In this document: positions 1 through 64,000 of the stretch, piece after piece
Position numbering within the stretch: the stretch's first letter is position 1
How the letters are laid out: each line of letters starts with the position of its first letter
Source of the DNA: a phage
Length of the DNA stretch: 64,000 nucleotides
Sequence record: OZ413487.1
Reading direction: 5' to 3' (one strand)
Program-made: the position numbers and the translations under genes
Notes under the pieces: model-generated
Told to the model about the DNA's origin: nothing
What the model saw: the letters and a program-made list of their open reading frames with translations, nothing else
Databases searched by the model: none

Positions 1-1119
1 AAAACAGCGCTGGATGCTACAATTTCCGATACCAATAAAGCCACTGTGGACCTTATCAACGGCACAGCGTCAGCTATTCGTCAAGAACTTGCTGTTGCTA
101 AGCAGGAGATCATTGATGATGTTGGGGATGTGTCTGAGATCAGGGCTGCAGTAGCTACAACATCTAAGGCTGTAACCGACTTAGAGGGTAAAGTAAATGC
201 TCAATGGGGCACAAAAATACAGGTAGACTCCGCAGGGAATAAATATGTTGCAGGTATTCAGTTGGGGATGGAAGGGTCTGGAGGCCAAGTTCAATCCTAC
301 TTCATGGTTAGCGCAAACAATTTTGCGGTATACAACCCTGGCAATGGAACAGCAACCCTTGCTTTCGCAATCAAGAACAACCAAGCGTTCTTGAAAGACG
401 CTTTTATAGAGAATGGCACGATCTCCTCTGCCAAGATTGCACAAGAAATTTCGTCAAACAACTACGATGGCAACGGGTACCATAAATACGGTTGGTATAT
501 TAACAAGAACGGGCACGCCCAATTTATGGATGTGTGGGTGAAAGGCAACATCAACGCCAGTTCTGGTAACTTCACAGGGGCAGTTAACGCCACTAGTGGT
601 ACCTTCCGTGGGGATGTTTATGCCAATAATGGTAGCTTTAGAGGCACCATAGATGCAACCGGAGGTACCTTCCGTGGTCGTGTAGAAGCTTCTGTTATCC
701 GCGCTAACCAGTTCGAAGGTGCAATTGTTGCACACAGGACTTACGGAGATTGTGCTCCAGTATATAACTCCCAGCAAAGGGTTTGCCGTTGGAGGTGGAG
801 ATACGTAGATAACGTTTCAGGTCAGGGTAAGAACGTAACATTCTTCTTTAAACTGAATGGTACTCTTGCCAGCTCCCAACTGAATGCATGGATAGCTGGT
901 CATCAGATCCTTGCTGGCAAGAAGTATTTTAACGACAACAACGGCATGTGCGCGGTAGGGATAACAGGTCTTGGTGAACAAACTATAGACATTGTTATCG
1001 AGATTTACACACCGTGGTCAACGTCGAGCGTGACAGGTGTCACAATTTCCTGTCCTACTGTGATAGTAAGTCGTTCAAACTCTAGCTTCCAGGGACCTTG
1101 GAACGAGTCTCACGACTAA
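1..1119 (+). CDS. tail fiber / host-specificity protein, C-terminal fragment (5' end upstream of window)
   Basis: Reading frame is open from nt 1. Repetitive Gly-rich motifs (GNFTGAVNATSGTFRGDVYANNGSFRGT) and a KVNAQWGTKIQVDSAGNKYVAGIQLG segment resemble phage fiber / J-like C-terminal domains. A terminator follows. Confidence 0.7.
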   Translation, partial: KTALDATISDTNKATVDLINGTASAIRQELAVAKQEIIDDVGDVSEIRAAVATTSKAVTDLEGKVNAQWGTKIQVDSAGNKYVAGIQLGMEGSGGQVQSYFMVSANNFAVYNPGNGTATLAFAIKNNQAFLKDAFIENGTISSAKIAQEISSNNYDGNGYHKYGWYINKNGHAQFMDVWVKGNINASSGNFTGAVNATSGTFRGDVYANNGSFRGTIDATGGTFRGRVEASVIRANQFEGAIVAHRTYGDCAPVYNSQQRVCRWRWRYVDNVSGQGKNVTFFFKLNGTLASSQLNAWIAGHQILAGKKYFNDNNGMCAVGITGLGEQTIDIVIEIYTPWSTSSVTGVTISCPTVIVSRSNSSFQGPWNESHD

Positions 1120-1124
1120 CCTTT

Positions 1125-1153
1125 AAAGCCCCGCTTCGGCGGGGTTTATTTTT
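1125..1153 (+). terminator. rho-independent terminator (CCCCGC-UUCG-GCGGGG hairpin plus T-tract)
   Basis: 6-bp GC stem with UUCG tetraloop followed by TTTATTTTT, directly after the stop at 1119. Confidence 0.8.
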
Positions 1154-1162
1154 ATGCTCAGA

Positions 1163-1191
1163 TTGACTATTGTTACAAAATTTGGTAAAAT
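1163..1191 (+). promoter_or_regulatory. sigma70-type promoter (TTGACT-N17-TAAAAT)
   Basis: -35 TTGACT at 1163-1168, 17-nt spacer, -10 TAAAAT at 1186-1191, upstream of the baseplate gene. Confidence 0.55.
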
Positions 1192-1224
1192 ACCTTGTAG
1201 AGATTTTCATACCGGAGGAGTGAC

Positions 1225-2715
1225 GTGGCTAAGTATGGATTGACAGAGGCTGGTTTCGTTATACCAACCCTAAATGACCTAATCGTTGAAACTAAGCAAA
1301 GCCTGATCCGTGCTTTTGGCGAAAACTTCAACGTACAGAGTAACTCCGTTGCAGATAAGCTGACCACTATCTTCAACGAGCGAGAGTATCAACTTATTCT
1401 TATGGCAGCATCTGTATACGCATCACAGACGCTGTATGGGGCAGAAGGTATTTACCTAGATGAGCTTCTTGGAAGACAGGGTATTTACCGAAGAGGCCGT
1501 TCTAAATCATCAGGTACCTGCCAGTTGACAATCAACACAACTGTGCCGTACAATATGATTTATGATTCCAAAACTTATACACTGGATAGTGGCAACTTTG
1601 TTCTTAGCAATGATGTGCAGGTGGCAGGGAATCTTATTGCCCACAGAATAAATGCTCCAGACCTAAGGATTGGTAAATACAACTTTCAAATCACCAACCA
1701 GACAGATGGAAGTATCAAAACAAAAAGTCTGGTTTTAACAGATAAGTCTCTGGACTCTTCTGATCTGCCAAGCTTTTACGGAGAGATTAAGCAGTTCATT
1801 GTCGATAATACAACCCTGTTGAACGACGATTTGATTCAGATCGATATGTTGACAGGAACGTTGTGGATAGGGTACAATTCGAATCTTGATCAAGTTGGAC
1901 TTAATAGTAGGGTAGATTTCAGAGTATCCCCGATTGTAGGGGAAAGAACTATCACACTGGATGTTATCGCTAACGAGGCTGGTGAGCTGTCAAGAGAAGC
2001 AGAAACCGTGACAACAATGTCACCTACTCCTAGTGGATTTATCAAGCTTACCAACCGAGAAAGATTCAATGAGGGCAGGGATGTTGAGAAAGACTCAGAG
2101 TATCGCTTAAGAGCTTCCAGCACAAAACAGTTAACATCTAAGGCTACCCGTCCTGCAATCCTTAGCGCTGTAAGCGAGGTGAAAGGTGTTGAGAAAGTGA
2201 GAGTGTTCTCCAACAACACCGATAAAACTGATGCTAAAGGTATACCTCCTTACAAGTTCCAAGTGGTTGTGTTTGGTGGTGCAACGGAAGACATTTGCCA
2301 AGCACTTTACCAAACTATAGCCTGTACGAACAGGACTTATGGTAATATTTTCTACGATGTCACTACATCTGATGGTCAAACTGAAAGAATTTATTACTCC
2401 AAGGCAAATACCTACCGCCTAGATGTAAGAATTACCTACTCCGGTGCCGCACTTTCCACAACCGAAAAAGATGCCATTGTAGAGGCTCTTTTGCAGGTTG
2501 TTAACGGACTGGATGTTGCAGATACGTTGTATAATATCCAATTGGTCGGCGCTGCATCTGCTGCTGTATCAATAGGCAGATTTAATAGACTGGTAATTCA
2601 AGTTAAACCAGTAGGAGCTTCTGATGAAGCTTACACTACAAACGATATTGTTGCGAACATGACCGAGGTGTTTGACCTCGACGAAAGTAATATAACTTTC
2701 CAACAAACTATTTAA
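1225..2715 (+). CDS. baseplate J-like protein (baseplate wedge subunit)
   Basis: N-terminal region (GFVIPTLNDLIVETKQSLIRAFGENFN ... YGAEGIYLDELLGRQGIYRRGRSKSSG) matches the pattern of baseplate J family proteins. Lies in the tail module with a Shine-Dalgarno site (GGAGGAG). Confidence 0.65.
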   Translation: MAKYGLTEAGFVIPTLNDLIVETKQSLIRAFGENFNVQSNSVADKLTTIFNEREYQLILMAASVYASQTLYGAEGIYLDELLGRQGIYRRGRSKSSGTCQLTINTTVPYNMIYDSKTYTLDSGNFVLSNDVQVAGNLIAHRINAPDLRIGKYNFQITNQTDGSIKTKSLVLTDKSLDSSDLPSFYGEIKQFIVDNTTLLNDDLIQIDMLTGTLWIGYNSNLDQVGLNSRVDFRVSPIVGERTITLDVIANEAGELSREAETVTTMSPTPSGFIKLTNRERFNEGRDVEKDSEYRLRASSTKQLTSKATRPAILSAVSEVKGVEKVRVFSNNTDKTDAKGIPPYKFQVVVFGGATEDICQALYQTIACTNRTYGNIFYDVTTSDGQTERIYYSKANTYRLDVRITYSGAALSTTEKDAIVEALLQVVNGLDVADTLYNIQLVGAASAAVSIGRFNRLVIQVKPVGASDEAYTTNDIVANMTEVFDLDESNITFQQTI

Positions 2716-2726
2716 GGCGGCGAGAT

Positions 2727-3413
2727 ATGGCAGAGATTAAGTCGGATGTTAACCACATCCACACTCTGCCAGATTTTGTTCAGGGAGGTCTTGACTACCT
2801 GCCTGGAGATTTTCTGGCTGAGAAGGTTAATTTGGTCACATTCTTAACCGTGTACCTTAAAAGGTTGGAGGATGTTGATAAGATGCTGGTAGGTTTGGCT
2901 GAAGGAAGATTGCTTAACAATGCCAGCGGAAGATACCTTGACGAAGTTGGTAATCAACTTGGTATTCTTAGGAATGGACTTTCAGATGCTGATTTTCGTG
3001 CCACACTAATTATTCAGCAGGCCGCAGCATCAAGGGGCGGGACTCGCGAAGATGTCATCTCCACCTTGCGACAATTGTTCGGAAGAAACAATTTCGATAC
3101 GTGGAAAGGAGACAACTTCAGGTTTGACATAAATATTAGAAAAACTTGCTTTGACATATTGCAGTCTATCGATCAGATCTTAGATATGCTACCATTGCCT
3201 TGTCATTTGCGTCTTACAGAATCGCAAGGGCAAGCTTTTGGTTTTGAAGGGGACCATACAGCTCTTGGCTTCGGATCAGTGTGGGAAGAAAACCAATTCG
3301 GAGTTGGTGGGCTGGCTACTTTGCTGTATGTTCCTGACGTAAGACCTGATTGGGACACCACAACCATTTATTGTGAAAGTATTACAGTAAACGCAACTAG
3401 ACAGGAGGGTTAA
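2727..3413 (+). CDS. putative baseplate / tail protein
   Basis: 228-aa ORF coupled to the baseplate J-like gene; position analogous to gpI-like baseplate proteins. No motif verified. Confidence 0.45.
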   Translation: MAEIKSDVNHIHTLPDFVQGGLDYLPGDFLAEKVNLVTFLTVYLKRLEDVDKMLVGLAEGRLLNNASGRYLDEVGNQLGILRNGLSDADFRATLIIQQAAASRGGTREDVISTLRQLFGRNNFDTWKGDNFRFDINIRKTCFDILQSIDQILDMLPLPCHLRLTESQGQAFGFEGDHTALGFGSVWEENQFGVGGLATLLYVPDVRPDWDTTTIYCESITVNATRQEG

Positions 3414-5485
3414 TGGCAACAGCTATTTTTAAACCTTACCGTGATTACTCTACAATGGCTGCACGGTTTCATTACCGCACAGTTCAGGATACTGCAGTTC
3501 CTGGTAGGGATTATAATCATGTTGAGGGTGATGTAACTATCCCAATTGGGGCAACCAGTATTGAGATCCCAGTGGAAATTGTTGACAAATTACCCAACAG
3601 GTTGCCAAGAAGCTTCTTTATGGAGTTTTCATCAAAATCTCAAGGGGTGATGATTGGAACACAAAGGGCGAAATGTACAATAGTTTCAGATGAGAATCTT
3701 GACAGGATATCTTGGGATACTGTCGAGGAGAGAATGTTTCACCCAAGATATTGGGTTACATCTACCCAGCAGACTGAAAGCACCTGTATTGTTGCAGATA
3801 ATAACTGTTGTATTAACCGTTTAGTGTCAAGAACATATGGAGGTATGGCTGGGTGCATTTGGGAAACAGTTGACAAGTATGACCATTTCGGTATTGGGTT
3901 TGATGATCATTATGAGATGAGAAATACCAAGCTTTGGTTCAGAATGTCAATAACCAACGCCAGCAACTTCTCCACTCCTGAAAAGATGATTATGACTGTA
4001 GACCTTGTTGATGGCACAATCATCTATGTTCCTTTAGCTCAATATGCTGTCAGCATCTCAGAGGATAAGAATGTTGCAGAAATTCATATTGATTTCGAGG
4101 ACTGCGTCGGGATGGACCAGAACAACAATATGATGGGTGTTGATCCTCGACAGGTGAGAAGGATTTTAATACCGCTTATGCCTAAAGATTGGGTAAGCAA
4201 TAGCACAAACCCAAGAACGGAAAATGTAGAGTGTGAGTTGCGCCTAGATCTGCTTCAGCCAGACACAGGCTGGAAAATGATGCAACTTAACAATATTCAG
4301 GTGAAAGAACACGACGTTGGGATCTGCACAGCATATGACGATATGTGGAACGTGTCTCCTTTAAGGGTGTTGAACAATATCAAGCGTCTGGGCTATACCG
4401 GAACCATAAACCATTATGTTGGTATGAGTCATTATTATGACTACACATGGTCAGGAACTCAATGGTCTATAAACAGAACAGGAGCGCTAAACGCTGCAGC
4501 TTATAAATGGCATGATGATTTTATGTACAATGCCAAACGACATAACTTCGACGTTATGCAATCTGTAAGTTTTGAGCTTTTCAGCGATGCCTGCCCGTTG
4601 GAATGGACCCAAAGAGACTGGAACGATAACTACGCTAAAACAGGGTATACACCTTGTAGCTACCTCCTGTCTCCAACCATTGAAGAGGGTATGAATTTCC
4701 TTACTGCAGTATTTAAGAATTTTGCATCAGCCGCTATGAGAAACAACCTGCCAGTGATTATGCAGGTTGGTGAACCGTGGTGGTGGTACAATACCGATAC
4801 TCGTAGACCTTGTATTTATGATTACCCTACAAAGCAGGCGTTTTATGATGAGACAGGTGAGTATGCATTAGATATTGGGACTATTGACGATCCTAAAACT
4901 GGCGGTGTTTACGACAAGTATGTAGCATTTTGTCGTGGTAAGCTTGGCGCTCGTATTGCGGCTATTTCAAAGGCAATAAAGGCACACGCTGCATCAGCTC
5001 AGATGACAGCTCTACTGTTTTTCCCAACCATTATGGAAACCGAGCTTACGCAAAAGCTTAACCTTGCTGACCAATATAAAAAGGAAGCAGGTGCTCTTGA
5101 TTTCTTCTGCACCGAGTGCTACGATTGGGTGATGCAGGGAGGTATTGAAAAGGCAAAAGAGTCTGTAAACATACCTATCGTTAAGTTAGGTTGGCAACCG
5201 TCTGAAATACAATACCTTGCAGGGTTCGTTCCTAGTAAAGAGCTTGCTCCGGTATATGGTTACGACCCAACCAGGAATTACCAAGAATTTTTATGGAGAT
5301 GTATTTGCGGAAACATGGCAACTATAGAGTATAGATATCCTGAGGTAAAACAGTATGTGTGGGCATACCCGCAAGTAATGTCTGACAGCATCACTGTTAC
5401 CGCTAGAGATTCTACCGTGCTTCATATGGGGCAGGTTGCTCTGAAAGGGTATGTAGAAGATGTTGTCCCGCCAGACTTCTCATAA
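3413..5485 (+). CDS. putative tail or baseplate structural protein (690 aa)
   Basis: Long ORF with start overlapping the upstream stop (ATGA), inside the fiber/baseplate operon. No recognisable catalytic motif. Confidence 0.6.
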   Translation: MATAIFKPYRDYSTMAARFHYRTVQDTAVPGRDYNHVEGDVTIPIGATSIEIPVEIVDKLPNRLPRSFFMEFSSKSQGVMIGTQRAKCTIVSDENLDRISWDTVEERMFHPRYWVTSTQQTESTCIVADNNCCINRLVSRTYGGMAGCIWETVDKYDHFGIGFDDHYEMRNTKLWFRMSITNASNFSTPEKMIMTVDLVDGTIIYVPLAQYAVSISEDKNVAEIHIDFEDCVGMDQNNNMMGVDPRQVRRILIPLMPKDWVSNSTNPRTENVECELRLDLLQPDTGWKMMQLNNIQVKEHDVGICTAYDDMWNVSPLRVLNNIKRLGYTGTINHYVGMSHYYDYTWSGTQWSINRTGALNAAAYKWHDDFMYNAKRHNFDVMQSVSFELFSDACPLEWTQRDWNDNYAKTGYTPCSYLLSPTIEEGMNFLTAVFKNFASAAMRNNLPVIMQVGEPWWWYNTDTRRPCIYDYPTKQAFYDETGEYALDIGTIDDPKTGGVYDKYVAFCRGKLGARIAAISKAIKAHAASAQMTALLFFPTIMETELTQKLNLADQYKKEAGALDFFCTECYDWVMQGGIEKAKESVNIPIVKLGWQPSEIQYLAGFVPSKELAPVYGYDPTRNYQEFLWRCICGNMATIEYRYPEVKQYVWAYPQVMSDSITVTARDSTVLHMGQVALKGYVEDVVPPDFS

Positions 5486-5497
5486 TCAGGAGATAAA

Positions 5498-6538
5498 ATG
5501 TCAAAACCTAGTTTTCCATTAGAGATTTGGGCAGAGGAGGATCAGGTTCTGCCTAACACCCACAGACAGAACAGGCTACGCCCGATTGATGATTTGTGGA
5601 GAAAAGGTTGGGATCTTGGTCAAAAGCCCTCATGTGAAGAACTTAACTATATTTTCAATATGCTCGGGACTTGGGCAAAATACATCGCTGACGAGCAGAT
5701 CCCCGCTCAAGAAGGCCGTTATCTGGTACGTGATAATAACTTGAGTGATCTTTTGAACATTCCTGTTGCCCGTAGAAACCTTGGGATTATTACTAAGGAA
5801 GAGGCAGACGCCAGGTATGTAAAAGTTACAGGTGATACAATGACAGGCCCATTGGGTTTGCAACGTATCAACTTTAAAGCTGCCGAGTCAGATAAGGCTT
5901 GGATAGAGACAACTATTGGCCCAGATAAGACAACTCTCGACTTTGGGTTAAGTGATAATACCGGGTCGTTTGATGATGGTGGTACATCTACAGTGGATGC
6001 GTTCCGTTGGAGATTCCAGCCAACTCAGCCGGATATTAATCCAGAGTTCACTTTGATGTACCTTAACGCGATCACGGCTAACCGTGCGCTGTTGAAAGTG
6101 GTAGGCAATGTTGAAGTTGTCGATAACATGAGGTGCAATAACCTTACTATCAGCAATACAGCGACATTCACCAACTGTAATGTGGCTAGTCAGTTGACGG
6201 CTGGGTCAGTGTATGTTAATGGTGGTGCAAGTTGTGACAGTATGGTTGTAAGAAGCCAGCACTGTGTTGTCGGTAACAGAAATGTGGTTCGCTCTGTGAA
6301 CGGAGTGACGGCTAACGGTAACGGTGATGTAACGATCACTATCCCGCAGACAGGTGTGCAAGACATCAGAATCGGTGCAAGACTTGTTGACGGCGTTTCC
6401 GAATCTCCAATTCGCAACGGCTACGTTGTCACAGGCTGGCATTTCGGTGACAAAAAAGAGATGCGTGGTTCAACCTACTGGGCAGGACCTTTACAAAAAC
6501 TTGTAAACGGTCAATGGATCACTGTTAATTATGCATAG
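5498..6538 (+). CDS. tail fiber protein, paralogue A
   Basis: Contains the fiber-type motif KVTGDTMTGPLGLQRI. Homologous over its full length to 7553..8596, with conserved N-terminus (P.FPLEIWA) and C-terminus (QKLVNGQWITVNYA). Confidence 0.75.
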   Translation: MSKPSFPLEIWAEEDQVLPNTHRQNRLRPIDDLWRKGWDLGQKPSCEELNYIFNMLGTWAKYIADEQIPAQEGRYLVRDNNLSDLLNIPVARRNLGIITKEEADARYVKVTGDTMTGPLGLQRINFKAAESDKAWIETTIGPDKTTLDFGLSDNTGSFDDGGTSTVDAFRWRFQPTQPDINPEFTLMYLNAITANRALLKVVGNVEVVDNMRCNNLTISNTATFTNCNVASQLTAGSVYVNGGASCDSMVVRSQHCVVGNRNVVRSVNGVTANGNGDVTITIPQTGVQDIRIGARLVDGVSESPIRNGYVVTGWHFGDKKEMRGSTYWAGPLQKLVNGQWITVNYA

Positions 6539-6552
6539 ATCGGAGGACTAGC

Positions 6553-7137
6553 ATGAAAATACTTCAAGAGTTTAAACTTTACCAACCGGGATCTGGCGAA
6601 TACCACTCCAACAAGGAAACCAAGGAGCTGACCCCTCAAGAGGTTGAGGATTACACCGCATACACTGGGTATTTTTTACGTAATGATGATGGCGATTGGT
6701 ATGTGCAGTCACGAACATTACGACAAGAAAATCCGGGTTGTATCTTCCTACTTGTTGACGAGAAGGGAATTCTTAAGACATCTACAGAAGAACCTGATGC
6801 CTTATGGCCTGCTCCAGGTCTTCGTGTGGTTATCGCCAAAAAAGAAGAGGTACCAGAAAACATTATGCTTCACCACGACGCTTTGCGTTTAGTTGGTGAT
6901 GAATTTGTCACAGATAATGAATTCTTTGTTCAACAGGCAGAGGGTGTCATAGAGACAGAACTTGCTTGGGCTACTGCTAGAATTGGTGCCTATCAAGACA
7001 TGATTGACCTTGAATATGATCTTACTGATGACCAGAAACGTAACATCAGAGATTTGAAAATGTACAGGGTAAAACTTCTTGAAATAGATACATCTAAAGC
7101 CCCTGACATTTTCTTCCCGGAGCGACCTACCCTCTAA
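6553..7137 (+). CDS. hypothetical protein (possible fiber assembly or accessory protein)
   Basis: 194-aa ORF with RBS GGAGGA, located between the two fiber paralogues. Confidence 0.5.
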   Translation: MKILQEFKLYQPGSGEYHSNKETKELTPQEVEDYTAYTGYFLRNDDGDWYVQSRTLRQENPGCIFLLVDEKGILKTSTEEPDALWPAPGLRVVIAKKEEVPENIMLHHDALRLVGDEFVTDNEFFVQQAEGVIETELAWATARIGAYQDMIDLEYDLTDDQKRNIRDLKMYRVKLLEIDTSKAPDIFFPERPTL

Positions 7138-7148
7138 GAGGAGGTGTT

Positions 7149-7463
7149 GTGGAGTTGGATTTGGCGGCATTGTACGGTATCTGCATGGGTACCGTTGTCC
7201 CGATCTGTGTATGGGCTTTCAACCAGTGGCACACCAAATGGAAAGGCATTTCCAAGAGGTTGGATGAACTGGAGAAAGACCTCATCTTAGTGAAAAACAG
7301 TATGGTTACAAAAGATAAACTTGATTCCGTTATCGAGACCCGGTTAAGCAAGCTAGAGGCCGATATTAACGACCTTAAGCAGGATGTCAGGACAGATGTC
7401 TCCGGCATCCGAGCTGATGTACAAAAGATTTTGCACATGCTCGTAGAGCATAGTAAAAGGTAA
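7149..7463 (+). CDS. membrane-anchored coiled-coil protein
   Basis: GTG start after GAGGAGG. N-terminal hydrophobic segment (LAALYGICMGTVVPICVWAF) followed by a heptad-like coiled coil. Terminator downstream. Confidence 0.5.
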   Translation: MELDLAALYGICMGTVVPICVWAFNQWHTKWKGISKRLDELEKDLILVKNSMVTKDKLDSVIETRLSKLEADINDLKQDVRTDVSGIRADVQKILHMLVEHSKR

Positions 7464-7471
7464 ACAAAGGT

Positions 7472-7508
7472 CAGAACGGAAAGGACTCCGTTCTTGCATT
7501 TTGTTCTC
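7472..7508 (+). terminator. rho-independent terminator
   Basis: GAACGGA / TCCGTTC stem followed by a U-rich tract (TTGCATTTTGTTCTC). Confidence 0.6.
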
Positions 7509-7552
7509 TAAAGTGTTAAAATAGTCCTAAGGAATTTTCTCAGGAGAACGTG

Positions 7553-8596
7553 ATGACTAAACCAGTTATCCCTCTTGATATTTGGGCCAATCAGGATGTT
7601 GTGCTTGAAAATACGGGAGAGTTGAATAAATCTCAACCAAAAAAAGAAGAGAGATTGAAAGGTTGGGATATGACACAAAGAGTGGCATGTGAAGTTGTTA
7701 ACTTTGAACTCCACATGCTTTCTGCGTGGTTAAAGCATTTAACAGAAGATGTTGTCCCAGGATGGGATAATAGATTCTTAAGGGTCACTAATAATCTAGC
7801 AGACGTTCCAGACAAAGCTGCTGCACGTCAAGTTCTCAATGTATACTCGCCTGAAGAAATGGACGATCTGTATGTTGACAAGTCTGGAGACATAATGACT
7901 CAGACTCAAACTTTAGGCCTTCAAAGAATCGAGTTTGCATCTGCGTCAACAGACAATGCGGCAATATATACCACCATAACTCCAGACAAGACGACGATGG
8001 ATTTCTGGATTATGGACAACATCGGTGGTGCTGACGGCACAGACCTTGATGATCCTTCTCACCAAATAGACGGGTTCCGTTGGAGATTTCAACCTTCTGG
8101 TGGGCAGCCTGTGTTTTCGGCTATGAAGCTCAATGCTATAACTGCCAACCGTGCAAGACTGGCCATCCAAGGAAATCTTGAATGCAACGATGCAAAAAGT
8201 TCCTCTGCAAATGCCAATGCGGTCACGATACCAAGAGCCACTGTTAACGGACAACAATCCTGCGGAATCGCTCAAATAGGTGGAAGAGTTGATTGTAACG
8301 ATGAAACAGTCAGGGGTCAATATGCAACAGTTGGTGGAAGAAACGTGGTCCGCAGGGTAAATGGTAACGGCGCAGACAGTAGTGGTAACCTTACTATCCC
8401 TATGCCCAGCAGAGGGGTTGATGATGTAAGGATAGCAAACCGTTTCAAAACCACCTACAGAGAGTCAAGAGTCTACCCTGGACATGTGATGTGCTCTGGT
8501 AACTACGCTTATAAACACCCTTATCAAGGTGATTACTGGACAGGTGCTATCCAAAAACTTGTAAATGGTCAATGGATCACTATATCTTATGCTTAA
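7553..8596 (+). CDS. tail fiber protein, paralogue B
   Basis: ATG at 7553 preferred over the track GTG at 7550 because of AGGAGA spacing. Motif KSGDIMTQTQTLGLQRI and the shared termini with 5498..6538. Confidence 0.75.
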   Translation: MTKPVIPLDIWANQDVVLENTGELNKSQPKKEERLKGWDMTQRVACEVVNFELHMLSAWLKHLTEDVVPGWDNRFLRVTNNLADVPDKAAARQVLNVYSPEEMDDLYVDKSGDIMTQTQTLGLQRIEFASASTDNAAIYTTITPDKTTMDFWIMDNIGGADGTDLDDPSHQIDGFRWRFQPSGGQPVFSAMKLNAITANRARLAIQGNLECNDAKSSSANANAVTIPRATVNGQQSCGIAQIGGRVDCNDETVRGQYATVGGRNVVRRVNGNGADSSGNLTIPMPSRGVDDVRIANRFKTTYRESRVYPGHVMCSGNYAYKHPYQGDYWTGAIQKLVNGQWITISYA

Positions 8597-8607
8597 AAAG
8601 AGGGTAA

Positions 8608-8874
8608 ATGAAACTAACTCAGTTTTTATGGGGACTGGTTGCGGCATCTGATGACCCTACGAAAGTGTCCCAAACTAAGCTATGGTCGAACATAGGCATG
8701 GCGGTGATGACTGGGGTGTTTATTCATATGGGGTATAATGATACGCTTCCTGAATGGTATGCGTGGATATACGCGCCTTCAGTAGCTTGCCCCCAGCTTA
8801 TTAGCAAATTCATCTCGCTCCGGTGGGGTTGCCAGCACCCTGACCACGTTAAAAACGAAGAGCAAAAAGCTTAA
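8608..8874 (+). CDS. small membrane protein
   Basis: 88 aa with a hydrophobic helix (IGMAVMTGVFIHMGY); RBS GAGGG. Confidence 0.5.
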   Translation: MKLTQFLWGLVAASDDPTKVSQTKLWSNIGMAVMTGVFIHMGYNDTLPEWYAWIYAPSVACPQLISKFISLRWGCQHPDHVKNEEQKA

Positions 8875-8883
8875 GGAGAAATC

Positions 8884-10629
8884 ATGGCGCAAGACATGAC
8901 AAGCTTTGAGCAGGCGGTAGATCAAGTAATTGTTGATTCTGAACGTTTGCACCTGATTGTCAACGGTAACGCTGTGGATGAAGTTGTCGTAGAGGATGGG
9001 ACCACCATCCCTACGGTACGAAAAGCCATGCTTGACACCCTTTATTTTAAAACGCCACCGATCCCTTGGGCGTATGGTGCATCCACAACAGTTTTTAACC
9101 AGCTGTACGAGTTTAAAGGGGACACAGGCCCTCAGTGGTGGTACGCTCCCGCAGCATCAAAATCTAACCCGGTTAGAATGCCAGCAGATCCTTCACAATC
9201 TCCAAACTGGAGATTATATACCGATTCTGCAGTAATGGCAAAATACTACGCAAAACTTAACAGTCCGAGGTTCGAAGGTGACCCGCGAGTACCTACGCCT
9301 CCAATGGACGACAAATCCGAGTCTATAGCAAACACAGAGTTTGTTGTTGACTATGTGGATAGCATATTTGAAGCCATGGAGGGAATGAAAGTTACTGTAG
9401 GGTCTTTGGTGGTAAAAGGTCTTACAGAACTTGCTAACACTATAGTTGGTGGCACACTCACCTTACATGGGCCTGTTAATGGAGCAGATTCTACTGCACG
9501 CTTCAGGAACCTAATCCTCACGGCAAATACTTCTACACTTACTTTTGCGTGGAGTGATCCTAAGCATGCAGACTGGAGAAGCACAGAGCTGCAACCTCAT
9601 GAAGTGTCCACCCACAGGGTTATAGCTGACACTATAACTTCTGGGAAACCAGTGGCTAATAATAACGATGTGCATTTTGATGGTCTAGGTAATAACTTTT
9701 TTGACTACGTGTACATTCGTGGTAATGCCATGAAGGCAGCAACCGAACCGACATTGCAGGTAGATGGAACCACCAGGGTTAAGAACCTTGAGGTGACAGG
9801 CACTGTTACAGGGATAACCTACTCTGTCGATGGCACCATGATTTACCCTAGCTATATTGAAAGCACGGGGGACGCATTAATAAATGGTGATTTAGAAGTT
9901 GGCGGATCTGTAGTTATTCGAGGTACAGCCTCTATCCAAAACATAGCTCTGAATACCCTAAGAGTCAATGAGCGTGCAACTTTTGAAGGGGAAGGGCTTA
10001 CAGCCAACAAAGGTGTAATTACCGAGCTGACAACCACTACTTTAACTGCAACAACTGCAAACTCTGAAAACTGCAACGTTACCAGAAACTTGCAGGTAAA
10101 TGGAGATGTTAGTTTAAACGCAGCAGGGACGGGCACCACCTACCTTCACAACCTTGAAATATCCGGCACAGTGACTGGGTGGCTGCCAGACTTCTCTAAT
10201 GTCAACTTTGTTTGTAATGGCATTAACTCCAGTGGCAAGATAACCACCTCTCAAGAAATTGAGGCGGGTAAAACCATTACTGCCCCTACTTTCCACGCAG
10301 GAAAGGTAGATTTTGATTTAGAGGAGGTTGACGCGTCCAGTGGGACATGGACACCTAACGGGCAGGCCAGTATGTATGTTGTCCACGCGAAAGGGGATTT
10401 TACAATAGGACAATGGCCTGGTACATCAGCGGAAGATAAACCTTATCCATTCACTGCGGTTATCTATGTCATTCAGGATGCTGTAGGTCACAACGTGACT
10501 TTGCACGATAAGTATGCTATCCTGTCGGCAACGCCTGTTATTAATAACAAGGCTAATAGTGTTACCTTGCTGCAATTAACATATTGTGGTGTTGGTGATA
10601 TCGTAGACGTAGTAATTGCACAACGTTAA
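8884..10629 (+). CDS. tail fiber / tail spike protein (581 aa)
   Basis: Long beta-rich ORF with T/G/N-rich repeats, RBS GGAGAA, in the fiber module, followed by a terminator. Confidence 0.6.
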   Translation: MAQDMTSFEQAVDQVIVDSERLHLIVNGNAVDEVVVEDGTTIPTVRKAMLDTLYFKTPPIPWAYGASTTVFNQLYEFKGDTGPQWWYAPAASKSNPVRMPADPSQSPNWRLYTDSAVMAKYYAKLNSPRFEGDPRVPTPPMDDKSESIANTEFVVDYVDSIFEAMEGMKVTVGSLVVKGLTELANTIVGGTLTLHGPVNGADSTARFRNLILTANTSTLTFAWSDPKHADWRSTELQPHEVSTHRVIADTITSGKPVANNNDVHFDGLGNNFFDYVYIRGNAMKAATEPTLQVDGTTRVKNLEVTGTVTGITYSVDGTMIYPSYIESTGDALINGDLEVGGSVVIRGTASIQNIALNTLRVNERATFEGEGLTANKGVITELTTTTLTATTANSENCNVTRNLQVNGDVSLNAAGTGTTYLHNLEISGTVTGWLPDFSNVNFVCNGINSSGKITTSQEIEAGKTITAPTFHAGKVDFDLEEVDASSGTWTPNGQASMYVVHAKGDFTIGQWPGTSAEDKPYPFTAVIYVIQDAVGHNVTLHDKYAILSATPVINNKANSVTLLQLTYCGVGDIVDVVIAQR

Positions 10630-10637
10630 TATATATC

Positions 10638-10667
10638 TAACCGCTCCTGACGGGGCGGTTTTCTTAT
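10638..10667 (+). terminator. rho-independent terminator
   Basis: CCGCTCC / GGGGCGG stem followed by TTTTCTT. Confidence 0.7.
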
Positions 10668-10679
10668 CTGGAGAACACA

Positions 10680-13600
10680 ATGCTTCCAATCCCTTTGCTA
10701 AAACTTGGTCGTCATTTCCTCGATAAGAGGGGTGGAATTAAGGAACTTGCTGTTCTGTCATACCCAATAGACAACAGTGATGGTACAAGCAACACAGTAT
10801 CCTATGTAAATAGCTTAGCTATACTTTTTGATGATGGTCAGCTTAATATTACTGGCTATAATAGGTTCGGAGAGTGTCGGACTGGAGATCTTGATACAAT
10901 AAACTATCCTAATGAGGCAGCTTGGAACGTAGACCATGTTTGGAGAGCTGACCGTGCATTTGTAATCCGCACATTCGATAATAAATTTTTCTATATTGGT
11001 TGCACAGCTGGTCTTATCGGATCGGAGGCAGCAGGTGGAAACGATGTTTGTGTCAGAGAGTGGACACCTTTGCCGGAACAGATCGTAACAGGGTTGCATT
11101 TGGACACCCATCCTGAGAGACTTGTTGAAGTAATGGGTGGCGTAAACAATACAGTGTGGGTAATTGCTGCACCAGAGGCTGATGGTATGCTTCACCTGTA
11201 CGGCTCTGGCAATAATACTTACGGCTCTCTTCATGTTGACAAAAGTCAACACGCTACTCCAGTTAAGATCGGTGAAACATCTGAAAGTCCAGAGACAGGT
11301 CCTTGGAAAAATCCAAGAATTAATTGTGAAGTTCATGACAACTCGGTTATTTTTGGTGGTCCTAACGGATTCTGGATTGCAGGTTACGATTTCTTAAGAA
11401 ATAACAGCAAAAACACACTAGTTTATCCAGCCGAGCATGTGACTCTTGACCAGTTTAAAGGCATCCCGGTGGGCGAGACATGGAAAGGGTTCATGTGTGG
11501 ACCTAATGGTGCAATTATAGCCACAGAAAGGATGCACAAACCTGATGACCAACAGCTTGTTAACGTATTCTACGGGCAAGACGTCTGGGGAGATGACACA
11601 TGGCGTTCCTTAAATATCACCTACACCCATGAGGTGATAATGGCTCGTGGATACGGCACAAGTGGCATTTTCTTCAATAATGGCACTAAACAGTATCGTG
11701 GATTCTCTCGCAACTTGTGTAATGATATTGGTGCACAATCTGCAAACAATAGCCCTAGGGCTAATTTTATCCACTATCAGGCTCTTGCTACAGCTAAATA
11801 TGTTGAGCAACGCCTGCCAGTTAGCTGGACAGAGAGTGTTTATTTCCAAGGCATCCACAGGGAAGGTTTCTTAGGAACCTTTACTGTTGTTAATGGCAAA
11901 CTTTGGTGGTCAGGCATCCCAAGGGGGAGTTTTGCAGGATCTAACAACCTCTTTGGCGGCAGACTTAACAGCCAAGGGTTCACAGAGATTCCGGAGAATT
12001 GGTATAAAAATGTCCCGGTAGATAGCTGGGGTATCGAAGACATCTTTGATGTCAATGGTGTGAGCAATGTTAGCAACATTTACATCGGAGATACTGTCAA
12101 GATGAAATTGAAACCTCAGCCGGAGGGTGCTACGTTCATTATTGACAAGATTGAGTTGGTAAATGCTGCAGGCACTGTTGTTACAGATGCAAACTATCAG
12201 TTCTCCACTAACTGGAACCATGGTGGTGCTAACGAAGTTGTGGTCACCCAGTATAACCGTAACATCAACAGACGTGGTTTGTATTCTATCAAGATCACCT
12301 ACCATGACAAGCATGGCACTGGAAGAACCTGTACGACAAGGACTTTGAACTGGAACACTATAGTTCCTGCGTATCCGTCCAACGGCAAGTGGCATACCGT
12401 TGGTAGAAACAAGCAGTTCCATGTTAACGATACTGTATACTTTGGGCTGAATGGGACCCAGCCTGCAGTAGAAGGGGATACATCGTATATGGTCAGACTC
12501 CACAGAATGGATGCTGGATCAGTCACTTATGATGTGACCCAAGAGATCTACGATCAAAGACGCGCCACGTATGACAATATTGTGAAAACACAAGCCTTGT
12601 GGAAGTTCAATCCTAATGGCAAGGGTGGTAAAATGTTGCAGGTTAATGAGCAGAACGGAACGTCGTTGACTGTTCACGAACACCCAGACCCTTGGCCTGA
12701 TCCTGGAAAACCTCACCCGGGAGCTCGTACACTGAAAATTGTCAGCCATGATGCAGGGTATTTCGGAATACGCTGGGAAGCTACAGTAAGATATGTCGAC
12801 GGGACAACAAACAACATAGGGATTACACTTGGCGGCACTAGTGAAGATAACTCGCTGAAAATTGCCTACACGCCTAGAGGTATCTCTATTGATAATATGG
12901 ATGTTGTTCGCAATGGTTACGGCGATGTGAATGTCAAAGTTACTCTTGGCGAACATCTTGGTGGGGAAAGGATCATCATGTATGCCTTTGATCATGATCC
13001 ACGCACCAATGGAACTTATGCAAATCAGGCATGGAGTTACCTGATAAATGCACCTGAGCCGAATACTAAAGAGTTCTACTATGGTATGAAGCGAGATGTG
13101 TGCAAGAAAACAGGAACACATGACTGGATTGCTATCTGCGTTAAAGATGAGCGCACAGCTTGGGATGAGCCTGTTAACAGATGGTTCATAGGTATTCCTA
13201 CCAGAAGTGATAAGTATGTCGCAGAATATATTGTATGCATGGGCGGTACCAACCTAAACATGTGTTGGAACGAAGATGTAAACAAATACTCTGATTATGA
13301 CTATATGAGGGATTACTCTTGTAATTTGTGGTTTAACCAAACTACAGGTTACCCTCCGCGTCAGGCAAGGGTAAATCCTGCAATCTTTACAGATACGCAG
13401 GTTTTCTTGACAAAACAGGCCAACGAGGTTCAGACCTTCAAGAATAACTATGACCCTAACAAGTGGTTCTACAACTGTTACGGCGCATTTTTCTGGGGAC
13501 CTGGTGAGTTACCTGGTGGAGGATCTTGCTTGAATGAGGCAACTTACGCCAGTGACTACATCATGGGGCAGGTCAAGAAGTATAAGATAATCCCCGGTCC

Positions 13601-16316
13601 TGAGACTCTGGGCAATGCCGTTGACCCTTATATCATCATGACTGCACTGAGATCAAACATGGACGGGACATCCATGTCTATGCAAATTCCGGTAACAAAC
13701 GGGTACAAACGTGTTGTGATGATCATTAAGTGCGATCTGATCGGGAAGCAAGTTCTTGCAGAAAACGGGACATCCACACATCCTTTTGAGATCGCTCTGC
13801 ACTATCAGTTTGCTGACTCACCTTTTGCAGGGGATAAGAGAATATCTGATACAGACGCACAGCGTTGTAAGAAAGTATTGTTGGGTGCAGGTTGGTGGTG
13901 GTATGAGTTTGATTTAACAGACAAATTCACCGACACGTCTAAAGTTGTAACAGGACTTCGTCTAGACCTTGGCGAGAACATGCACAAAGCTGTTTGTGAT
14001 GGCACCTATGGTGACCCTACAATATACCTAAAATATGTTTCTTTTGAGCATCCGGAAGATGTTGTCTACGGTCCAAAACTGAGATTGTTTGGCAGCTGGA
14101 TTGCAAAAGATAGGGTAGGCATGGGTAAGAAGGTAAGAGGGCTCTTGGTTGATGCAGGAACAGAAGACATGCTGGTTAATGCAGTGTGGCCTGAATTACC
14201 TGGGACTCAGTGGGACAACTCAGCCAAATCTATAAACTGGTTTAACATTCATAGGGCCATGTGGACCACTAACTGCTACTTGTGGAGAGAGCTTAACGAT
14301 CAGGCCTTTGGATTCAGCGATGGTAGAAGGATGGCGATCATTTGCTGGACAACACTGCAAAGATGTTATGACCATGACTATGAGATTGGGGGCAGGGCAT
14401 GGAAAAATATCAGGGATAGAATCATAACCAATTTTGCAGACGACAACGGTGGTGGAGCACATAACTTTGGCACAAGCCGACTCATCCATTTGAACGGATC
14501 CTCAGCCTACAAGAAAGAAGGTTACTCTGGGTCTATGATCGAGTGGGGTCTGGTGAAAGATGCTCGCGTATTGATGGGCCAGCAACTTGCTGCCGCAATA
14601 GGTCCCAGCGCAGTGCAGTCGGTTAAACCAGCGTGGTTCGATATTCCATTGTGGTCACCCGGAACACCGGGAACTGCTGCAATCAACCCTACCACTGGGG
14701 ATCTAGAAATCTCCTGGGAGGACTTGAAGCAGGTCGGTGGTTGGGACAAAACAGGGTACCAGGTTCAGTGGTGGAGAGCTGATGGATCTTTAGCTGCTGA
14801 TGAGTTTGTTAAGGACAATTTCTACACTATGTCCTCTGCAAAAGCACAGCAATTATTTGGTCAGGCAACTCCGTCAACGATCACCATGTCTATGTGCTGT
14901 AAAGACAACAGGACTGGAGCTTTGGGGCCAAGGGTTGCTAAAGTTTTCTCAGGTATTAAATGGAATCTACCTGTCCAAAGTATTTCATGGAAGCAAATAG
15001 GTGATAACAAGCTGCTGGTTACCCCTGCCTGTCAGTTCAACGCAACTCTTAACGTTGATCCTGCTGTTGCGGCAAACTCAGCTAAAGCTTCTGACTTCTC
15101 TGTGTCTAACACTGCTATGGCAGATGTGAGGAAGATTGACACGCTGAACGCCAGAATTACCTGTAAAAACACTTATGGCACATTCCAGATCATCAACAAC
15201 TTCACAGATGCTGATTCTAAGGTAGTGAGGACAGCAAGCCAGACTTTGAGTTTAGGAACTCTGGCCTATGCGGCCCTGATCACTGAACAGTCGGCAACAC
15301 TCCAAGGAGGTGGTGTAGGCAAGTCCATTACAACACCTGTGTGGAAGCCAAATGAGTGGGTTGTGTTTGATTTGACTGTGGACTTCTCCAGCGATAATAA
15401 CTGGACATGGGTAAGGAATTGTTTGTCACAGTTGATGGGCGGTCCAAGCTCCGTTAGTGATAGTCACGACTCTACTGACCCGAGTGTGTTCCAGGTAGGT
15501 AAAACTCACCCAGAGACTGGAGAAACGTTGCCTGACAGGAAGTATGCTTTGGTTTGCATCTCTTACGGGAAGGCAGATGTCACCTTCTCAGGGACACACA
15601 CTTATAACGGAACCTACAACTTCTCAAGGAAGTATAGTCTCAAAGCAGGGAACATTATAGACGAGGTTGGTGTGCTGTATAATCCGGGCAACGGCATAGG
15701 GATTGTTGGTGGTAAACTGCAGATGCAGGAACCTTCTATTACCCCTTCCAACGTATCCGGGATTAGAAAGACTTGGGAAAGTAGTAATACCAACATTGCA
15801 ACAGTGGATGCCACCACAGGACTGGTAACATTTAAAGCTACTGGGAATGTCACCATAAAGTTTGTAGTTACAGATGATGCAGGGCGCAAAACGTCTTCAA
15901 CATCTTTTACTGTCAAACAGATGGCACCACAGTGGAGAATGTGGATAGGTACAGCAACAAACGGGGCATACCCTAATCCGGCAGGTACTTCTGGTATGAA
16001 GACTTTCTCTACAAGCAAACCGATGGAGTACGGCAGCGGTCCTAAGGTAGGGCAGATGGTGTACTTTGGTGCGTATATTCCTGAAATTATAGGGCTTCCG
16101 AGAAGTCAGCTTCAGTTGCTGTTTGGGGCTGGTGTTGACGATCTTGCCACTTTCGGGTATAGCGACAACATCGAGGCTGCAAGGAGTTCAGGATGGGTAG
16201 GGTTCAGAATGGAGTCTGGAAAGGAAGGCAGGATTCTAGGGACAGCCTCTATAGGTGTTATGTTCCCTGGTGACCAGCAGTATCGTCTAGAAGCCTACGC
16301 AACCTTTTCTCGTTAA
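10680..16316 (+). CDS. very large structural protein (1878 aa) with C-terminal Ig-like (Big_2-type) domain
   Basis: Single uninterrupted ORF with RBS GGAGAA. A C-terminal segment (ITPSNVSGIRKTWESSNTNIATVDATTGLVTFKATGNVTIKFVVTDDAGRKTSSTSFTVKQ) has the bacterial Ig-like group 2 pattern. Confidence 0.7.
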   Translation: MLPIPLLKLGRHFLDKRGGIKELAVLSYPIDNSDGTSNTVSYVNSLAILFDDGQLNITGYNRFGECRTGDLDTINYPNEAAWNVDHVWRADRAFVIRTFDNKFFYIGCTAGLIGSEAAGGNDVCVREWTPLPEQIVTGLHLDTHPERLVEVMGGVNNTVWVIAAPEADGMLHLYGSGNNTYGSLHVDKSQHATPVKIGETSESPETGPWKNPRINCEVHDNSVIFGGPNGFWIAGYDFLRNNSKNTLVYPAEHVTLDQFKGIPVGETWKGFMCGPNGAIIATERMHKPDDQQLVNVFYGQDVWGDDTWRSLNITYTHEVIMARGYGTSGIFFNNGTKQYRGFSRNLCNDIGAQSANNSPRANFIHYQALATAKYVEQRLPVSWTESVYFQGIHREGFLGTFTVVNGKLWWSGIPRGSFAGSNNLFGGRLNSQGFTEIPENWYKNVPVDSWGIEDIFDVNGVSNVSNIYIGDTVKMKLKPQPEGATFIIDKIELVNAAGTVVTDANYQFSTNWNHGGANEVVVTQYNRNINRRGLYSIKITYHDKHGTGRTCTTRTLNWNTIVPAYPSNGKWHTVGRNKQFHVNDTVYFGLNGTQPAVEGDTSYMVRLHRMDAGSVTYDVTQEIYDQRRATYDNIVKTQALWKFNPNGKGGKMLQVNEQNGTSLTVHEHPDPWPDPGKPHPGARTLKIVSHDAGYFGIRWEATVRYVDGTTNNIGITLGGTSEDNSLKIAYTPRGISIDNMDVVRNGYGDVNVKVTLGEHLGGERIIMYAFDHDPRTNGTYANQAWSYLINAPEPNTKEFYYGMKRDVCKKTGTHDWIAICVKDERTAWDEPVNRWFIGIPTRSDKYVAEYIVCMGGTNLNMCWNEDVNKYSDYDYMRDYSCNLWFNQTTGYPPRQARVNPAIFTDTQVFLTKQANEVQTFKNNYDPNKWFYNCYGAFFWGPGELPGGGSCLNEATYASDYIMGQVKKYKIIPGPETLGNAVDPYIIMTALRSNMDGTSMSMQIPVTNGYKRVVMIIKCDLIGKQVLAENGTSTHPFEIALHYQFADSPFAGDKRISDTDAQRCKKVLLGAGWWWYEFDLTDKFTDTSKVVTGLRLDLGENMHKAVCDGTYGDPTIYLKYVSFEHPEDVVYGPKLRLFGSWIAKDRVGMGKKVRGLLVDAGTEDMLVNAVWPELPGTQWDNSAKSINWFNIHRAMWTTNCYLWRELNDQAFGFSDGRRMAIICWTTLQRCYDHDYEIGGRAWKNIRDRIITNFADDNGGGAHNFGTSRLIHLNGSSAYKKEGYSGSMIEWGLVKDARVLMGQQLAAAIGPSAVQSVKPAWFDIPLWSPGTPGTAAINPTTGDLEISWEDLKQVGGWDKTGYQVQWWRADGSLAADEFVKDNFYTMSSAKAQQLFGQATPSTITMSMCCKDNRTGALGPRVAKVFSGIKWNLPVQSISWKQIGDNKLLVTPACQFNATLNVDPAVAANSAKASDFSVSNTAMADVRKIDTLNARITCKNTYGTFQIINNFTDADSKVVRTASQTLSLGTLAYAALITEQSATLQGGGVGKSITTPVWKPNEWVVFDLTVDFSSDNNWTWVRNCLSQLMGGPSSVSDSHDSTDPSVFQVGKTHPETGETLPDRKYALVCISYGKADVTFSGTHTYNGTYNFSRKYSLKAGNIIDEVGVLYNPGNGIGIVGGKLQMQEPSITPSNVSGIRKTWESSNTNIATVDATTGLVTFKATGNVTIKFVVTDDAGRKTSSTSFTVKQMAPQWRMWIGTATNGAYPNPAGTSGMKTFSTSKPMEYGSGPKVGQMVYFGAYIPEIIGLPRSQLQLLFGAGVDDLATFGYSDNIEAARSSGWVGFRMESGKEGRILGTASIGVMFPGDQQYRLEAYATFSR

Positions 16317-16329
16317 CAAGGGGGTAAAT

Positions 16330-16359
16330 AAAAAGGGGCCAAACGGCCCCTTTCTTTTT
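16330..16359. terminator. bidirectional rho-independent terminator between convergent genes
   Basis: AGGGGCC-AAAC-GGCCCCT hairpin flanked by an A-tract (5') and T-tract (3'), between the plus gene ending at 16316 and the minus gene ending at 16364. Confidence 0.8.
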
Positions 16360-16363
16360 ATAG

Positions 16364-16564
16364 TTAGTAATACTCCCAACATGCCCCATCTTCAGACGGC
16401 TTGACGCGCTTACCTTTATGGTCAACATAGGTATAGCCACAACCTTCACAAATAACAGGTGCTGCATAACCTTCCTTCCACTGCTTCTCCGTGATCAATC
16501 CTTTCAGATCTCCGCAGTCACGACCAAACAACTCTTCAGAACAGTCTTTACAAAAATCAGCCAT
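16364..16564 (-). CDS. small Cys-rich (zinc-ribbon-like) protein
   Basis: 66 aa with CxxC...CxxC spacing (CKDC ... CEGC). Confidence 0.55.
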   Translation of the reverse strand: MADFCKDCSEELFGRDCGDLKGLITEKQWKEGYAAPVICEGCGYTYVDHKGKRVKPSEDGACWEYY

Positions 16565-16633
16565 CTCTATCAGTCTCCATATTTAACCAATCTATATTAC
16601 ATATTGCCGAAGAAACAGTATTTCATTTCATTA

Positions 16634-16852
16634 TCACAGATCTCCAACAACTTCCCAAATACCCCAGTGAGCATCTATATCCTTGATAAAGTATCTTTCT
16701 CCACGGTTTGTCCACACACCTATCCCAACTTTACCATCTATCCCATTGTATACATCTGCCTCATACTCTTTGCCCGGTGTAAAGTGTACACCCATCATAA
16801 GGGCTGTTATTCCATTAGGATTTTTAAATTTAACAAATTTTACTTTGCTCAT
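16634..16852 (-). CDS. hypothetical protein
   Basis: 72-aa ORF in the minus-strand operon, tightly packed with its neighbours. Confidence 0.5.
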   Translation of the reverse strand: MSKVKFVKFKNPNGITALMMGVHFTPGKEYEADVYNGIDGKVGIGVWTNRGERYFIKDIDAHWGIWEVVGDL

Positions 16853-16853
16853 A

Positions 16854-17183
16854 TTACTTAATCCTTGCAGTTACAGTAGCGCTATACCCCATGTAGTTAT
16901 GAGACATAAAGAATGTAAGCCCTTTAAGTTCAGGATTCTTTCTAAGAAATCGTTTCAATTTTCGAATGCAATTAACACCATGATCATAGTTTGAGAAATT
17001 AAATTTAATACCCTGCTCCATCATAGTGCACACTTCTTCATGGGTATGCCATTGTCTATCGTGGTCACAAAACCAGTAACCAATACCTTCTTTTTCTTGG
17101 ATATGCAATCCCCAAAATACTTTATGCATTGGATATTTTGGTTTTCTACCATGATAATGTAGTTTAATATTCACATGTGCCAT
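16854..17183 (-). CDS. hypothetical His/Cys-rich protein
   Basis: 109-aa ORF; an upstream sigma70-like promoter is present on the minus strand. Confidence 0.5.
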   Translation of the reverse strand: MAHVNIKLHYHGRKPKYPMHKVFWGLHIQEKEGIGYWFCDHDRQWHTHEEVCTMMEQGIKFNFSNYDHGVNCIRKLKRFLRKNPELKGLTFFMSHNYMGYSATVTARIK

Positions 17184-17204
17184 TTTTTGTTACTCCGTTC
17201 TGTA

Positions 17205-17247
17205 TCTGTGATAATGAGAATAGCAAACTGGGGTGTGTGCTGTCAAC
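17205..17247 (-). promoter_or_regulatory. sigma70-type promoter (minus strand)
   Basis: On the reverse complement: TTGACA, 18-nt spacer, TATTCT, followed by RBS GGAG and the ATG at 17183. Confidence 0.45.
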
Positions 17248-17351
17248 AACATTTTTAAGCGTTTTGGGGAAGTTTTTTGAAAGGTGGGTGTAATCACAAG
17301 AGAGGGTGGAGTTATTGAAGGCACAGGCCTCTTTTGAGGCCTTAAAGTCGA

Positions 17352-17732
17352 TTATGACACTTTGACGTAGCGCTCTGACAGAGCTGGAAAGCCAAAAGCA
17401 GTACCTATACTACCGTATGCTACCCACCATTGAAGTTCATCGTGACACCATTTTCCGATCAGGAAGGTGCTGGGGTAGCGGGTCAGTATTTTGGCATAAG
17501 CTTTAGGGTCTGCATCTTCTGGGATAATGATACTTGGAACATCTTTGTTATGGCCACAGCAGCAGTTTAGAGTTTTCAATCCTGCCGCCCATAGACTCAT
17601 GATAGGCTTAGCCATGCACTTATCAAGGCACACACGTTTTTTGCCGTCACGGAGCTTTTTAGGCACATCAACGATAACATTTTGATGCTTGGCACCTTTC
17701 ACTTTCCAATTATAGGATTTACACTTGCACAT
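17352..17732 (-). CDS. hypothetical Cys-rich protein
   Basis: 126-aa ORF with multiple Cys clusters (CKC, CLDKC, NCCCGH). Confidence 0.5.
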   Translation of the reverse strand: MCKCKSYNWKVKGAKHQNVIVDVPKKLRDGKKRVCLDKCMAKPIMSLWAAGLKTLNCCCGHNKDVPSIIIPEDADPKAYAKILTRYPSTFLIGKWCHDELQWWVAYGSIGTAFGFPALSERYVKVS

Positions 17733-17762
17733 TTAATCAGTCTCCATCTAGAAAGCAATACT

Positions 17763-17933
17763 TTACTTAAAATCTTTGTCACCTATTACGATTGCACGAA
17801 TCCACTCATTGTGATGTTCAATGGCGGTAAGGTGTAACATAATGCAGTGATTGTCATTACCAAACACGGTGCGGTAAGCTTTAGCAGCACCATGATATAA
17901 CTTCCACATCAGGTAATGATATCTTCGCCTCAT
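17763..17933 (-). CDS. small hypothetical protein (56 aa, below the ORF-track threshold)
   Basis: Hand-translated from the reverse complement: MRRRYHYLMWKLYHGAAKAYRTVFGNDNHCIMLHLTAIEHHNEWIRAIVIGDKDFK. Its ATG overlaps the upstream stop (ATGA) and a GGAG RBS is present. Confidence 0.4.
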   Translation of the reverse strand: MRRRYHYLMWKLYHGAAKAYRTVFGNDNHCIMLHLTAIEHHNEWIRAIVIGDKDFK

Positions 17934-18409
17934 GGCTCTTTCTCCGGTTCAGGATCTGGGTAATCTTCAATAATAAAGGGCCATCCGTTCCGCTTAGCCT
18001 CAGACTTGTACTCAATCTCCTTCATTGCAAACTCTAACTGATTTTTAGCCGGAATACATGCCGGAGAATCATCAACCCAGATATCTGGGTAGATATCAAA
18101 CTGCGCCAGGTAGGCTGCCTTCTGAACACCGCCAGTATAAAACACACCAACATCGAGCTCCTTGCGCCAATACTCAATGTCCACATTGTCTTGAGTAATG
18201 AATCGGAAAGTCACAAGGTATACTGTCCACCCCTCCTTCTTCAGGTCCCTGATCAGGCGGGAGAAGATGAAAGGGCTCGCATTAAACGTTCCATCAAAGT
18301 CAATGGCAATGATGTGCGTGCCGTGGCGAGTCTCATATGGATTGCTTGTGGTAAGATTGCTGTAGTTAAAAGGGACCTCTTCCCCGCAGTAGCTGTAGTC
18401 CATATTCAC
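17930..18409 (-). CDS. HAD-superfamily phosphatase (5'-nucleotidase / deoxyribonucleotidase-like)
   Basis: HAD motif I DxDGT present (IIAIDFDGTF) and the size (159 aa) is typical of small HAD nucleotidases. Confidence 0.55.
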   Translation of the reverse strand: MNMDYSYCGEEVPFNYSNLTTSNPYETRHGTHIIAIDFDGTFNASPFIFSRLIRDLKKEGWTVYLVTFRFITQDNVDIEYWRKELDVGVFYTGGVQKAAYLAQFDIYPDIWVDDSPACIPAKNQLEFAMKEIEYKSEAKRNGWPFIIEDYPDPEPEKEP

Positions 18410-18681
18410 ACCTTCTCGTTGATAAATTTACGGGCGGTTTGGTGAGTTGTTTCTGCTGTCTTCAGAATAATATTAATTTTATCGTCAAGATCATTCATCT
18501 CAGCAGTTAATTCAGGAATCTCTCCGGCATGCATAGTGAAATCATACATAGACATGCCAAGAATCTCATTGATTCGGCGGTTGCATTCTGCAGCACGCTG
18601 GTTCATTTTCCAAGCTAACACCAGAGCCTCTTGCGTAGCCTCCAGTGCAAAGTCTAATACGTCAGCTTCTTCTTTCGTCAT
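18406..18681 (-). CDS. hypothetical protein
   Basis: 91-aa ORF coupled to its neighbours. Confidence 0.5.
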   Translation of the reverse strand: MTKEEADVLDFALEATQEALVLAWKMNQRAAECNRRINEILGMSMYDFTMHAGEIPELTAEMNDLDDKINIILKTAETTHQTARKFINEKV

Positions 18682-18736
18682 CTCAGTCTCTCTTGTTGTA
18701 TTGTTGGTAGGTGCATGAACACCTTATATCTCACTT

Positions 18737-19303
18737 TTATTCAAACTGCAATAGTAAGTCCACCACCGCGCTAGGTCTGTCAACAAATTCCCCAGGTCCA
18801 CATGCCCACAGAGGGTATCCGTCTACATACCGCCAAATCCAACCTGCGGTGTGGAGTTCGAGCAGGGCAGTGCCGTCCTTACTGTCAACCACTCTTTCCC
18901 ACAGTGTCGGGCAGCGAAGCTTGAGGATCGGATCCCCTCCCTTATACCCATCCATGTAGATACCCATTGCAAAGTTCAGCATCATCTTTTTGTGCACTGA
19001 TCTTTTACTGAGGGTACTCATCACTTCCTCTTTGTGAATGTTTGTAAGCTTCTCCTTGGCTACCCGCAGATCGTTGCAACCATTGTTCAGCAGATCTTCC
19101 AGACACTTGATCCGAAGGTCGTGAATGTCTTTGTCGTGTACCGTTGGCACAGGGTCGTAGCGGTATAGCACTGTTGATACAAGGTTGCTCGGGTGTGGGT
19201 CTGACAGCAACCCATAACCCCAATACTCTTCTGTATCTGAAAGGACAAGACACCCAATGTCTCTGTCAAGCTTTCCTGTGTTGTAAGCCACATTGACCGC
19301 CAT
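18737..19303 (-). CDS. hypothetical protein
   Basis: 188-aa ORF with no recognised motif. Confidence 0.5.
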   Translation of the reverse strand: MAVNVAYNTGKLDRDIGCLVLSDTEEYWGYGLLSDPHPSNLVSTVLYRYDPVPTVHDKDIHDLRIKCLEDLLNNGCNDLRVAKEKLTNIHKEEVMSTLSKRSVHKKMMLNFAMGIYMDGYKGGDPILKLRCPTLWERVVDSKDGTALLELHTAGWIWRYVDGYPLWACGPGEFVDRPSAVVDLLLQFE

Positions 19304-19305
19304 GA

Positions 19306-19551
19306 CTATAGCTCCACTAGCAAAGTGCTTTCAAAGTGCCGTTCATGCAAACCGTTGTAAGGGACCACTTCTACAACGCCATCACGGACATATGGGGCCA
19401 TCATGGTGGTATAATCTCCAAACGGGTTGGTATTGTCACTAACCACAACCACCTTCTGCCCTTCCTTGGCAGAGTGCCAAATAGATCTGCACTTCATCAG
19501 GTGTTCGAGAGCTCCAGGTAAAATTTTGTTACGTTCTTTACGGGTCTTCAT
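19306..19551 (-). CDS. hypothetical protein
   Basis: 81-aa ORF in the operon. Confidence 0.45.
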   Translation of the reverse strand: MKTRKERNKILPGALEHLMKCRSIWHSAKEGQKVVVVSDNTNPFGDYTTMMAPYVRDGVVEVVPYNGLHERHFESTLLVEL

Positions 19552-19997
19552 AACAGATATAGCTCCTTATGAAAGTGGTCTTTTAATTTCTCACTGAGAA
19601 ACTTCTTGATACCTTCCTCTAAAGTGTTTTCGATGTAGTCCAGCTTAACTGCTTCGATGGACATATCATAGATTGCCAGCTCTAAGCTGTCAAGTCCCAT
19701 CATAGCATGAACCATAAGATTTTCATCTTCAGATACATTCAGGGGACTTCCTATAACATCTGGAGGCAGAATAGTTTCCCAATTATTCTGGGTGGTAGTT
19801 CTCCCGCCATCTACTTTACGGCGCAGTTCGAATGTGTTCTTAGTGTAGAACACTTCATAAGAAACGATACGACTGTCACTCTCATAATAAACGAAGTTCA
19901 GGTAGGAGCCTAGCCGCAGTCGGCAAACTTCCACCCCAAACCATTGTTTCTTATAAGAATTCAGGCTAATGCTGTCGCATTCACGTTTGCTCAACAC
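19548..19997 (-). CDS. hypothetical protein
   Basis: 149-aa ORF overlapping the downstream start by 4 nt. Confidence 0.5.
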   Translation of the reverse strand: MLSKRECDSISLNSYKKQWFGVEVCRLRLGSYLNFVYYESDSRIVSYEVFYTKNTFELRRKVDGGRTTTQNNWETILPPDVIGSPLNVSEDENLMVHAMMGLDSLELAIYDMSIEAVKLDYIENTLEEGIKKFLSEKLKDHFHKELYLL

Positions 19998-20013
19998 GGC
20001 TATCTCCTTTTTG

Positions 20014-20247
20014 TTAATCTTCGTAAATCAGGATTTCTGCTTTAGGTTTTCGTGCTTTCAGATCCAGCTCTATCCAATGCACCATGGCTGTTTCAAGAAA
20101 AACAGCCTGGATGCATCCGTCCTCAGCGTGCCCTACCAACATAACAAGATCTTCACCTTCGTCATCTGCATCACGAACATACAGAATCTCTCCAGATTCA
20201 AAGTCTTTCACAACCTGATTGCTGGATAATTTACGAATTTTTGCCAT
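20014..20247 (-). CDS. small acidic protein
   Basis: 77 aa, acidic (DADDEGED). Confidence 0.5.
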   Translation of the reverse strand: MAKIRKLSSNQVVKDFESGEILYVRDADDEGEDLVMLVGHAEDGCIQAVFLETAMVHWIELDLKARKPKAEILIYED

Positions 20248-20248
20248 A

Positions 20249-20512
20249 TCAGAAACCCTCTAAAAAGCTCTTGTAGAAAACAATCTCAGTATCCACACCA
20301 GTCACAATCTTGTCGTTCCTGATTTCATCAGTAAGATAGGTGTCAAAACGCAGAACCTGTGTGGTATTGTCGCACATCCACTCAGCTGTGACCATGGCGA
20401 AAATCTTAGCATCCTCATTATCTGGTGTAAATGTTACCACCTCACCACATTTAAATTTTTCGATAGGTTGCGTGTTAGCTTTCGGTTCTGCAATAGTGAT
20501 TTTCGTGGTCAT
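20249..20512 (-). CDS. hypothetical protein
   Basis: 87-aa ORF. Confidence 0.5.
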   Translation of the reverse strand: MTTKITIAEPKANTQPIEKFKCGEVVTFTPDNEDAKIFAMVTAEWMCDNTTQVLRFDTYLTDEIRNDKIVTGVDTEIVFYKSFLEGF

Positions 20513-20769
20513 TACTCTTCCTCCATAGTTTCACCAAATACTTCGATACGAGCATCGAGCTCTGTTGCTTTCAGCTCCCCAACAAAATCTTTTAGTTCTT
20601 TCTCGTCCAGATCGTAAGCCCACACACAAGAAGAACATGCAGATTTCACAATCAGCAGCGTAGATACACGGCCTGACTCTGTGATCATGCTCACAATGGT
20701 TCCCACAGGGAACGTGTTGATAGCTTTTTTAACTGGGCGTTCAGATTTGATTACTACTTCTGTTGCCAT
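20512..20769 (-). CDS. small acidic protein
   Basis: 85 aa with an acidic C-terminus (GETMEEE). Confidence 0.5.
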   Translation of the reverse strand: MATEVVIKSERPVKKAINTFPVGTIVSMITESGRVSTLLIVKSACSSCVWAYDLDEKELKDFVGELKATELDARIEVFGETMEEE

Positions 20770-20784
20770 AAATAACGTCCTCTC

Positions 20785-22266
20785 TTACTTAGCGTACTCG
20801 ATTAATTCCACAGTTTTCCCAAAGCTCGGGATATAATTTTTATTATACCCTTCGGTGAGAACCCATAAAGTATCGTACTTTTTCCACTTGTTGTCAACAG
20901 CCTTTTGTTCAAAGTTATGCTCAAAGTATAGGTCGGTCAGGACGATGACATCTTTTGCATTTGGTATGTTGGCATCCAGATACTCGAACACGCAAGCAGC
21001 TGTTGTGCCCCATGTTGAGTGGACCTCATAGTTAATCATCTCATCGATGTTACCGCGAGTGTATACTTTAACCTCTCCAACCTCCGTTGACCAACAGAAC
21101 ATAGTAACCTTAAACTCTTTATACAAATTGCACAACCCGGTGATCTCATTGAACATTTTCTTTAAAGTTCTTTGTGAGATCGACCCAGAAACGTCTAAAG
21201 CCACTACAATATCTATAGTGTTTTCCGGATTACGACCAGGAACAATAACGTGTTGATTCTTGTTTATAGCTCCAACTTTTCGCATTGTGGTGGTCAAAGA
21301 CCCAGATCGGCGACCAGGTTTTCTGTAGGTTAACTCAGCCTTTCTTTTAGATAACATACGTTGCTTAATAATATCTATATAATTGATTACAGGCTTGCCT
21401 CTGTTTTTGACAAACTCGCGCACCGCCTCGGGGCAACGACCTCCTGAAGCTTGCATTGCTGCTTCCAACATGTCACCAGAGTCCTGCATGGCCTGATCTT
21501 TGTCAGATTGACTGATTACTGGTTGCGGCTGATCATACCCCATAGCCTTTCCAAGATCATCACTAGTGCCACCGTTCCCGCTCATGTGATCATCGGTTTG
21601 TCGTTTATCTCCTTGGGAGTTCTCACCTTTACCGTTCTTACTTTTACCGTTATTCTGATCTCTTTGCTTATCAAGAACTGCATAGACGTTCTCAGCAATC
21701 CATCCATGAAACCTCATGTCGCAGTAGCAATTAGCTAAGAAGCCAAAAGGCTTACCTTTTACGAACTCAGTGCTTTTCCCCTTCGGGAAGAAAACACAAG
21801 GAGGCTTACTAAAGTCAACCACAAGACCTGTGTTGATAACGTGATCACAAGCAATATTGAACAGTTCCGGCTCAAAGCTTTTACCACGGACCAGATGATC
21901 ACAGATAATATGCCCCACCTCATGTGACAGAAGAAAGGCCACCTCTTTCACAGATTTTGGGGAATAGAAAACCTCAGCCATCTCAAACTGCTTGTCAGTC
22001 AGAGATGCTTTAAGAATGGTTTTACGCTCATCCGCCAACCCCATAATGAACTCAGGGCTGTAGTAGATGCGTTTATGGTCGGTTGCCATGGTGGAGCACC
22101 ATGTGTGGTTTTCTACGAACTGCAACCCTGACAGTAGTGTGCCATAAAACGGCAGCTTTTCAAGGAGATACATACGTGCAGCCTGCAACATTCTCAGGGC
22201 ATCATCTTTCTGTGAGGCAATGATTTCTGAACTTCTGCTATCCATTAAAACTCCAGAAGGGGCCAT
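20785..22266 (-). CDS. VWA-domain protein with N-terminal HExxH metallopeptidase-like domain
   Basis: HExxH motif (LSHEVGHIICDH) in the N-terminal half and a MIDAS-type DxSGS motif (VVALDVSGSIS) in the C-terminal von Willebrand A-like half. Confidence 0.65.
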   Translation of the reverse strand: MAPSGVLMDSRSSEIIASQKDDALRMLQAARMYLLEKLPFYGTLLSGLQFVENHTWCSTMATDHKRIYYSPEFIMGLADERKTILKASLTDKQFEMAEVFYSPKSVKEVAFLLSHEVGHIICDHLVRGKSFEPELFNIACDHVINTGLVVDFSKPPCVFFPKGKSTEFVKGKPFGFLANCYCDMRFHGWIAENVYAVLDKQRDQNNGKSKNGKGENSQGDKRQTDDHMSGNGGTSDDLGKAMGYDQPQPVISQSDKDQAMQDSGDMLEAAMQASGGRCPEAVREFVKNRGKPVINYIDIIKQRMLSKRKAELTYRKPGRRSGSLTTTMRKVGAINKNQHVIVPGRNPENTIDIVVALDVSGSISQRTLKKMFNEITGLCNLYKEFKVTMFCWSTEVGEVKVYTRGNIDEMINYEVHSTWGTTAACVFEYLDANIPNAKDVIVLTDLYFEHNFEQKAVDNKWKKYDTLWVLTEGYNKNYIPSFGKTVELIEYAK

Positions 22267-22278
22267 TGGCCCCTGTCA

Positions 22279-23322
22279 TTATTTAACGTGTTTGAAAATA
22301 CCTGCCAACTCGGTCATTGTCATGCGGGTGGTCTTCATAAGATCTGTCATAGCTTTCTCCATAATTGGAGATACTACCATAAAGTTTCCTTTAGTGAAAC
22401 CTTTATTCCAGTCGGTCACCAACAGTGGTTTAAGTCCAGCTCTGAGACGTTCACCAGTTAAAGCACAGCATTTGCGAATATACGAACTCTTAAATTGGCT
22501 GAACGACAGATCAACTTTCATACCTGCATCGTAGAACGTTTGACAATAGAAAGTGTAAGCCTTAGCAATCTCAACATCATCAGGCAGTGCAGGAACCTCT
22601 TCTGCAATCCCCTCTTCGACCTCCTGAGGCTCTTTTTCCTCTTCAGAGTTCTGTTCTTCAACTTCTTCTGTCACAGTCTCGTTCACGATGTCTGAAATGT
22701 GTTTGTTGGCTGCACGATCAGCCATGAAATTTTTAAAGTCCTGCATTGGTGACATATCTTCTTCCTCTTCGTCAAATAGTGCTAGTTTATCTTCTTCTGT
22801 CCCGTATTGCAAGATGAAATCTTCAAAAGTATAATAACCTTTCAATTTCTCCATACGCTCTTCGCTCAGGTGGAGCATCATCTGCTGGACAATTTTTCGA
22901 TCAGTTTTGTCTTTAATCAGGATTGCAGTCTTTTTATCTACCAGACAGTCTTTCAGAGCATTGCACCTCAACCCTACCACACAACAATTGTCAATTGCGT
23001 AAGGACCTTCATCATCTATACGCTCCAAAGATGGGTAGAAAGGATTCCCCAGCCCGTTTTCATCTGTGTGCATGTCAAAAGGTATAAGGGTATAGTCGCA
23101 TACTCCATCTCCTAAAAGTTTTTTACCAAATAGGAGGTATTCTTCCCATGACAGGTCGAACTCTATATCTCGTTTCCGTGCGTTATTCTGTTTGCGTCTA
23201 TATTTTTTGAGCAAGCGCTCTAACTCTTCTGGTGTATAATATTTTTCAAGATTCATGAGTCGTCTCTCGTGCTCTGTAAGTGAAGAAATCGTATCAATTG
23301 TCTCAACAGATGTCAACATCAA
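22279..23322 (-). CDS. HNH-like domain protein with acidic linker (degenerate endonuclease or regulator)
   Basis: Segment GVCDYTLIPFD ... SLERIDDEGPYAIDNCCVVGLRCNALK resembles an HNH core with the usual His replaced, followed by a strongly acidic central linker. Weak assignment. Confidence 0.35.
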   Translation of the reverse strand: MMLTSVETIDTISSLTEHERRLMNLEKYYTPEELERLLKKYRRKQNNARKRDIEFDLSWEEYLLFGKKLLGDGVCDYTLIPFDMHTDENGLGNPFYPSLERIDDEGPYAIDNCCVVGLRCNALKDCLVDKKTAILIKDKTDRKIVQQMMLHLSEERMEKLKGYYTFEDFILQYGTEEDKLALFDEEEEDMSPMQDFKNFMADRAANKHISDIVNETVTEEVEEQNSEEEKEPQEVEEGIAEEVPALPDDVEIAKAYTFYCQTFYDAGMKVDLSFSQFKSSYIRKCCALTGERLRAGLKPLLVTDWNKGFTKGNFMVVSPIMEKAMTDLMKTTRMTMTELAGIFKHVK

Positions 23323-23329
23323 AAACGTG

Positions 23330-23358
23330 TTGACTTTACTCTAACTCTACAATATAGT
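23330..23358 (+). promoter_or_regulatory. sigma70-type promoter (TTGACT-N17-TATAGT)
   Basis: Lies in the divergent intergenic region, upstream of the 23399 gene, with RBS AGGAG. Confidence 0.6.
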
Positions 23359-23398
23359 GCACCCATTCGAAAGAAAACTAACATAGGAGCACTTACTT

Positions 23399-24298
23399 AT
23401 GGCAAATCTTAACAGTTTTAGTACGCGGTGGAAACAGGACATAACAACCAATCTTTCAGCTGGGGACATCCTTTCTGCAATTTACGAGGCTTTAGATGAT
23501 AAAGCTACTTCAAAAGCGGTTTGTACCAACCCGCTAATTCCTGTAGTGATGAAGGTTATTGAGCGTAGATTGGTATCTGGGTCTGATAAGTGGACATATT
23601 TAGATAATGAAGGACACACCTATTCCAATGGGTACGTCGATATAAAAGTAGAATACGCGGTATCATACCGCCGGAGCGGTTCTGTAACTTTCAACTTCTC
23701 TGGAGGTTTTCGATCTCTGGCTACCTCACCTTTTGTTTCCTCAGAGGAGAAGTATGAGCTGCCATTTCTTTGGATGATGGCTAACGCGACAGGAAAAACC
23801 CCCGTTAGCATCCGAGTAAAATACAACTACAACGGATCTAGTAAGATCTATGCCGAAAGTGTCTCAGCAAGTTTTTATTTTGTGATGGGGGATGGAATCC
23901 TCAAACATATAAAGATGTGCGATATGCATGATGTTATAAATGAAGTGACTGATAAGAATGTTCTAGTGAAAGACCTCAACAATTTTTATACACCCGGAGA
24001 CTATTACGTCAGCCGTCCACTGTGCATCTTTAATGCCGCACACCCTCTAGGTGAGTATTTGATCGCCAATAGCGATATTGCCAATAACCGCTTCGAGGTA
24101 GCAAGAGTTCAGAATGAGGTATTGACATCTTGCAAGAGCGGTGATAAGTTTACCGAAGAAGAGATGGGTGTTTTAGAAATGATGGGATATAAGTGTAGCC
24201 TTTGGGTAGATGAGGTGTTTAATGATTGCATCTATGGACAGGATATTTACCCATTAAAGAAGTATACTGATACAAGTTTAATTTATGCAAGGGTTTGA
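23399..24298 (+). CDS. hypothetical protein (299 aa)
   Basis: ORF with RBS TAGGAGCA; first gene of the plus-strand block. Confidence 0.6.
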   Translation: MANLNSFSTRWKQDITTNLSAGDILSAIYEALDDKATSKAVCTNPLIPVVMKVIERRLVSGSDKWTYLDNEGHTYSNGYVDIKVEYAVSYRRSGSVTFNFSGGFRSLATSPFVSSEEKYELPFLWMMANATGKTPVSIRVKYNYNGSSKIYAESVSASFYFVMGDGILKHIKMCDMHDVINEVTDKNVLVKDLNNFYTPGDYYVSRPLCIFNAAHPLGEYLIANSDIANNRFEVARVQNEVLTSCKSGDKFTEEEMGVLEMMGYKCSLWVDEVFNDCIYGQDIYPLKKYTDTSLIYARV

Positions 24299-24573
24299 CT
24301 ATGATGAAGGCATGTGGTAATGTATATTACGTCGGTGAACATGTTCAGGCAGACAGTGTGTGGAAATCTATTAAGTCCACCACTGACGATGCCTTTCTGA
24401 GTGGACTATGTTTCCCCAATCCGGGAGACATCCTCCCTCATCCTGGAGATTTTGTTGTCAACAAGATGGACGGTTATACCGTGTGCCTGATGGTTGAAAA
24501 AATCTTTTTAGACACTAGACACAATCACCGTCTTGTGTTAAAATTTCAAGAATGTAAAATGACAATTGCCTAA
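24295..24573 (+). CDS. hypothetical protein
   Basis: 92-aa ORF coupled to its neighbours. Confidence 0.5.
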   Translation: MTMMKACGNVYYVGEHVQADSVWKSIKSTTDDAFLSGLCFPNPGDILPHPGDFVVNKMDGYTVCLMVEKIFLDTRHNHRLVLKFQECKMTIA

Positions 24574-24586
24574 GGAGACCTTACCG

Positions 24587-24943
24587 ATGTCTAAAGTTAC
24601 TTATCGTGCAGCTATTTACTGCAATGAACACCCAATCAACAATGATGGTCACTGCCTTTTTAAAGAAAATCAGTTGGGATGTATTGTCCTCCCTGATGAA
24701 GGGAAAGGTTATCTGATTGCATTGACAGGGTTTGAACCTGAAGCTCTGGAAGCCAATCTGGACTACCTGGTAGAAGAGGGTGCTGCAGACCTGGTTGCCA
24801 ATGGCTTCTCCATAAGCCTTGACGAAGTGGAGCGCTTCATGGGCAATTACCGTGTAGTGCGTGAGTTTACTATCGAGGTGGAAACTCCAGAGTGGGGTAG
24901 CCATGAAACTAATGCCGAAGAAAAAGAAGAGGAGGTAGAATAA
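24587..24943 (+). CDS. hypothetical acidic protein
   Basis: ATG at 24587 with RBS AAGGAGA; the track start at 24566 is a TTG inside the RBS region. Confidence 0.55.
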   Translation: MSKVTYRAAIYCNEHPINNDGHCLFKENQLGCIVLPDEGKGYLIALTGFEPEALEANLDYLVEEGAADLVANGFSISLDEVERFMGNYRVVREFTIEVETPEWGSHETNAEEKEEEVE

Positions 24944-25200
24944 TGAAAGTGCAGATCTTGACTAATGCCGAGAAGATGTTTATTGAAGATACACCTTTTG
25001 AAGCTGGTGAGCTCCAGTTCATTTATTTTGTTGACTTAGATAAGGTGTTCCCTGCACTGAATCTTGGTCTGGATGAAGTTCCTCATAAGGTTTTGTGCCA
25101 AGTTGTTCGTGCATTAGCGGCAGATGGGGAGTTCCACACCCTTGAAGATGTCCAGACCTACGGGTATCTTGAACTACAACGAGAAGAAGAGGTGGACTGA
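24943..25200 (+). CDS. hypothetical protein
   Basis: 85-aa ORF with ATGA overlap. Confidence 0.5.
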   Translation: MKVQILTNAEKMFIEDTPFEAGELQFIYFVDLDKVFPALNLGLDEVPHKVLCQVVRALAADGEFHTLEDVQTYGYLELQREEEVD

Positions 25201-25202
25201 TA

Positions 25203-25583
25203 ATGGCCCGGTGGAAGACAACAGTTGACCTTCATGATCAGTGGTTAGGACGCATCACTGAAGACGGGAAGCTAGTGGAGTGGGACAATAAGCATGTTAG
25301 CGAGTTGGCAAGTATTGTGGCTGGCAAGTTACGCTCCAAGTTCCCTGAACAACTGGATCCTGATAGTTCAAAGTTCGATCCTGAGTTGGAGGATGTTGTA
25401 TACTACTTCGACACCGTTGATGACTACGACGCGTGGTTTGCAGCACGGGAGCTTTACCCACAAGGCTCTGCTATGCGTCAGATGGAAGAAGATTATCCTC
25501 CGTGTGAGCAATTCAATAGTGCAATGACTTGCCTCTATGATTGGGCAGATAAGAACCTTGTCTGGATTCGGACTGCATTTTAG
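25203..25583 (+). CDS. hypothetical protein
   Basis: 126-aa ORF. Confidence 0.5.
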   Translation: MARWKTTVDLHDQWLGRITEDGKLVEWDNKHVSELASIVAGKLRSKFPEQLDPDSSKFDPELEDVVYYFDTVDDYDAWFAARELYPQGSAMRQMEEDYPPCEQFNSAMTCLYDWADKNLVWIRTAF

Positions 25584-25627
25584 TGGGCAGGAATGGCGGC
25601 AAGGATGCTGCTTAAGGAGTAGTAGAG

Positions 25628-25897
25628 ATGTTATACCAGCAATATGAACTTCGTGCAGAAAAAGAGTTAAATTTTGACAAAGATATTCACAGATATTATT
25701 ATGGGAAAGTTAGAGGGCAAGCAAGAAAGTGTACTCCAACACTCTTTTATGCCAGCAGACGACTAGCGCCAGAAGAGGCAACAGCAGAAAGGGTTGCGTA
25801 CAACTGGAGAGTCACGTATGATATTGACAGATCCGATGTGATATCTGTTTTGGAAAACTTTGAAAACACTTACACACAAGTAGAGGACTTTTACTAA
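25628..25897 (+). CDS. hypothetical protein
   Basis: 89-aa ORF with RBS AAGGAG. Confidence 0.5.
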   Translation: MLYQQYELRAEKELNFDKDIHRYYYGKVRGQARKCTPTLFYASRRLAPEEATAERVAYNWRVTYDIDRSDVISVLENFENTYTQVEDFY

Positions 25898-27081
25898 TGT
25901 CAAGAAACGTATTCGAAAGTGGTCAAATCACTGTCCGTGAGTTGCCAGCTATTATTCAGTTTGCCCAACGTCATAGCCGATCTGTCCTAATTTTGGGACC
26001 AATGGGTGTGGGTAAAAGTCAGGTGATGAAGCAGATCGCTGATAATATGTTCGGTGAGCGAGATGACAACCTTGTTGACGTGCGACTGTCAGATAAAGAT
26101 CCTGCCGACTTATCTGGGCTACCTATCCCTGTAGAGGCGGATGGAACTACACGTACAGTGTTTGCAATTCCAGAATTTTGGCCTGCGGATCCTGACTGGA
26201 GCGGAATTATCTTTCTGGATGAGCTCACTCATGCAGATAACTACCTGCAAAAGGTTGCAATGCAAATTATGCTTGACCACAAGTGCGGTACCTATGCATT
26301 CCCTAAGGGTTCTGTTTTTGTGGCTGCTGGTAACCGTTCTACAGATGGTGCGGTTCTTTCGGCGCTCGAAGCCCCTCTGGCTAACCGTTTTATCATTGTA
26401 GAGGTTACAAGCAATGCAGAGGTGTTTATTGAGGACTACGCATTCCTTAATGGGGTGCACTCCTCTGTAATTGGATATCTGAAAAGAGTTCCATCAGCTA
26501 TCGATAATTATGAGGCCATGGCTGAGATTAATTGTCCATCTTTTGCCACACCGCGATCTTGGGTTGCTGCATCTGATATCTTGCACGATTTTGACAGCGG
26601 TATTATTTCTGACGCTATGGCCCGTGTTCTTCTGCAAGGTGCTATTGGTCACACTGCAGCGGTAGAGATCTGGACATACCACACCAAGAAACGCAATTTA
26701 CCTGAAATCGGTCGGATTATGGCAGGTGGTTGCAAAGAATACGTAGGTCCTAAGCAGCCAGACATTTTGTGGATTCTTGGATCTGAAGGTTGTATCGCTA
26801 TTCGTAATATGATGGAAAATGCAAGTATCTCAGACGAAGATCTTGTCAGCTGCGTGGCAAACTTCCTCGATTTCCTTTGGGAAAACTTCAAGGACGAGAA
26901 CCGAGATTTTGTATTCTCAGTCTTTATGGCGATGATGAAACCTAATGCCTTAGGAAATGCCTTGCTTATCGGCAAAGGGCGTGACAAGATTGTTGCTCAG
27001 CTGATCAAAGCATACCCAAACCTGATGAAGATTGTAAAAGAGTTTGGTGAAGAGTTTAGCGCCATTTTGGCTAAAGCTTAA
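25897..27081 (+). CDS. MoxR-like AAA+ ATPase (AAA_5 / CobS-like)
   Basis: Walker A (LILGPMGVGKSQ), Walker B (IIFLDELTHAD) and a sensor-1-like AAGN segment, in a 394-aa protein. Confidence 0.65.
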   Translation: MSRNVFESGQITVRELPAIIQFAQRHSRSVLILGPMGVGKSQVMKQIADNMFGERDDNLVDVRLSDKDPADLSGLPIPVEADGTTRTVFAIPEFWPADPDWSGIIFLDELTHADNYLQKVAMQIMLDHKCGTYAFPKGSVFVAAGNRSTDGAVLSALEAPLANRFIIVEVTSNAEVFIEDYAFLNGVHSSVIGYLKRVPSAIDNYEAMAEINCPSFATPRSWVAASDILHDFDSGIISDAMARVLLQGAIGHTAAVEIWTYHTKKRNLPEIGRIMAGGCKEYVGPKQPDILWILGSEGCIAIRNMMENASISDEDLVSCVANFLDFLWENFKDENRDFVFSVFMAMMKPNALGNALLIGKGRDKIVAQLIKAYPNLMKIVKEFGEEFSAILAKA

Positions 27082-27090
27082 GGGGGTTGT

Positions 27091-27471
27091 ATGGCTAAAG
27101 TAGGTAAGCGGGGAAACTGCCTGGTGGTATTGACCGAGGAGCCGGAGAAGGAGTACGAATGCAGCTCCACTTGCGTGATCGATATCCGAGAAAAAGATGT
27201 AGATGAAATCTGGTTTAAAATATTGGACGCTTGCGACAGCAGTGATTATTTCTTCATCTATGTCAACGATAAGGCTGGGTTCTTCCATGACGACGGAGAG
27301 TTGCCGTATGAAATCTATGAACTTGTAGAGGCTTGCCATCGTGGAGATGCGGAGTTGTTTGGCTTACGGCTGAAAAGCGGTAAATTCTTCTATCAAGATG
27401 AGTGCATGAATCTTCATAACTTTGTAGAGGGAACTTGCAACGATGGAGAGATTTTGGCACACTATGATTAA
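27091..27471 (+). CDS. hypothetical acidic protein
   Basis: 126-aa ORF followed by a terminator. Confidence 0.5.
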   Translation: MAKVGKRGNCLVVLTEEPEKEYECSSTCVIDIREKDVDEIWFKILDACDSSDYFFIYVNDKAGFFHDDGELPYEIYELVEACHRGDAELFGLRLKSGKFFYQDECMNLHNFVEGTCNDGEILAHYD

Positions 27472-27479
27472 TTTCTAAG

Positions 27480-27511
27480 ACCTCCCCCGCTTCGGCGGGG
27501 ATTTTCTATTT
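27480..27511 (+). terminator. rho-independent terminator (CCCCGC-UUCG-GCGGGG)
   Basis: Same hairpin core as the terminator at 1125, followed by ATTTTCTATTT. Confidence 0.7.
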
Positions 27512-27520
27512 GGAGTTATT

Positions 27521-28021
27521 GTGAAAATTAAGATCTTTGCTATTATTTTGAGCGCATTTTTATCGCTGCCTGTTGTTGCAGCACCAAAACAAAAAGTATA
27601 CCATACTTGCAAGCCATCAGATACTAAGGAAAACATTCTAGCATGCAATATCTACAGGGAAGCTAGAGGGGATGGCACGATGGGTATGCTGGCATCTGGG
27701 TTTGCCACCCTAAACAGGAAATCTCACCCCAAATACCCAGACACCATAAGAAAGATTGTCTACCAACCTAACCAGTTTTCGTGGACAAACCACGGCAAAA
27801 CTTTTAAGGTGACAGAAAAAGATTCATGGGATCACGCTAAAAGTCTTGCAAAGATGCTTCTAAAGGTCTATAATAACAACCATGTTGCATACATGGCTAT
27901 GGACATAACAGGTGGAGCAACACACTACCATACAACCAAAGTACGACCGAAATGGGCAAAAAAGATGCAGAGGACAGCTCAATTCGGGAGTCATATCTAC
28001 TACAAGGAGCGCAATAAATGA
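27521..28021 (+). CDS. secreted cell-wall hydrolase, SleB / Hydrolase_2-like
   Basis: N-terminal signal-peptide-like segment (MKIKIFAIILSAFLSLPVVAAP) and motifs NIYREARGDG ... VYQPNQFSW matching the spore-cortex-lytic / cell wall hydrolase family pattern. Confidence 0.6.
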   Translation: MKIKIFAIILSAFLSLPVVAAPKQKVYHTCKPSDTKENILACNIYREARGDGTMGMLASGFATLNRKSHPKYPDTIRKIVYQPNQFSWTNHGKTFKVTEKDSWDHAKSLAKMLLKVYNNNHVAYMAMDITGGATHYHTTKVRPKWAKKMQRTAQFGSHIYYKERNK

Positions 28022-28563
28022 TTGTAAACAGTAATGAAACTAAAGCAGTACTAACCGGAAATATGGAGGTCACCAGGGGCTCAATTTCTCTGAACAAAGA
28101 GACTTTTGGGCTAATCATTAAAGGGATTTACGAAGATAAGGTGCTGGCAAGCTGCCGTGAACCAATCTTCAATGCTGTGGACTCTCATGTTGAGTCTGGA
28201 CGGGGTGATGTACCGATCATCATTCACTCCCCTACAGACCTTGAACCATACTTCTTTGTGCAGGACGTTGGATTGGGTATGTCAGAAGAGATGGTCCGCA
28301 ACACTTTCATGAACCTCGGGGAGTCAACCAAGCGCAACAGCAACGCTCTGGTAGGTAATAAAGGTGTAGGTTCAAAGGCCCCGTTCAGCATGGTTGACCC
28401 TGCAGATGTGGTTAGTGTGCCATACCAACACAATAGCGCCAAGTGCCGTGCATGCCGCTATGAGATTGTGGTAGCTCCGGAAGCACGCAAAGATGGAGAC
28501 CCTATTGAATATGTAGTTGATCGTGACGGTAACACTATCGACATTCTTTACGAGGAGGCGTAA
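28018..28563 (+). CDS. small GHKL-fold (histidine-kinase-like ATPase) protein
   Basis: Bergerat-fold boxes in canonical order: N-box EPIFNAVD, G1 DVGLGM, G2 GNKGVGS. Confidence 0.4.
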   Translation: MIVNSNETKAVLTGNMEVTRGSISLNKETFGLIIKGIYEDKVLASCREPIFNAVDSHVESGRGDVPIIIHSPTDLEPYFFVQDVGLGMSEEMVRNTFMNLGESTKRNSNALVGNKGVGSKAPFSMVDPADVVSVPYQHNSAKCRACRYEIVVAPEARKDGDPIEYVVDRDGNTIDILYEEA

Positions 28564-29933
28564 TGGAAAAAGGGCAGTATGATGTAGGCACAGATGCTGC
28601 CCTCGTTGCAATCATGAGCGGTGAGAATGTCTTCGTTTCAGGACCTGCAGGTTGTGGGAAGACGTATCTCATCAACATGATCCAGTCGATGTATGGAGAC
28701 TCTTGCATAACGGTTGCCCCGACAGGGGTAGCCGCTTTAAACGTTAATGGAGCAACAGCACACCGAACCTTCGATCTTGCAGCAGGTGTGAGCATGGAGT
28801 CAGACTGGACCGCAATAAGGGCAAAAACAGCAAAGCCTTTGAAAAGCAAGGCATTTACCATCCTAATTATCGATGAAATCTCTATGATCCGTGCTGATAA
28901 GTTTATAGAGATGGATAGGAAACTCCGCTTCCTTCGAAAAAATGACAAACCTTTCGGAGGCATACAGGTCATATTGTTTGGCGATTTTTACCAGGCACCT
29001 CCTGTTGTCTCTTCTATGGAGAAGGAAGCCTACTTCAACTTCTACCATACGGACCTGTGTTGCTATACCGAATCTTGGAAAGAGCTTGACCTCCACAACA
29101 TAGCCCTAATAGATCAGTTCCGACAGGAGTCTATTCGATTTGCCACAATGCTCAACTGTGTTCGTGAGGGTCGTCGCATAAAAGAGGTTGTAGCAGAACT
29201 TAATGCTCGCTGTTACAAAGGAGGTGTACCAACAGATGCTCTCACAATTTGCGCCACCAACAAACAAGCAGAGGAAGTGAACAGAAGGTTCTATGATGCC
29301 ATCAACGCCCCAGAGAAGGTATACACTGGTGAAATGAAGGGTAAGTTTCCCTCCACCCTGCCAGTTGAGCAGGAGATGAAGTTGAAAATTGGCATGAAAG
29401 TTATGATAACCGCCAACGATGTTGACCCGACGCACAAAGTACCTTATTATGTTAACGGAACACGTGCCACAATTGTTAAATTTAAGAACAAGGCGGTGGT
29501 GGTAGAGCTTGAAGATGGAACACAGGTTGACATAGAGCAGAGGTTGTGGGAGAATAACGAGTATAAGCCATCTCAGAGATACAACATTGCAGAAAGGAAG
29601 ATGGAGAAGTTTATAGAGAGGGTAGTGATTGGGTCATACAGGCAACTTCCTCTGAAATCTGGGTATGCCGTAACATCTCATAAAAGTCAAGGACTTACGC
29701 TAGATTGTTACAACCTGGACCTTGGAAAGAACGGAGCTTTCTCTCCTGGGATGACGTATGTTGCTTTGAGTCGGGTTAAGACAATACAAGGAATAAACTT
29801 GTTGCGTCCACTAAGAGAAGTTGACATTATTGTTGACCCGCGAGTCGTAGAGTTTTACAATACAACATTCCCTGACTTAGACAAAATTGTCAGGAAAGAT
29901 TTTGAAACCAGAGCCGAAGAGGGGGACGTATGA
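28563..29933 (+). CDS. dda: Dda-like SF1 DNA helicase (RecD/Pif1-like)
   Basis: Walker A SGPAGCGKT, Walker B ILIIDEISM, C-terminal SHKSQGLT ... YVALSRVK motifs and a size (456 aa) comparable to T4 Dda. Confidence 0.7.
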   Translation: MEKGQYDVGTDAALVAIMSGENVFVSGPAGCGKTYLINMIQSMYGDSCITVAPTGVAALNVNGATAHRTFDLAAGVSMESDWTAIRAKTAKPLKSKAFTILIIDEISMIRADKFIEMDRKLRFLRKNDKPFGGIQVILFGDFYQAPPVVSSMEKEAYFNFYHTDLCCYTESWKELDLHNIALIDQFRQESIRFATMLNCVREGRRIKEVVAELNARCYKGGVPTDALTICATNKQAEEVNRRFYDAINAPEKVYTGEMKGKFPSTLPVEQEMKLKIGMKVMITANDVDPTHKVPYYVNGTRATIVKFKNKAVVVELEDGTQVDIEQRLWENNEYKPSQRYNIAERKMEKFIERVVIGSYRQLPLKSGYAVTSHKSQGLTLDCYNLDLGKNGAFSPGMTYVALSRVKTIQGINLLRPLREVDIIVDPRVVEFYNTTFPDLDKIVRKDFETRAEEGDV

Positions 29934-30271
29934 GTTTGTGGAGAAATATCGTTAACTACGTGTGCGGCAATCCAACTCCTGAAGAGAAGGATGTTGTGAT
30001 TCACGATTTTACTAAAAGATCTCGTGAAAAAGATCTACTGCTAACAAAGGTGACTGATAAAGATCCTGCAGTAGGGGACTGGGCAGGTTTTGCGTTTACA
30101 TCGGACAAATACACCTTTAACAAAGGTGACTACCTTGTTGTGGATTTTAACGAAGACATTGAGGGTGCTGAACCTTACTATCAAACCCTTATTGTTGCAG
30201 GGTGTGTTGATCTCTCTGCAGGCATGCACAGTTTGATTCTTTTTGAGCTTGACTCTGAAGACCTTGAGTAG
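29930..30271 (+). CDS. hypothetical protein
   Basis: 113-aa ORF with ATGA coupling. Confidence 0.5.
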   Translation: MSLWRNIVNYVCGNPTPEEKDVVIHDFTKRSREKDLLLTKVTDKDPAVGDWAGFAFTSDKYTFNKGDYLVVDFNEDIEGAEPYYQTLIVAGCVDLSAGMHSLILFELDSEDLE

Positions 30272-30331
30272 TAAGATGTGAGTATAAAGGGGAGGCACTC
30301 CTCCCCACAAAAACTAAGGAAGCACTAAACG

Positions 30332-30634
30332 ATGAAACGTTATAAACCATACACTTTTGAAATCGATTTCGAACTTGACGATATGTTTACTGTGGAAGCT
30401 CAGGCAGTAGTTCAGTTGCCAGATCCGGAGTGCCGGGATTCTGATGTTGACTGTTACGGATTTAGACAAATCACCGATGTGCATGTTTACCACAACGGTG
30501 AAGAGGTGGACTTCCACCAACTGCCAAACGATATGCGCCACTCAATTTACAAACGTGCAGCCCGTGAACTAGAGTCCTATCTGGATGCAGCGACGACAGC
30601 AGCTGCATTTGCTGAAGAAGTGGGAGGTTTCTGA
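30332..30634 (+). CDS. hypothetical protein
   Basis: 100-aa ORF with RBS AAGGAAG. Confidence 0.5.
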   Translation: MKRYKPYTFEIDFELDDMFTVEAQAVVQLPDPECRDSDVDCYGFRQITDVHVYHNGEEVDFHQLPNDMRHSIYKRAARELESYLDAATTAAAFAEEVGGF

Positions 30635-31029
30635 TGATTACAGGTGTGAAGATTATCCAATACCACTTAACCAAATTGGAAGATGCTGAAAAAGAGCTTG
30701 CAGAAGTTCTGAATAGTGGATATACTTTACTATCATGCGCCTGCTCAGACACATACGCTGTGTGGACACTTATCCGGAAGGAAGAGCCTGCGTGGATCTT
30801 GGTGCCAAACCCTAAGATCATTAGTGAGGTGGATGACTACGCTCAGGACGGCCTGCCAGAAGGCTGGGAAGTATGGGAAGGTGGTGAAAACCCTGCACCA
30901 GGTAAGTGGGTAAAATACAAACTACGTAGCGGTGCACAGTACGCTGACTACTCTGATGACCTGGACTGGAGTCATTCTTCACCAGGATCATCTGCAAGTT
31001 CATATGATATCGTAGCTTTTCAGGAATAA
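30634..31029 (+). CDS. hypothetical protein
   Basis: 131-aa ORF. Confidence 0.5.
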   Translation: MITGVKIIQYHLTKLEDAEKELAEVLNSGYTLLSCACSDTYAVWTLIRKEEPAWILVPNPKIISEVDDYAQDGLPEGWEVWEGGENPAPGKWVKYKLRSGAQYADYSDDLDWSHSSPGSSASSYDIVAFQE

Positions 31030-31041
31030 GGAGAAGAAGGT

Positions 31042-31524
31042 ATGTCAGATTTTATGTGGAAAGTAGGTTACGCAACCCCTGAAATGTGTGAGGCTTGCTT
31101 TGTTAAAATAGGCCGCGAGGATATCGACAAAGTGATCCTTAAGTTTCGTGATGTGGCTGTAATCGGCAACCGAGTGCTTAAGCACTTAAAGAATCTGAAG
31201 CTCACCAAAAAGAAGTTCTTTGGACTTTTCGAAGAGAAGGTTGATGCTTGGACCCATTGCATTCAGGAAGCTAAATCTCACTACAGTGCCATCGTTACTC
31301 CAGAACGGGTAGCAAAGATGGAAGGATTCATCAACAGCACAGAATTTGAGTGCCTAAAGGCTGCCCTTGATAGCTATCCAAAGTGCCTCAAACACCTTGA
31401 CAAGTATGCAGAAAAGGATGGTGAAATGTATCTCACCCTGGACGCATATTATGAGATGCAAGAAATTTTAAATTTAGATTTGACATTGGTATCCACCGAG
31501 TATACAATAGGTATCCGGGTTTAA
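31042..31524 (+). CDS. hypothetical protein
   Basis: 160-aa ORF with RBS AGGAGAAGAAGG; terminator downstream. Confidence 0.55.
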   Translation: MSDFMWKVGYATPEMCEACFVKIGREDIDKVILKFRDVAVIGNRVLKHLKNLKLTKKKFFGLFEEKVDAWTHCIQEAKSHYSAIVTPERVAKMEGFINSTEFECLKAALDSYPKCLKHLDKYAEKDGEMYLTLDAYYEMQEILNLDLTLVSTEYTIGIRV

Positions 31525-31528
31525 CACT

Positions 31529-31558
31529 AGGCCCTGCCCGAAAGGGTGGGGCTTTTTG
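31529..31558 (+). terminator. rho-independent terminator (GCCCUGCCC-GAAA-GGGUGGGGC)
   Basis: 8-bp stem with GNRA loop plus T-tract; an identical hairpin recurs at 42527. Confidence 0.75.
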
Positions 31559-31575
31559 CATTAGGAGACAGCAAA

Positions 31576-32340
31576 TTGAAATTTATCTACAAAGAACACT
31601 ACCACAAAGGTGTTGTGTGGAGTCTATTTGACGGGTCTGGTGGTGCAGTCATTGACTGGGCAAAAGCTGGGTACCTGTGCCTGTGCTTTAATGCAGAAGG
31701 TGCTGATCACGGCAGTTATGCAGAGGTTATAACCGATCATCCCAACATTCACTATGTGGATTATTGGATTGACCCATGGTTCCCTCAGGAAACTTTTTGC
31801 ATGTACCCAGCTCCAGACTTTATTCTTGCATTTCCTCCGTGCACGCATTTAGCGGTATCAGGTGCTGCACATTTTAAGAAAAAGCTGGCTAAGGACCCCA
31901 TGATCCAAATTAATGCTGTAAAGGATGCTCGGGTTGCGGAAGAGCTGGGAGAGATTTACGATTGCCCGTGGCATGTAGAGAATCCTGTGGGTGTTATGTC
32001 CACACTGTGGCGTAAACCTGATTACCGTTTTCATCCTTCTGACTATGGTGGGTATTTACCGGAGGATGATGTAAACCCTTGGTTTCCTGAATTTATAGCT
32101 CCACGTGATGCCTATCCAAAAATAACTTGCGGCTGGATAGGTAATGGATTTATAATCCCGCCCACAAAACCTGTCCCGCAAATAGTTGACGCGGTTAGCG
32201 GGTATTCCATGCAACACGCCAAGCTGGGTGGAAAGAGTGCAAGAACGAAGATGATTCGAAGCCTCACACCACGTGGCTGGGCAAAAGCCGTATTCTTAGC
32301 AAACGAGCCTGTAGTAAGGAGCAGAATTAATGGGAAGTAA
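31576..32340 (+). CDS. DNA (cytosine-5)-methyltransferase-like protein, compact form
   Basis: Motif I (LFDGSGG), motif IV (FPPCTH, with Thr in place of the usual Gln) and motif VI (HVENPVG) in canonical order. Start placed at TTG 31576 after AGGAGA, because the track start at 31546 lies inside the terminator hairpin. Confidence 0.5.
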   Translation: MKFIYKEHYHKGVVWSLFDGSGGAVIDWAKAGYLCLCFNAEGADHGSYAEVITDHPNIHYVDYWIDPWFPQETFCMYPAPDFILAFPPCTHLAVSGAAHFKKKLAKDPMIQINAVKDARVAEELGEIYDCPWHVENPVGVMSTLWRKPDYRFHPSDYGGYLPEDDVNPWFPEFIAPRDAYPKITCGWIGNGFIIPPTKPVPQIVDAVSGYSMQHAKLGGKSARTKMIRSLTPRGWAKAVFLANEPVVRSRINGK

Positions 32341-34408
32341 ATTTATGGCATCTGCATACAACCGTTTCGGTGAGCCAAACCCGAAAGCAACTAAGTATAA
32401 AAGTGGGGGAAGTGTGAAACGAGACTATCGTGATGAAAAAGAGATTGAAACTGTAGAGACTGTTTTAGAAAATACTAAAATCGTCCCTGTCCCACAACAA
32501 AATATCGGTCTGATGGCTGCACAATATTTTGGTGTGCGATCAGCATTGTCCCAAGAAGACGGTGTGACAGTTACTGCAACATATTTCCCATATTACGACC
32601 GCTACGGGAATCTGTCCGGTTTCAAAAAGCGTGACTGGACGATTCCTAAAGAGCAAAGGGGCCATTTCTCCGTTGTTGGCATAGTAAAGGCCAACTCCCA
32701 GATGTTTGGTCAAAAGCTGTGTGCATCTTCCAACAACCGTAAGCAGATTAACGTTTGTGAGGGGGAAGGTGATGTTATTGCAGCATGGCAGGCTGCATAT
32801 CAGATACAAGTAAAAGGGATTCTCACCAACGCTAAAGCCCCGGCAAAGGTGAAGCAGTGGGCTAAAGAAGTCCAGGACGGGATCGATGCAGTTATCAACG
32901 GTGGTGATCTGGCAGGAAAACCATGCCTGCCTTTTGTTGGAATTAACTGTGGATGTGCAAACGCAGTAGATACTTTTGCAAACAATGAGAAGTTTATCCG
33001 TAGCTATGGAACAGTTGTGCTGGCAATGGATAACGATGCAGCTAACGAGGTAGAGAAGCAAAAACACGTCATTAAAGGTGTTGAGGCCACGCACAATATC
33101 GCAGCATTTTTGATGGCTGATAACGTTTACCACGTAGAATACCCTGGTGAAGTAAACGACCCTGACGGTGTAAAAGATATCCGAGACATGCTGAAGGCTA
33201 AAAAGCTGGAAGATATTGTCAACATGTTCCGGCATCCTGTTAAATATGTGCCTGATGCGGTGTCGGATTTAGAAGACTTCTCTATCGAGTCTTTGCGGAA
33301 AAAGACTTCCAACGGGGTAGATATCAGCGCAGAGTTCCCAAAACTGCAAAAAATGCTAAAAGGCTTGCACAAAGGGACACTCGTAATGCTTACAGGTCCA
33401 TCAGGTGGCGGTAAAACAACCGTAGCTAAAAAACTGGAACACTGTATTGCAAGATACCTAATGGACCCGACATGCCCGAAGGCTGATGACTATGAAGAGG
33501 ATGATCGTCTATGTATGATCCATCTTGAGGAGGACCCAGAGGAAGCAATTAACTCCTTGTATGCAAACCAGTTAGGGTTTGATGTTAAAGAGTTTGTTGA
33601 AGATCCTAGCCAGTTTTTAACTGATCAAGAACACGCAGAGATTCACCAATCATGGGCAAAAGCTGGAAAAATCAAAGTGTTCAAACATTTCGGGTCTATT
33701 CCGGTGGATGAGTTGATTACCAAGCTTAAGCAAATGGTTTGCCTGTACCATTGCCGTTATATTGTGCTGGATCACCTGTCCATGGTAATTTCAGGGCTTA
33801 ATGTTAAGGATGAGCGAAAAGAACTGGACATGGCTATGACTCAGCTGGCTGCGTTTTGTAAGCAGTTTAACGTGTTTATCTTGGTGATCGCTCACCTCAA
33901 ACGTACAGAGATTGTGCCTCCTAAGGACAAGGATGGTAACCCGTTACCTTTCTGGTATCCTGTGCGAAAAGAGAATTTGCGAGGATCGGCGGGGCTTGAA
34001 CAGTTGAGTTGGGTAGTCATAGGTGTCGAGGCCGAAGAAATGGTGGATCGTTCTCGTGGACGTGTCCGTCTGGTAGGTCTTAAAAACCGTCCAGCAAAAA
34101 CTCTAGGTATTGCTGACACTTTGGTTATGGACCCGCACACAGGTAAGTTCCATGATGCCAGTAATTGGTACTGGGACAAAGAAATGCAGATGTTTACAGA
34201 CGGAGAAGGTGGGGAGGTTGTTTGGAGACCTCAGGCCATGTTTGAGGACCAAGAGCATGCAGTTGTAGAAACACCTATGGGCAAGGTTGTAGCCGATAAG
34301 GTTGTAACTCCTACTATTAAGCCTGTTGACACGCAGGAAGACCTCCAGTACGATGATCCATCCTCTGATCCGGTCCCCGGTTTTGAGGATGATGAAACAC
34401 CTTTTTAA
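32330..34408 (+). CDS. bifunctional DNA primase / helicase (T7 gp4-like)
   Basis: TOPRIM-like acidic motifs (VCEGEGDVIAAWQ, VLAMDNDAANE) in the N-terminal half; RecA-like helicase Walker A (LTGPSGGGKTT) and ILVIAHLKR in the C-terminal half. Confidence 0.7.
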   Translation: MGSKFMASAYNRFGEPNPKATKYKSGGSVKRDYRDEKEIETVETVLENTKIVPVPQQNIGLMAAQYFGVRSALSQEDGVTVTATYFPYYDRYGNLSGFKKRDWTIPKEQRGHFSVVGIVKANSQMFGQKLCASSNNRKQINVCEGEGDVIAAWQAAYQIQVKGILTNAKAPAKVKQWAKEVQDGIDAVINGGDLAGKPCLPFVGINCGCANAVDTFANNEKFIRSYGTVVLAMDNDAANEVEKQKHVIKGVEATHNIAAFLMADNVYHVEYPGEVNDPDGVKDIRDMLKAKKLEDIVNMFRHPVKYVPDAVSDLEDFSIESLRKKTSNGVDISAEFPKLQKMLKGLHKGTLVMLTGPSGGGKTTVAKKLEHCIARYLMDPTCPKADDYEEDDRLCMIHLEEDPEEAINSLYANQLGFDVKEFVEDPSQFLTDQEHAEIHQSWAKAGKIKVFKHFGSIPVDELITKLKQMVCLYHCRYIVLDHLSMVISGLNVKDERKELDMAMTQLAAFCKQFNVFILVIAHLKRTEIVPPKDKDGNPLPFWYPVRKENLRGSAGLEQLSWVVIGVEAEEMVDRSRGRVRLVGLKNRPAKTLGIADTLVMDPHTGKFHDASNWYWDKEMQMFTDGEGGEVVWRPQAMFEDQEHAVVETPMGKVVADKVVTPTIKPVDTQEDLQYDDPSSDPVPGFEDDETPF

Positions 34409-34466
34409 TGTTTAACAAAGAGTGGGAGGGGTAGTACAACCGCCTCCCCTTTAAGGAGAACTGTAT

Positions 34467-36890
34467 ATGAGCATGTGGTCGTTCGACTTTGAGTCATCCG
34501 GTTTGCTGGAAGACCCAGATCTTTATTATCACTGCGGCCTGTTTAAAGAGCTGAATAAGAACCGTTTTATGCTGTTCCTTCCTCTAAATGACCGCACACA
34601 CTACTCCGAGGAGGATATAGAAAAGGCTAAGAACTTCATTCTGGCAAAGAAAACTCTTTATAAAGATTTTGAAGTTCGCATAGCAGATTTTTCAGAGTTG
34701 GAAGGTTGGCTTACAGGAAATTCTGACTGGTCACCAACAGCTTTGAACTGCCATAACTGCTACAGTTATGACTTTATGCTGATGGAAAGATTATCTGGTA
34801 TTCATTTTGATATGTTCCGTGATCCTAAATGTATGGGGACTATCAACGATCACCAGGTTAACCTGTTTGATACGTTGGCGATGAGCCGAATCTTGTGGCC
34901 TGATCGCCCTTTACCAAAAGGTTGTCCGGACTCTGTATTCAACCCGGTTACTAAGAAAATGCAGCCTGTTGGTCCTCACGGCCTTATGGCATGGGGCTAC
35001 GCCCTTGGTAACCAGAAAGTTCAAATTGATGACTGGCGCGATCTTCCGTTGTGGAAGTATGTGGATCGTGTATTCGAGGACGTTATCATCCAGGAGCTGC
35101 TCTGGAAAGAGCTGGTAGCGGAATCAAAAGGTGTATTCTACGGCAAATCTGACATGCAGAACTTTATGTACGATCCGGCCAAAGAGAAGCCGAAAGGGTT
35201 CAAGAAGATCACCTGGAAGAACGCATTACGTCGAGGCATGCTGCAGCACTTCCTGATGGAGCTGCAGGCCCGTCAGGGTGTATACTTCGACATAGATGGA
35301 GCTATTGCTTTACGTGACCGTTGCGATGCGTGGATGAAAGAAATCGCTGATCGTGTTGAACCACAACTACCTTTAAAAGAGCTGTCAATGTCTCAGCGGC
35401 CCAAGTTCCCTGAAAAGCCGTTTAACCAAGACGGGACAATCTCTAATAATGGTTGGAAATGGTTAAAAGATAAGCTTGGCTATCCTGTAGACATGAGTGC
35501 TTTAGAGTTCAAAGCCCTGCCTAAGCGAGCATTTACCTCTACAGGAGATGTCAGCAAGATGGGGATAAAATGGTGTGAAGAGATGGGCTGCAAAGACCCC
35601 GATAAGATGGCTGATTTCTTGAGAGGCTATATTAAGGGCACCTCCACACCACAACCCTTACCTAAAGAGCTGATGGATCAGGCAATAAGTGATCTGCAGC
35701 AGAAGCGAATGCCTGACTGCAAGATACCTATGAAAATCAGCAATCAGGACGACATCAAGCGATACCTAATCAGTGCTGGTTGGCTCCCAACAATGTGGAG
35801 AACTAAAGATGTAACTAAAGACAGCAAGAAGAAAGCTTTACCTGATGCAGATGTTGATGCACGAGTATATGCATATATGGACGAGCTTTTGGAGTCAGAG
35901 TATTGTGACCTAATTATCAACTTCTGGAACAAAACTGATGCTAAGTTCCAGACAACCGTGCACAAGTTCCGAAGCTTTCCTAACTCCGAAAGGATTAAAA
36001 AGGAAGTATTCGGGAAAATACGTAGAAAAGCCAGGGCACTTATTACTTCTCCGCAACTGAAAGATACGTTTGGACACCTATGCCCAAATCTTGAAAAATT
36101 GAACGGAGAGATGGCTAAAGATATCGTCTTGTGGTTATCATTGCGAAACCGCAGATCGGTCCTTGATCCAATCAAGGAGGATAAGGTTGATACTGGTCTT
36201 CTTAATCACCCACGTTTGAAGATTGACCATAAGCTTCCTGCTAAAAGCTCTGGATTAACAAACACTTCCAGACAGAAACACAGTATTTGTGCAAACATGC
36301 CTAAACCATCTCCTAAAGTAGTTATGGGTAAAGAGATGCGTAGTCTGTGGGGTGTTCCTCCAGGATACTTTGAGATCGGTATTGACGGGTCCAACTTAGA
36401 GCAGCTCATCGGGGCTTGGGGTGCCTTTGAGTTCGACAACGGCTTGTATTATGATGTTGTAAGTAACGGAGACGCACACCAAAACAATGCTGAGGCATAT
36501 ACAAAAGTGGCAGGCAGAGAGGTGTCCCGTAACGACGGTAAACCTATCACGTATGGGGTTATGTACGGGGCACAAAAAGATAAAGTTGCAGATATGCTGG
36601 ACATCTCCCCAGAGTTGGGACAAAGGGTAATCGATGCACTCTGGGATGCCAACCCAGGTCTTAAGGGGCGCAAAGAGGATCTGGAGAAATTCTGGGAAGC
36701 AACAGGTAAGAAGTTTATCTACTCTTTTGATGGTCATGCTATCTGGACCCGATCTAAACACTCTTTACTTAATGCATACCAACAAAATGGCGGTGCATCG
36801 TTGTGTGACTTAGTTGGAATACTCATGCACCACCAGATGGTGAAGCGTGGGTGGTACGATGAAGGTGTTCGTCGTATTATTTATTACCAT
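34467..36890 (+). CDS. family A DNA polymerase (T7 gp5-like), exon 1 (ends at the His codon of the HDE motif)
   Basis: 3'-5' exo motifs (FDFESSGL, YSYDFM), HGLMAWGYALG (compare T7 HALEAWGYRLG), polymerase motif A (GIDGSNLEQL), motif B (RNDGKPITYGVMYG) and QQNGGASLCDL. The reading frame hits a stop two codons after ...IIYYH. Confidence 0.8.
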
Positions 36891-37166
36891 AAATAACATT
36901 GTGGCTTCATAGAGTAATCTATGTCGAATAACCTCTTTAACTGCGGGAAGCCTAAACCTTATGGCAAGGTAATCCGCAACGAAGCGCTCAAAAGAGCGAA
37001 CGCTCAGAGGCCATTCCGAAAGGAAGTAGACCAGCAAGTGCGGTCGAAATGGGAGGATTCCTGTGGTTGCTTATCATAGGAATATGAGATGGTCCGATCC
37101 TACGTGAAAACGTATGGCTATGCACGTAATGGTGCGGGGTAGCTTAACGACCTACCTGAACTATTG
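36891..37166 (+). other. intervening sequence in the DNA polymerase gene; candidate group I self-splicing intron
   Basis: 276 nt with no credible ORF. The 5' exon ends in U (CAU), the insert ends in G (...CUAUUG), and a GUGG near its 5' end can pair with exon CCAU to form P1 with a U-G wobble. Joining the flanks restores IIYYH-DEYQLQV. Confidence 0.6.
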
Positions 37167-37520
37167 GATGAGTACCAACTTCAAGTGCCTGACACACCGA
37201 AGTATAAGACTGTGTACACCTTCGACACAATTGAAGAACTGGAAGCATTTAAGGCAGAGCAGGAAGCCAAACTTCATGTGTTCGACGGTCATAAGTACAA
37301 AAAGGCACGCAAGGATGAGGACGGAAACGAAGTGGTTGACAGAGACGGAAACACGGTGTACGATCCTATCCTGAACGATGACGGAAAGCTTGAACTTATC
37401 TGGAGCCCTGTGGGTGAAATGGTGGTACATTGCTTCTGGCAAGCTTCTAAAATGATGGGAGTCCCGTTCCAGATCACAGGTGAATACTTGTGTGGTCGTA
37501 ATTGGGGTGATTGTCACTAA
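37167..37520 (+). CDS. family A DNA polymerase, exon 2 (C-terminal segment)
   Basis: Begins with DE, completing HDE. Ends ...ITGEYLCGRNWGDCH, like the T7 gp5 C-terminus (...GKMGPNWAICH). No RBS or ATG of its own. Confidence 0.7.
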   Translation, partial: DEYQLQVPDTPKYKTVYTFDTIEELEAFKAEQEAKLHVFDGHKYKKARKDEDGNEVVDRDGNTVYDPILNDDGKLELIWSPVGEMVVHCFWQASKMMGVPFQITGEYLCGRNWGDCH

Positions 37521-37569
37521 TGTAAACTATCAACACATGGAAGTGTTGTTGAGCAAAGAGGAGACTTTT

Positions 37570-37854
37570 ATGGTAGTAGAACCAACAAAAACATTTACAT
37601 CCATGACTATCCCTGTTATTATGCAGGTGGAGTGTGTTCAGGTATCTCAAGTGTGGCCTGGCACCAAAATCCCAACAGGGCCTGATTTCTTTCAGGTTGG
37701 GAAAGTGTACAATGTCTGGAAGGCACCAGATTGTTACCCTTTCATTAAAGATGACCGTGGGATGCTGTGGTACCTTGGAAATGACTTGACACTGCACCTT
37801 GGGAATACTATTATTGCAGTATTCAGACTTAACAAGAAGGAGACCGATCAATGA
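37570..37854 (+). CDS. small protein, paralogue family member (FxxGKxY ... DDxG.W motif)
   Basis: ATG at 37570 after AGAGGAGA. Carries FQVGKVYNVW ... KDDRGMLWYL. Confidence 0.55.
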   Translation: MVVEPTKTFTSMTIPVIMQVECVQVSQVWPGTKIPTGPDFFQVGKVYNVWKAPDCYPFIKDDRGMLWYLGNDLTLHLGNTIIAVFRLNKKETDQ

Positions 37855-38078
37855 CGACTTTGGTTAAAGCTACCTTTGTAGAAGAAAAGATGACAGACCT
37901 GTCATTCTTTAAAGAAGGAAAGACCTACGAGGTTTATTACGATAAAGCTCGTGCAAACAAAATGATTAAAGACGAGGAAGGGGTTGCCTGGTATATCTCT
38001 CACCTGGCAAACGGTGAGTATCATATCTACGGAACCACTTTGCTTGCCAAGTTTGTAGTTGTTGAAGAGGACCTATGA
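37851..38078 (+). CDS. small protein, paralogue family member
   Basis: FKEGKTYEVYY ... KDEEGVAWYI; ATGA coupling. Confidence 0.55.
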   Translation: MTTLVKATFVEEKMTDLSFFKEGKTYEVYYDKARANKMIKDEEGVAWYISHLANGEYHIYGTTLLAKFVVVEEDL

Positions 38079-38269
38079 AAGTAAAGTATCTTGCTGAAGG
38101 TATGAATAGGTATTTTACCCTTGGTGAAGAATATTGGCCCTTTACAAACAACGGCGATGTCTACGTGAAAGATAATTTCGGCACGCCGTGGTTTCTGCAC
38201 TCTAATGGGCTGGGATACTCCATTTACTGCGGTGCAGTGAACAACACAACTCTTGCAGAGTTCGTTTAG
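38075..38269 (+). CDS. small protein, paralogue family member
   Basis: FTLGEEYWPF ... DNFGTPWFL. Confidence 0.5.
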   Translation: MKVKYLAEGMNRYFTLGEEYWPFTNNGDVYVKDNFGTPWFLHSNGLGYSIYCGAVNNTTLAEFV

Positions 38270-38279
38270 AGGAGGTAGG

Positions 38280-38651
38280 ATGTTAGTAAAAGGTACCCAC
38301 ACAGTCAAACAACGTATTGAAGTTGAGATTGATGATTGTGAGCTGAAGCATATTTTACGGTCATGCTCCAACGTTTTGCTCCTTAGTATTCTTCAGGAGC
38401 GAGCGGAGAACGAGTTCTTAAATGCATTGGCAGGCCGTCCCGGTGACTTCTGTGTGCGTAAGCGTGGTGACAACAAGTCGTGGTTGTGGGAGATCGATGC
38501 CGACTGGGATTACCACAAAAATGAGGGTATAGATGAGCCTATTCGTGAACTGACGGACAAAGAGATTCAGATGTACAATGAAGTTTGTCATTGGGCAACA
38601 CGCCAACAAATTTACCTAGACCCTGTGTGGCTGATTGAAAATAGTCGTTGA
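38280..38651 (+). CDS. hypothetical protein
   Basis: ATG at 38280 after GGAGGTAGG. Confidence 0.55.
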   Translation: MLVKGTHTVKQRIEVEIDDCELKHILRSCSNVLLLSILQERAENEFLNALAGRPGDFCVRKRGDNKSWLWEIDADWDYHKNEGIDEPIRELTDKEIQMYNEVCHWATRQQIYLDPVWLIENSR

Positions 38652-38676
38652 CAAGAAGTAAGGCTAGATGTAAGAT
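38648..38676 (+). promoter_or_regulatory. sigma70-type promoter (TTGACA-N17-TAAGAT)
   Basis: Upstream context AATAGTCGTTGACAA recurs at 47229. Confidence 0.5.
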
Positions 38677-38727
38677 ACTCCCCACAAACAGAGTATTGAT
38701 TGTTAAATAATTAAGGAGACCTCTAAG

Positions 38728-38982
38728 ATGAAAATCATGTTGAAACCAGAATGCGTTGCAAACGACCGAGCTTTTAAAGATTGCACACTTGGCGCTACTT
38801 ATGAAGCAGAGTTTTGTGAGAACCCTTTGGTAAAAGCCCTTTTGGAAGAAGGGGCCCCTCTATCACAAGAAGAGCTTGATGAGCTGGAAAACTCAGCACA
38901 GTGCCTTACCTTTAAAGATGATGAAGGAGACTCTGTCTGGTGCACTGTTAATGAAGTAGTTTTTGTAAAACCTGAACATTAA
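38728..38982 (+). CDS. small acidic protein, paralogue family member
   Basis: CTLGATYEAEF ... KDDEGDSVWC; RBS AAGGAGA. Confidence 0.55.
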   Translation: MKIMLKPECVANDRAFKDCTLGATYEAEFCENPLVKALLEEGAPLSQEELDELENSAQCLTFKDDEGDSVWCTVNEVVFVKPEH

Positions 38983-38985
38983 TAC

Positions 38986-39014
38986 TTGACAACAGTGATG
39001 GGGCCTAATATAAT
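38986..39014 (+). promoter_or_regulatory. consensus sigma70 promoter (TTGACA-N17-TATAAT)
   Basis: Perfect -35 and -10 hexamers with a 17-nt spacer. Confidence 0.65.
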
Positions 39015-39045
39015 GGCCCTATCAAAACGAAAGGGGACCACAGCA

Positions 39046-39306
39046 ATGACCAAACAATATCAACGAATTAAAGCCAAGGTTAAGCCAGACTATCTGGAGA
39101 AAGACTCTGCTTTTCGGGACTGCACAGCCGACAAAGTTTACACAGGGGCTGTCCTGTTGAACGATAAACTTGAAGTAGATGTGCTGGGTAAAGAGGCCGT
39201 TATCGAGGATGACAACGGTGACTGGGTTTTCTGCACCACACGAGAGCTAGAAGTCTTAGAATATTTCGGTGAAATCTTCAACTCCTTAGACGACGAGGAA
39301 GCGTGA
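39046..39306 (+). CDS. small acidic protein, paralogue family member
   Basis: Start moved to the ATG at 39046, downstream of the promoter. CTADKVYTGAV ... EDDNGDWVFC. Confidence 0.5.
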   Translation: MTKQYQRIKAKVKPDYLEKDSAFRDCTADKVYTGAVLLNDKLEVDVLGKEAVIEDDNGDWVFCTTRELEVLEYFGEIFNSLDDEEA

Positions 39307-39695
39307 TGAAAAATATTTGGGATATCGATATCTTTGAAGCCTCTAAGCTTGACGGTGCTGATGGAGTGATTATGGTGTCTGATGGCAAGGCAACACTAAC
39401 TTCCGGAGATATCATCTATGCCTTGGACGAGCTGGCGCTTCTGAAATCTACCGGTAACACTTTGGAGGAGCGTCTTCAAGGATTCGCTTTCAAAGAAGGT
39501 ACAAATACAGCCATGATGTGCACCACACGGACAGTTCAGGTTGGTAACGGTGTCTATATGATTATTGCTGTGTGTCCTAAATTCAGCAACGTCAACAAAG
39601 ATGATGCTGACGCGGTCAACGATGTGGTTGTTCTCTTCGTGGGTGACGCTATGGCAGATCTGATGAATGCAGGAGAAGCAGCAAATGAAGACTGA
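39306..39695 (+). CDS. hypothetical protein
   Basis: ATG at 39306 overlapping the upstream stop. Confidence 0.5.
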   Translation: MKNIWDIDIFEASKLDGADGVIMVSDGKATLTSGDIIYALDELALLKSTGNTLEERLQGFAFKEGTNTAMMCTTRTVQVGNGVYMIIAVCPKFSNVNKDDADAVNDVVVLFVGDAMADLMNAGEAANED

Positions 39696-39987
39696 AAACA
39701 TCACCCCAGCAGGGTTCTTAAAAGTATACCGTGAACTGCTATATACTACAGAGGACAGTGTTCTAGAGTATCCAGAATATCTTTTGCTGTATAAGTATCT
39801 GCAGGAGGCTGGTGAAAATCTGCCAGTTAGTGCAGAAGGTGGTCCAAACTGGATATACAGCGCATGGAGAAAGGTTGACATTCTCCCAGACCCAGGTAAA
39901 GATATGGTAGTTTGGCAGCTTATCAACAACATCGGGATTCCAATCTTTGATGAAGCTGTTAAAATCTATTTTGAACTTGACGATTAA
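39667..39987 (+). CDS. hypothetical protein
   Basis: 106-aa ORF; the true start may be the ATG at 39685. Confidence 0.45.
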   Translation: MQEKQQMKTENITPAGFLKVYRELLYTTEDSVLEYPEYLLLYKYLQEAGENLPVSAEGGPNWIYSAWRKVDILPDPGKDMVVWQLINNIGIPIFDEAVKIYFELDD

Positions 39988-40004
39988 TATCAGGAGACCT
40001 TAAG

Positions 40005-40250
40005 ATGACTGAAGCAGTTGCTCGCGCAGGACAGAAAGTACGTTGTGTTGAAGTAGGTTTTGGTGGCAAAGGGTGTCAAAACTTGACTCAAGGTAAGGAA
40101 TACGCTGTTATCTCTGGGGGTGGAGACGAAAGTATTGTGTTCGAGGGCCACATCCTGGATGCTGAAAACTTTGAAATCTTTGACGACGATGGGGACCCGA
40201 TCACCTGCCTGCTGGACGGGAATTGGGGAACTTTCGAAGTGATTGGCTAA
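40005..40250 (+). CDS. small protein, paralogue family member
   Basis: LTQGKEYAVIS ... DDDGDPITC; RBS CAGGAGA. Confidence 0.55.
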   Translation: MTEAVARAGQKVRCVEVGFGGKGCQNLTQGKEYAVISGGGDESIVFEGHILDAENFEIFDDDGDPITCLLDGNWGTFEVIG

Positions 40251-40333
40251 CAAATACCTATTGTAATTTACAGAAGGGGATGCTAAAATAGTGTCTCCTT
40301 CTATGTTGTTCAAATAAAATCGGAGATTCCATA

Positions 40334-40699
40334 ATGGAACAAATGAACGATCAAGCGTCGGTTGCGATGAACGAGCAAGAACAACCTCAAGAATTTTTCT
40401 TAGGGTTAAGTAAAGATCAAGTGTCTCTTCTGCTAGTGCTTTCTTCTTTCATGGGAAGACTTCAGGAGCTTACACAACAGCCAGAGGCTGAACAATTATT
40501 CCAGGCTCTGCGTGAAGAAGAAAAATATCGTCGTTTGGACTATGCCTTAGGTTGGGTAGCTCAACAACGAGATATGCTGATGGCCCTCTCTGGGACCACA
40601 AGTTTTGCAATGGGCCTGTTGGCTCAAGTTCAGGACAAATTAATTCAAGCAGGGTTTGCACACACGGCAAACACTAACGAAGAACAAGGAGATAAATAA
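40334..40699 (+). CDS. hypothetical protein
   Basis: 121-aa ORF with RBS GGAGA. Confidence 0.5.
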   Translation: MEQMNDQASVAMNEQEQPQEFFLGLSKDQVSLLLVLSSFMGRLQELTQQPEAEQLFQALREEEKYRRLDYALGWVAQQRDMLMALSGTTSFAMGLLAQVQDKLIQAGFAHTANTNEEQGDK

Positions 40700-41925
40700 T
40701 GAGCGTTATTCAACAATTCGCTAACCCGATGAATCCGCGTGAAACTGTTTTACTAGCTCACGGCATGATTAAACGTGTCAGCATCAAGCCTATCAAAGGT
40801 GCTGATCCTACAACAGGTATTAAAACCACTGTGTGGCAAGGTAAGAAAATTGAATCCAGCCACACCATCTCTTTACTGATTTCTGAACTGGATTCCTCTG
40901 ATAACCTACTTCAAGGTGGTGAAGAAGTTTGGATCAGTATGGGCGATAAGCTGCTTAAACCAGGTCATCAAGACTCTGTCTCTGTTAAAATTGATGACAA
41001 GTGGGAAACCGTAACGCCAGGATGGATCGTAAATATCCCTTTGAAGGCAAACGAGCATAACGGTAAGACCTACTACAAAGGCTCACTGGCTAAGATGGTT
41101 AAGCTGGGTGCAGGAGAGGCTCCAGCAGCGACTCAGCAGCAAAAACAGCAACAAGGTGCACAATCACAAGGCCAGAAGCAGAAACCTCAGCAGAATGCCA
41201 ATCAGGACGTTTTACGCATCTATGGTGATGTGACTCAGATTGTTGGCAACGTGGTTACTGTTAATGACCACAAGATTGGCGAAGGTGCTATGGTTGTCAC
41301 TGATGAGCAGCTTAAAGACCTGGTGGTAGGTGGTCGTGTTGCAGCCATTGTTGACAAAGACACCGGAAACATTATCAGTGGCTTCAAGGCCTATCCTCCT
41401 AAGGCAGAGAACGGCACTCAAGGCTCTGGTGGCAAGCGTAAATCCTCTTACGACCCTATCGGTGTGGAGACGGGACATAGCATCAATGCGTTGCAGATCA
41501 TCCTGGATCGCGGGTTTAAGGTGGACGACCCACTAGGCGTGGCTAAAACACTGCACGTAGTCACCATTGAGCTTAAGAAAGAGTATGCTCAAGCCACCAA
41601 CCGAACTGAAGATGAAGTAGGTGCCAGTGTCGGCAATGCGGTGTTGAACGCTTGTCGCCGTATTGACAAGAAAACGAAAGTTGATGATTTTGCAGCGGCA
41701 ATTACTGCAGAAGCAAAAGATGTCTTGACTAATCTGGCTGAGCCGTTGTACGATTGGATCAAGAACGGTGCTGGGTCCACTGACCATCAAGAACCTCAAG
41801 CTGCCAAACAGGAAGCAGCTCCACAGCAAAACACTGTAGACGCTCCTCCTGTAAATGACGAGGAAGATGACCCGATGGATCAGAATCCAGCACAGTATGA
41901 GTTCGATGACTCGATCCCTTTCTGA
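40699..41925 (+). CDS. single-stranded DNA-binding protein-like (acidic C-terminal tail)
   Basis: C-terminus ...EFDDSIPF resembles the SSB acidic tail (E. coli SSB ends DDDIPF). Q-rich low-complexity linker. Adjacent to the replication genes. Confidence 0.5.
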   Translation: MSVIQQFANPMNPRETVLLAHGMIKRVSIKPIKGADPTTGIKTTVWQGKKIESSHTISLLISELDSSDNLLQGGEEVWISMGDKLLKPGHQDSVSVKIDDKWETVTPGWIVNIPLKANEHNGKTYYKGSLAKMVKLGAGEAPAATQQQKQQQGAQSQGQKQKPQQNANQDVLRIYGDVTQIVGNVVTVNDHKIGEGAMVVTDEQLKDLVVGGRVAAIVDKDTGNIISGFKAYPPKAENGTQGSGGKRKSSYDPIGVETGHSINALQIILDRGFKVDDPLGVAKTLHVVTIELKKEYAQATNRTEDEVGASVGNAVLNACRRIDKKTKVDDFAAAITAEAKDVLTNLAEPLYDWIKNGAGSTDHQEPQAAKQEAAPQQNTVDAPPVNDEEDDPMDQNPAQYEFDDSIPF

Positions 41926-41933
41926 GGTCAGTT

Positions 41934-42512
41934 ATGAAATGCAAACGTTGTGGAGAGGACAAGGAGGCCTCCGACTTCTACACCAGTAACAAATCAACGT
42001 GCAAAGAGTGTTGCAAGAAGGCCAGCAGGGAGGCTGACCAATTTGCTAAAGACTCTTCAGAAAAAGGTGTAATACGTGTGTTGTACAAGGCTCAAAAGTG
42101 CAACAGCAAGCAAAGAGGTCACCCTCCTCCGACTTACACCAAAAAAGAGTTTAAGGAGTGGCTATACCTTAACGGTTACAAAGAGTTGTATGATCAGTGG
42201 GTAGCCAGCGGATACGACAAAAGGAAAAAGCCTTCTTGTGACAGGATAGATGATTTCAAAGGGTACTCTTTTGATAATATCCGTTTAACGACTTGGGGAG
42301 AAAATAAAGACAAGCAGACAGAGGATATTCTGTTACATAGAAGCACCAGCGGTAGACGGTGCAAAAATGTAAGGAGGTTGGACATGAATGGTAACGTTCT
42401 TAAAGAATGGGTATCTCACAACTCTTGTAGCAGAGAAACCGGAATATATATTGGTTACTACATTCATGAAAAAATTCCAGCTCCAGATGGATACTTATAC
42501 GAATACTTTTAA
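41934..42512 (+). CDS. HNH-family endonuclease-like protein with N-terminal zinc ribbon
   Basis: CKRCG ... CKECC zinc ribbon and a DRIDDFKGYSFDNIRLTTWGEN core resembling HNH_3-type homing endonucleases, with the His position substituted. Confidence 0.4.
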   Translation: MKCKRCGEDKEASDFYTSNKSTCKECCKKASREADQFAKDSSEKGVIRVLYKAQKCNSKQRGHPPPTYTKKEFKEWLYLNGYKELYDQWVASGYDKRKKPSCDRIDDFKGYSFDNIRLTTWGENKDKQTEDILLHRSTSGRRCKNVRRLDMNGNVLKEWVSHNSCSRETGIYIGYYIHEKIPAPDGYLYEYF

Positions 42513-42526
42513 CACATAACTAACAT

Positions 42527-42557
42527 AGCCCTGCCCGAAAGGGTGGGGCATTTTTGT
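42527..42557 (+). terminator. rho-independent terminator (same hairpin as 31529)
   Basis: CCCTGCCC-GAAA-GGGTGGGG hairpin plus TTTTTG. Confidence 0.75.
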
Positions 42558-42574
42558 ATAAGGAGATCTGAAAA

Positions 42575-42991
42575 ATGACATTAGAAGATATCATTGTTAA
42601 ACCTGAGAACTATGACCAATACAACCTGTCAACTCAATCTGTAGACCTTGGATGCGCCACAGTTAGTGCGTGGCTGGTTAATGGAAAAGAGCTGGACAAG
42701 TGCTTAGAAGCTCACATGTCTGTTAACAAGTTTCTGGATGAAAATACTCACTGGCTTGAGGGTGCTGGAGTATATGCTTCATGGTTGGAGAGCATGGGCT
42801 TTGACTATCAATCTGATGAAGGGTGGTGGAGCTATCTGGCTATCTGTCCAGAAACACTGCAATGCTTCATGAAATACTCTGAAGATCTTGAGTACCGAGC
42901 GGTGGTTGATAGTGCTATTGCCCGTTATAGCCGTAAACCTTTTTCCCATGACATTAAAACTGTGGAAGAATTTGTTGAAGTTTTCTGTTGA
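42575..42991 (+). CDS. hypothetical protein
   Basis: 138-aa ORF with RBS AAGGAGA. Confidence 0.55.
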   Translation: MTLEDIIVKPENYDQYNLSTQSVDLGCATVSAWLVNGKELDKCLEAHMSVNKFLDENTHWLEGAGVYASWLESMGFDYQSDEGWWSYLAICPETLQCFMKYSEDLEYRAVVDSAIARYSRKPFSHDIKTVEEFVEVFC

Positions 42992-43087
42992 CACAGGTTG
43001 AAAGGTGTGCAATTATAACTTCATAAAACGGGAGGACGCGATGAACGAAGAAAACTGGGATGTATAACTAACAGGAGACCACTGCCC

Positions 43088-43285
43088 ATGATTTATCGAA
43101 TCCGTGTAAGAGAAGATGCACCAGGCTGTTACTTTGACTGGCGTGGGTGGTGGTTTCTCCACCCGATGGATGGACTCACAGATAGAATGCTGGATGCTGC
43201 CCTTTATACAGATACCGACATAGAATATAATCTTTATCTGAAGGACGGTATAGATAACGGCCTATTTGAAGCAATTCCTGTGTAA
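43088..43285 (+). CDS. hypothetical protein
   Basis: 65-aa ORF with RBS AGGAGA; a TTGACA promoter-like element lies at about 42990. Confidence 0.45.
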   Translation: MIYRIRVREDAPGCYFDWRGWWFLHPMDGLTDRMLDAALYTDTDIEYNLYLKDGIDNGLFEAIPV

Positions 43286-43353
43286 GAGACTGCGATAGCC
43301 ATGTTTTATGATCTTCCTGTAGCACCACCACCTATTGAACCCGGAGAACCAAG

Positions 43354-43773
43354 ATGATCTATGAAATGCCAAAATTGATCCGTGACGATGCCCAAAACCA
43401 CACCATTATTATGGGTAAACGCATGAATATCCTTTGCCGTAACGATTTCTGTGGTGGAGAATACGTTGCAGACTACTTCGGTGAGAATGGTAAACACCCT
43501 GTTCAGTTCTTCCTTGACCATGAGGATAACATTATCTGGGAGTTTGAAACTGAAGATATCCGCAACCTCTTCATCTTCCTCGGTGTCAAGGTTAAGGCCA
43601 ATTTCGCAGAAGGTGAGTGCGACGATTGTGGATTTTATGAGGTGACAGACTTTTATCTCCCGAGTGGCAAGAACCTTTACTATGAGAGTCACTTCGGAAA
43701 CACCAACATGCCTCAAAGCTGGGAAGAATTTTTCAGTATCGTAGAAGAGGAGCTGGCATACCGTGATTATTGA
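43354..43773 (+). CDS. hypothetical protein
   Basis: 139-aa ORF with RBS GGAGAA. Confidence 0.5.
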   Translation: MIYEMPKLIRDDAQNHTIIMGKRMNILCRNDFCGGEYVADYFGENGKHPVQFFLDHEDNIIWEFETEDIRNLFIFLGVKVKANFAEGECDDCGFYEVTDFYLPSGKNLYYESHFGNTNMPQSWEEFFSIVEEELAYRDY

Positions 43774-44221
43774 TACTGTAAAGGGAGATTTAATCTCCCT
43801 TTTTAAGAGCGGTGCTGGTCACCTGATCCACGGTTGTAACTGCTTCCACACAATGGGTAAAGGTATAGCAAAACAGATTGCCCGTGAGTTCCCTCAAGCA
43901 TTGGCAGCCGACAAAGAGACGAGACACGGTTGCCTAAGTAAACTGGGTGCGTTCTCCCGATGGGAGCACTTATCTCCGATAGGTATTGTCTACGGAATCA
44001 ATCTGTATACTCAGTTCTACCCAGGGCCTAATGCTGAATATTTCTCAATCCTGAAAGGCTTTGAGCTAGTCAATGAGGTATTCAAGGGATCGACTTTACC
44101 ATTCTACATCCCTAAGATCGGGTGCGGCATAGGCGGTTTGAAGTGGGAGCACGTAGAGGACGTTATTAACCTCGCCACTTTTGATATAGATATTATCGTG
44201 GTGGAGTACAAAGAGTGTTGA
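43763..44221 (+). CDS. macro-domain protein (ADP-ribose binding / processing)
   Basis: LIHGCNCFHTMGKGIAKQIAREFP matches the macro-domain N-terminal signature and IGCGIGGLKWEHV the C-terminal G-x-G-I-x-G signature. GTG start. Confidence 0.55.
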   Translation: MIIDTVKGDLISLFKSGAGHLIHGCNCFHTMGKGIAKQIAREFPQALAADKETRHGCLSKLGAFSRWEHLSPIGIVYGINLYTQFYPGPNAEYFSILKGFELVNEVFKGSTLPFYIPKIGCGIGGLKWEHVEDVINLATFDIDIIVVEYKEC

Positions 44222-44246
44222 CAGCTGGCTTTTGAGATGGTATAGT
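44218..44246 (+). promoter_or_regulatory. sigma70-type promoter (TTGACA-N17-TATAGT)
   Basis: Hexamers with a 17-nt spacer, upstream of the 44275 gene. Confidence 0.55.
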
Positions 44247-44274
44247 CACCACAACGATTGAGAGAGGGAGCACT

Positions 44275-44475
44275 ATGGAGACTAAAATCTTAATTCTGGC
44301 TGTGATAGATACGACCGAAGGGGCCGTGTTCGAATCTGCAGGAGGGTATTTCTACCTGCCCTACGGAAAAAGAACTTCCGAACCGAGTAAAGATTCAATC
44401 CTTAAAGTGTTCCCTTGTGCTTTCTGGCTGGAGATTCTGGTAGAAGATTGCAGAGGATTGGGGAGAGAATTATGA
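44275..44475 (+). CDS. hypothetical protein
   Basis: 66-aa ORF with RBS GAGGGAG. Confidence 0.5.
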   Translation: METKILILAVIDTTEGAVFESAGGYFYLPYGKRTSEPSKDSILKVFPCAFWLEILVEDCRGLGREL

Positions 44476-44666
44476 GAAACAAGAAAGAGCTTTACTCTGG
44501 CGAGTGGATCAACGATCAACAGGTCGGAGAGGTAACCTGCTTCCGATGTTTTACCAGGTACAATCTTAAAACTGCACCAAAAAGTGTTCCAAAGACTGAT
44601 GGTTATTATATAAAAGAACCTCATTGCCCAAAATGTAAATGCCGATTGTACTGGAGCAATCTGTAA
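44472..44666 (+). CDS. small zinc-ribbon protein
   Basis: ATG at 44472 after GGGGAGAG. CFRC ... CPKCKC Cys pairs. Confidence 0.5.
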   Translation: MRNKKELYSGEWINDQQVGEVTCFRCFTRYNLKTAPKSVPKTDGYYIKEPHCPKCKCRLYWSNL

Positions 44667-44670
44667 GAGG

Positions 44671-44698
44671 TTGACATCTGAAAACTGCAGTGTATAAT
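44671..44698 (+). promoter_or_regulatory. sigma70-type promoter (TTGACA-N16-TATAAT)
   Basis: Consensus hexamers with a TG immediately upstream of the -10. Confidence 0.6.
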
Positions 44699-44729
44699 AT
44701 ACGCATAAACTAACAGAGAGCGATGTATT

Positions 44730-44921
44730 ATGGTAATTTTTAACCGGGATGGTATCATAGTTAGACAGCACCCGTTCCTTGAATACTATCAAATTGAGCA
44801 ATGGTGCTACGGGGATTGCAGTCACTCCTATGGGCAAAGTTGGGGATACCGTACAGTTTTTGAATCCACAGACCTTGACAAAGTAAGACAGAAAGTTTTA
44901 GAACTTATTAACAACAAGTGA
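44730..44921 (+). CDS. hypothetical protein
   Basis: 63-aa ORF. Confidence 0.45.
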   Translation: MVIFNRDGIIVRQHPFLEYYQIEQWCYGDCSHSYGQSWGYRTVFESTDLDKVRQKVLELINNK

Positions 44922-44928
44922 GTATGAT

Positions 44929-45261
44929 ATGGTAACATTAGAAAGACGTAAAGCTATTGCCGCCACACTGGCAGACATCTTTTGGGATTGTAATTTAAAA
45001 TCTACCCGAAATTGTGGCGCATCTGTAGATGTATTATTCCCACGGCCTACTATTGTTGCAATGGGCAACCTTCTTGATGTGGTATATGGAGCATGGGACA
45101 AGGAAGGTGGATTCTATATCTGGCAACCTGACTACGGGACTTGGAAAGAGGTTAGTGGTTCTACGGACTTCACTCCTGCAGTGGCTAAAATGGATGGCTG
45201 GAAAATCTATGTCGGTAACGACATGGAACTGAAAGGCGAAATTGTTTACTGGTTACCTTAA
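44929..45261 (+). CDS. hypothetical protein
   Basis: 110-aa ORF. Confidence 0.5.
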   Translation: MVTLERRKAIAATLADIFWDCNLKSTRNCGASVDVLFPRPTIVAMGNLLDVVYGAWDKEGGFYIWQPDYGTWKEVSGSTDFTPAVAKMDGWKIYVGNDMELKGEIVYWLP

Positions 45262-45282
45262 GAGAATGCAGGAGATAAAGTT

Positions 45283-45528
45283 ATGAACAAAGGGTGGACA
45301 TTTGTAGACGGCGTTAAAAACATGCCTCTAGGAAAGTATATTGTAGCCATGGCTGATGAGGATGGCAATGTGGATTTCGGAGCTTGCGAGGTTGTTCTTG
45401 CAGGATCTGGTAACTATGTGGACAAAACCGGGATAATTAACGGTCAGTTCTACTTTGATCACAACCCTGTTGTAGCGTATATGGCTATGCCAGAGTTTAA
45501 GTTCCCAAAGGATGGTGCTGATGTTTAA
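45283..45528 (+). CDS. hypothetical protein
   Basis: 81-aa ORF with RBS CAGGAGA. Confidence 0.5.
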   Translation: MNKGWTFVDGVKNMPLGKYIVAMADEDGNVDFGACEVVLAGSGNYVDKTGIINGQFYFDHNPVVAYMAMPEFKFPKDGADV

Positions 45529-45718
45529 GCTTAAATCCGCATGGAGCATTGCTGTGGGTGATGAGATCCGTATCCCCGGTGGGAAGACCATTATGAAGAT
45601 ATCTCGTATTGAGTACGAAGGTGACCGTGTATTCCACATCTTCGCAGAAGATGGTCGAGAAATTTATATACAGGCAGGTTCTCACATTTATATCCGTAAG
45701 AAAGGGGACGACAAATGA
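45512..45718 (+). CDS. hypothetical protein
   Basis: 68-aa ORF. Confidence 0.45.
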   Translation: MVLMFKLKSAWSIAVGDEIRIPGGKTIMKISRIEYEGDRVFHIFAEDGREIYIQAGSHIYIRKKGDDK

Positions 45719-46044
45719 CAGAAATCATCATTTCAACTGCAGGGTATGTGTTCCTGACAATCATTGCACTGACTATTTTGGTGACAGTGTATGGGTTTGT
45801 TATCCTTCCTATCCTTGAGACATTTAGTTTGTGTCGGTGTTGGAGAAAAGCTTACGGTCCACAACCATGGAAGGACTGGCCCCACCTGGTGCGCTTAGCG
45901 TTCTCTTATGCTTACGATCACTCCAGTAGTGCATGCATAACCGGATACCACGCCCACAACTGGAGCTGGGAAGGGTTGAGGAAATGGAATGTTACAAAGA
46001 CCATACCTCTGCGCATGTACAAACCTAAAAACAAAGACAACTGA
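45715..46044 (+). CDS. small membrane protein
   Basis: N-terminal transmembrane segment (YVFLTIIALTILVTVYGFVILPIL); RBS AAGGGGA. Confidence 0.55.
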   Translation: MTEIIISTAGYVFLTIIALTILVTVYGFVILPILETFSLCRCWRKAYGPQPWKDWPHLVRLAFSYAYDHSSSACITGYHAHNWSWEGLRKWNVTKTIPLRMYKPKNKDN

Positions 46045-46086
46045 TACTTGAAAATTCTTGGCATATCAAGTATAAGGGGGATTTCT

Positions 46087-46533
46087 AAAATGGATTTCCT
46101 CCTTTTGATATTTCACCGGGCCGGATATTTTAAAATTCTTAGAAAATCAGAAAATGGATCGAAAACTAAAATGGATTTTTCAGAGTAGGCGCGACAAGCT
46201 GAATAACTCATCCTATCGTTTGCACCATATTCCAGGCCACCATTATAGATTTCCCACACATGCTAACCTCCCTCTACTAGAACTTCCTCCACTTACCCTT
46301 GACCTTCTATGGTAACAATCTAACCGCTATCTTGAAGTTGCTGTGCAGCTTTCCAGGTACTCGATCTACTTTTCATTTCAGGGCTTGGATTTTCTGAAAA
46401 TTTTTCTCGATAAATTTCTCAGTACTCGATCTGTTTTTCGTTTTCTGAATCGGATTTTCTGGAAATCGTTCCGGCTCTCGACCTGAAATTTTTGGGGACG
46501 AAATCGATTTTTCGTTTTCAGAAATGGATTTTT
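46087..46533. repeat. iteron-like array of short direct and inverted repeats (AAAATGGATTTT / GGATTTTCTGAAA, TACTCGATCT)
   Basis: Seven or more copies of the core and its complement within about 450 bp of ORF-free DNA. Confidence 0.6.
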
Positions 46534-46680
46534 AAAATTTCTATATGGGAATATTTTATGGGATACTGTTTTATAGGAAATTGTTACGGAGGGTAATTAG
46601 CGTGCTAATTAAATTTATTAAATGCGAGGAGTTCTCATTTAGAATTTTGAATGATAATCATTCTCGTTTGCAGAATAACG

Positions 46681-46703
46681 GGCAGGCCCGGTGATTGTCT
46701 CCC
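46681..46703 (+). repeat. 23-bp motif GGCAGGCCCGGTGATTGTCTCCC (left copy; a variant lies at 46821-46837)
   Basis: Exact reverse-complement copy at 54121-54143; embedded in a roughly 60-bp imperfect direct repeat (46640-46705 versus 46780-46840). Confidence 0.6.
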
Positions 46704-47060
46704 GGCCCCTACTGCCCCGGCTTGTTATTATAGTATCACACAGGACAAAGAAAGCAAGGATTTTTTGCATAAATTTTTAAATGATAATGATAACCGTTCT
46801 CATTTTATGCAGCGCCCATCCCCGGTGGTTGTCTCCCCCGTCACCGGTGCCTGCCGTCCTTTCGATAGGTATATCGTGCCACCTGGCGGGGCCGCTGTCA
46901 ACACTTTTCAAAAAATTTTTCTAACCTGATGCGCTAACCGCTGCAACCTGGCGGGGTCAGCCTGGCAGGACCTAACTGACCGGGTAGGAGAGAATGAAGG
47001 CTTGTAAACCTGGTGGGCCTATGCTACAGGATAGGTAACAATTGAAGAGGAGGTACAAAA

Positions 47061-47228
47061 ATGAAAGGTAATATGATCCCCCTAGAAAATGTAGCTATTA
47101 ATGACGCTGAGGCTATCGCCCTGGTTGAAAAGGCTATGGCGGGAGCGTTGGAACATAAAGAAGAGTACGAAAAATGGTGGTTAACCTGGCGGGGGCGGCA
47201 GGTGGATTCTATCATAAAAATAATTTAA
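47061..47228 (+). CDS. small protein (55 aa, below the ORF-track threshold)
   Basis: Strong RBS GAAGAGGAGG 7 nt before the ATG. Hand translation MKGNMIPLENVAINDAEAIALVEKAMAGALEHKEEYEKWWLTWRGRQVDSIIKII. Confidence 0.5.
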   Translation: MKGNMIPLENVAINDAEAIALVEKAMAGALEHKEEYEKWWLTWRGRQVDSIIKII

Positions 47229-47236
47229 AATAGTCG

Positions 47237-47265
47237 TTGACAACAAGGTTAATCATGGTATTATT
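47237..47265 (+). promoter_or_regulatory. sigma70-type promoter (TTGACA-N17-ATTATT)
   Basis: -35 hexamer in the same AATAGTCGTTGACAA context seen at 38641. Confidence 0.5.
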
Positions 47266-47315
47266 ACCCTACAAGGTGAACAACACCGCACTAACCAGTA
47301 AAGAGGATAAATTTA

Positions 47316-47512
47316 TGAACGCATACGGGATCAAAGTACGTCGCAACACTCGCCAGGTGGTCACCAATCAAGTGATTTGCCGGGTGGATGTAACCATCAA
47401 CAACGGGCAAGGCCTTTATAAATTTCGTCGCGGTCATAGCTATACCCTGCAACAGCTTAATCGTTGCGCCCTGACAAAAGGTCAGATCAACCATTGGTTT
47501 AATAAAAAATAA
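47316..47512 (+). CDS. small basic protein
   Basis: ATG after AAAGAGGATAAA; the N-terminal extension in the track ORF (47237) overlaps the promoter. Confidence 0.5.
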
Positions 47513-47515
47513 GTA

Positions 47516-47544
47516 TTGACATACAGTCCGACACCAAATACACT
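47516..47544 (+). promoter_or_regulatory. sigma70-type promoter (TTGACA-N17-TACACT)
   Basis: Upstream of the 47577 gene. Confidence 0.55.
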
Positions 47545-47576
47545 AAAAGCACAAAAGACACTAAGAGGATAAAATC

Positions 47577-47975
47577 ATGAAAACCACTACCTTTAATTTT
47601 GATAATGCAGACTTTTCTTTTTCTGATGTCAAGAACTGCCGCCGTGATCGTGGATTTTACAAGGCTTATAATCTGGTGGGCCTGGACGATGACAATAATT
47701 TGCACGAAGTAGCTGAGATCCGGTATTATGCCGCCGCCAGCGGTAACACTAACTACTGCGTTTTTTGGATACACGACAACAAGAACAATAAGTACGGTTA
47801 TACTGGTGGCAAGGCTAGCGGTCACGGTTATGATAAAGCCAACGCTGCACTTGAAAGCGCATTAAATGCCATGGGAATCACTGCCGACGGCTGGATCTAT
47901 GAAGAAGAGTTTTTGGCGGCACTTGCTGCCCACCTGGGCTATAAAAAGCACATTGTAACATGCGCCCACGAATAA
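47577..47975 (+). CDS. hypothetical protein
   Basis: 132-aa ORF with RBS AAGAGGA. Confidence 0.55.
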   Translation: MKTTTFNFDNADFSFSDVKNCRRDRGFYKAYNLVGLDDDNNLHEVAEIRYYAAASGNTNYCVFWIHDNKNNKYGYTGGKASGHGYDKANAALESALNAMGITADGWIYEEEFLAALAAHLGYKKHIVTCAHE

Positions 47976-47986
47976 AAAAAAAATTA

Positions 47987-48014
47987 TTGACACGCTGCAA
48001 AATTCAAGTAAACT
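47987..48014 (+). promoter_or_regulatory. sigma70-type promoter followed by 5' UTR hairpin GGCGGGAATGTTTCCCGCC (48025-48043)
   Basis: TTGACA at 47987, then a stable hairpin between the -10 and the RBS. Confidence 0.5.
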
Positions 48015-48062
48015 AGGCACAAAAGGCGGGAATGTTTCCCGCCAACACGAAGGAAAAAGATC

Positions 48063-48458
48063 ATGAATAAAAACGTACGCCGCATCATGAACGAACTGGC
48101 AAACGATGAAAAAATTATTGATATGCATTTGGTCAACATTTGCCGCCGTTGTGTAACATATAACAACCGCGCCGCAAAAGCGCGTGAGATGAACGCAAAA
48201 GGCACCTTAAAGCCCTTTCAGGTGGTTGTAAAATCTATGACCAGTGCAGCAGGCCAGGCGCATGACCACAACAACGGGAGCACTAATATTGATCCATCTT
48301 ACGTAATGAAACGGATCCGGACTTGCAAGAATAAAGAGCAGGTGTATAACGTCATAGATTGGCTGGACTCCCTGGGTGACGTGGTTTACAATAGGTTTTC
48401 TGCAGCTATTGAAATTCAGTTAGACAGGTTGGACGGGAAAGTACTGAAAACTTACTGA
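48063..48458 (+). CDS. hypothetical protein
   Basis: 131-aa ORF. Confidence 0.55.
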   Translation: MNKNVRRIMNELANDEKIIDMHLVNICRRCVTYNNRAAKAREMNAKGTLKPFQVVVKSMTSAAGQAHDHNNGSTNIDPSYVMKRIRTCKNKEQVYNVIDWLDSLGDVVYNRFSAAIEIQLDRLDGKVLKTY

Positions 48459-48460
48459 GT

Positions 48461-48505
48461 TTATTTTTAGATGGCCTTGACTCCAGGGCCATCAATAAAG
48501 TAAAC
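48461..48505 (+). repeat. 45-bp intergenic element TTATTTTTAGATGGCCTTGACTCCAGGGCCATCAATAAAGTAAAC (copy 1)
   Basis: Nearly identical copies at 49089-49133 and 52804-52848 and a variant at 49425-49470, each immediately after a stop codon. Contains the palindrome GATGGCC ... GGCCATC. Confidence 0.7.
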
Positions 48506-48538
48506 TAATCCCAGTTAAGCGAAAAAGGAGGCTTGAAG

Positions 48539-48658
48539 ATGAGCACTACACGCCAGCACACAAAGGTAACTATTATCGTTTGCATCATTGGTTATATCCT
48601 GGCGCAAATGTTGATGGGTAGCGCTAACGGTGTCGCAAAATTTTTCTTAAACTTTTAA
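48539..48658 (+). CDS. small hydrophobic peptide (39 aa)
   Basis: RBS AAAAAGGAGG; hand translation MSTTRQHTKVTIIVCIIGYILAQMLMGSANGVAKFFLNF, with a single transmembrane-like segment. Confidence 0.4.
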   Translation: MSTTRQHTKVTIIVCIIGYILAQMLMGSANGVAKFFLNF

Positions 48659-48686
48659 TTGACAAGCTAACTTAGATCAGTATACT
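48659..48686 (+). promoter_or_regulatory. sigma70-type promoter (TTGACA-N16-TATACT)
   Basis: Followed by a small 5' UTR hairpin and RBS AAAGGAGAAAACAT. Confidence 0.55.
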
Positions 48687-48735
48687 AAACACATAAACGG
48701 GAAAACTTCCCAGAACACCAAAAGGAGAAAACATT

Positions 48736-49086
48736 ATGAATACTTCCATCACTATGACCGCCGAAGAAAAAGCCCTGCAGATCGCCGCTCTGAAAAAACA
48801 GATTGCAGAACTTGAAGACAAGATCGACAATTTTGAAATCGACGAAGACAAATACGACGATAAATATGATGAATGGTTGGACGAGATCTACGGCGAAATT
48901 ATGATCGGAAACATTTCTTTTCTTCCGTCGCGTATCCTCAAGGAGCTAGATCCTATCGCTTACCGCTGCGGATTTAGCGACTACATCGACAGCCTGGATA
49001 TTGAGGACGATGAAGAATACCAGGAATTGCAGACAGAGCTTGAAGAAGTGAAAGAAGAGCTTGCAGAACTGGAAGAAAACGAGTAA
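48736..49086 (+). CDS. highly acidic coiled-coil protein
   Basis: 116 aa, rich in D/E with heptad character (IAELEDKIDNFEIDEDKYDDKYDEW ... EELQTELEEVKEELAELEENE). Confidence 0.6.
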   Translation: MNTSITMTAEEKALQIAALKKQIAELEDKIDNFEIDEDKYDDKYDEWLDEIYGEIMIGNISFLPSRILKELDPIAYRCGFSDYIDSLDIEDDEEYQELQTELEEVKEELAELEENE

Positions 49087-49088
49087 GA

Positions 49089-49133
49089 TTATTTTTAGAT
49101 GGCCTTGACTCCAGGGCCATCAATAAAGTAAAC
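49089..49133 (+). repeat. 45-bp intergenic element (copy 2)
   Basis: Identical to 48461-48505. Confidence 0.7.
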
Positions 49134-49175
49134 TTTATACTGTTAACACTGAACTAATGCATAGGAGTTAAAACC

Positions 49176-49421
49176 ATGGCAGCACTAATCACCAAATATT
49201 ATGCCCCTACCAACACCAAAAGCGCCCGTATCATGGTAAAAGGCTTCGGACGTAAAAAGGTTTACACTTGGGATTATTCCCTAGACATGGAAGACAACTA
49301 CACCAACGCGATGACCGATTTTATTAATGAACTAAATAAGCAGATCTTAACCAATTATAAGGTGACCGACATCGCCTATGTTGGGGAAGGTGGGATCTGT
49401 TTTGTCGGTATTGTCAAATAA
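49176..49421 (+). CDS. hypothetical protein
   Basis: 81-aa ORF with RBS ATAGGAG. Confidence 0.5.
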   Translation: MAALITKYYAPTNTKSARIMVKGFGRKKVYTWDYSLDMEDNYTNAMTDFINELNKQILTNYKVTDIAYVGEGGICFVGIVK

Positions 49422-49424
49422 GCT

Positions 49425-49470
49425 GTTTTTTCGGTGGTCCTGGTGGCAGGGCCATCTATAAAGATAGTTT
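49425..49470 (+). repeat. variant of the 45-bp intergenic element
   Basis: Shares GGCAGGGCCATC-TATAAAG-TA with the other copies. Confidence 0.45.
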
Positions 49471-49496
49471 ATTAACACCATGAAAGGAGAAAGTAC

Positions 49497-49850
49497 ATGA
49501 TCAGCGGGGCTAGTTTTATTATTGGCGCTATTGCTACAGCTTTAATTGTAAACAAGATCCAGGATAAAAAGGAAAGAGGAAGTACCGCCCTTGCAGAATA
49601 TCCATTTTGGACATTCAACGATAACGAAGATTATATTATAAAGTATAAAAATAAAGAAGGTGACCAAGTAACACCGCGACCGATCCCGGCTTACAAGATG
49701 CAGGAAACACTATACCGCTTGGAGGCAGGGGGCGCAAAAATTGTGGACTTTTGGGGATACGATCACACAGATCAGGAAGTTATAAAGCGCCGTATCCGGG
49801 CTATTCAGGCCAATATTGAAGTTAGCAAGGGGGGAATATATGAAGATTAA
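49497..49850 (+). CDS. hypothetical protein with N-terminal transmembrane segment
   Basis: RBS GAAAGGAGAAAG; N-terminus MISGASFIIGAIATALIV. Confidence 0.55.
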   Translation: MISGASFIIGAIATALIVNKIQDKKERGSTALAEYPFWTFNDNEDYIIKYKNKEGDQVTPRPIPAYKMQETLYRLEAGGAKIVDFWGYDHTDQEVIKRRIRAIQANIEVSKGGIYED

Positions 49851-50037
49851 TTTTGAGAAAATTGTAAAGCGATCTCATGATTCCGAAGAGCTGCCGGAAC
49901 GCCGCCAGCGTAACAATAAACTGAATAAGCCAAAAAGATTTGGGAAGATCTGGCGGAATCATTATGATCGTAAATTGCCGGGCCTCCTTTTGGAACGTGA
50001 ACGGCAGGCGGAACGATACCGCCACAAAGGCAACTAA
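49840..50037 (+). CDS. small basic protein
   Basis: ATG at 49840 after AAGGGGGGAA; terminator downstream. Confidence 0.45.
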   Translation: MKINFEKIVKRSHDSEELPERRQRNNKLNKPKRFGKIWRNHYDRKLPGLLLERERQAERYRHKGN

Positions 50038-50043
50038 CAACCA

Positions 50044-50074
50044 ACGCCCCGCCATCGTGCGGGGCTTTTTATTT
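50044..50074 (+). terminator. rho-independent terminator
   Basis: GCCCCGC ... GCGGGGC hairpin plus TTTTTATTT. Confidence 0.75.
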
Positions 50075-50195
50075 CTACCCTACGAATAGCGCCCCTGGTT
50101 GGCCCCACAACGCCCTAAAAGCCCCCTACCCATGCAATCCCATTTCTTAACCTGAAAACATCGTCAAAGGCTGTTTTAAAGCGTTAAAAATATTG

Positions 50196-50224
50196 TTGAC
50201 ATCTAAAATATTCTAGATATACTA
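50196..50224 (+). promoter_or_regulatory. sigma70-type promoter (TTGACA-N17-ATACTA)
   Basis: Upstream of the 50259 gene with RBS AAGGAG. Confidence 0.5.
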
Positions 50225-50258
50225 ATCACATCAAAGCGAGAAGTAAGGAGTAAACGCC

Positions 50259-50519
50259 ATGCGTAAATTAAAAAATTTTGATAAAGTTGATATTGTCCTG
50301 AATAATTTTTACTACTGCAATAACAAGGCCGTTTGGTGGCGTGATAGTTCCACCGATAAAGTCAAGGCGCGCTTTCTCCAGGGGCACTGGCAAGGCCGCC
50401 CAGTGATTAAAATCATGGGGCAATTGGTAGCGTTTAAAAATTGCCGCCGTGTTGATGACGTTGAAGAGATTTTAAACATTTTGCGCCACAATAATTTAAA
50501 AAATAGTGTTGACAAGTAA
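50259..50519 (+). CDS. hypothetical protein
   Basis: 86-aa ORF. Confidence 0.55.
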   Translation: MRKLKNFDKVDIVLNNFYYCNNKAVWWRDSSTDKVKARFLQGHWQGRPVIKIMGQLVAFKNCRRVDDVEEILNILRHNNLKNSVDK

Positions 50520-50536
50520 ATCTCAATAAGTATAAT
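50509..50536 (+). promoter_or_regulatory. consensus sigma70 promoter (TTGACA-N16-TATAAT) followed by 5' UTR hairpin GGCGGGAAAACTTCCCGCC (50547-50565)
   Basis: Overlaps the 3' end of the upstream gene; the hairpin is 8 bp with a 3-nt loop. Confidence 0.6.
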
Positions 50537-50593
50537 TAAAAACACAGGCGGGAAAACTTCCCGCCACTAACAAAGAAAACAGGAGAAAATATC

Positions 50594-51217
50594 ATGACCA
50601 CCGTTAACATTACCACAGGTTACAATTTATCTTTCGACGTGCTGACCGACGAACAAAAAGAAAAAGCCGTGGAAATGGTCCGCGAAAGAGAAGAACACAG
50701 CGGGGATAACTTTTTTGCAGAAAGTGTAATTGAGTACTATAAAGAATATGTTTTTCCAGAGTACGGCCTTGAAGATACCGATGTACATTGGTCAGGCTTT
50801 TGGTGCCAGGGTGACGGCGCGTCAATCAGTGCGGAAAACGTGGATTTAGAAAAATTCTTGCGTAAAGTCAAGTCTCTGACTAAATTCCGCTCAATTCGTC
50901 ACTTGTTCGGCACAATGCACGATGGCGAGTTATCCGCAAGTGTTGAGCGTGATCCATATAGCCGCTATAGTCACGAAAACACTGTAAACGGATACATCGA
51001 TACTACATGGCTAGACCTGACCACCAAACAAGAAAACAAAGTGGAAGATCTGGAAGAGCTGATCACCGAGACGGTACGGGAGTTATCCCGCAAGGTTTAC
51101 GTAGACCTGGAGGAGGCCTATCTTGAACAATTCACCGCCGAAAACTTGATCGGCCTTATCGAGGCCAATGATTGGCGGTTTGATGTCGATGAACACGGTA
51201 AGATGACTTTTTCATAA
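50594..51217 (+). CDS. hypothetical acidic protein (207 aa)
   Basis: RBS AACAGGAGAAAA; no recognised motif. Confidence 0.6.
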   Translation: MTTVNITTGYNLSFDVLTDEQKEKAVEMVREREEHSGDNFFAESVIEYYKEYVFPEYGLEDTDVHWSGFWCQGDGASISAENVDLEKFLRKVKSLTKFRSIRHLFGTMHDGELSASVERDPYSRYSHENTVNGYIDTTWLDLTTKQENKVEDLEELITETVRELSRKVYVDLEEAYLEQFTAENLIGLIEANDWRFDVDEHGKMTFS

Positions 51218-51224
51218 ATAAAGT

Positions 51225-51252
51225 GTTGCAATAACCTAAAAACCTGCTATAT
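51225..51252 (+). promoter_or_regulatory. sigma70-type promoter (TTGCAA-N16-TATATT) followed by 5' UTR hairpin (51264-51282)
   Basis: Same cassette architecture as at 50509. Confidence 0.45.
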
Positions 51253-51305
51253 TAAAACTCAAGGGGCAAGACGTTTGCCCCACACAAAACAAAGAGGTAA
51301 ACATT

Positions 51306-51686
51306 ATGAAAAACACTACTAAAGCTATTGACACCGTTATGTTTAACCTGGTTACATTCCGTGAAGATATGAAAGATCTTCCACGTGAAACAGTGTGCGA
51401 TCACATTGAAAACTATCGCAAACTAATCAAAGAGTTGCCTTTAAAACGTGACCAGTATGCGGCTAACGCTATGCTTAACGCCATGATCAAAAAGATGATT
51501 CAGTGTGATTTAACTCTGGCCTATGATTATGCAGGTGGTCGTTTTGCAGTATACAATCAGCCCGTGCCTGGTATGAGCACCACCGAAGAATTGCACGCGT
51601 TAAATCTGAAACAAGATGTATGGGATAACATGCCCCGCGTGGTGGTGTGGGCAGAAAGCGGAAAGATTTACGGCGATAATTTTTAA
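51306..51686 (+). CDS. hypothetical protein
   Basis: 126-aa ORF with RBS AAAGAGGTAAACATT. Confidence 0.55.
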   Translation: MKNTTKAIDTVMFNLVTFREDMKDLPRETVCDHIENYRKLIKELPLKRDQYAANAMLNAMIKKMIQCDLTLAYDYAGGRFAVYNQPVPGMSTTEELHALNLKQDVWDNMPRVVVWAESGKIYGDNF

Positions 51687-51750
51687 TCAGGTAACAGGCG
51701 GCATATTTGCCGCCTTATTGTTAAACAGAACTGCAAAAGAGGTACATAGA

Positions 51751-52122
51751 ATGGAATTTATTATTTTGGCTGTAGTAGTTGCCTTGTTCAACGCCTGGAT
51801 CGCTGGCAAGATAGGTAGATCCGCTTTTCTATGGTTTGTTATATCTATTTTCCTGGGAGTGGTTGCAACTATTGTATTGGTTATCCTTGCAATTGTTGAC
51901 AAGGGCGATAATAGAAAGGGTAAAGTGTTTTCCGACCTGTATGACGCACAAACGTTTGTCAACGCCTATTATAGTGATCTTCCAGTCTCCCTACGCTGCA
52001 GCCTGGCACAACAGGTTTTTGATGAGGCTAAAACCAGAGACCAAGCCCATGAGATATGTTTAACTGAAGCGGATCGCCTATTTGAGAGGAATAGAAAATA
52101 TGTGGACCAGCCGTTTAAATAA
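51751..52122 (+). CDS. membrane protein (two predicted transmembrane helices)
   Basis: ATG at 51751 after AAAAGAGG; hydrophobic helices FIILAVVVALFNAWIAG and LWFVISIFLGVVATIVLVILAIV. Confidence 0.55.
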   Translation: MEFIILAVVVALFNAWIAGKIGRSAFLWFVISIFLGVVATIVLVILAIVDKGDNRKGKVFSDLYDAQTFVNAYYSDLPVSLRCSLAQQVFDEAKTRDQAHEICLTEADRLFERNRKYVDQPFK

Positions 52123-52321
52123 CGCCACGTTAATTAATCCCTTTAGTGAAGATTTGAAGCCAGCCGCCTGGCGTGACGGATTCAATAACGAACGCTTTAT
52201 TTTCAGGCCTGATCTTGAGGAATTTTATAACAATGGATCGAACAACAGCGGAGATAATTTTTCTTGTGGTGTGCGTGGTGATAGGACTCCTGGGGGCCAT
52301 TGTAAACCACGTCACTACTAA
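52100..52321 (+). CDS. hypothetical protein (uncertain)
   Basis: ATG after GAGAGGAATAG; low-complexity N/G/S-rich. Overlaps an alternative-frame small membrane ORF at 52233..52358. Confidence 0.3.
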   Translation: MWTSRLNNATLINPFSEDLKPAAWRDGFNNERFIFRPDLEEFYNNGSNNSGDNFSCGVRGDRTPGGHCKPRHY

Positions 52322-52341
52322 CAGGAGGGAAGGGGGAGACG

Positions 52342-52461
52342 ATGACAACCAAAGATAAGCCATGCGCTGATAAGGTGCGCCGTGTTATGGTATGGCTTGA
52401 GATTATCGCCCTTGAAATATTGTTAGGCGTAGGGATGTACTTTATCGCTGTAAGTAACTAA
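52342..52461 (+). CDS. small membrane peptide (39 aa, uncertain)
   Basis: GGGGGAG just upstream; hydrophobic core VMVWLEIIALEILLGVGMYFIAV; terminator immediately downstream. Confidence 0.35.
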   Translation: MTTKDKPCADKVRRVMVWLEIIALEILLGVGMYFIAVSN

Positions 52462-52463
52462 GA

Positions 52464-52494
52464 GCGGCCCCCGATCATGGGGGCCTATCTTTTA
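52464..52494 (+). terminator. rho-independent terminator
   Basis: GGCCCCC-GATCAT-GGGGGCC hairpin plus TATCTTTT. Confidence 0.7.
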
Positions 52495-52515
52495 AAAAAT
52501 TTTTCTTCCGGGGTG

Positions 52516-52544
52516 TTGCAATCCGGTCCGGAATGTGGATAATA
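52516..52544 (+). promoter_or_regulatory. sigma70-type promoter (TTGCAA-N17-ATAATA)
   Basis: Followed by a 5' UTR hairpin and RBS AGAAAGGAGAAA. Confidence 0.5.
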
Positions 52545-52599
52545 ACAATCAACGGGGAGCTAATCCCCACCACCACAAAAACCAGAAAGGAGAAACAAA

Positions 52600-52800
52600 A
52601 TGAGCAACAATATCCGCGTTATTAACTTCAAAAAAGAAGAAAAAATTGCCGTGCTGATTGACGGTCAAGAAATCTTCAAGGGCGACTATGAAGATCATCA
52701 AACGGCGATTAGTATCACTCGCGTGATTGGTTATCATAATTTCTACCCCCAAGGCGCTGAGGCAGCAGTTAAACGAATCAAAGAGATTGTAGGCCTGTAA
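52600..52800 (+). CDS. hypothetical protein
   Basis: 66-aa ORF. Confidence 0.55.
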   Translation: MSNNIRVINFKKEEKIAVLIDGQEIFKGDYEDHQTAISITRVIGYHNFYPQGAEAAVKRIKEIVGL

Positions 52801-52803
52801 AAT

Positions 52804-52848
52804 TTATTTTTAGATGGCCTTGACTTCAGGGCCATCGATAAAGTAAAT
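52804..52848 (+). repeat. 45-bp intergenic element (copy 3)
   Basis: Two mismatches relative to copy 1. Confidence 0.7.
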
Positions 52849-52893
52849 TTAAACCCTGTTAAAATACCACGCAGTTAACAAGGAGTGATAGAC

Positions 52894-53193
52894 ATGTTTA
52901 TCCAGGCTAATAATCTTTATTTCTTTGATGGTCAGATCGTAGATGGTGTGGAAGTGGAGATCACCGGGTGCCCTGGCGGTCAGGCTATGACTTTTCGGAA
53001 TAATGCCTTTGATGATTCTCATATCGTTATAAGAATGGAAGTTACGAAGCTGGACGACAAGAAAACACTTATTGACTATTCTGTGAAAGATCATCCAGAC
53101 TACCGCATGATCCATGGTGATTTGTGCATTGTTGACCGTGACAAGGTGGGCGGCATTGTGATCGCTATTGTGAACGATGTTTTCTCAAACTAA
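52894..53193 (+). CDS. hypothetical protein
   Basis: ATG at 52894 after AAGGAG. Confidence 0.55.
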   Translation: MFIQANNLYFFDGQIVDGVEVEITGCPGGQAMTFRNNAFDDSHIVIRMEVTKLDDKKTLIDYSVKDHPDYRMIHGDLCIVDRDKVGGIVIAIVNDVFSN

Positions 53194-53210
53194 TTTCAGC
53201 AGGCGATTTT

Positions 53211-53561
53211 ATGAAAGTCAAACTATATTACCTTAATGAGCTTAACCCCCTTGCCCAGGTCCGCGCCCTAGCTAATACCTTGATTTGTGAGAAATCTGTA
53301 TATTGTGTTGAGCTTAACGCCATGCGTGAACGTCTCAAAGGTGGTTACTTTGACATCCATGCTGCAATCAACGGCCTGAATATGGAATTTATACGCTTAC
53401 GTAACAGCCGCCGGAATCTGGCAAGAATGGAACAAGATCCGGCCCACCTTCGTAAACTGGTTATTGAAAATCATCTGATGTTTAATGCCGAGGGGGATTA
53501 TTACCATTTTCACCGCAAACGCTGGTACCGTGGCGGCAATACAGGCAAGAATGCAAAATAA
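53211..53561 (+). CDS. hypothetical basic protein
   Basis: 116-aa ORF; two hairpins and a terminator downstream. Confidence 0.55.
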   Translation: MKVKLYYLNELNPLAQVRALANTLICEKSVYCVELNAMRERLKGGYFDIHAAINGLNMEFIRLRNSRRNLARMEQDPAHLRKLVIENHLMFNAEGDYYHFHRKRWYRGGNTGKNAK

Positions 53562-53596
53562 GGCCCCTAGCAGGGCCTGCAGCAATATAATCACAT

Positions 53597-53631
53597 AAAG
53601 GCCATGCGGTTGCATGGCCTTTATTATTTTG
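53597..53631 (+). terminator. rho-independent terminator
   Basis: GGCCATGC-GGTT-GCATGGCC hairpin plus TTTATTATTTT. Confidence 0.75.
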
Positions 53632-53678
53632 GCGTTACAACGGCATACGGGGCGCTTAAAAAATTTTTAAAGAAGTAC

Positions 53679-53706
53679 TTGCATCATTCCCGACAATATG
53701 GATAAT
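53679..53706 (+). promoter_or_regulatory. sigma70-type promoter (TTGCAT-N16-GATAAT)
   Basis: Followed by hairpin GGGGGAGGCCCCC and an RBS; downstream coding is ambiguous. Confidence 0.45.
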
Positions 53707-54120
53707 AAGAGTTGTCGAGGGGGAGGCCCCCAATCGTTGACCAGATAGATAGGAGTTAAAATCATGGCTATTGTTACCGCTGGCTATCTTCAAAGATGCG
53801 GAAGCAAAACAACGCCGGATCTCAATACATGAGATCATCAACCTTAACGCTGGAGGCACACCATACCGCCCAGGACCTGGCCGTGAGATGGACAATACGC
53901 TAGCGATCCTGAAGATACGCCGTAAACGGTCCTCCCTTACTCTGGACTCATTACACACAATGCAGCCTCCGTTCCAGGTGACCGGGAAACGGATCGCCAG
54001 GTCCTGGACAAAGGCCAATGATCGGACCGTATAAATAAAAGTGTTTTGGTACTGATTTTGGGGTTGACTTGTTCGGCCCCTTTTGCTATTCTTATTAAAC
54101 GGGCGGCACTTGGGAACAGG

Positions 54121-54143
54121 GGGAGACAATCACCGGGCCTGCC
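54121..54143 (-). repeat. 23-bp motif, inverted copy of 46681-46703
   Basis: Exact reverse complement (GGGAGACAATCACCGGGCCTGCC). Confidence 0.6.
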
Positions 54144-54168
54144 TGTCATATAAGAACTATAAAAACCG

Positions 54169-54197
54169 TTGACATCTGCCATGGGGTGGGGTAACAT
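54169..54197 (+). promoter_or_regulatory. sigma70-type promoter (TTGACA-N17-TAACAT)
   Basis: Upstream of the 54252 gene. Confidence 0.5.
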
Positions 54198-54251
54198 TTA
54201 TCTTGAAGGGGCAAAAGTGCCCACACAACAACCAAGAGAGAGGAAAACACT

Positions 54252-54524
54252 ATGTCAAACTGGATTAATCAAGAAGTCGAATCACGTTTTAATGCTATTT
54301 GGGATCTCATCGAAAAAGAAGACGGCACATCAAGCCCCTACCTCAACAATTTGGAATTCCATTTTGTGGAAGCGATGAACGCAGAACATGATCACGAAGG
54401 TGGCGCGGATGAGTTCGCTAAAGGTTATGGCTTTAACAATGCCAACGAAATGATCGAGGCGGTAGTACTCCAGGCTGAGGAAGATTATCAACTAAAAACG
54501 CTTGAATTCTGCCGCCGCAAGTAA
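54252..54524 (+). CDS. hypothetical acidic protein
   Basis: 90-aa ORF with RBS AGAGAGGAAAACAC. Confidence 0.55.
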   Translation: MSNWINQEVESRFNAIWDLIEKEDGTSSPYLNNLEFHFVEAMNAEHDHEGGADEFAKGYGFNNANEMIEAVVLQAEEDYQLKTLEFCRRK

Positions 54525-54584
54525 TAAGATAATGACACGGGCCAAAAGGCCCACTAATCAGAACCGCACAAAGAGGTAAACATC

Positions 54585-54848
54585 ATGAAACGTCTTGATC
54601 AGCTCAAATTAGTTCAATATATGGCTTATCGTGTTCTTGAAGTCCAGAAAGGTAGCAAAAAAGAGGTTTGCGAGAAAGCTTATAAGATCTTCACTCGCAA
54701 AAAAGATGACTGGATGCTACGCCAGACTAAAAAGGCTGACATCTTGGGGTACCTGGAAGAAGAGATCCGCCTTGAAGAGCAAGAAGAGATCCGCCGTAGT
54801 GAGGCAGATTATCAGGCAGCTTGGGAAAACTGGATGAGCAACAAATAA
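54585..54848 (+). CDS. hypothetical protein
   Basis: 87-aa ORF with RBS AAAGAGGTAAACAT; terminator downstream. Confidence 0.55.
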   Translation: MKRLDQLKLVQYMAYRVLEVQKGSKKEVCEKAYKIFTRKKDDWMLRQTKKADILGYLEEEIRLEEQEEIRRSEADYQAAWENWMSNK

Positions 54849-54865
54849 TACAACAAGGTGCACGG

Positions 54866-54894
54866 TCAGGGGCTTAAAGCCCCTTTCTTTTTGT
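54866..54894 (+). terminator. rho-independent terminator
   Basis: GGGGC-TTAAA-GCCCC hairpin plus TTTCTTTTT. Confidence 0.75.
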
Positions 54895-55772
54895 CTCCTC
54901 TTTTCCTACCACAAATGGCCCCGCCTGGCAAATGGAATAATCAACAAGCCAGCAATTAACCCCACTGTACAAACATACATATAAAATAACTATTGCATAA
55001 TTTTTCATTGTGTGGTAGCAGTGCCATTTTTACACGTTTTTCCTTCCAAAATTGCACGTAATGCAGCATTTGCACAAAATTTAACCTGATGCATATCTTC
55101 AATAGCTTGTCAACAACTAAAAATCTTTATAAGTCATACACTTACATAACTACAAAAACGTTTTCTACGTGAAAAATCGAGTATAACTATAGCCGCCAGA
55201 TCTCAGAATTTACGTACGCTCGCCATTCTATAGCCTGCTAAGCATTTATTCCAACCATAGAATAACGGAATAGTCAATACCTGCATAAAATAATTATTCG
55301 TGTAAACTGCATAACATAAATCGGCCCAGGTGTCAACATTTTTCGTAAACAGTCTGGAATTGTCACGTTAGGTTACCATAAGCAGAGAAATCTTTAGTCG
55401 TCTAATGTTTACTGTACATTACTATACTGACTGGAATCATTAGATGACTAAGAGAAAGATAAGAAATAATTAATAATGTAATTATTTTACCTGTAACAAT
55501 AAGGCAACTATGCAAACGAATGGCATGGCGCGACGGAGTCGCGACATAATATAAAAGCAGTAACCATCACCCCCGTGATAGTTTGTCTGCAAACTATTAA
55601 TCAGATCATAGTTGCCTTGTATTTAGTTAATCATGACATGACAAGCAAGGCAACTATAGATCTGCTAATAGTTGCCCTGCTTTTATATTATGTCATGCTA
55701 ATTATAATCAGTGCGATTATTGTCATGTATAATTATTGTCATGCAAACGAATGGCATGGCTGATTATCGGTG

Positions 55773-55859
55773 TGTAAACAGTCAATCATGTAAATGGTTA
55801 GCATGTGAACAATCAGGAATGTAAACAATCCAGTGTGTAAACTAATAGGTGTGTAAAAG
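55773..55859. repeat. iteron array: six copies of (G/A)TGT(A/G)AA(C/T) at roughly 16-bp spacing
   Basis: GTGTAAACA, ATGTAAATG, ATGTGAACA, ATGTAAACA, GTGTAAACT, GTGTAAAAG. Confidence 0.6.
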
Positions 55860-56135
55860 TGTCATGTTGTGTCAGTTAGGTCACATTATGTCAGACAAGT
55901 TTTTCTCCTCTTTGTCAAGTGCTGCATGAAAAATTTACAAGCTTGTATGGTAGCATTTTTGCGGCCCTGTTTACATTCAGTAATGTATGTATAATCCTTG
56001 TTGTGTGGGCGTTTAGACGTCTAGACGGTTGGAAGTCCACAGGTCAATATCTAATCTATCGGCTGCTAACTATATCCCACACAAATAGTAAGAAATATGA
56101 TTGTTATATGCGTAAACTGTAACTCATGTTATCAA

Positions 56136-56505
56136 TCCCTGTATGGATCGCCAGTGGTGCGCATAATAGGTATTATGTTAAATTGCCCGTAATGATAACA
56201 GTTCTCACAATGATAGGTATTCTCATTCATCCACACAAAATAGGTTGCAAATGTTGTGCCACTGTGTGAACGGCCTGGCCTATTAATTTCTCTCACTGCC
56301 TCGATATTTGAGAATTGTTATCCCTGTATGGATCGCCAGTGGTGCGCATAATAGGTATTATGTTAAATTGCCCGTAATGATAACAGTTCTCACAATGATA
56401 GGTATTCTCATTCATCCACACAAAATAGGTTGCAAATGTTGTGCCACTGTGTGAACGGCCTGGCCTATTAATTTCTCTCACTGCCTCGATATTTGAGAAT
56501 TGTTA
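56136..56505. repeat. perfect tandem direct repeat, 2 x 185 bp
   Basis: Copy 1 (56136-56320) and copy 2 (56321-56505) appear identical base for base when read by eye. Confidence 0.8.
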
Positions 56506-57564
56506 TAAGAATGAGAAGTATTCCCATTCCGTCCGCCTGGCAGCACTCCTGTAGGTCCTGCAAGGACTCTAGCTGAAAGCTAGACCCTTCGGGCCTCCCT
56601 GTAGGTCAGGTCAAAATCGTGGTAGAATTGGGCCTGTTCAGATATTTCTGGCTGACTCTTCAGGTCTGTGTGGGAAAAGCCAACCTCTCCGGCGGGGCAG
56701 GGGGTCATGACGGGAAAATTGCAGGTCAATTAAAAAATTTACGTGGTGTATGAAGCGCTCTTCAGGTAAGGCATGTATTATGGGATGAAACCCTCTTCAG
56801 GCAATGATATTTGTGGGTGTGATATTTGCTGGAAAGCCAGATATGACGGGACTCCCGGCGGGGATGGGGTAGTACAGACAGGGAAAATATGAGAATGTAG
56901 TTGGGGAAATTGATCAGACAGGTAGAGTATGGAATATGTTACAAGTATGTTAAATATGGAGGTTGAATATCTGTAGGATTTGTGTGTAAAATCAAAGACT
57001 TAAGGGGTGTTGTGGTATTTTCTATAAATAATTCAAGTTTAATAGGCAATATTTGTCTCTATCCGCTTTGTGTGGTAAACAGATTCAGATTAGATTGGTT
57101 TACAAGTGTATACATAATATACAAATTAAAGATACAAGAAACCCCCCTCCCCCTTCGGCTACCATTCACCTTTTCCTCTGACTGGTACTTAAACACTTAT
57201 TCAGACTCTTCAGGTTATCACCCATATATCATATGGCAGTGACTGGTGTCCTCCGGCCCCTCTTTCGTCACCCGTCCGCTTCGCCATGCTAATGCCATAG
57301 CCAATGGTTCGGTTGTTCACTCTGTTCACTCAGGTGTATCTCCATACCCCTTCAAACCGAAGAGAACAGAAAACCCGAATTACTCGGTAAAAGAAAAGAG
57401 AAGAACTTAATTTTATCAGGATAGGCAAGAATGTCAAGGCATGACTGCTCACTAAACAAGCAAACAGTCATGTGTGGAAGGTAAGTGATTGTGGTGGTGG
57501 GAAATTTAGTTGAAAGATGTGTTATAGGTGCTCCCAGCACTTTAGCCGGGTAGCTAATTGTGTG

Positions 57565-57846
57565 TCAGTCCAGTGGTTCATCACCTACTTCACTGAAATC
57601 AATGTTCATGGTCTCCTCCCAACCATCAATCTCAGCACCAGAGTAGAGATCTTTAGGACTTACTCCCAAAGCATCAGCAACAGAGTCCATATTTAACACC
57701 TCTGGCAGGTATGATTCATCGAATTCAAGGTAAATCAGGCCACGAGTGTTGTCAGCTCCACCAAATATTTCTATCTTCATGAAATCTCCTCTGGGAATGA
57801 GAGTGTGAACAGGGTTTATACGTTCCAATGCGCTGGAATTATGCAC
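57565..57846 (-). CDS. small acidic protein
   Basis: 93-aa ORF, first of the minus-strand block. Confidence 0.5.
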   Translation of the reverse strand: MHNSSALERINPVHTLIPRGDFMKIEIFGGADNTRGLIYLEFDESYLPEVLNMDSVADALGVSPKDLYSGAEIDGWEETMNIDFSEVGDEPLD

Positions 57847-57900
57847 GTTTGCCTCTTCAGGCCATGCTTCAGCATGAGGAACCTGTGTGGGCTCGGTGCT

Positions 57901-58113
57901 TCATAGTCTACCACCCCTGAACTCTTCGTGCTCAGGCATAATAGAGAACCAGATATCTACGATGTCTTCCCACGTCAGGTCATCAGCCTCAGGATCTACC
58001 TGGAGCGAAGATGAAGAATCTTCAGAATCGAAGTTTTCCTCTTGCACTGGCTCAGTCAAGGGACATATAGTCACTCCTTTGGATGTCTCTTCAGATGCAT
58101 GTGTGTTTATCAT
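57901..58113 (-). CDS. small acidic protein
   Basis: 70 aa, D/E/S-rich. Confidence 0.45.
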   Translation of the reverse strand: MINTHASEETSKGVTICPLTEPVQEENFDSEDSSSSLQVDPEADDLTWEDIVDIWFSIMPEHEEFRGGRL

Positions 58114-58232
58114 GTTCCACCCGTGAGTATTCCGGCAACAGCTGCTATGGACGTAATGATCATCAGGATCACCACTAAAACTTCGGACAATGTTCTCATT
58201 GTGTACTCCATATTCTACAAACTATGTGTGGA

Positions 58233-58261
58233 TACTATCACTGGATCGGTAATGTGTCAAC
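58233..58261 (-). promoter_or_regulatory. sigma70-type promoter (minus strand, TTGACA-N17-TAGTAT)
   Basis: Reverse complement of 58233-58261 reads TTGACA, a 17-nt spacer, then TAGTAT. Confidence 0.5.
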
Positions 58262-58418
58262 AGAAACGCCGCGAGGGTTTGGTTAAAATCCGAGCGTATG
58301 GTGATTTGGGTCAAAACGGACGTGCGTTCTCGCTACGCTCGAAATATGGAGTTGTTTGTAGGGAGCTCTTAAACGCTCTGTAATGAAATTAACTACCCAA
58401 GGTATGCAATCGTGCACC

Positions 58419-58449
58419 AGACAAAGAAAAGGACGCCACAGAGCGTCCT
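58419..58449 (-). terminator. rho-independent terminator (minus strand)
   Basis: AGGACGC / GCGTCCT hairpin followed on the minus strand by TTTCTTTGT, just downstream of the gene ending at 58474. Confidence 0.6.
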
Positions 58450-58473
58450 AGGTGTCTTAAATTTGATATTTTG

Positions 58474-58785
58474 CTATACCCACGAGGGCTTATCAAGGTT
58501 GGAGTAGCTGAAAGGTGTCAAAAGGTGACTGTCAAAATCTCTCAAACTATCCAAATCTTTTTCCTCGTCCTGACACCATCTGTGCCTACATTTGTTGTTG
58601 TAGTGCATGGAATGCATAGCGTTCTGCAACTTAACAGGCACAAGTGATTCAGGAGTAGATAGTATTGTTGGGTATGCCAGAACCACCTCAAACAGTGGAA
58701 ACACATCGAAACTAAAGTCTACCTCTGCAGAGGTTGATGGCATATAGGAGTATTTAGCCGCCTTTGTAGACATAATCCACCTCAC
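58474..58785 (-). CDS. hypothetical protein
   Basis: 103-aa ORF. Confidence 0.5.
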   Translation of the reverse strand: MRWIMSTKAAKYSYMPSTSAEVDFSFDVFPLFEVVLAYPTILSTPESLVPVKLQNAMHSMHYNNKCRHRWCQDEEKDLDSLRDFDSHLLTPFSYSNLDKPSWV

Positions 58786-59114
58786 ACAGGTTTGATAATA
58801 CCTTCACCGAATAGCTCTTCGTATCTAATCTTGTCCGGATCCCACTCCTGTATAATTTCGAAGACAATATCCAACCCAGGAACAATCACTTCTCCAGTGT
58901 CAAGCTTAGCAAGAACAAAACCGGAAGGTTGAATGGTTTCCCAGTTACGGCGATCAGAATAAAATACTTCGAAAATATCACCAACCTCAATCCGTTTCTG
59001 TTGCTCAAGATGCTGAAGGTTCTCTTTCATACGGATGCAGCGTATTTTTCGTGCAGGCCATAGACCACCTGCATCACGTTCATTCAATTCTTTTACAGTG
59101 ATCGGTATACCCAT
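58782..59114 (-). CDS. hypothetical protein
   Basis: 110-aa ORF overlapping the downstream gene by 4 nt. Confidence 0.5.
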   Translation of the reverse strand: MGIPITVKELNERDAGGLWPARKIRCIRMKENLQHLEQQKRIEVGDIFEVFYSDRRNWETIQPSGFVLAKLDTGEVIVPGLDIVFEIIQEWDPDKIRYEELFGEGIIKPV

Positions 59115-59169
59115 CTCAAGTCTCCTTCATGGATAGTAAAAAGAGGGGCCTAAGCCCCCCTCTTTGTCA

Positions 59170-59475
59170 TTATTCTACAGAGCGTTTGAACAGAATGTCT
59201 GCCTCAGACATGTGCTCAACCTCTTCTTCGATTTTAGCTCGACGTTTTTCAGCCTCATATCGAATATCGAACTCGGTAGCCACCAGAGATTTGATGAATT
59301 TAGGAGAATACAGATGATCCTGCTTCTCAACAAGAATGATATCCTTGATGGCATCTTTCAAATCTTTAATCTGAAGCTGGAGTTCCACCAGTTCTTCAAT
59401 TGTTTTGCGAAGGCGATCACGTTCTGCAGTGTCAGAAGGAAGAGAGGTGAACAGTTCAACTTTAGATTTAGCCAT
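59170..59475 (-). CDS. coiled-coil protein
   Basis: 101 aa, charged and heptad-rich; preferred over the overlapping plus-strand ORF. Confidence 0.5.
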   Translation of the reverse strand: MAKSKVELFTSLPSDTAERDRLRKTIEELVELQLQIKDLKDAIKDIILVEKQDHLYSPKFIKSLVATEFDIRYEAEKRRAKIEEEVEHMSEADILFKRSVE

Positions 59476-59503
59476 AGTAAGAGTCTCCTTATGTTGTTTT
59501 AAA

Positions 59504-59821
59504 TTAACGTTCTACAAAAATACCGTTCAGTTCAATAACCAGGAATTTCTGGTCTTCACTATCGTCTCGTGCCAGCACCTCACAGACGTATCGGTCATCC
59601 CCATCATCATCGCAGTCAAATACAAGACTGAGGACTTTATCATGGTAAACCTTCGCCACTACCGCCTCGTAAGTATTGCCGATTGTGAATCCAAGATAAT
59701 CTCCGATGCATTTGACAACAACATGGTCTCCAGCATTTAAGTCAATCTTCGTCATTACTGCGCTCCTTGGGTAATAATACTGTATGTAAAACTTTAACCA
59801 GAGATGTGAATAACGCCCCAA
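59504..59821 (-). CDS. small protein, paralogue family member (FxxG.xY ... DDDGD motif)
   Basis: GFTIGNTYEAVV ... DCDDDGDDRYVCEV; the true start is probably the internal Met (MTKIDLNAG). Confidence 0.5.
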   Translation of the reverse strand: MGRYSHLWLKFYIQYYYPRSAVMTKIDLNAGDHVVVKCIGDYLGFTIGNTYEAVVAKVYHDKVLSLVFDCDDDGDDRYVCEVLARDDSEDQKFLVIELNGIFVER

Positions 59822-59910
59822 AACACACCGATAGCGCTAAAACAGACAAGGCCATCATTAAAGCTTCAGTAAAATCCGTCATTCCTCACCTCTTGTTAGT
59901 CACTATACTA

Positions 59911-60174
59911 TCATTTATCCTTGTCGTCAAGAACTTTTTTAAATCTTTCAGGGATATCTCCCGTTCTTAGATAGTTCATGACCTCGCAAGGTTCCCACTT
60001 GAATTTCTTACAGAGCAGGGCGGCTGAGATTGTTTCATTGCGAAAAGAAAGGATATTAATATCCCACTCTGAGAACCCCAACTTCCGAAGGGTAGCTACA
60101 GAAATCCTCACCGCAACCCAGCAGCAAAAACATGCAACAAACGCCACTGCTACAACCCACATCAGGATGTTCAT
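59911..60174 (-). CDS. small membrane protein
   Basis: N-terminal transmembrane segment MNILMWVVAVAFVACFCCWVAV. Confidence 0.5.
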   Translation of the reverse strand: MNILMWVVAVAFVACFCCWVAVRISVATLRKLGFSEWDINILSFRNETISAALLCKKFKWEPCEVMNYLRTGDIPERFKKVLDDKDK

Positions 60175-60263
60175 ATAAGCACCTTACTGAAATACAAGAC
60201 ACAGTGTTAAGGTTACTGACCAGCAAATAATTAACAGTGCCGTTGCAACCTTGGCAAGATTTA

Positions 60264-60551
60264 TCATAGTGCCTCTAAGATTTCATATCCTTCGGGTCGG
60301 AATACAAGCCACTCCGTGGCTCCGTTTGGTCGATACGCTTTATACAGAACAACCTGATCTCGGCACATGCACATGGCTACATAGTTTTCATCCACACCTG
60401 CAGCCTGCATTGCATCTTCTTCTCCGGCAACCGCTTTGCTTACAACTTCCTTGGTAGGCAGGTGTGCGATCAGCTCGTCACCATCATTAATTCCAAAATG
60501 GCTGAGTTCTCCATTGGTATCTTTGATCTTAATCTTAACCAGATCTTTCAT
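60264..60551 (-). CDS. small acidic protein
   Basis: 95-aa ORF. Confidence 0.5.
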   Translation of the reverse strand: MKDLVKIKIKDTNGELSHFGINDGDELIAHLPTKEVVSKAVAGEEDAMQAAGVDENYVAMCMCRDQVVLYKAYRPNGATEWLVFRPEGYEILEAL

Positions 60552-60880
60552 TAGTCTTTCTCCAGGTTCAAAGGTCCTAAGATTTCATATGCCAGATTAG
60601 AAGTTACAAGAGGGTCTTCTGCGTCTTTAGTATTATACCACCCGTGAATAACCAGAGTCCCACTTTGTTTCATGTCCAACTGTAACTCTTCTGCCGTTTC
60701 CTCATCCAGCTCCAAGATTTCCATAAGGTATTTGATGTTAGGGAGGTATGCAGCTGTTACAGTCCCCTCTACCAGACCTTCAGGCCAACCTACATCTGGA
60801 TGACAAGTAGGAACCAGGTTGGTCAGCTTAATGGTGTACGCTTTTTCTGCACGAGCCTTCAGTAACGGGTCAATCTTCAT
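60551..60880 (-). CDS. small acidic protein
   Basis: 109-aa ORF. Confidence 0.5.
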   Translation of the reverse strand: MKIDPLLKARAEKAYTIKLTNLVPTCHPDVGWPEGLVEGTVTAAYLPNIKYLMEILELDEETAEELQLDMKQSGTLVIHGWYNTKDAEDPLVTSNLAYEILGPLNLEKD

Positions 60881-61230
60881 TATTCGTCCTCCTCTTCGGT
60901 ACCTGCTTCCAGTAATAAGTTAAGAATATCTTCTGCACAAGGCTCATAGAACTCTTGGCCTTCATTATCGATGATTTTATAGTCATCTCCACGAATAATC
61001 AGGGGATCACTCTCAAAATTATCGAGACCTTTAACAACGACAACACGATCGATTGCCATCATTGTAAGAACTTTATCGACATCTTCCTCTGCTACACCAT
61101 ACTGCAGCAGAATGTCTTTGGTAGGAGGAACAGCATCCACCACAACGCCGTTACCAAAACCTTCTGGAAGTTTAGCTAAAATATCTTCCGGAACCACATT
61201 CACATCAAAACCGGTAATTTCTACTTTCAT
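60880..61230 (-). CDS. small acidic protein
   Basis: 116 aa with acidic C-terminus (EAGTEEEDE). Confidence 0.5.
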   Translation of the reverse strand: MKVEITGFDVNVVPEDILAKLPEGFGNGVVVDAVPPTKDILLQYGVAEEDVDKVLTMMAIDRVVVVKGLDNFESDPLIIRGDDYKIIDNEGQEFYEPCAEDILNLLLEAGTEEEDE

Positions 61231-61491
61231 TTACAGCACCTCTTCGTCAACTACTTCATAAAAATGGCCTGGGATTGCAATAGCGTTCTCACCTTCACCT
61301 ACAAACACAGTTCCGTCAAGAATCAACATCATAAGAATTTCTGTAATATCCTCTTCCGGAACGTTGCCAAAACCTTTAATCAGCTCGTAGGTTGGAATAT
61401 TTACCTCTAAGATGTCACCATCTTTAGAACGGAAATCAACACCGTCCTGAATCTCTGCCGTTTCAAGGTTTTTCAATTTAATCTTCATCAA
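61231..61491 (-). CDS. small acidic protein
   Basis: 86-aa ORF. Confidence 0.5.
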   Translation of the reverse strand: MMKIKLKNLETAEIQDGVDFRSKDGDILEVNIPTYELIKGFGNVPEEDITEILMMLILDGTVFVGEGENAIAIPGHFYEVVDEEVL

Positions 61492-61567
61492 TCGGTCTCC
61501 TGTCTTGTTAAGATGAAGGTATTATTTCACACAGGGTTGGCGTTGTCAACACCTGTGTGCAAGAAAA

Positions 61568-61963
61568 TTACTGAAACAGTGCGGATAAATTACCTTCTGG
61601 TGGGAACTTATCTGCCAAAAACGGTGTTAGCACAGTAGCCCTCTGAAGATCTGGGGTCCACTCGTTGTTCAGAACATCCCAGTAGTACGCAATGTTGCTG
61701 TGTGGGTGCCGCATTACGAACTTTTTCCCTTCGTAGTCATCTGAAACCTCTACAGAAGAAATAACAACAGAATCTTCAAGGGTTTCTTCATAGAAAGATC
61801 CACCTTCAAATTTCCAACGAGATGCAAGAGCCCCTGCCTTGAACGCTGCAGATAACGGACTGTCGGCAAGAACATACATTTCTTGCACTCTGTCGCTGCG
61901 ATCTTTGCTTCTTACGTTGTATACAGTATCTGAGCTATACTCAACACGGTATAGGCTTACCAT
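61568..61963 (-). CDS. hypothetical protein (HP.S..YW....WTP motif family)
   Basis: Shares FV.RHPHS...YYWDVLNNEWTP with the ORF at 63770..63961. Confidence 0.5.
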   Translation of the reverse strand: MVSLYRVEYSSDTVYNVRSKDRSDRVQEMYVLADSPLSAAFKAGALASRWKFEGGSFYEETLEDSVVISSVEVSDDYEGKKFVMRHPHSNIAYYWDVLNNEWTPDLQRATVLTPFLADKFPPEGNLSALFQ

Positions 61964-62322
61964 TACCGAACCTCCTCAATAACTTCCACATCTGAACCTA
62001 CCACAAATGCAAAAGGACAGGTTTCATGAAAGATATCCGGATCGCCGCCAAGCTTGCTAACAATTTCTCCACCACTAATAAACACAAGCTCACCGATATT
62101 CATCAGATTGCTGAAATAGTACCCATAATGATTAAAGAATGCAGCAGGGTCAGGTAGACTAGTAGCCTCAAGCACTACATCGGTTGAGGTTACTTTCTTA
62201 TCATAACCTCTCGCCTTTTGAGATGCAAGATCTGCAGAATCCTCAGGCGACCGGAGATGCACAGGAATTGTTTCACCAATAAAGCGTACTTTCATATTAT
62301 CACCCAACAACCATAGCTTCAA
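61963..62322 (-). CDS. hypothetical protein
   Basis: 119-aa ORF. Confidence 0.5.
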   Translation of the reverse strand: MKLWLLGDNMKVRFIGETIPVHLRSPEDSADLASQKARGYDKKVTSTDVVLEATSLPDPAAFFNHYGYYFSNLMNIGELVFISGGEIVSKLGGDPDIFHETCPFAFVVGSDVEVIEEVR

Positions 62323-62563
62323 AAGGAGTCATGAACGAATAAACGGCATCATCATCTGCTTCAGGGAATGCTCCCAAAGACTTCATATCTGAGCCCTTGA
62401 CAAATACAAGGTTTTGATCAAAGGCTTCTTGGGGGTCAATCCGATACATATTTCGTAAAATATCGCTTACCTCCTCATCAAGAGGTGAGTATGCTGTGCA
62501 CGTTTTTCCGATCAAGCTTTGAGAATCAGGGTATCCACCTGAAGTTTTAAAATAAACAATCAT
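62300..62563 (-). CDS. hypothetical protein
   Basis: 87-aa ORF. Confidence 0.45.
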   Translation of the reverse strand: MIVYFKTSGGYPDSQSLIGKTCTAYSPLDEEVSDILRNMYRIDPQEAFDQNLVFVKGSDMKSLGAFPEADDDAVYSFMTPFEAMVVG

Positions 62564-62654
62564 ATAGTATCACCTCTGGTAAGAGATTGGGACTCCTTTC
62601 CCACAAATAATTACAAATCTTCCTTAGCGAGGAAGTATGCTAATCCAAGCAGGA

Positions 62655-62924
62655 TTATTCCTCTACAATCTCATACACATCAGGAGTTACAATCAACTCT
62701 TCTCCGTTACCCGGTGCAACAAACACCACCAAACCTTCAGGTGTGTGCTTTTTAGCCATCTCGATAACATCTTCTCGCAGAGCTGGCTCCATCAGATCAA
62801 AACCTTCACCTAGGGCATCACGAACCACCTTCATATAGTCCACTGGTTGTGCTTCAACAATCATGCCTTCAACCAGTCCACAATTTTTGTCTGCCAGCTC
62901 AGTTTGGAATAATTTAATTTTCAT
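62655..62924 (-). CDS. small acidic protein
   Basis: 89-aa ORF. Confidence 0.5.
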   Translation of the reverse strand: MKIKLFQTELADKNCGLVEGMIVEAQPVDYMKVVRDALGEGFDLMEPALREDVIEMAKKHTPEGLVVFVAPGNGEELIVTPDVYEIVEE

Positions 62925-63061
62925 TTAGAGGTCTCCTCAATTATTTGATATTAATAGCCGTAACCTAACACATTAACTACAACTGCGATTGCAAACATAA
63001 TTTCAAAGCATGCAATCTCTACATTTGGGACTAATTTCTTAATCACACCCATTGTAGCACC

Positions 63062-63379
63062 TCATTCTCCAAAGTCAATCTTTACTTTGCCTTTCCCCTT
63101 ACCTTTCTTTCCACCGCATTTAGCCAGCTGACGTGCTGCAACATCTACCATACGGTCAGTTGCCTCGTAAGCATCACTGCCTTTAGCCTTGGCAATAACT
63201 TCTTTTCCAGAATTGTCAAAAATGAACGCCATAACTTCCTGGTGATCATTTTCAACTTTTACACTCACACGTGCATAGTTGGCAGAGGGATGCAAACGCT
63301 CCAACTTAGACATTTTGTGGGAAATGAAAGACACCATACCTTCAGTGATTTCTACGTTGCCAGTGATTTCAATTTGCAT
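63062..63379 (-). CDS. hpf: ribosome hibernation-promoting factor homologue (HPF / YfiA / RaiA family, short form)
   Basis: MQIEITGNVEITEGM...KLERLH...VSVKVEN...DAYEA.D..VD.AARQL.K aligns with the short bacterial HPF pattern (E. coli HPF begins MQLNITGNNVEITEALREFV). Confidence 0.6.
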   Translation of the reverse strand: MQIEITGNVEITEGMVSFISHKMSKLERLHPSANYARVSVKVENDHQEVMAFIFDNSGKEVIAKAKGSDAYEATDRMVDVAARQLAKCGGKKGKGKGKVKIDFGE

Positions 63380-63461
63380 AACGTGTTCCTTTTAAAGAAG
63401 AGGGAACCGAACCCTCTTTGAAAACAATGATACTAAATCTGAAGCGTTGTGTCAACAGTTT

Positions 63462-63752
63462 TTACAGATTGTTGTCGATAGTTTTTAAAATATCCACAGC
63501 AAGATCTGCCATTTTTCGAACATACTCTGCAAACTCAACAGGATCCTTGATCAAAGAATTCACAGGGTCGTACCCTAGAGCGTTCAAAATGGCTGCAGCA
63601 TCTACAACCTTCTCATCATTTGCGAAGATCTCTCCATCAAACTTGTAGGTCCATTTTGAGTCAATCTTGGCAGGGAATGATTGGTCAACGCTTGTTACAC
63701 CATCCTTTTTAAACGCTCCGGTGTTATCAGTGTCTAGAACTAAATCCATCAT
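63462..63752 (-). CDS. hypothetical protein
   Basis: 96-aa ORF. Confidence 0.5.
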   Translation of the reverse strand: MMDLVLDTDNTGAFKKDGVTSVDQSFPAKIDSKWTYKFDGEIFANDEKVVDAAAILNALGYDPVNSLIKDPVEFAEYVRKMADLAVDILKTIDNNL

Positions 63753-63769
63753 GTTAGTACCTCACCGTT

Positions 63770-63961
63770 TCAGTTTAGCTTTTCTTCAACAACCCCATAG
63801 CTCGGGACAGAGTCAAGAGCTTTCTGGTTTAAAAGTGGTGTAGCAGAATCTGCAAACGGTGTCCAAGTTTTTGTTCTGGCGTTCCAGTAATGCTTCACTC
63901 TGGAATCTGGATGCACTATAACAAAAACTTTTTCACTTGTCAACACATTAATTTCTTCCAC
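63770..63961 (-). CDS. hypothetical protein (paralogue of 61568..61963)
   Basis: FVIVHPDSRVKHYWNARTKTWTP motif. Confidence 0.45.
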   Translation of the reverse strand: MEEINVLTSEKVFVIVHPDSRVKHYWNARTKTWTPFADSATPLLNQKALDSVPSYGVVEEKLN

Positions 63962-64000
63962 ACCCCTGCTGATAATTTCTCCGTCATATCCCCCGGTCTG

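What the first reader, a model, noticed from the sequence alone, without database searches (positions are those of the whole stretch)
43763..44221. Phage-encoded macro-domain protein
The 152-aa product carries both macro-domain signatures (H-G-C-N-C...G-K-G-I-A and G-C-G-I-G-G). Macro domains bind or hydrolyse ADP-ribose adducts. A stand-alone macro domain in a lytic phage is a plausible counter-measure against host ADP-ribosylating defences (DarT-like DNA ADP-ribosylation or NAD-derived signalling), or a regulator of phage-directed ADP-ribosylation.
Basis: partly seen in the sequence, partly recalled or inferred. Interest (0 to 1): 0.6.

Follow-up and report, generated by a model that had tools for sequence, protein, structure and literature searches.

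The report
Phage orphan macrodomain, likely anti-DarT2
This rV5-like E. coli phage carries a small stand-alone macro-domain enzyme from the same family as phage T4's Tk.4/AdfM, which most likely strips ADP-ribose off phage DNA to defeat the bacterial DarTG2 defence; it is a correct but fairly ordinary finding.

Summary
ORF 43763..44221 (+) encodes a 152-aa protein carrying the stated motifs. It passes the Pfam Macro threshold and folds with high confidence (pLDDT 96.5) into a macro domain of the TARG1/DarG/Poa1p/BT1257 (ALC1-like) class. The window is a Vequintavirus (rV5-like) phage.

The protein is a full-length homologue of T4 Tk.4 (39% identity, E 5e-41). It is 69% identical to the Tk.4 copy at the vs-tk.4-tk position in a Krischvirus. 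A 2025 preprint showed T4 tk.4 is needed to resist DarTG2 and named it AdfM; PhiKZ gp104 (also AdfM) removes thymidine-linked ADP-ribose from ssDNA.

One detail differs from DarG. The catalytic Lys (DarG K80, TARG1 K84, PhiKZ K78) is a near-invariant Gln here (Q84), as in T4 Tk.4. The same holds for SCO6735, a Gln-type macrodomain shown biochemically to cleave thymidine-ADP-ribose.

The gene has no DarT-binding domain, no neighbouring transferase, is under purifying selection, and its Bas54 counterpart is dispensable on E. coli K-12.

Best reading: an orphan antitoxin-like DNA de-ADP-ribosylase that counters DarT2. This is a new member of a known kind, untested in this phage. Interest is low to moderate.

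The parts
43763..44221 (+). Coding sequence of the 152-aa stand-alone macro-domain protein (Tk.4/AdfM-type), stop codon included
43745..43752 (+). Shine-Dalgarno-like AAGAGGAG, ending 10 nt before the GTG start
   Evidence: Read directly from the sequence. The start position is supported by conservation in HdK5 and FFH2, by an ATG at the same position in Skers, and by alignment to T4 Tk.4 from residue 1
43829..43843 (+). Codons for H23-G24-C25-N26-C27. N26 is the equivalent of DarG N22, PhiKZ AdfM N23 and SCO6735 N27
   Evidence: Alignments A2 and the 120-homologue alignment: H23 119/120, G24 119/120, N26 119/120. The N-to-A or N-to-S mutants of PhiKZ AdfM and SCO6735 are inactive
43856..43870 (+). 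Codons for G32-K33-G34-I35-A36, the first glycine-rich ADP-ribose-binding loop. K33 aligns with SCO6735 K34 (DNA positioning) but is not conserved in the family
   Evidence: G34 119/120, A36 119/120; position 33 is A in 79, S in 18 and K in 11 of 120; SCO6735 K34E data
44000..44014 (+). Codons for N80-L-Y-T-Q84. Q84 occupies the position of the catalytic Lys of DarG (K80), TARG1 (K84) and PhiKZ AdfM (K78), and of SCO6735 Q85
   Evidence: HMMER alignments to 5m3i and TARG1; MAFFT alignment A2; Q84 in 116/120 homologues; SCO6735 Q85A is dead
44111..44137 (+). Codons for P117-K-I-G120-C-G122-I-G124-G125, the second (diphosphate-binding) glycine-rich loop. G124 sits where TARG1 has the catalytic D125
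   Evidence: G120 116/120, G122 113/120, G125 109/120; TARG1 has D at window position 124
43354..43773 (+). Upstream 139-aa ORF of unknown function whose stop overlaps the macro gene start by 11 nt (probably co-translated). This is context, not shown to be functionally linked
   Evidence: no Pfam hit; phrog_8157, unknown function; no similarity to Vs, the upstream neighbour of tk.4 in T4-like phages. The same overlap is seen in HdK5, FFH2, Bas50, Bas54 and Bas57
42528..42549 (+). Terminator-like hairpin (9 pairs, 7 G-C, then a T run) that probably ends the preceding transcription unit. The macro gene lies in the next unit, 42575..44221
   Evidence: Consensus scan only. A 'putative transcriptional terminator' is annotated at the same place in HdK5
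42988..43016 (+). Sigma-70-like promoter candidate (TTGACA-17-AATTAT, 10/12, TG) upstream of the macro gene. A second candidate lies at 43203-43231
   Evidence: Consensus scan only. The total number of hits is not above shuffles (20 against 14.5 +/- 4.5), so this is weak evidence

Best explanation
The gene encodes an orphan, antitoxin-like macro-domain ADP-ribosyl glycohydrolase of the T4 Tk.4/AdfM type. It is probably expressed from the early/middle small-gene region downstream of the replication genes. The proposed mechanism is as follows. The protein binds ADP-ribose attached by a host DarT2-type toxin to thymidine N3 in single-stranded phage DNA. It then hydrolyses the ribose-base bond, restoring replicable DNA and releasing free ADP-ribose, so the phage escapes DarTG2 abortive defence. 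Catalysis is expected to be of the Gln type described for SCO6735: N26 positions Q84, and Q84 positions the distal ribose and transition state for attack by water. It is not expected to be the Lys type of DarG, TARG1 and PhiKZ AdfM. Shown here: the ORF, the macro fold, class membership, homology to T4 Tk.4, residue conservation, purifying selection, and the absence of a DarT-binding domain or a partner transferase. Taken from the literature: the anti-DarTG2 phenotype of T4 tk.4, and thymidine-ADP-ribose hydrolysis by PhiKZ AdfM and SCO6735. Inferred only: that this Vequintavirus protein has the same substrate and the same biological role.
Against: No experiment exists for any Vequintavirus copy. 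The HIDEN-SEQ study used a Vequintavirus (Bas54) but reports no DarTG2 challenge of it. The T4 result is a preprint and is genetic only; enzymatic removal of ADP-ribose by T4 Tk.4 was proposed, not shown. The protein lacks the catalytic Lys of DarG and PhiKZ AdfM. It also differs from the one characterised Gln-type enzyme, SCO6735. It has G24 where SCO6735 has V25, and a short 9-residue loop after Q84 instead of the longer Lys-bearing mobile loop that aids DNA binding. Identity to PhiKZ AdfM is only about 20%. Macro domains of this class also act on protein Glu/Asp-ADPr, uracil-ADPr in RNA and small ADP-ribose esters, so substrate cannot be read from sequence alone (also stated in PMC9503650).
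Confidence: 0.6

Rival explanations
1. It is an active de-ADP-ribosylase whose relevant substrate is not DarT2-modified DNA but another macromolecular adduct made by a host defence or competitor toxin. Candidates are uracil-linked ADP-ribose on RNA, phosphate-end ADP-ribosylation of nucleic acids, or Glu/Asp-linked protein ADP-ribosylation.
For: TARG1-like macrodomains including SCO6735 and DarG also reverse uracil-ADPr on RNA. SCO6735 and TARG1 also de-modify proteins. The family differs from all biochemically characterised enzymes in its active-site details (G24, short loop).
Against: The only genetic phenotype known for a family member (T4 tk.4) is against DarTG2. No bacterial anti-phage system that makes U-ADPr or Glu-ADPr was found in the papers read. 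SCO6735 was inactive on guanosine-, 2'-OH- and 5'-phosphate-linked nucleic-acid ADPr in one panel.
Confidence: 0.15
2. It processes or sequesters small soluble ADP-ribose derivatives. These could be ADP-ribose-1''-phosphate (the origin of the 'phosphatase' annotation), O-acetyl-ADP-ribose, or TIR/Thoeris signals such as gcADPR or His-ADPR. It would thereby blunt NAD-derived immune signalling or toxic metabolites.
Confidence: 0.1
3. It neutralises DarT2 mainly by binding the toxin (stoichiometric inhibition) rather than by hydrolysis.
For: Catalytically dead SCO6735 Q85A, DarG K80A and TARG1 K84A all inhibit DarT in vitro, with SCO6735 the strongest.
Against: The near-invariant active-site residues (N26, Q84 and both Gly loops in 113-119 of 120 homologues) argue for selection on catalysis. 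The protein lacks the dedicated DarT-binding C-terminal domain of DarG. PhiKZ AdfM N23A loses function.
Confidence: 0.07
4. It is the eraser partner of a phage-encoded ADP-ribosyltransferase and tunes phage-directed ADP-ribosylation of host or phage proteins (an Alt/ModA/ModB-like system).
For: T4, which has Tk.4, also encodes Alt, ModA and ModB (general knowledge; the Bas37 ModA orthologue is mentioned). Sirtuin-Macro and ART-Macro pairs exist in some phages.
Against: No ART, Sir2 or related domain was found in 40 ORFs of the window, including all immediate neighbours. Neighbours belong to PHROGs of unknown function. The gene moves between phage lineages on its own, without its T4 neighbour vs. 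The rest of the genome outside the window was not scanned.
Confidence: 0.03

Closest known systems
T4 Tk.4 = AdfM (anti-DarT factor Macrodomain), bioRxiv 10.1101/2025.11.20.689424
   Same: Stand-alone phage macro domain of about 150 aa. Identity is 39% over the full length (E 5e-41) and both fall in phrog_335. They share the signature H-G-C-N-C ... N-L-Y-T-Q-F-x-P-G-P-N ... P-x-I-G-x-G-I-G, including Gln at the DarG catalytic-Lys position and the short loop. Both are dispensable on K-12.
   Different: The phage family differs (Vequintavirinae against Straboviridae), and so does the neighbourhood (no vs or tk). The window protein has K33 where T4 has S, and G125 where T4 has K. It has not been tested against DarTG2. 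A Krischvirus Tk.4 is much closer (69%) than T4's own copy.
PhiKZ gp104 = AdfM (Cell Rep 2026, PMC13309987)
   Same: Phage-encoded orphan DarG2-like macro domain in phrog_335. The Asn is conserved (N23 in PhiKZ, N26 here), and so are both Gly-rich loops.
   Different: Identity is only about 20% (E 8e-5). PhiKZ has the DarG-type catalytic Lys (K78) where the window protein has Q84. PhiKZ scores far better on the DarG model (4.4e-39 against 9.5e-14). PhiKZ AdfM is imported into the phage nucleus, which Vequintaviruses are not known to build.
DarG antitoxin macrodomain of DarTG2 (T. aquaticus 5M31/5M3E, M. tuberculosis 5M3I, T. africanus 7OMU)
   Different: There is no C-terminal DarT-binding domain and no adjacent darT. 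Catalytic K80 is replaced by Gln. The NCBIfam DarG score is far below the cutoff (48.8 against 250).
SCO6735 (S. coelicolor, 5E3B) and BT1257 (2FG1/2AFC): Gln-type ALC1-like macrodomains
   Different: Identity is about 25-27%. The window protein has G24 where SCO6735 has V25, the residue whose backbone is proposed to hold the catalytic water. It has a 9-residue loop after the Gln instead of the roughly 15-residue mobile loop bearing K89 and K94. It has 'YTQ' instead of 'IGQ'. SCO6735 and BT1257 are bacterial chromosomal genes, not phage genes.
Human TARG1/OARD1 (4J5R/4J5S)
   Different: The K84/D125 catalytic dyad is absent (Q84/G124 here). TARG1 has Ser where N26 sits.
Yeast Poa1p ADP-ribose-1''-phosphate phosphatase (6LFQ-6LFU), the source of the 'phosphatase' annotation
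   Different: Poa1p has Ser at the Q84 position and a longer C-terminal half. Sequence similarity is confined mostly to residues 5-47. No RNA-splicing or repair context exists here.

Membership tests
Macro domain superfamily (Pfam PF01661) | Profile match above the curated gathering score | tested here: met
   28.3 bits against a cutoff of 22, E 1.8e-6
Macro domain superfamily (Pfam PF01661) | Three-layer alpha/beta/alpha macro fold with two Gly-rich ADP-ribose-binding loops | tested here: met
ALC1-like / TARG1-DarG-Poa1p-SCO6735 class of macrodomains | Closer in structure and profile to TARG1, DarG, Poa1p and BT1257 than to MacroD, viral X-domain, PARG or macroH2A classes | tested here: met
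AdfM, T4 Tk.4 type (anti-DarT factor Macrodomain) | Phage-encoded, stand-alone macrodomain homologous over its full length to T4 Tk.4 | tested here: met
   39% identity, E 5e-41, residues 1-150 against 1-152; same PHROG; 69% identity to the syntenic Tk.4 of Krischvirus Skers
AdfM, T4 Tk.4 type (anti-DarT factor Macrodomain) | Shares the family's conserved active-site signature (H-G-[CA]-N-C; N-x-Y-T-Q; P-x-I-G-x-G) | tested here: met
   All positions are present in the window protein and in 113-119 of 120 homologues
AdfM, T4 Tk.4 type (anti-DarT factor Macrodomain) | Required for, or sufficient for, phage resistance to DarTG2 | not testable with these tools
   Shown genetically for T4 only. 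No DarTG2 challenge of a Vequintavirus was found in the papers searched
AdfM, PhiKZ gp104 type / DarG2-like | DarG-type catalytic pair Asn + Lys (Taq DarG N22/K80; PhiKZ N23/K78) | tested here: not met
   The Asn is present (N26), but the Lys position is Gln84 in the window protein and in 116/120 homologues
AdfM, PhiKZ gp104 type / DarG2-like | Hydrolyses thymidine-linked ADP-ribose from ssDNA in vitro | not testable with these tools
   Shown for PhiKZ AdfM and SCO6735, not for this protein or for T4 Tk.4
DarG antitoxin of the DarTG2 toxin-antitoxin system | Two-domain protein: N-terminal macrodomain plus C-terminal DarT-binding domain (about 330 aa) | tested here: not met
   The protein is 152 aa and matches only positions 3-141 of the 329-position PADLOC model. 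NCBIfam DarG equivalog scores 48.8 bits against a cutoff of 250
DarG antitoxin of the DarTG2 toxin-antitoxin system | Encoded next to a darT ADP-ribosyltransferase gene | tested here: not met
   No Pfam domain at all in the six flanking ORFs except a phage zinc-binding domain. All flanking PHROGs are of unknown function or endonuclease VII
TARG1/OARD1 | Catalytic Lys84/Asp125 dyad | tested here: not met
   Q84 and G124 occupy these columns
SCO6735/BT1257 subclass (Gln-type) | Gln at the catalytic-Lys position, held by a conserved Asn | tested here: met
   Q84 and N26 align with Q85 and N27
SCO6735/BT1257 subclass (Gln-type) | Val/Ile at position 25 and an extended, Lys-bearing mobile loop after the Gln (described as characteristic of this subclass, PMC9411070) | tested here: not met
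   G24 in 119/120 homologues. The loop from Q84 to Y92 is 9 residues in the window protein and in 83/120 homologues, against about 15 in SCO6735 and BT1257, and it has no Lys
Poa1p-type ADP-ribose-1''-phosphate phosphatase ('phosphatase' in RefSeq and PHROG annotation) | Phosphatase activity on ADP-ribose-1''-phosphate | not testable with these tools
   Only fold and N-terminal motif similarity is available. Poa1p has Ser at the Q84 column

The most novel reading that the evidence does not exclude
The Tk.4-type phage macrodomains, including this one, may form a third mechanistic type of nucleic-acid de-ADP-ribosylase. They combine an invariant Gln in place of the catalytic Lys, an invariant Gly where SCO6735 uses Val25, and a short DarG-length loop. 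If so, their substrate range could differ from both DarG and SCO6735. In Vequintaviruses the protein might then disarm a host ADP-ribosylating defence other than, or in addition to, DarTG2, for example uracil/RNA-directed or divergent DarT-like toxins. 'AdfM' would then cover two convergently recruited, mechanistically distinct enzymes.
Probability: 0.2. Interest if true: 0.45.

Novelty: new member of a known kind. Interest (0 to 1): 0.22.

Why it matters
The practical consequence is modest. rV5-like (Vequintavirinae) phages are broad-host-range E. coli phages, and this result predicts that they carry a ready-made counter to DarTG2, a thymidine-ADP-ribosylating abortive-infection system. That prediction can be tested with existing BASEL phages and DarTG2 plasmids.

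There is also a small mechanistic point that the papers read here do not spell out. The name AdfM has been given to two phage proteins that differ at the key catalytic position: Lys in PhiKZ gp104, as in DarG, and Gln in T4 Tk.4 and in this protein, as in SCO6735. [quoted passage not shown]

The 69% identity to a Krischvirus Tk.4, set against unrelated flanking genes, shows that this counter-defence gene moves between unrelated myovirus lineages as a single-gene cassette.

Tried and rejected
1. I looked for a partner transferase or other NAD/ADP-ribose genes. Pfam scans of 40 window ORFs found none: ten ORFs flanking the macro gene (40334-45261), ten downstream, ten upstream, and ten more covering the replication genes and two outlying ORFs. 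Only a phage zinc-binding domain, a cell-wall hydrolase, helicases, a family A polymerase and weak coiled-coil noise appeared. The genome outside the window was not scanned.

2. I tested whether the upstream, translationally coupled ORF is a Vs homologue, which would mean the vs-tk.4 pair moved together. There was no similarity, and its PHROG has unknown function.

3. I read the HdK5 annotation for 50 kb more of the genome, hoping for curated ADP-ribose-related names. It was uninformative, being mostly 'hypothetical protein'.

4. I checked a bacterial chromosomal homologue (Pelagimonas, P0065) for a DarT neighbour, as a clue to origin. It is a solitary gene among housekeeping genes.

5. A plasmid search returned 29 records, mostly distant megaplasmid copies, plus one phage-like 137-kb E. 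coli 'plasmid' at 82% identity. It adds nothing functional.

6. I checked papers on Thoeris II and CmdTAC for phage macrodomain counter-defence. The only macrodomain mentions were the host ThsA effector and coronavirus references.

7. I wanted to measure active-site geometry (N26-Q84 distance) in the model, but the model coordinates are not exposed to the scripting environment.

8. I did not use the 1.84-billion-protein representative search or the metagenome and genome locus scans, because the phage-database tblastn (2,717 records) already showed how widespread the family is.

9. I guessed that phage DrSchubert was Bas54, but it is Bas50. The Bas54 orthologue was therefore identified by position, length and the 11-nt overlap only, not by sequence.

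Full report
**1. Observation**

- It starts with GTG. A Shine-Dalgarno-like AAGAGGAG (43745-43752) ends 10 nt upstream.
- The start overlaps the stop of the preceding ORF (43354..43773) by 11 nt, which suggests translational coupling.
- The start is credible. Two relatives keep the GTG, a more distant homologue has ATG at the same codon, and T4 Tk.4 aligns from residue 1.
- The motifs are present: H23-G-C-N-C27, G32-K-G-I-A36 and G120-C-G-I-G-G125.
- Pfam Macro is matched above its gathering score (28.3 against 22 bits). phrog_335, labelled 'phosphatase', is matched at 3.9e-60.

**2. What the window is**

The 3 kb around the gene are 92-97% identical to more than 100 Vequintavirus (rV5-like) E. 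coli phages.

- The closest are MaxTheCat (BASEL Bas57) and A6-1.
- In MaxTheCat the gene is bas57_0089, 'hypothetical protein'.
- In HdK5 it is already annotated 'macro domain protein', and in RefSeq FFH2 and APECc02 it is 'phosphatase'.

The gene sits in a long co-directional run of small genes of unknown function, downstream of the helicase/primase/DNA-polymerase block.

- A terminator-like hairpin at 42528-42549 and several sigma-70-like promoter matches delimit a probable unit, 42575..44221. These are consensus matches only.

**3. Fold and class**

An AlphaFold2 model built on 68 homologues is very confident (pLDDT 96.5, pTM 0.91).

- Foldseek against the PDB puts TARG1 first (E 2.6e-10, TM 0.78-0.85). 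Poa1p and the DarG macrodomains of T. aquaticus and M. tuberculosis follow.
- A profile of the family searched against PDB sequences returns the same class at convincing E-values: BT1257 3.6e-19, SCO6735 2.6e-17, TARG1 7e-17 and Mtb DarG 1.5e-16. One further chain, 2dx6 (TTHA0132), appears at E 1.9e-4.

The protein belongs to the ALC1-like (TARG1/DarG/Poa1p/SCO6735) class.

**4. Family and literature**

A tblastn search finds homologues in 2,717 phage records. In T4-like phages these sit beside vs, at the position of gene tk.4.

- T4 Tk.4 itself is 39% identical over the full length (E 5e-41).
- The Tk.4 of the Krischvirus Skers, in the canonical vs-tk.4-...-tk arrangement, is 69% identical to the window protein.
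- The window protein, T4 Tk.4 and PhiKZ gp104 all fall in phrog_335. All three hit the macro part of the PADLOC DarG model.

The literature bears directly on function.

- A November 2025 preprint (10.1101/2025.11.20.689424) found tk.4 as the single T4 gene depleted in a transposon library on a DarTG2 host. It showed that a clean knockout is sensitised, and named the gene adfM. Enzymatic reversal was proposed, not measured.
- A 2026 Cell Reports paper (PMC13309987) independently named PhiKZ gp104 AdfM. It showed that the protein removes thymidine-linked ADP-ribose from a ssDNA oligonucleotide (the N23A mutant is inactive), neutralises DarT2 toxicity, and is needed for PhiKZ growth on DarTG2 strains.
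- Stand-alone Macro domains were already known to be very common in phages, at 41% of myoviruses (PMC9503650).

**5. Active site**

Alignments to DarG, TARG1 and PhiKZ gp104 show that the conserved Asn is present. DarG N22, PhiKZ N23 and SCO6735 N27 correspond to N26 here. The catalytic Lys is not present: DarG K80, TARG1 K84 and PhiKZ K78 correspond to Gln84 here.

- I checked the register using the 58-residue Asn-to-Lys spacing in the Mtb DarG fragment, which matches N22/K80 of the T. aquaticus enzyme.
- T4 Tk.4 has the same 'NLYTQF' motif.
- Across 120 database homologues, H23, G24 and N26 are each present in 119, and Q84 in 116.
- TARG1's second catalytic residue, D125, is G124 here.

Gln at this position is the hallmark of SCO6735 and BT1257.

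- SCO6735 has been shown to cleave thymidine-linked ADP-ribose from ssDNA more efficiently than DarG or TARG1, and to rescue cells from DarT.
- It loses all activity as Q85A and nearly all as N27S. The proposed mechanism is water-mediated, with Gln85 positioning the distal ribose (PMC9411070).

The phage family is nevertheless not a plain SCO6735 relative.

- It has an invariant Gly where SCO6735 has Val25.
- It has a short 9-residue loop after the Gln, the DarG/TARG1 length. SCO6735 instead has a longer, Lys-bearing mobile loop that helps it bind DNA.

So the name AdfM currently covers a Lys-type enzyme (PhiKZ) and a Gln-type enzyme (T4 and this phage).

**6. Orphan status and selection**

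- The protein is only the macrodomain. It covers positions 3-141 of a 329-position DarG model, and scores 48.8 bits against the 250-bit NCBIfam DarG cutoff.
- None of 40 ORFs scanned in the window carries an ART, NADAR, Nudix, Sir2 or TIR domain.
- The neighbours belong to PHROGs of unknown function or to endonuclease VII.
- The upstream coupled ORF is unrelated to Vs.
- dN/dS against HdK5 and FFH2 is 0.09-0.18.
- In the HIDEN-SEQ data, bas54_0092 took insertions at 31 of 31 TA sites and was called non-essential on E. coli K-12. I identified this gene as the Bas54 counterpart by its position, its 459-nt length and the 11-nt overlap.
- T4 tk.4 behaves the same way, with 45 of 46 sites hit. This fits a conditionally useful counter-defence gene.

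**7. Explanation and rivals**

The best explanation (confidence about 0.6) is an orphan antitoxin-like DNA ADP-ribosyl glycohydrolase. It would remove DarT2-installed ADP-ribose from thymidines in single-stranded phage DNA, using a Gln-type active site.

- Shown here: the ORF, the fold, the class, homology to T4 Tk.4, residue conservation, purifying selection and orphan status.
- Taken from the literature: the DarTG2 phenotype of T4 tk.4, and T-ADPr hydrolysis by PhiKZ AdfM and SCO6735.
- Inferred: the substrate and biological role of this particular protein.

The rivals are:

- Another macromolecular substrate, such as U-ADPr RNA or protein-ADPr; about 0.15.
- Small-molecule ADP-ribose derivatives, including the Poa1p-like 'phosphatase' idea and Thoeris signals; about 0.10.
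- Stoichiometric DarT inhibition; about 0.07.
- Eraser for a phage-encoded transferase; about 0.03, since no transferase was found nearby.

No paper I found tests a Vequintavirus against DarTG2. One study notes that three Vequintavirinae (Bas60-62) carry a NADAR AdfN against DarTG1, so anti-DarT genes are not foreign to this group.

**8. Novelty and score**

However, the kind of element is already known, is widespread, and has recently been characterised in T4 and PhiKZ. Near-identical copies are already annotated as macro-domain proteins.

I rate it a new member of a known kind, with interest about 0.22. The residual novelty is twofold. First, there is the Gln-for-Lys active site shared with T4 AdfM, a point the papers I read do not make. 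Second, there is evidence for single-gene exchange between Straboviridae and Vequintavirinae.

Noticed in passing
window 36881-37116 (+), with ORFs 34467..36896 and 37164..37520: A group I intron (Rfam RF00028, 64.7 bits, E 4e-14) splits the family A DNA polymerase gene into an 809-aa part and a 118-aa part. There is no room for a homing-endonuclease ORF in the roughly 270-nt gap. FFH2 has the same split but with an HNH endonuclease between the parts, and HdK5 has an uninterrupted 925-aa polymerase. So three intron states exist among close relatives.
   Followed up: partly
window 56135-56506, within the gene-poor stretch about 54.1-58.0 kb: A perfect 185-bp tandem duplication (2.0 copies, 100% identity) lies in a region with no ORF of 110 aa or more. 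The HIDEN-SEQ preprint reports an intergenic region of about 2 kb in Vequintavirus Bas54 that tolerates no transposon insertions and separates divergently transcribed genes. This may be the same locus, possibly an origin or regulatory region.
   Followed up: no
window 40699..41925 (+), 408 aa: A large protein of unknown function (no Pfam hit; phrog_4477 at 4e-173). Its positional counterpart in Bas54 (bas54_0087) is classed as essential in the transposon screen, with 8 of 57 TA sites hit. It is an essential Vequintavirus gene with no annotation.
   Followed up: partly
window 44218-44246 and 44671-44698 (+): Two near-perfect sigma-70 promoter matches lie directly downstream of the macro gene: TTGACA-17-TATAGT with a TG extension (11/12), and a perfect TTGACA-16-TATAAT (12/12). 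This suggests that the small-gene array is transcribed by host RNA polymerase from many strong early promoters.
   Followed up: no
L006 (Escherichia phage Skers, Krischvirus) 4001-4456 against window 43763-44221: The Tk.4 copy of a T4-like Krischvirus is 69% identical to the Vequintavirus protein, while T4's own Tk.4 is only 39% identical, and the flanking genes are unrelated. This points to horizontal exchange of the macro gene alone between two myovirus families.
   Followed up: partly
window 41934..42512 (+), 192 aa: An endonuclease VII/HNH-like ORF (phrog_1035 at 2.7e-32, no Pfam hit) is present here and in some relatives ('putative homing endonuclease' or 'endonuclease VII') but absent from others such as MaxTheCat. 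It is a mobile element two genes upstream of the macro unit.
   Followed up: no
window 44415..44666 (+), 83 aa: This small ORF carries the Pfam Phage_zn_bind_2 domain (PF23903, 1.6e-22). It overlaps the alternative ORF 44275..44475, which matches phrog_15268 at 1e-42. Relatives annotate two short genes here with differing boundaries, so the gene calls in this stretch need care.
   Followed up: no
BFVD hit A0A481YV05 (Marseillevirus LCMAC103) and tblastn hit H62 (Vibrio phage Bennett, MN958086.1 106239-106652): The best viral structural match (TMq 0.93, 39% identity) is a macro domain fused to a protein named 'SNF2 subfamily' in a giant virus, an ALC1-like architecture. Separately, a Vibrio phage homologue lies next to a ribose-phosphate pyrophosphokinase gene, hinting at an NAD/ADP-ribose salvage context in that phage.
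   Followed up: no
plasmid record CP057073.1 (E. coli, 137,565 bp) 19853-20308: A record deposited as an E. coli plasmid carries an 82%-identical copy of the gene and has the size of a Vequintavirus genome. It is probably a phage genome, or a phage-plasmid, filed as a plasmid.
   Followed up: no

Follow-up and report, generated by a model that had tools for sequence, protein, structure and literature searches.

Phages of the rV5-like and phi92-like groups are widely used candidates for therapy and biocontrol, and their regulation is almost unknown. We know of no two-step DNA entry in rV5-like phages. Described phage systems with which a gene-free, promoter-bearing region may be compared include the T7 primary origin (promoters and an AT-rich region), T4 oriF and oriG, and the transcriptional activation of lambda ori. 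In T5, the iss region lies at 7.9% of the genome and is an untranslated stretch of about 1.2 kb whose repeats and palindromes show stronger conservation than the ORFs next to it (bioRxiv 10.1101/866236). Fur operators of enterobacteria are described by a 19-mer consensus, GATAATGATAATCATTATC, and a 7-1-7 core, TGATAATnATTATCA (PMC11353095). For rV5 itself, the genome paper annotated ORFs across the locus considered here and did not find an origin, and its skew analysis shows no change at this locus (PMC3606486).

We analysed positions 46045-47060 of a 64,000-nucleotide stretch of DNA (OZ413487.1, the window) from a Vequintavirus, an rV5-like virulent myovirus of E. coli. It is a genuine control region, which many related phages have kept. 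The reading that we favour, with slightly less than even confidence, is that host RNA polymerase transcribes it leftward as a non-coding unit, with Fur-type operators as the gate.

Coding status and conservation

The initial annotation, made from the letters of the sequence, had described about 1 kb without credible ORFs, and this was borne out: 46045-47060 holds just ORFs of 32-92 aa, none credible, and the small ORFs annotated there have no Pfam match. Several GenBank records do carry 32-92-aa "hypothetical proteins" here, and it could be argued that the region is protein-coding (rV5 ORF199, ORF198 and similar) with incidental repeats. We regard this as extremely improbable. The records conflict, annotating from zero to six differing proteins across the region. 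The 92-aa ORF (rV5 ORF198) starts inside a palindrome, lacks a Shine-Dalgarno sequence and has a homopolymer-length indel near its 3' end in an alignment of seven Vequintaviruses, while homologous sequence in other genera carries 1-2-nt indels and no shared reading frame. In addition, hexamers, helices and palindromes account for the conservation pattern. At minimum, several of the "hypothetical proteins" entered in more than 100 GenBank records are probably spurious.

Nucleotide conservation of the locus exceeds that of any neighbouring gene. Of the 1-kb query, only about 46609-46766 matches phages of other genera (70-88% identity), including Seunavirus, Certrevirus, Mydovirus, Henunavirus and Phapecoctavirus, where it is mostly unannotated. 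This core of palindromic box plus leader is the only part conserved at the nucleotide level across six genera in two subfamilies. The repeats, whose presence in related phages had been proposed as a test, were found together with the locus in relatives of several genera. Five of 16 pattern matches in viral contigs (L024, L030, L031, L035 and L036) were discarded as chance. Neither E. coli genomes nor 185,579 bacterial and archaeal species genomes contain a match to the core, and a copy of host sequence or of a host small RNA was therefore rejected.

Predicted minus-strand promoters and leader hairpin

An imperfect direct repeat of about 60 bp had been reported, and we recovered it as 46637-46669 versus 46773-46805 (73%) and 46687-46703 versus 46821-46837 (94%), 134-136 nt apart. 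It is a duplicated cassette on the minus strand, made up of a predicted sigma70 promoter, a leader of about 50 nt that can form a hairpin, and a Fur-box-type palindrome. There is also a third copy of the cassette near 54.1 kb.

46730..46757, minus strand: predicted sigma70 promoter of cassette 1, TTGCTT (46757-46752), 16-nt spacer, TG-extended TACTAT (46735-46730)
46675..46728, minus strand: hairpin element copy 1 (covariance model R1, 67 bits; same fold in 15 lineages)
46873..46901, minus strand: predicted sigma70 promoter of cassette 2, TTGACA (46901-46896), 17-nt spacer, CACGAT
46809..46857, minus strand: hairpin element copy 2, divergent, CCGGUG ACGGGGGAGACAAC CACCGG (R1 18.5 bits, E = 0.84)
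54064-54149, plus strand: third, paralogous cassette, TTGACT-17-TATTCT and then a leader with GGGAGACAATCACCGGGCCTGCC, outside 46045-47060

The predicted promoters would start transcripts at about 46723 (cassette 1) and 46866 (cassette 2). Homologues of the cassette 1 promoter match 6.5-10 of 12 consensus positions in the 15 lineages listed; for both cassettes together, the minus-strand promoter is kept with 6.5-11 of 12 positions in the 15-18 lineages listed. The cassette 2 -10 element is CACGAT here and CACAAT in L027 and six other aligned Vequintaviruses. Spacer length is kept at 16-18 nt in each genus, with unrelated spacer sequences. Kept hexamers and spacing around unrelated spacers are the usual signature of a functional promoter, and this pattern of conservation suggests that the predicted promoters fire.

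The four ACCTGG(C/T)GGG motifs of the initial annotation are real, at 46881, 46946, 47008 and 47184 rather than at 46881, 46940, 47000 and 47185. A search that tolerated one mismatch gave six matches against 1.4 expected, and none of 100 shuffles reaches six. ACCTGGCGGGG had been treated as a free-standing motif, although its first copy is the spacer of the cassette 2 promoter, GCGGCCCCGCCAGGTGG. The fourth motif lies beyond 47060, inside a small ORF of uncertain status.

46946..47018, plus strand: second and third ACCTGG(C/T)GGG motifs (46946-46956 and 47008-47018), from motif search and alignment

The third motif is in the spacer of a weak promoter-like plus-strand site, TTGTAA-17-TACAGG, directly followed by a Shine-Dalgarno sequence and an ATG at 47061. 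In Mangalyan, 48 nt are missing between the second and third motifs.

In the third cassette, GGGAGACAATCACCGGGCCTGCC is the exact 23-nt reverse complement of 46681-46703 (E = 1e-6). This cassette has the opposite genomic orientation to the first two, is codirectional with the genes downstream of 54.1 kb and is kept in rV5 and Gotham, and its distance from promoter to leader equals that of the others (+20 to +22). Since it is inverted in the genome with its promoter at equal distance, the unit appears to be "promoter then leader" in that direction. An invertible segment between the inverted 23-mers was dropped because more than 100 genomes are collinear.

The promoter-sense RNA of copy 1 reads ...GGGCAG UAGGGG CCGG GAGACAAUCA CCGG GCC CUGCCC GUUAU, and the hairpin loop in the cassette leader is GGGAGACAAUCACC. 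Copy 2 has a core of 17 of 19 nt in common with copy 1 and with the 54-kb copy, which scores 26.5 bits with R1. This model finds one full-length, syntenic copy (49-68 bits) in every one of 24 loci from relatives in which this region is present, and also recovers the extra Vequintavirus copies. Folds of single sequences give the same closing and apical helices across 15 lineages. The closing helix is 96% paired, with both-sided changes in two of five pairs, and the majority of the hairpin's G-U pairs are compatible with the promoter-sense (minus) strand only. The covariation was equalled in 19 of 500 shuffles and is partly sensitive to the alignment chosen for the Vequintavirus 5' strand; in that genus, one strand of the outer helix would fall at or before the expected transcription start. 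RNA from the 694-nt stretch was not more stable than shuffled sequence on either strand (leftward RNA z ~ -1.4), and the folds of "unit 2" were not of unusual stability. Support for an RNA hairpin is modest, and the leader may act as RNA. A known RNA family was rejected: no Rfam 15 family reaches its gathering threshold in 45900-47400 (best hits 14-22 bits against thresholds of 38-126), and the sole Rfam pass within the window is a group I intron located elsewhere.

No convincing terminator was found for a leftward RNA, and the intrinsic-terminator scan returned none on the minus strand. The left edge of the region carries one candidate.

46041..46076, no strand assigned: inverted repeat CTGATACTTGA-N14-TCAAGTATAAG, directly after the stop codon of a 109-aa ORF (45715-46044)

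This repeat is a weak candidate for a terminator of leftward transcripts, given the U-rich tract that follows it on the minus strand; the scan did not flag it. Of the properties of a discrete small RNA, the locus shows a predicted promoter and modest structure support, and no intrinsic terminator on the minus strand.

Fur-type palindromes and the proposed direction of transcription

46650..46668, no strand assigned: box 1, Fur-box-type palindrome AATGATAATCATTCTCGTT, with the 7-1-7 core TGATAATCATTCTCG at 46652-46666
46780..46804, no strand assigned: boxes 2 and 3, overlapping Fur-type palindromes AATGATAATGATAACCGTTCTCATT, from matches to the 19-mer and core consensus
46594..46611, no strand assigned: 18-bp palindrome TAATTAGCGTGCTAATTA, which is TAATTAGCATGCTAATTA in six other aligned Vequintaviruses

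The box 1 core matches the consensus at 12 of 14 specified positions, with two mismatches. GATAATGATAACCGTTCTC (46783-46801) agrees with the 19-mer at 16 of 19 positions, and the sites at 46782 and 46788 have three mismatches each to the core. As far as sequence can tell, these boxes have the 19-bp dyad or the 15-bp 7-1-7 core of a Fur operator. In most genera the homologue of box 1 reads TGAGAATCATTCTCA; phage 4MG has the perfect TGATAATCATTATCA, and KaOmega has three to four adjacent boxes in a row. Within the window, similar palindromes occur elsewhere only in the terminal-repeat region, so that the boxes are limited to two non-coding regions. AATGAkAATnATTmTCATT with up to three mismatches has six matches against 0.15 expected, every one here or in the terminal-repeat region, and the 7-1-7 consensus has 22 against 5.2 expected, of which these two places account for 11. 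The boxes lie at about +55 to +85 relative to the predicted minus-strand promoters. A box is missing from the 54-kb cassette, and a hairpin from the terminal-repeat boxes, which suggests that the modules may be functionally independent.

The initial annotation had missed the strongest features of the locus: the predicted minus-strand promoters, the Fur-like boxes and the hairpin element, of which a third copy lies at 54.1 kb.

In the leftward reading, the locus would work mostly through the strand that does not carry the genes around it. A tandem pair of sigma70 promoters (about 46.74 and 46.89 kb) would fire leftward, and each transcript would open with a leader of about 50 nt that could fold into a hairpin displaying GGGAGACAA(U/C)CACC. 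About 55-85 nt downstream, the transcript would cross one or two 19-bp palindromes of near-consensus enterobacterial Fur operator type, and a dimeric repressor on these palindromes would gate leftward transcription. Transcription from the inner promoter would then enter an A/T-rich block with three dyad-containing repeats and the AAAATGGAT cluster. As to what this achieves, we infer that the product may be a non-coding leftward RNA, or that the passage of transcription through the repeat block may itself be the function. A literature search found no transcript maps of these phages, and the earlier suggestion to map a possible ncRNA fits this reading.

The repressor would most likely be host Fur-Fe2+, because the site is nearly unchanged in phages of many enterobacterial hosts. 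Most genera have the half-site TGAGAAT against the Fur consensus TGATAAT, and this symmetric departure suggests that a phage-encoded dimeric protein could be the true ligand.

Box 1 fills the spacer of a second candidate promoter, on the plus strand: TTGAAT (46647-46652), 18-nt spacer, CAGAAT (46671-46676). The same repressor could therefore balance both directions. Alternatively, this rightward promoter could be the main one, repressed by Fur and driving a plus-strand small RNA or 5' leader that starts GGGCAGGCCCGGUGAUUGUCUCC and would be antisense to the 54.1-kb leader. A box between -35 and -10 is the classical layout of Fur repression (PMC11353095), the alignments show little or no variation in TTGAAT and GAAT, and 23 nt of perfect complementarity to the 54.1-kb leader would permit pairing in trans. 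Some G-U pairs of the neighbouring "unit 2" in other genera also suit the plus strand. However, all Mydovirus-type sequences have T in place of the key -11 A (CTGAAT), the spacer is 18 nt, the -35 is lost in Phapecoctavirus (GCAAAT) and the duplicate at 46777-46810 has no usable spacing. The hairpin's G-U pairs mostly suit the minus strand, and the 54-kb element sits downstream of a promoter in the other reading direction. We therefore consider a primarily rightward unit unlikely.

An extension of the leftward reading, which we think quite unlikely as a whole, would make the locus an iron-status sensor in virulent rV5-like and phi92-like phages of Enterobacterales. Fur on the operator clusters here and at the terminus would gate the antisense unit, and the hairpin RNA, putatively a new motif with three copies per Vequintavirus genome, would control with the triple repeat a genome-level step. 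Candidates for this step are the firing of an origin, the early-to-middle switch and the end of DNA entry.

Long repeats and the question of a replication origin

46082..46185, plus strand: cluster of AAAATGGAT(T/C) (46087, 46151, 46168) and GATATTT(C/T), from motif search and alignment
46186..46346, no strand assigned: unconstrained spacer, with many substitutions and indels against near-invariant flanking blocks (alignment of seven Vequintaviruses, columns ~156-330)
46347..46545, no strand assigned: three long repeats, spaced 65 and 74 nt, from repeat families and cross-genus copies

Each long repeat contains (T)ACTCGATC and (T/C)GGATTTTC, together with T-tracts, a short dyad within the unit and a junction of A/T-tracts (AAAATTTTT). 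In the window they align over 47-57 nt with 70-74% identity, and the TACTCGATCT/GGATTTTCTG repeats are three units of 62-67 nt. Tandem Repeats Finder did not call them. The same family (62-67 nt; spacing 74-78 and then 63-69) is present in GAP31, KaOmega, Hena1, Mydo and GEC_vB_MG, with exactly three copies in these five genomes from four other genera. The internal dyads and the three copies retained across genera make the repeats resemble protein-binding sites. Type III antitoxin (ToxI) repeats are near-identical tandem repeats of about 36 nt, whereas the repeats here measure 65-74 nt and share 70-74% identity. The pseudo-ToxI ncRNA of phiTE lies in the tRNA region of that phage, a different locus, and homology with it was rejected.

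Three TACTCGATCT-type repeats had been reported, and two are exact (46360, 46425) and one degenerate (CTCTCGACCT, ~46476). The GGATTTTCTG(A/G)AAA sequences (46387, 46452) had been taken for the complement of AAAATGGATTTT, which is wrong, as they are a same-strand GGATTTT core. The claim of multiple AAAATGGAT(T/C) copies holds for their presence, at the three positions of the cluster and as GAAATGGAT at 46521, and the enrichment is marginal: nine matches window-wide against 4.6 expected, with one of 100 shuffles reaching nine. Five of the nine fall within 450 bp, and the four copies at the positions given are irregularly spaced (64, 17 and 353 nt). Positions 46125-46185 are invariant in the seven Vequintaviruses, and analogous GATATTTG / AAATGGTTTTC clusters are present in other genera.

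The initial annotation had expected such iteron clusters to bind a replication initiator or a transcriptional regulator. The regulator half of this is favoured by the Fur-geometry palindromes, the predicted sigma70 promoters and the dyad repeats; the initiator half is not. Iteron arrays have at least three direct repeats of about 17-22 bp in regular phase, and here the repeats are 47-67 nt with a spacing of 65-78 bp. We found no DnaA-box cluster in 46-47.3 kb, and DnaA boxes or an oriC-like layout were accordingly rejected. Cumulative GC skew rises steadily through the locus with no inflection, in agreement with the rV5 skew analysis (PMC3606486). No initiator gene is recognisable beside the region, where the flanking ORFs have no Pfam match. 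An iteron origin is neither supported nor excluded.

The locus could still be a replication origin of another kind, in which an initiator binds to the three repeats and the AAAATGGAT cluster, or these form a bent nucleoprotein complex, and the tandem leftward promoters provide transcriptional activation or an R-loop primer into the A/T-rich block. Exactly three repeats of similar spacing are retained across genera, with A6T5-type bending tracts and GATC sites inside them; two or three tandem predicted promoters are aimed into the repeat block, the leftward transcripts would be G-rich with G-runs, and a T7-like DNA polymerase and a primase-helicase are encoded about 10 kb upstream. The 62-67-nt units, the uninterrupted skew and the missing DnaA boxes and initiator gene weigh against it. 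DnaA-box-like repeats in the other non-coding region, which adjoins the terminal repeat, make that region at least an equal candidate. On balance we consider an origin here doubtful, and such an origin would be compatible with the leftward transcription unit rather than exclusive of it.

Position relative to the genome end

The 459-bp terminal repeat of Gotham, mapped onto the window, places the locus 9.3-10.5 kb from the physical left end (PMC7471380, PMC6563267), or about 7-8% of the genome, whose size is about 137 kb. In this respect the locus resembles T5 iss, being a conserved, untranslated region of repeats at about 8% from the end. By analogy with T5 iss, the locus could be a DNA-entry checkpoint at the inner border of a first-entering segment of about 10 kb of small early genes, and its inward-facing promoters would help to bring in or switch on the remaining genome. 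The genes from the locus to the end are indeed small, with their own strong sigma70 promoters directed endward, and the promoters of the unit are the only inward-pointing ones that we noted. However, the locus lacks the paired DnaA boxes in large inverted repeats within a long terminal repeat that mark T5, the terminal repeat being 459 bp and not about 10 kb (PMC7471380), and in Seunavirus and Mydovirus the homologous locus is immediately upstream of a DNA ligase gene. We consider an entry checkpoint very unlikely.

Some records begin near the locus, but a physical genome end or packaging site was rejected because the 459-bp terminal repeat maps about 9.5 kb rightward, at ~55.9-56.54 kb. Several other candidates were dropped on inspection: a CsrA sponge (GGA motifs not conserved in other genera), a boxA/nut-like site (UCUUUACAA twice in other genera, absent from Vequintavirus), an RfaH ops element (key T variable), and sigma54 and T4 MotA-box promoters (unsuitable spacing or hexamers).

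Significance and comparison with known systems

The control region is conserved from phages of E. coli to those of Erwinia and Proteus, and its components can now be placed on a concrete map: two predicted promoters facing left, Fur-type operators, a fixed triple repeat and a hairpin motif that is new. Should host Fur bind to the locus, this would be a rare case of a strictly lytic phage that has built a metal regulator of its host into its own programme. An origin or an entry checkpoint at the locus would fill a long-standing gap for this phage group.

T5 iss and this locus are both gene-free regions of about 1.2 kb in which repeats and palindromes are nested. Both surpass the flanking ORFs in conservation, lie at a distance of about 7-8% from the end of the genome and border a block of small early-type genes. 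Unlike iss, the rV5-like locus has no paired DnaA boxes or 131-bp inverted repeats and lies outside any long terminal repeat. As in lambda ori, the T7 primary origin and T4 oriF/oriG, direct repeats with bend tracts adjoin predicted promoters that would transcribe into an A/T-rich block, whereas the repeat unit is about three times the length of an iteron, with no initiator gene or compositional switch.

HK022 put, lambda OOP, P22 sar and ColE1 RNA I/RNA II resemble the locus in having a short structured RNA directly after host-type promoters, and the RNAs predicted here would likewise run against the surrounding operon, possibly facing an opposing promoter. The locus has no sequence or Rfam similarity to these RNAs and no terminator delimiting a small RNA; its RNA would overlap no target gene, and the 54-kb copy is a sense-strand 5' leader.

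Finally, in contrast to the Fur operators of Enterobacteria, the phage boxes occur in virulent phages and not in an iron-uptake operon, have TGAGAAT rather than TGATAAT half-sites in most genera, and are found beside the genome terminus as well. They nevertheless share the length and 7-1-7 dyad geometry of those operators and match the core at 11-15 positions, perfectly in 4MG. One lies between -35-like and -10-like hexamers, and they are clustered, with up to three to four adjacent boxes in KaOmega, as at promoters strongly bound by Fur.

Genomic context and conservation

We assigned the window to Vequintavirus, as an rV5-like virulent myovirus of E. coli. Its 45700-47400 segment is 98.6% identical to phage EdH4 and collinear in 112 of the 122 GenBank records matched. 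Genes around the gene-free stretch (46045-47060) lie on the plus strand throughout; in rV5 the T7-like DNA polymerase and primase-helicase genes are about 10 kb upstream of the locus, and numerous small ORFs follow downstream, several of them behind strong sigma70 promoters of their own. The published direct terminal repeat of phage Gotham is 459 bp long (PMC7471380). It maps to the minus strand at about 55.9-56.54 kb, position 1 of Gotham corresponding to window position 56537; this puts the stretch 9.3-10.5 kb inward of the physical left end. This mapping rules out the stretch as the genome terminus, though a few records start near it.

In an alignment of seven Vequintaviruses, 46125-46185 and approximately 46358-46975 were nearly invariant, and 46186-46346 carried many substitutions and indels. 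Sensitive blastn with the whole 1-kb query recovered 244 phage records. Outside Vequintavirus only approximately 46609-46766 matched (70-88% identity), in Seunavirus, Certrevirus, Mydovirus and Henunavirus (Vequintavirinae) and in Phapecoctavirus (Stephanstirmvirinae), genera with hosts such as Salmonella, Klebsiella, Cronobacter, Erwinia, Pectobacterium and Proteus. Records from these genera usually leave the matching segment without annotation, and in every relative examined it sits in a similar gap of 0.7-1 kb devoid of genes. Familiar parts are combined here in an unusual way, in a control region that is widely conserved but undescribed and for which we infer the function. In addition, 16-17 unannotated GenBank entries (MG0656xx) titled 'Campylobacter phage' share about 95% identity with the window over the locus, and from this likeness their host assignment looks doubtful. 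Elsewhere, a group I catalytic intron (36881-37116, plus strand; Rfam RF00028, 64.7 bits, match to the full-length model) presumably interrupts a phage gene.

As the initial annotation had proposed, the region is not credibly coding: its ORFs are short, GenBank records annotate them inconsistently, and none matched in a Pfam search. The rV5 genome paper places ORF199, ORF198 and ORF197 across it and reserves the label 'non-coding' for the other large gap, adjoining the terminal repeat (PMC3606486). ORF198 starts inside a palindrome and has no ribosome-binding site. A neighboring 55-aa ORF (47061-47228, plus strand) has a strong Shine-Dalgarno sequence and is nearly invariant in nucleotide sequence among relatives; 1-nt indels in its C- and A-homopolymers, which could be sequencing errors or reflect non-coding constraint, alter the frame or C-terminus (60 aa in MaxTheCat). 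We give a protein-coding stretch next to no chance.

Predicted leftward promoters and hairpin leader

The approximately 60-bp direct repeat of the initial annotation is real, but its nature had been missed: cross-genus alignments resolve it into two adjacent units, each with a sigma70 promoter at its minus-strand end. The main features are as follows.

46757-46730, minus strand: promoter of cassette 1, TTGCTT-16-(TGA)TACTAT
46901-46873, minus strand: promoter of cassette 2, TTGACA-17-CACGAT
46650, 46780 and 46786: matches to the palindrome AATGAkAATnATTmTCATT (box 1 and overlapping boxes 2 and 3)
54064-54092, plus strand: promoter of a third cassette, TTGACT-17-TATTCT

For the 15-18 lineages listed, a scripted search placed a promoter behind each unit, matching 6.5-11 of 12 consensus positions (for example TTGCAA-17-TATATT, TTGACA-17-CATAAT, TTGACG-17-CATAAT, TTGACA-17-TATACT and TTGATC-16-TATTAT). 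Lineages share the hexamers and the 16-18-nt spacing, with unrelated sequences in the G+C-rich spacers, which is strong comparative evidence that the predicted promoters are real. The cassette 2 -10 is CACAAT in the homologous locus L027 and the six other Vequintaviruses aligned, and its spacer, GCGGCCCCGCCAGGTGG, is what had been listed as the first ACCTGGCGGGG motif.

Seunavirus, Mydovirus and Phapecoctavirus carry a 61-88-aa minus-strand ORF directly right of the two units (loci L010, L011, L014, L017 and L009; for example L010 1817-2008, minus strand). It has its own sigma70-like promoter, giving three tandem leftward promoters there. Their second unit differs (CTACCGGCGATCCACC...GGGGTGGCG, three sequence types), and its first hairpin varies in sequence with pairing preserved (G-C to A-U changes). 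Vequintavirus has neither this ORF nor this unit.

The reverse complement of the conserved core recurs on the plus strand, where an exact 15-mer match at 54122 extends to 23 nt (E = 1e-6). There GGGAGACAATCACCGGGCCTGCC follows the promoter at about +22, the distance also seen in the minus-strand pair of cassettes (about +20 and +26), which defines a repeated unit of promoter then leader, leftward in the gene-free stretch. The 54-kb copy is retained in rV5 and Gotham with promoter TTGCAA-17-TATACT. This cassette (54064-54149) is in sense orientation upstream of a 90-aa ORF (54252-54524), about 2.4 kb from the genome end, and its leader has perfect 23-nt complementarity to any plus-strand transcript crossing 46681-46703.

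Single-sequence folds in the leftward sense gave one common architecture in 15 distinct homologues: a closing helix (e.g. AUAGCGGG/CCCGCUAU), a short CCGG/CCGG helix and a 9-11-nt loop (AGACAAUCA). Aligned across 15 sequences, the closing helix is 96% paired and both sides change in two of five pairs, one being A-U, G-C and G-U in five sequences each, the other A-U in ten, G-C in one, G-U in one and unpaired in three. Since 19 of 500 shuffles reached this level, the support from covariation for the hairpin is modest, and it is in part contingent on the alignment of the 5' strand in Vequintavirus. In that genus the expected start site coincides with or follows the outermost 5' strand, which leaves the inner GGGCA/UGCCC and CCGG/CCGG helices as the only safe ones. 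Searching with a covariance model of this alignment gave one full-length, syntenic match (49-68 bits) in each of the 24 relatives' loci holding the region; in Vequintaviruses the model scored the 54-kb copy at 25-30 bits and the second cassette at 18.5 bits (E about 0.8). The thermodynamic stability of the RNA is unremarkable, Rfam holds nothing similar, and the conserved core had no match in E. coli genomes or in 185,579 species genomes.

Fur-type palindromes and proposed mechanism

The palindrome lies 6-9 nt past each hairpin in the leftward direction. Allowing at most three mismatches, the 64 kb hold six copies where 0.15 would be expected, three of them the gene-free stretch's boxes 1-3 and three in the terminal-repeat stretch. 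Its core (TGATAATCATTCTCG in the window, TGAGAATCATTCTCA in most genera, a perfect TGATAATCATTATCA in phage 4MG) shares its 7-1-7 geometry with the Fur operator, TGATAATnATTATCA (PMC11353095). GATAATGATAACCGTTCTC at 46783 agrees with the Fur 19-mer consensus at 16 of 19 positions, and KaOmega and phiWec186 have three or four such boxes consecutively. Since the site is almost unchanged in phages of two subfamilies with many enterobacterial host genera, we infer that the conserved host protein Fur is a likelier ligand than a fast-evolving phage protein.

The same Fur-box-type palindromes recur in the terminal-repeat stretch, at 56190-56530. One (AATGAGAAGTATTCCCATT, 56510-56528) stops just 9 nt short of the physical end of the genome as mapped (56537), and TAATGATAACAGTTCTCA is identical to 46785-46802 at 17 of 18 positions. 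A perfect 185-bp tandem duplication in the homologue of the Gotham terminal repeat (56135-56506; 2.0 copies, 100% identity) doubles two Fur-like boxes and one GATATTTG motif; the unit is single in Gotham.

The reading we tentatively prefer, with a little less than even confidence, is operator-gated leftward non-coding transcription by host RNA polymerase. The polymerase would initiate from both leftward promoters, the emerging transcript would fold into the conserved hairpin, and elongation would have to cross the Fur-type operators before reaching a block of three long repeats, so that operator occupancy would gate this transcription and might also gate an opposing rightward start. On the plus strand, box 1 occupies the 18-nt spacer between TTGAAT and CAGAAT, a promoter-like arrangement from which a Fur-repressed rightward RNA, antisense to the 54-kb leader, could arise; however, the key A of this -10 is missing from every Mydovirus-type sequence, and we regard such an RNA as quite improbable.

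Repeats and the question of an origin

Operator-gated leftward transcription would run into repeats that the initial annotation took for an iteron cluster binding an initiator or regulator. What it observed was essentially right, and half of its interpretation holds: a regulatory character is likely for the region, whereas an origin is unsupported. The motifs it named are present, although GGATTTTCTGRAAA is not the complement of AAAATGGATTTT (the two share a same-strand GGATTTT core), the four ACCTGGYGGG copies belong at 46881, 46946, 47008 and 47184, and the third of three TACTCGATCT copies is degenerate. A window-wide motif search showed clear enrichment of ACCTGGYGGGG (six matches with at most one mismatch against 1.4 expected, reached by 0 shuffles), whereas AAAATGGAT was marginal as a count (nine against 4.6), five of the nine lying within 450 bp.

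TACTCGATCT, TTTTC, GGATTTTCTG and AAATTTTT are pieces of three long repeats. The same repeat family recurs in five genomes of four other genera (GAP31, KaOmega, Hena1, Mydo and GEC_vB_MG), with exactly three copies per genome, each 62-67 nt long, at a first spacing of 74-78 bp and a second of 63-69 bp. Each copy contains CTCGATC, a short internal dyad varying in sequence from copy to copy, CGTATTTTTTC or GGATTTTC, and GAAAAAATTTTT. Further upstream is a syntenic cluster (AAAATGGAT and GATATTT in the window, AAATGGTTTTC and GATATTTG elsewhere). Fixed copy number, dyads and bend-prone A/T tracts suggest a protein-DNA assembly. We found no DnaA boxes in the stretch, no GC-skew inflection at the locus and no initiator gene in a Pfam search of flanking ORFs; a transcription-activated origin, which would be compatible with operator-gated leftward transcription, thus seems unlikely. 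The gap labelled 'non-coding' in rV5 holds, at 55770-55860, a run of TGTGTAAAC, TGTAAACAA and TGTGAACAA repeats with a DnaA-box-like TTTACACA on the opposite strand, by motif content at least as good an origin candidate.

We consider an entry checkpoint resembling the T5 iss highly improbable. What suggests one is the position of the locus, about 7-8% from the genome end, together with its conserved untranslated repeats, but the DnaA boxes that are the hallmark of the T5 iss are missing here.

Follow-up and report, generated by a model that had tools for sequence, protein, structure and literature searches.

The two arms of an inverted repeat in the genome of a Vequintavirus (rV5-like phage) belong to two facing copies of an ancient non-coding control element, which is shared by rV5-like phages and their relatives. 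We refer to the two copies as L (left) and R (right). The window, i.e. the whole stretch of DNA that we analysed, comprises 64,000 nucleotides of sequence record OZ413487.1. Our best explanation, which we hold tentatively, is that L and R are convergent, factor-dependent promoter or boundary modules without a -35 hexamer that would delimit an early gene block. No earlier description of the element was found in the literature searched.

The sequence GGCAGGCCCGGTGATTGTCTCCC at 46681-46703 on the plus strand recurs as its exact reverse complement at 54121-54143 on the minus strand, as the first-pass annotation had claimed, and none of the dinucleotide-preserving shuffles (0/100) contained such a 23-mer pair. 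The 23-nt repeat grows to 29 nt at 93% identity (46675-46703 / 54121-54149). The degenerate third copy that had been noticed near 46821 was recovered as well. This copy, M, spans 46821-46839, is 95% complementary to 54119-54137 and sits within a conserved non-coding block downstream of L. It has local hairpin arms (CCGGTG at 46822-46827 and CACCGG at 46842-46847), and in most relatives R corresponds to M over 45 nt in inverted orientation. Exactly three occurrences of the 16-mer CCGGTGRTTGTCTCCC were counted in the window (46688+, 46822+, 54121-). A search with an nhmmer core profile gave two strong matches and one weak match per genome, and no others, in the window, OR062525 and CR3; further copies of GGCAGGCCCGGTGATTGTCTCCC were found neither in the window nor in the closest complete genome. 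Scattered extra copies, for which the first-pass annotation had advised a search, were thus not seen: there are only three copies per genome, and L, M and R are all intergenic. The features of the two units and their surroundings are as follows.

46347-46532, no strand assigned: three iteron-like repeats of 65-74 nt with GATC and A6T5 tracts, adjoining the L unit on its left within a shared 1-kb non-coding gap
46620-46668, no strand assigned: upstream of L, two Fur-box-like palindromes at 46620-46640 (degenerate) and 46648-46668 (with TGATAATCATTCTCG, 1 mismatch to TGATAATCATTCTCA)
46644-46735, plus strand: whole L unit, 70-88% identical to phages of other genera with non-aligning flanks (multi-genus alignment)
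46681-46703, plus strand: left arm, exact match, core of the L unit (RGGCA-N4-YGGTGWTTGTCTCC), kept in 18 L-type units from at least six genera
46723-46734, plus strand: -10-type element of L, TGtTATTAT, overlapping TATAGT, 25 nt after TTGTCT
46780-46802, no strand assigned: Fur-box-like palindromes upstream of M (AATGATAATGATAACCGTTCTCA), from repeat and motif search
46821-46839, plus strand: third copy M, weak (nhmmer E=0.07), direct relative to L
46873-46901, minus strand: leftward sigma-70-type promoter TTGACA-N17-CACGAT, conserved in the multi-genus alignment
54060-54080, plus strand: terminator hairpin closing the array directly before R, conserved jointly with R across genera
54085-54165, minus strand: whole R unit, inverted paralogue of L (cross-genus comparison)
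54088-54093, minus strand: -10-like hexamer AAGAAT of R, exactly 30 nt after TTGTCT
54121-54143, minus strand: right arm, core of the R unit, exact reverse complement of the left arm
54169-54197, plus strand: sigma-70 promoter TTGACA-17-TAACAT, 26 nt right of R and assigned to the next small gene (promoter scan)

Both units contain a nearly invariant, asymmetric GC-rich element of ~33 nt (GAATRRC-RGGCA-N4-YGGTGWTTGTCTCC), followed by 20-30 variable GC-rich bases and then a -10-type hexamer. The L unit is an oriented non-coding stretch of ~90 nt, in which Fur-box-like palindromes precede this element and ~20 variable GC-rich bases separate it from the hexamer. In the window it consists of a palindrome, GAATAAC, the core, the GC-rich variable segment and the -10-type element, and the GC-rich segment is enclosed by ATAAC (46675-46679) and GTTAT (46724-46728). 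The L unit is kept across the Vequintavirinae and Stephanstirmvirinae, and the non-coding stretch around it is better conserved than the neighbouring genes. Among L units the -10-type hexamer lies 25-30 nt from TTGTCT; it is a perfect TATAAT in six units and TGn-extended in seven. Certrevirus and Mydovirus have the perfect TATAAT 25-26 nt past TTGTCT, and KE23 and Hena1 have TGnGATAAT. Downstream of L, the conserved non-coding block of ~190 nt is followed by the gene array.

R is a separate second unit, orthologous to the R units of CR3, GEC_vB_MG, DU_PP_IV, FBKp34 and Vequintavirus relatives. A distinct R orthologue is kept in Certrevirus, Seunavirus, Vequintavirus and one Stephanstirmvirinae phage. 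In the window, R includes GTTCTTAT as a half-palindrome, ATGAC, the core, a segment rich in GC and the AAGAAT hexamer. All 11 R units, from several genera, have an nAnnAT hexamer 30 nt past TTGTCT (31 in CR3), which is too distant from the adjoining terminator hairpin for the U-tract of that hairpin to explain it. In the R hexamers the initial T of the -10 consensus is missing. All genes around R lie antisense to it, and downstream of R there is no gene on the minus strand. The promoter at 54169-54197 is P168 as predicted in rV5 (PMC3606486, Table S4).

Fur-box-like palindromes accompany L, M and distant R units, and one to four copies lie upstream of L in all genera. The Fur 7-1-7 motif is TGATAAT-N-ATTATCA. 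Compared with the general Fur consensus, and not with a database model, TGATAATCATTCTCG at 46652 has one mismatch and TGATAACCGTTCTCA at 46788 has two; by this consensus, a 19-bp box or 7-1-7 match overlapping promoter elements was found. The palindromes AATGAKAATCATTCTCATT resemble Fur-repressed promoters of Enterobacteria (e.g. aerobactin iucA) in that they match the 7-1-7 motif with one or two mismatches, and in that one palindrome at L overlaps a promoter-like spacer. In contrast to those promoters, the putative Fur sites described here occur in virulent phages, in arrays of one to four beside a GC-rich element.

L and R lie on opposite strands, in convergent orientation and 7.4-10.7 kb apart, in 11 of the 11 genomes where both were located. 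They are 7.4 kb apart in the window and ~9.7 kb in close relatives, and the shorter spacing is peculiar to this genome because the window lacks ~2.2 kb at 53777-53784. CR3 has the same layout, with L, 27 small plus-strand genes, R, three more genes and then a strand switch. Within relatives, L and R differ by 1-5 bases and do not co-vary; therefore, their exact 23-nt identity is particular to this genome. According to the first-pass annotation, the pair flanks the entire block of small genes, but two promoter-equipped small genes (54252-54848) lie right of R, and other small genes lie left of L.

The exact inverted repeat around a hypervariable gene block would suit sites at which the segment is inverted or excised by crossover, or the two ends of a composite mobile element, as the first-pass annotation had considered. 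This reading is close to refuted. In 111 related genomes the sequence runs uninterrupted across the left junction, and an inverted arrangement was found neither among the five relatives aligned in full, which are all collinear, nor among the 11 genomes with both units mapped. L and R units occupy orthologous positions in different genera, and the 1-5 differences between them in relatives also argue against recombination sites. The annotation of the closest complete genome (OR062525) lists no recombinase, integrase, invertase or transposase, and the ORFs adjoining L and R contain no recombinase or transposase domain. No target-site duplication is seen: ...AATAACG and TGTCATA..., the outer flanks, do not form direct repeats. 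Gains and losses of genes within the block map instead to 49-nt promoter/stem-loop repeats, located at 48458, 49086, 49421 and 52801 and coinciding with a gene-sized indel, and to microhomology. A Hin/Gin/Cin-type inversion system was rejected, as inverted repeats are present but a recombinase gene is not and isolates have a single orientation only. A transposon or MITE with terminal inverted repeats was rejected on the constant position across genera and the missing target-site duplication. Invertible segments with gix, cix and hix sites occur in Mu (G), P1 (C) and Salmonella (H). They resemble the present arrangement of short inverted repeats around a segment of a few kb in a phage genome, but here there is neither an invertase gene nor an isolate of opposite orientation, and the repeats have not stayed identical. 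The proposed comparison with related phages thus revealed conserved units and no structural inversion. The regulatory or shared-operator role suggested for the repeats is more in line with our results, since the copies are intergenic, near promoter-like signals and part of a deeply conserved cis-element, but they belong to oriented, composite, orthologous units and not to simple operators.

The sigma-70 scan (-35 and -10 hexamers 16-18 bp apart) lists neither the L nor the R unit, and only the -10-type hexamer is present, TGn-extended at L. It is for this reason that we read the units as putative factor-dependent promoters without a -35 hexamer. A protein bound to the conserved 33-nt element would replace the -35 contact. 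Because the conservation reaches so far, this protein would probably come from the host or be a phage factor that is itself highly conserved, and Fur, the iron repressor of the host, may modulate it. Transcription from L would run rightward in sense, through the ~190-nt non-coding block and on into the array, and that from R leftward in antisense, from the far end of the block; the two units would jointly mark and co-regulate the block boundaries. The anatomy, copy number, orientation and conservation of the units and the lack of rearrangement are established, and promoter activity, binding factor and control by Fur are inferred from sequence. The few intergenic copies, the cross-genus identity of L, the orthology of R, the constant convergent layout, the hexamers at fixed distance and the Fur-like palindromes count for promoters. 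Several observations count against them. The bidirectional-terminator allele of relatives puts a terminator just past the R start, which would leave an RNA of ~35 nt only, there is no minus-strand gene for R to transcribe, and its hexamers are incomplete. The distance from core to -10 varies among L units from 25 to 30 nt. Moreover, the GC-rich segment can form a hairpin, with complementarity above that of shuffles, which fits an RNA or a terminator equally well.

Activator-dependent promoters without a -35 hexamer include Pm/Mor and late/C of Mu, those of Ogr-Delta in P2/P4, and the MotA middle promoters of T4. These promoters share with L and R a good -10, the lack of a -35, a conserved upstream element at a roughly fixed distance, and few copies per genome. 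In L and R, however, this element is a 33-nt asymmetric GC-rich sequence spanning ~-36 to -66 instead of a dyad or a short box. It exists in just two full copies, which are convergent and associated with Fur-box-like palindromes, and its activator is putative.

L and R could also be polar transcription barriers or insulators, in which a GC-rich hairpin with an A/U-rich tract, or a roadblock protein, halts RNA polymerase in one direction; as an inverted pair they would shield the early block from read-through at both ends. We consider this unlikely. The mirrored orientation at the two ends of the block is consistent with it, and R lies directly behind a canonical terminator, like a tandem stop. 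The conserved 5' segment and the variable 3' segment are more complementary to each other than in shuffles (sum 129 vs 110 +/- 4.9), but not in most single units, and the significance of this excess is overstated because the sequences tested are related. The closing 5-bp helix ATRRC/GYYAT exchanges A:T for G:C at two of its five pairs, with 7-8 A.C cells in addition. Yet the fold energies of single units mostly fall within 2 sd of shuffles, with z-scores mostly from -2.6 to +1 and from -2.0 to -3.9 in three Vequintavirus R units. L, M and R are absent from the 21 sites of the terminator scan, their tails are A/U-mixed and not U-tracts, and 33 nearly invariant bases are more than an intrinsic terminator requires. 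An intrinsic (Rho-independent) terminator as such was rejected on that scan and on the hairpin without a following U-tract. Transcription might instead start at the core, from a Fur-repressed promoter (TTGAAT-N18-CAGAAT at L), and yield a small RNA, which we find improbable. Here the conserved 5' end UGAUUGUCUCC would serve as an anti-Shine-Dalgarno seed, and R would yield an RNA of ~95 nt ending at a bidirectional terminator. Strong conservation of the 5' end is typical for seed regions and is seen here. The Fur-box-like palindrome of L fills the spacer of a plausible sigma-70 promoter positioned for a start at GGGCAGG, and the R cores of Gotham-type phages, GEC_vB_MG and FBKp34 are followed on their own strand by an A/U-rich stretch and then by a hairpin and a U-run. 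However, in other genera the R units carry CTGAAT, lack a -35 hexamer and have their Fur box 55 nt off, R of the window has no U-tail on its own strand, the fold z-scores are weak, and no ribosome-binding site of the phage genome was found to be complementary. Nor is there an Rfam family match: Rfam 15 gave no gathering-score match in the window, and at E<=10 the matches in 46000-47100 were at chance level, whereas 53900-54300 had no match.

A function at the DNA level appears quite doubtful to us. The 1-kb gap with its GATC-rich iterons, convergent promoters and L would then be a replication origin, and L and R would serve as signals for priming or as polar barriers to forks; alternatively, the terminal segment that enters first would end at L, similar to the injection stop of T5. 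In all genera examined, L has GATC-rich iterons and A/T tracts immediately to its left, with analogous GATC-rich repeats at the same place in phiTE, Seu621 and Hena1, and a conserved convergent promoter pair lies between L and the array; both features favour this reading. The spacer of the 46873-46901 promoter is a hairpin that co-varies between genera (pair 40-57 is GC in seven sequences and AU in five), followed by a T-rich run on the plus strand. The 459-bp terminal repeat of Gotham puts R ~2.5 kb and L ~11.3 kb (8%) from the genome end, and the rV5 authors failed to locate a replication origin (PMC3606486), which also count in its favour. Against it, R has no iterons, the core is by eye unlike Ter, DnaA-box, Chi and KOPS, and the ~275-aa proteins encoded beside the gap in other genera have no known domain. 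Tus-Ter fork barriers and the first-step-transfer stop of T5 are similar in that asymmetric mirrored sites delimit a domain, and L lies ~7-8% from the physical end beside a repeat-rich gap. However, L and R have no sequence similarity to Ter, and the terminal repeat is only ~460 bp here versus 10 kb in T5.

The proposed convergent promoter modules can be compared with two further systems. Lambda nutL/nutR and HK022 putL/putR also comprise two conserved copies in opposite orientation, with hairpin potential and beside early promoters. These elements act on host RNA polymerase. In contrast to L and R, which converge with R in antisense, they are located in sense transcripts and point away from a central control region; L and R further have neither boxA/boxB similarity nor an Rfam match. 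Promoter/stem-loop (PeSL) cassettes were reportedly described by Arbiol et al. in 2010 in T4-type hyperplastic regions. The bracketed block is likewise a hypervariable array of small genes, each with a promoter and a stem-loop, and its 49-nt repeats look like cassettes, whereas L and R are unique boundary elements, conserved across genera and mutually inverted.

These results correct a tempting misreading of the segment as an invertible or mobile cassette. The element is nearly unchanged across at least two subfamilies and forms a facing pair around a hypervariable early block in all 11 genomes where both copies were located. Since rV5-like and phAPEC8-like phages are widely used as candidates for therapy and biocontrol, the element, the Fur-box-like sites, the GATC-rich iterons and the conserved block offer handles on the timing of early expression. 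They also raise the question whether host iron status feeds into the programme of a virulent phage. A speculative extension, to which we give little credence, is that the pair and its host-type Fur boxes form a domain-boundary device that ties the exit from the host-takeover programme to host iron status. If so, it would delimit the terminal, first-expressed and possibly first-entering ~7-8% of the genome, and would represent an iron-sensing polar insulator or antisense shut-off in virulent phages, common to two subfamilies.

The first-pass annotation had described an exact 23-bp inverted repeat on either side of an array of small genes. This description was correct: the 23-mer GGCAGGCCCGGTGATTGTCTCCC lies at 46681-46703 on the plus strand (left arm, L) and its exact reverse complement at 54121-54143 (right arm, R), and no such pair arose in 100 dinucleotide-preserving shuffles. 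The complementarity between L and R reaches 29 nt at 93%. The weak third copy (M, 46821-46839, plus strand) is also real, with the 16-mer CCGGTGRTTGTCTCCC found three times in the window; no further copy of it appeared elsewhere in the 64 kb when up to three mismatches were allowed. A search for more copies across the genome had been proposed as well, and in the complete genome of OR062525 the core was present only three times, at sites homologous to L, M and R. Likewise, an nhmmer profile made from 31 units gave two strong matches and one weak match, and no others, in each of the window, OR062525, an IMG/VR relative and CR3. Hence, the core is not a generic scattered motif.

Scanning IMG/VR with the 16-mer core returned more than 120 loci, nearly all of which were a chance match within a lambdoid prophage coding sequence (...GLPVIVSQYVG...) and were discarded; only L044, L057, L065, L092 and L107 were relevant. 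Bacterial genomes scanned for GGCA-N4-YGGTGWTTGTCTC yielded just scattered matches in unrelated taxa, which is the chance level when 15 fixed bases are sought in 596 Gb and therefore uninformative, and E. coli genomes searched with the L unit gave no match. Core-like sequences were also seen in intergenic DNA of two viral contigs: CCGGTGATTGTCTCCC in L092 (IMGVR_UViG_3300027123_000194, 461-476), and ATGACAGGCAGGGGTGGTGTTTGTCT, with Fur-box-like palindromes before it, in L147 (1047-1072). Given these two contigs, the range of the element may be wider than two subfamilies.

The region shares 91-97% identity with rV5-like phages of Vequintavirus (vB_EcoM_10C2_SA_NWU OR062525, isim and Gotham, with ~130 others), and the window is collinear through both arms with isim, Gotham and two IMG/VR relatives. 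In 111 phage records, an 801-nt query with L at its centre was covered contiguously. L and R were convergent and on opposite strands in all 11 genomes where both units were located (OR062525, isim, C12, D#, rV5_ev168, phiWec196, HeinrichReichert, 366V, SYGMH1, GEC_vB_MG, DU_PP_IV). The arms themselves differ by 0 nt in the window, 1 nt in OR062525 and in a 137-kb IMG contig, 2 nt in isim and in Gotham, and 5 nt in CR3, and the changes are unmatched between arms (e.g. GGCC in L and CCCC in R of Gotham). This lack of co-variation argues against a functional long-range RNA duplex between L and R, which we rejected. The annotation of OR062525 contains no integrase, invertase or transposase, and Pfam and PHROGs detected no DNA-binding or recombinase domain in the proteins flanking L and R. 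With a contiguous L junction, a constant convergent order, diverged arms and no annotated recombinase, the earlier suggestion of recombination sites did not hold up and is highly improbable.

Some observations on annotation were made alongside. The isim homologue of the 87-aa ORF at 54585-54848 is named 'DNA translocase FtsK'; Pfam found no FtsK or other DNA-binding domain, and the name looks unfounded. A group I intron (36881-37116; Rfam RF00028, 64.7 bits) directly follows the region homologous to the annotated DNA polymerase ORF of OR062525, and its position suggests that the polymerase gene is split.

L is situated within a ~1-kb geneless gap (46050-47060) that, compared with one relative of ~85% overall identity, shows stronger conservation than the genes on either side. 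A sensitive search recovered the ~60-160 nt around L at 70-88% identity in phages of other genera, including Certrevirus (phiTE, POP15, F5M2A, CR3), Seunavirus (KE23, GEC_vB_MG), Mydovirus (Seu621), Henunavirus (Hena1), ABPH49 and Stephanstirmvirinae (phAPEC8, phiWec181), always inside a non-coding gap of 0.8-1.3 kb. The aligned L unit, i.e. the whole oriented non-coding unit around the core, starts with one to four palindromes AATGAKAATCATTCTCATT, and continues with GAATRRC-RGGCA-N4-YGGTGWTTGTCTCC, in which N4 is variable yet always G/C-rich. Its 3' part consists of ~20 variable GC-rich bases and a -10-type hexamer 25-30 nt past TTGTCT; the hexamer matches TATAAT perfectly in six units, and seven units (five Vequintavirus, KE23, Hena1) have a TGn extension before it. 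L and R units both contain GGTGWTTGTCTCC. The 92-aa ORF at 46651-46929, which spans L and M, was rejected as a coding sequence: L and M are in different frames, and relatives carry 2-nt or other non-triplet indels, which exclude annotated or possible ORFs across the element.

Signals near L, M and R, and in the array
46347-46532: three iteron-like repeats of 65-74 nt, immediately left of L, with GATC and A6T5 (GAAAAATTTTT) tracts
46620-46668 and 46780-46802: Fur-box-like palindromes (TGATAAT-N-ATTCTCA), in tandem, upstream of L and M
46901 to 46873, minus strand: conserved promoter TTGACA-N17-(C/T)AtAAT, its 17-nt spacer being the co-varying hairpin
48458-48506, 49086-49134, 49421-49469 and 52801-52849: 49-nt cassette, four copies, 67-100% identical
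56193-56225 and 56378-56410: Fur-box-like palindromes near the genome end

The Fur 7-1-7 motif is TGATAAT-N-ATTATCA. The palindromes near L and M fit this consensus with one or two mismatches, and every related genus has kept Fur-box-like palindromes. A site downstream of Rz in the Stx1 phage VT1-Sakai (L153 401-430) agrees at 29 of 30 nt with one palindrome of CR3 and its flank.

When the CR3 R unit was used as query, R-type units were found in Cronobacter, Enterobacter, Pectobacterium, Salmonella and Klebsiella phages and in more than 90 Vequintavirus records, where the best match was the R position, not L. R is more than a casual copy of L. R units share the core of L and add a -10-like hexamer (CAGAAT, GATAAT, GAGAAT, AAGAAT or AAGTAT) exactly 30 nt past TTGTCT (31 in CR3) in 11 of 11 units. 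Upstream of R in other genera are a Fur-box-like palindrome and a second core-like motif. The phiTE pseudo-ToxI locus is elsewhere in that phage, at 106.7 kb (PMC3475682), and was set aside.

In Vequintavirus, M is inside a conserved non-coding block, between the -10 of L and a hairpin with co-variation between genera, after which the plus strand has a T-rich run. R corresponds to M, not to L, in most relatives, as an inverted copy of 45 nt. With the -10 of L and the minus-strand promoter, the gap holds convergent promoter-like signals ~190 nt apart. The conserved ~190-nt block without an ORF (46738-46925) runs from the rightward -10 element to the hairpin with its T-run and is overlapped by the conserved leftward TTGACA-N17-CATAAT promoter; it may encode a sense/antisense non-coding RNA pair common to two phage subfamilies. 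Fold energies of the M-containing block are just 1.3-1.5 sd below shuffles.

Variation in gene content maps away from L and R. The 49-nt cassettes form a stem-loop (GATGGCC...GGCCATC) with a -35-like TTGACT in the loop, then a -10-like TAAACT, and resemble the PeSL promoter/stem-loop cassettes of T4-type phages. Relative L123 lacks 48507-49085, precisely the gene that separates the first two copies. The window lacks ~2.2 kb (~8 small genes) present in isim, with an 8-nt microhomology CCGCTGGC at the junction (53777-53784); at 53764-54034 one gene's first seven codons run out of frame into the interior of a second gene, a remnant just upstream of R. Because of this deletion the L-R spacing is 7.4 kb here, not ~9.7 kb. 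Spacings elsewhere are 7.9 kb in DU_PP_IV, ~8 kb in GEC_vB_MG, 8.3 kb in SYGMH1, 9.7 kb in OR062525, 10.5 kb in a 152-kb IMG contig and 10.7 kb in CR3. The full layout recurs in CR3: L (80271, +) within a non-coding gap, 27 small plus-strand genes, R at 90949 (-), three further small genes and then a strand switch. Together, the R orthologues, the layout of CR3 and these distances imply that the facing pair is an ancient conserved feature of the group.

The strongest signal is the ~33-nt asymmetric sequence, nearly invariant across phages with diverged proteins and flanks; a -10-type hexamer lies at a fixed distance from it, and a -35 hexamer is absent. Promoters that need a bound factor (Mu Mor/C, P2 Ogr, T4 MotA) have the same anatomy, a -10 without a -35. 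On this likeness, the most likely mechanism, which we favour tentatively, is that L and R may be factor-dependent promoters. Transcription from L would run in sense through the non-coding block and on into the array, that from R would run antisense from the far end, and one factor would serve both, possibly modulated by Fur. The main weakness is that R has no evident product, and in some relatives a start at R would meet a terminator at once. R is antisense to its neighbouring genes in every annotated case, and directly before it is a plus-strand terminator hairpin in two forms, each common to several genera. That the units are polar transcription barriers insulating the block is unlikely.

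Small RNAs starting at the core are a somewhat poorer candidate. For most single units, neither strand folds better than its shuffles; the minority that do, chiefly L units of Certrevirus and three R units of Vequintavirus, have z-scores of -2 to -3.9. Complementarity between the conserved 5' and variable 3' segments, summed over 20 mutually related units, was 129 versus 110 +/- 4.9 in shuffles, and most single-unit tests were not significant. The 5-bp closing helix ATRRC/GYYAT has A:T to G:C exchanges at two positions, and also 7-8 A.C cells, which become G.U pairs only if the opposite strand is read. These results make a hairpin possible, on one strand or the other, not proven. Rfam has no matching family, and the complementary ribosome-binding-site target GGAGACAAWCACC matched only L, M and R themselves in the phage genome. 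DNA sites for replication or entry are less probable again. The iteron-like repeats left of L are a candidate replication origin, with further AAAATGGATTTT motifs at 46060-46190 and comparable GATC-rich repeats (GGGTCTCGATC) in the same non-coding gap of phiTE, Seu621 and Hena1. Going by the annotated 459-bp terminal repeat of Gotham, the physical genome end is ~2.5 kb past R and ~11.3 kb (8%) past L. By eye, the core did not resemble a sigma-54 or sigma-32 promoter, Ter, Chi, KOPS, DnaA, IHF, CRP or mar box. Where Gotham has its terminal repeat, the window has an exact 185-nt tandem duplication (56135-56319 / 56320-56504), which could reflect either misassembly at the genome ends or a genuine feature of the terminus.

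In the rV5 genome paper the only entry is the sigma-70 promoter P168 next to the element, and no origin could be defined (PMC3606486). In the literature we searched, neither the element and its facing arrangement nor Fur boxes in these phages were described. Over all readings, L and R very probably represent a cis-acting boundary or regulatory element that has been conserved, rather than sites of recombination. We provisionally group them with regulated phage promoter or boundary elements.
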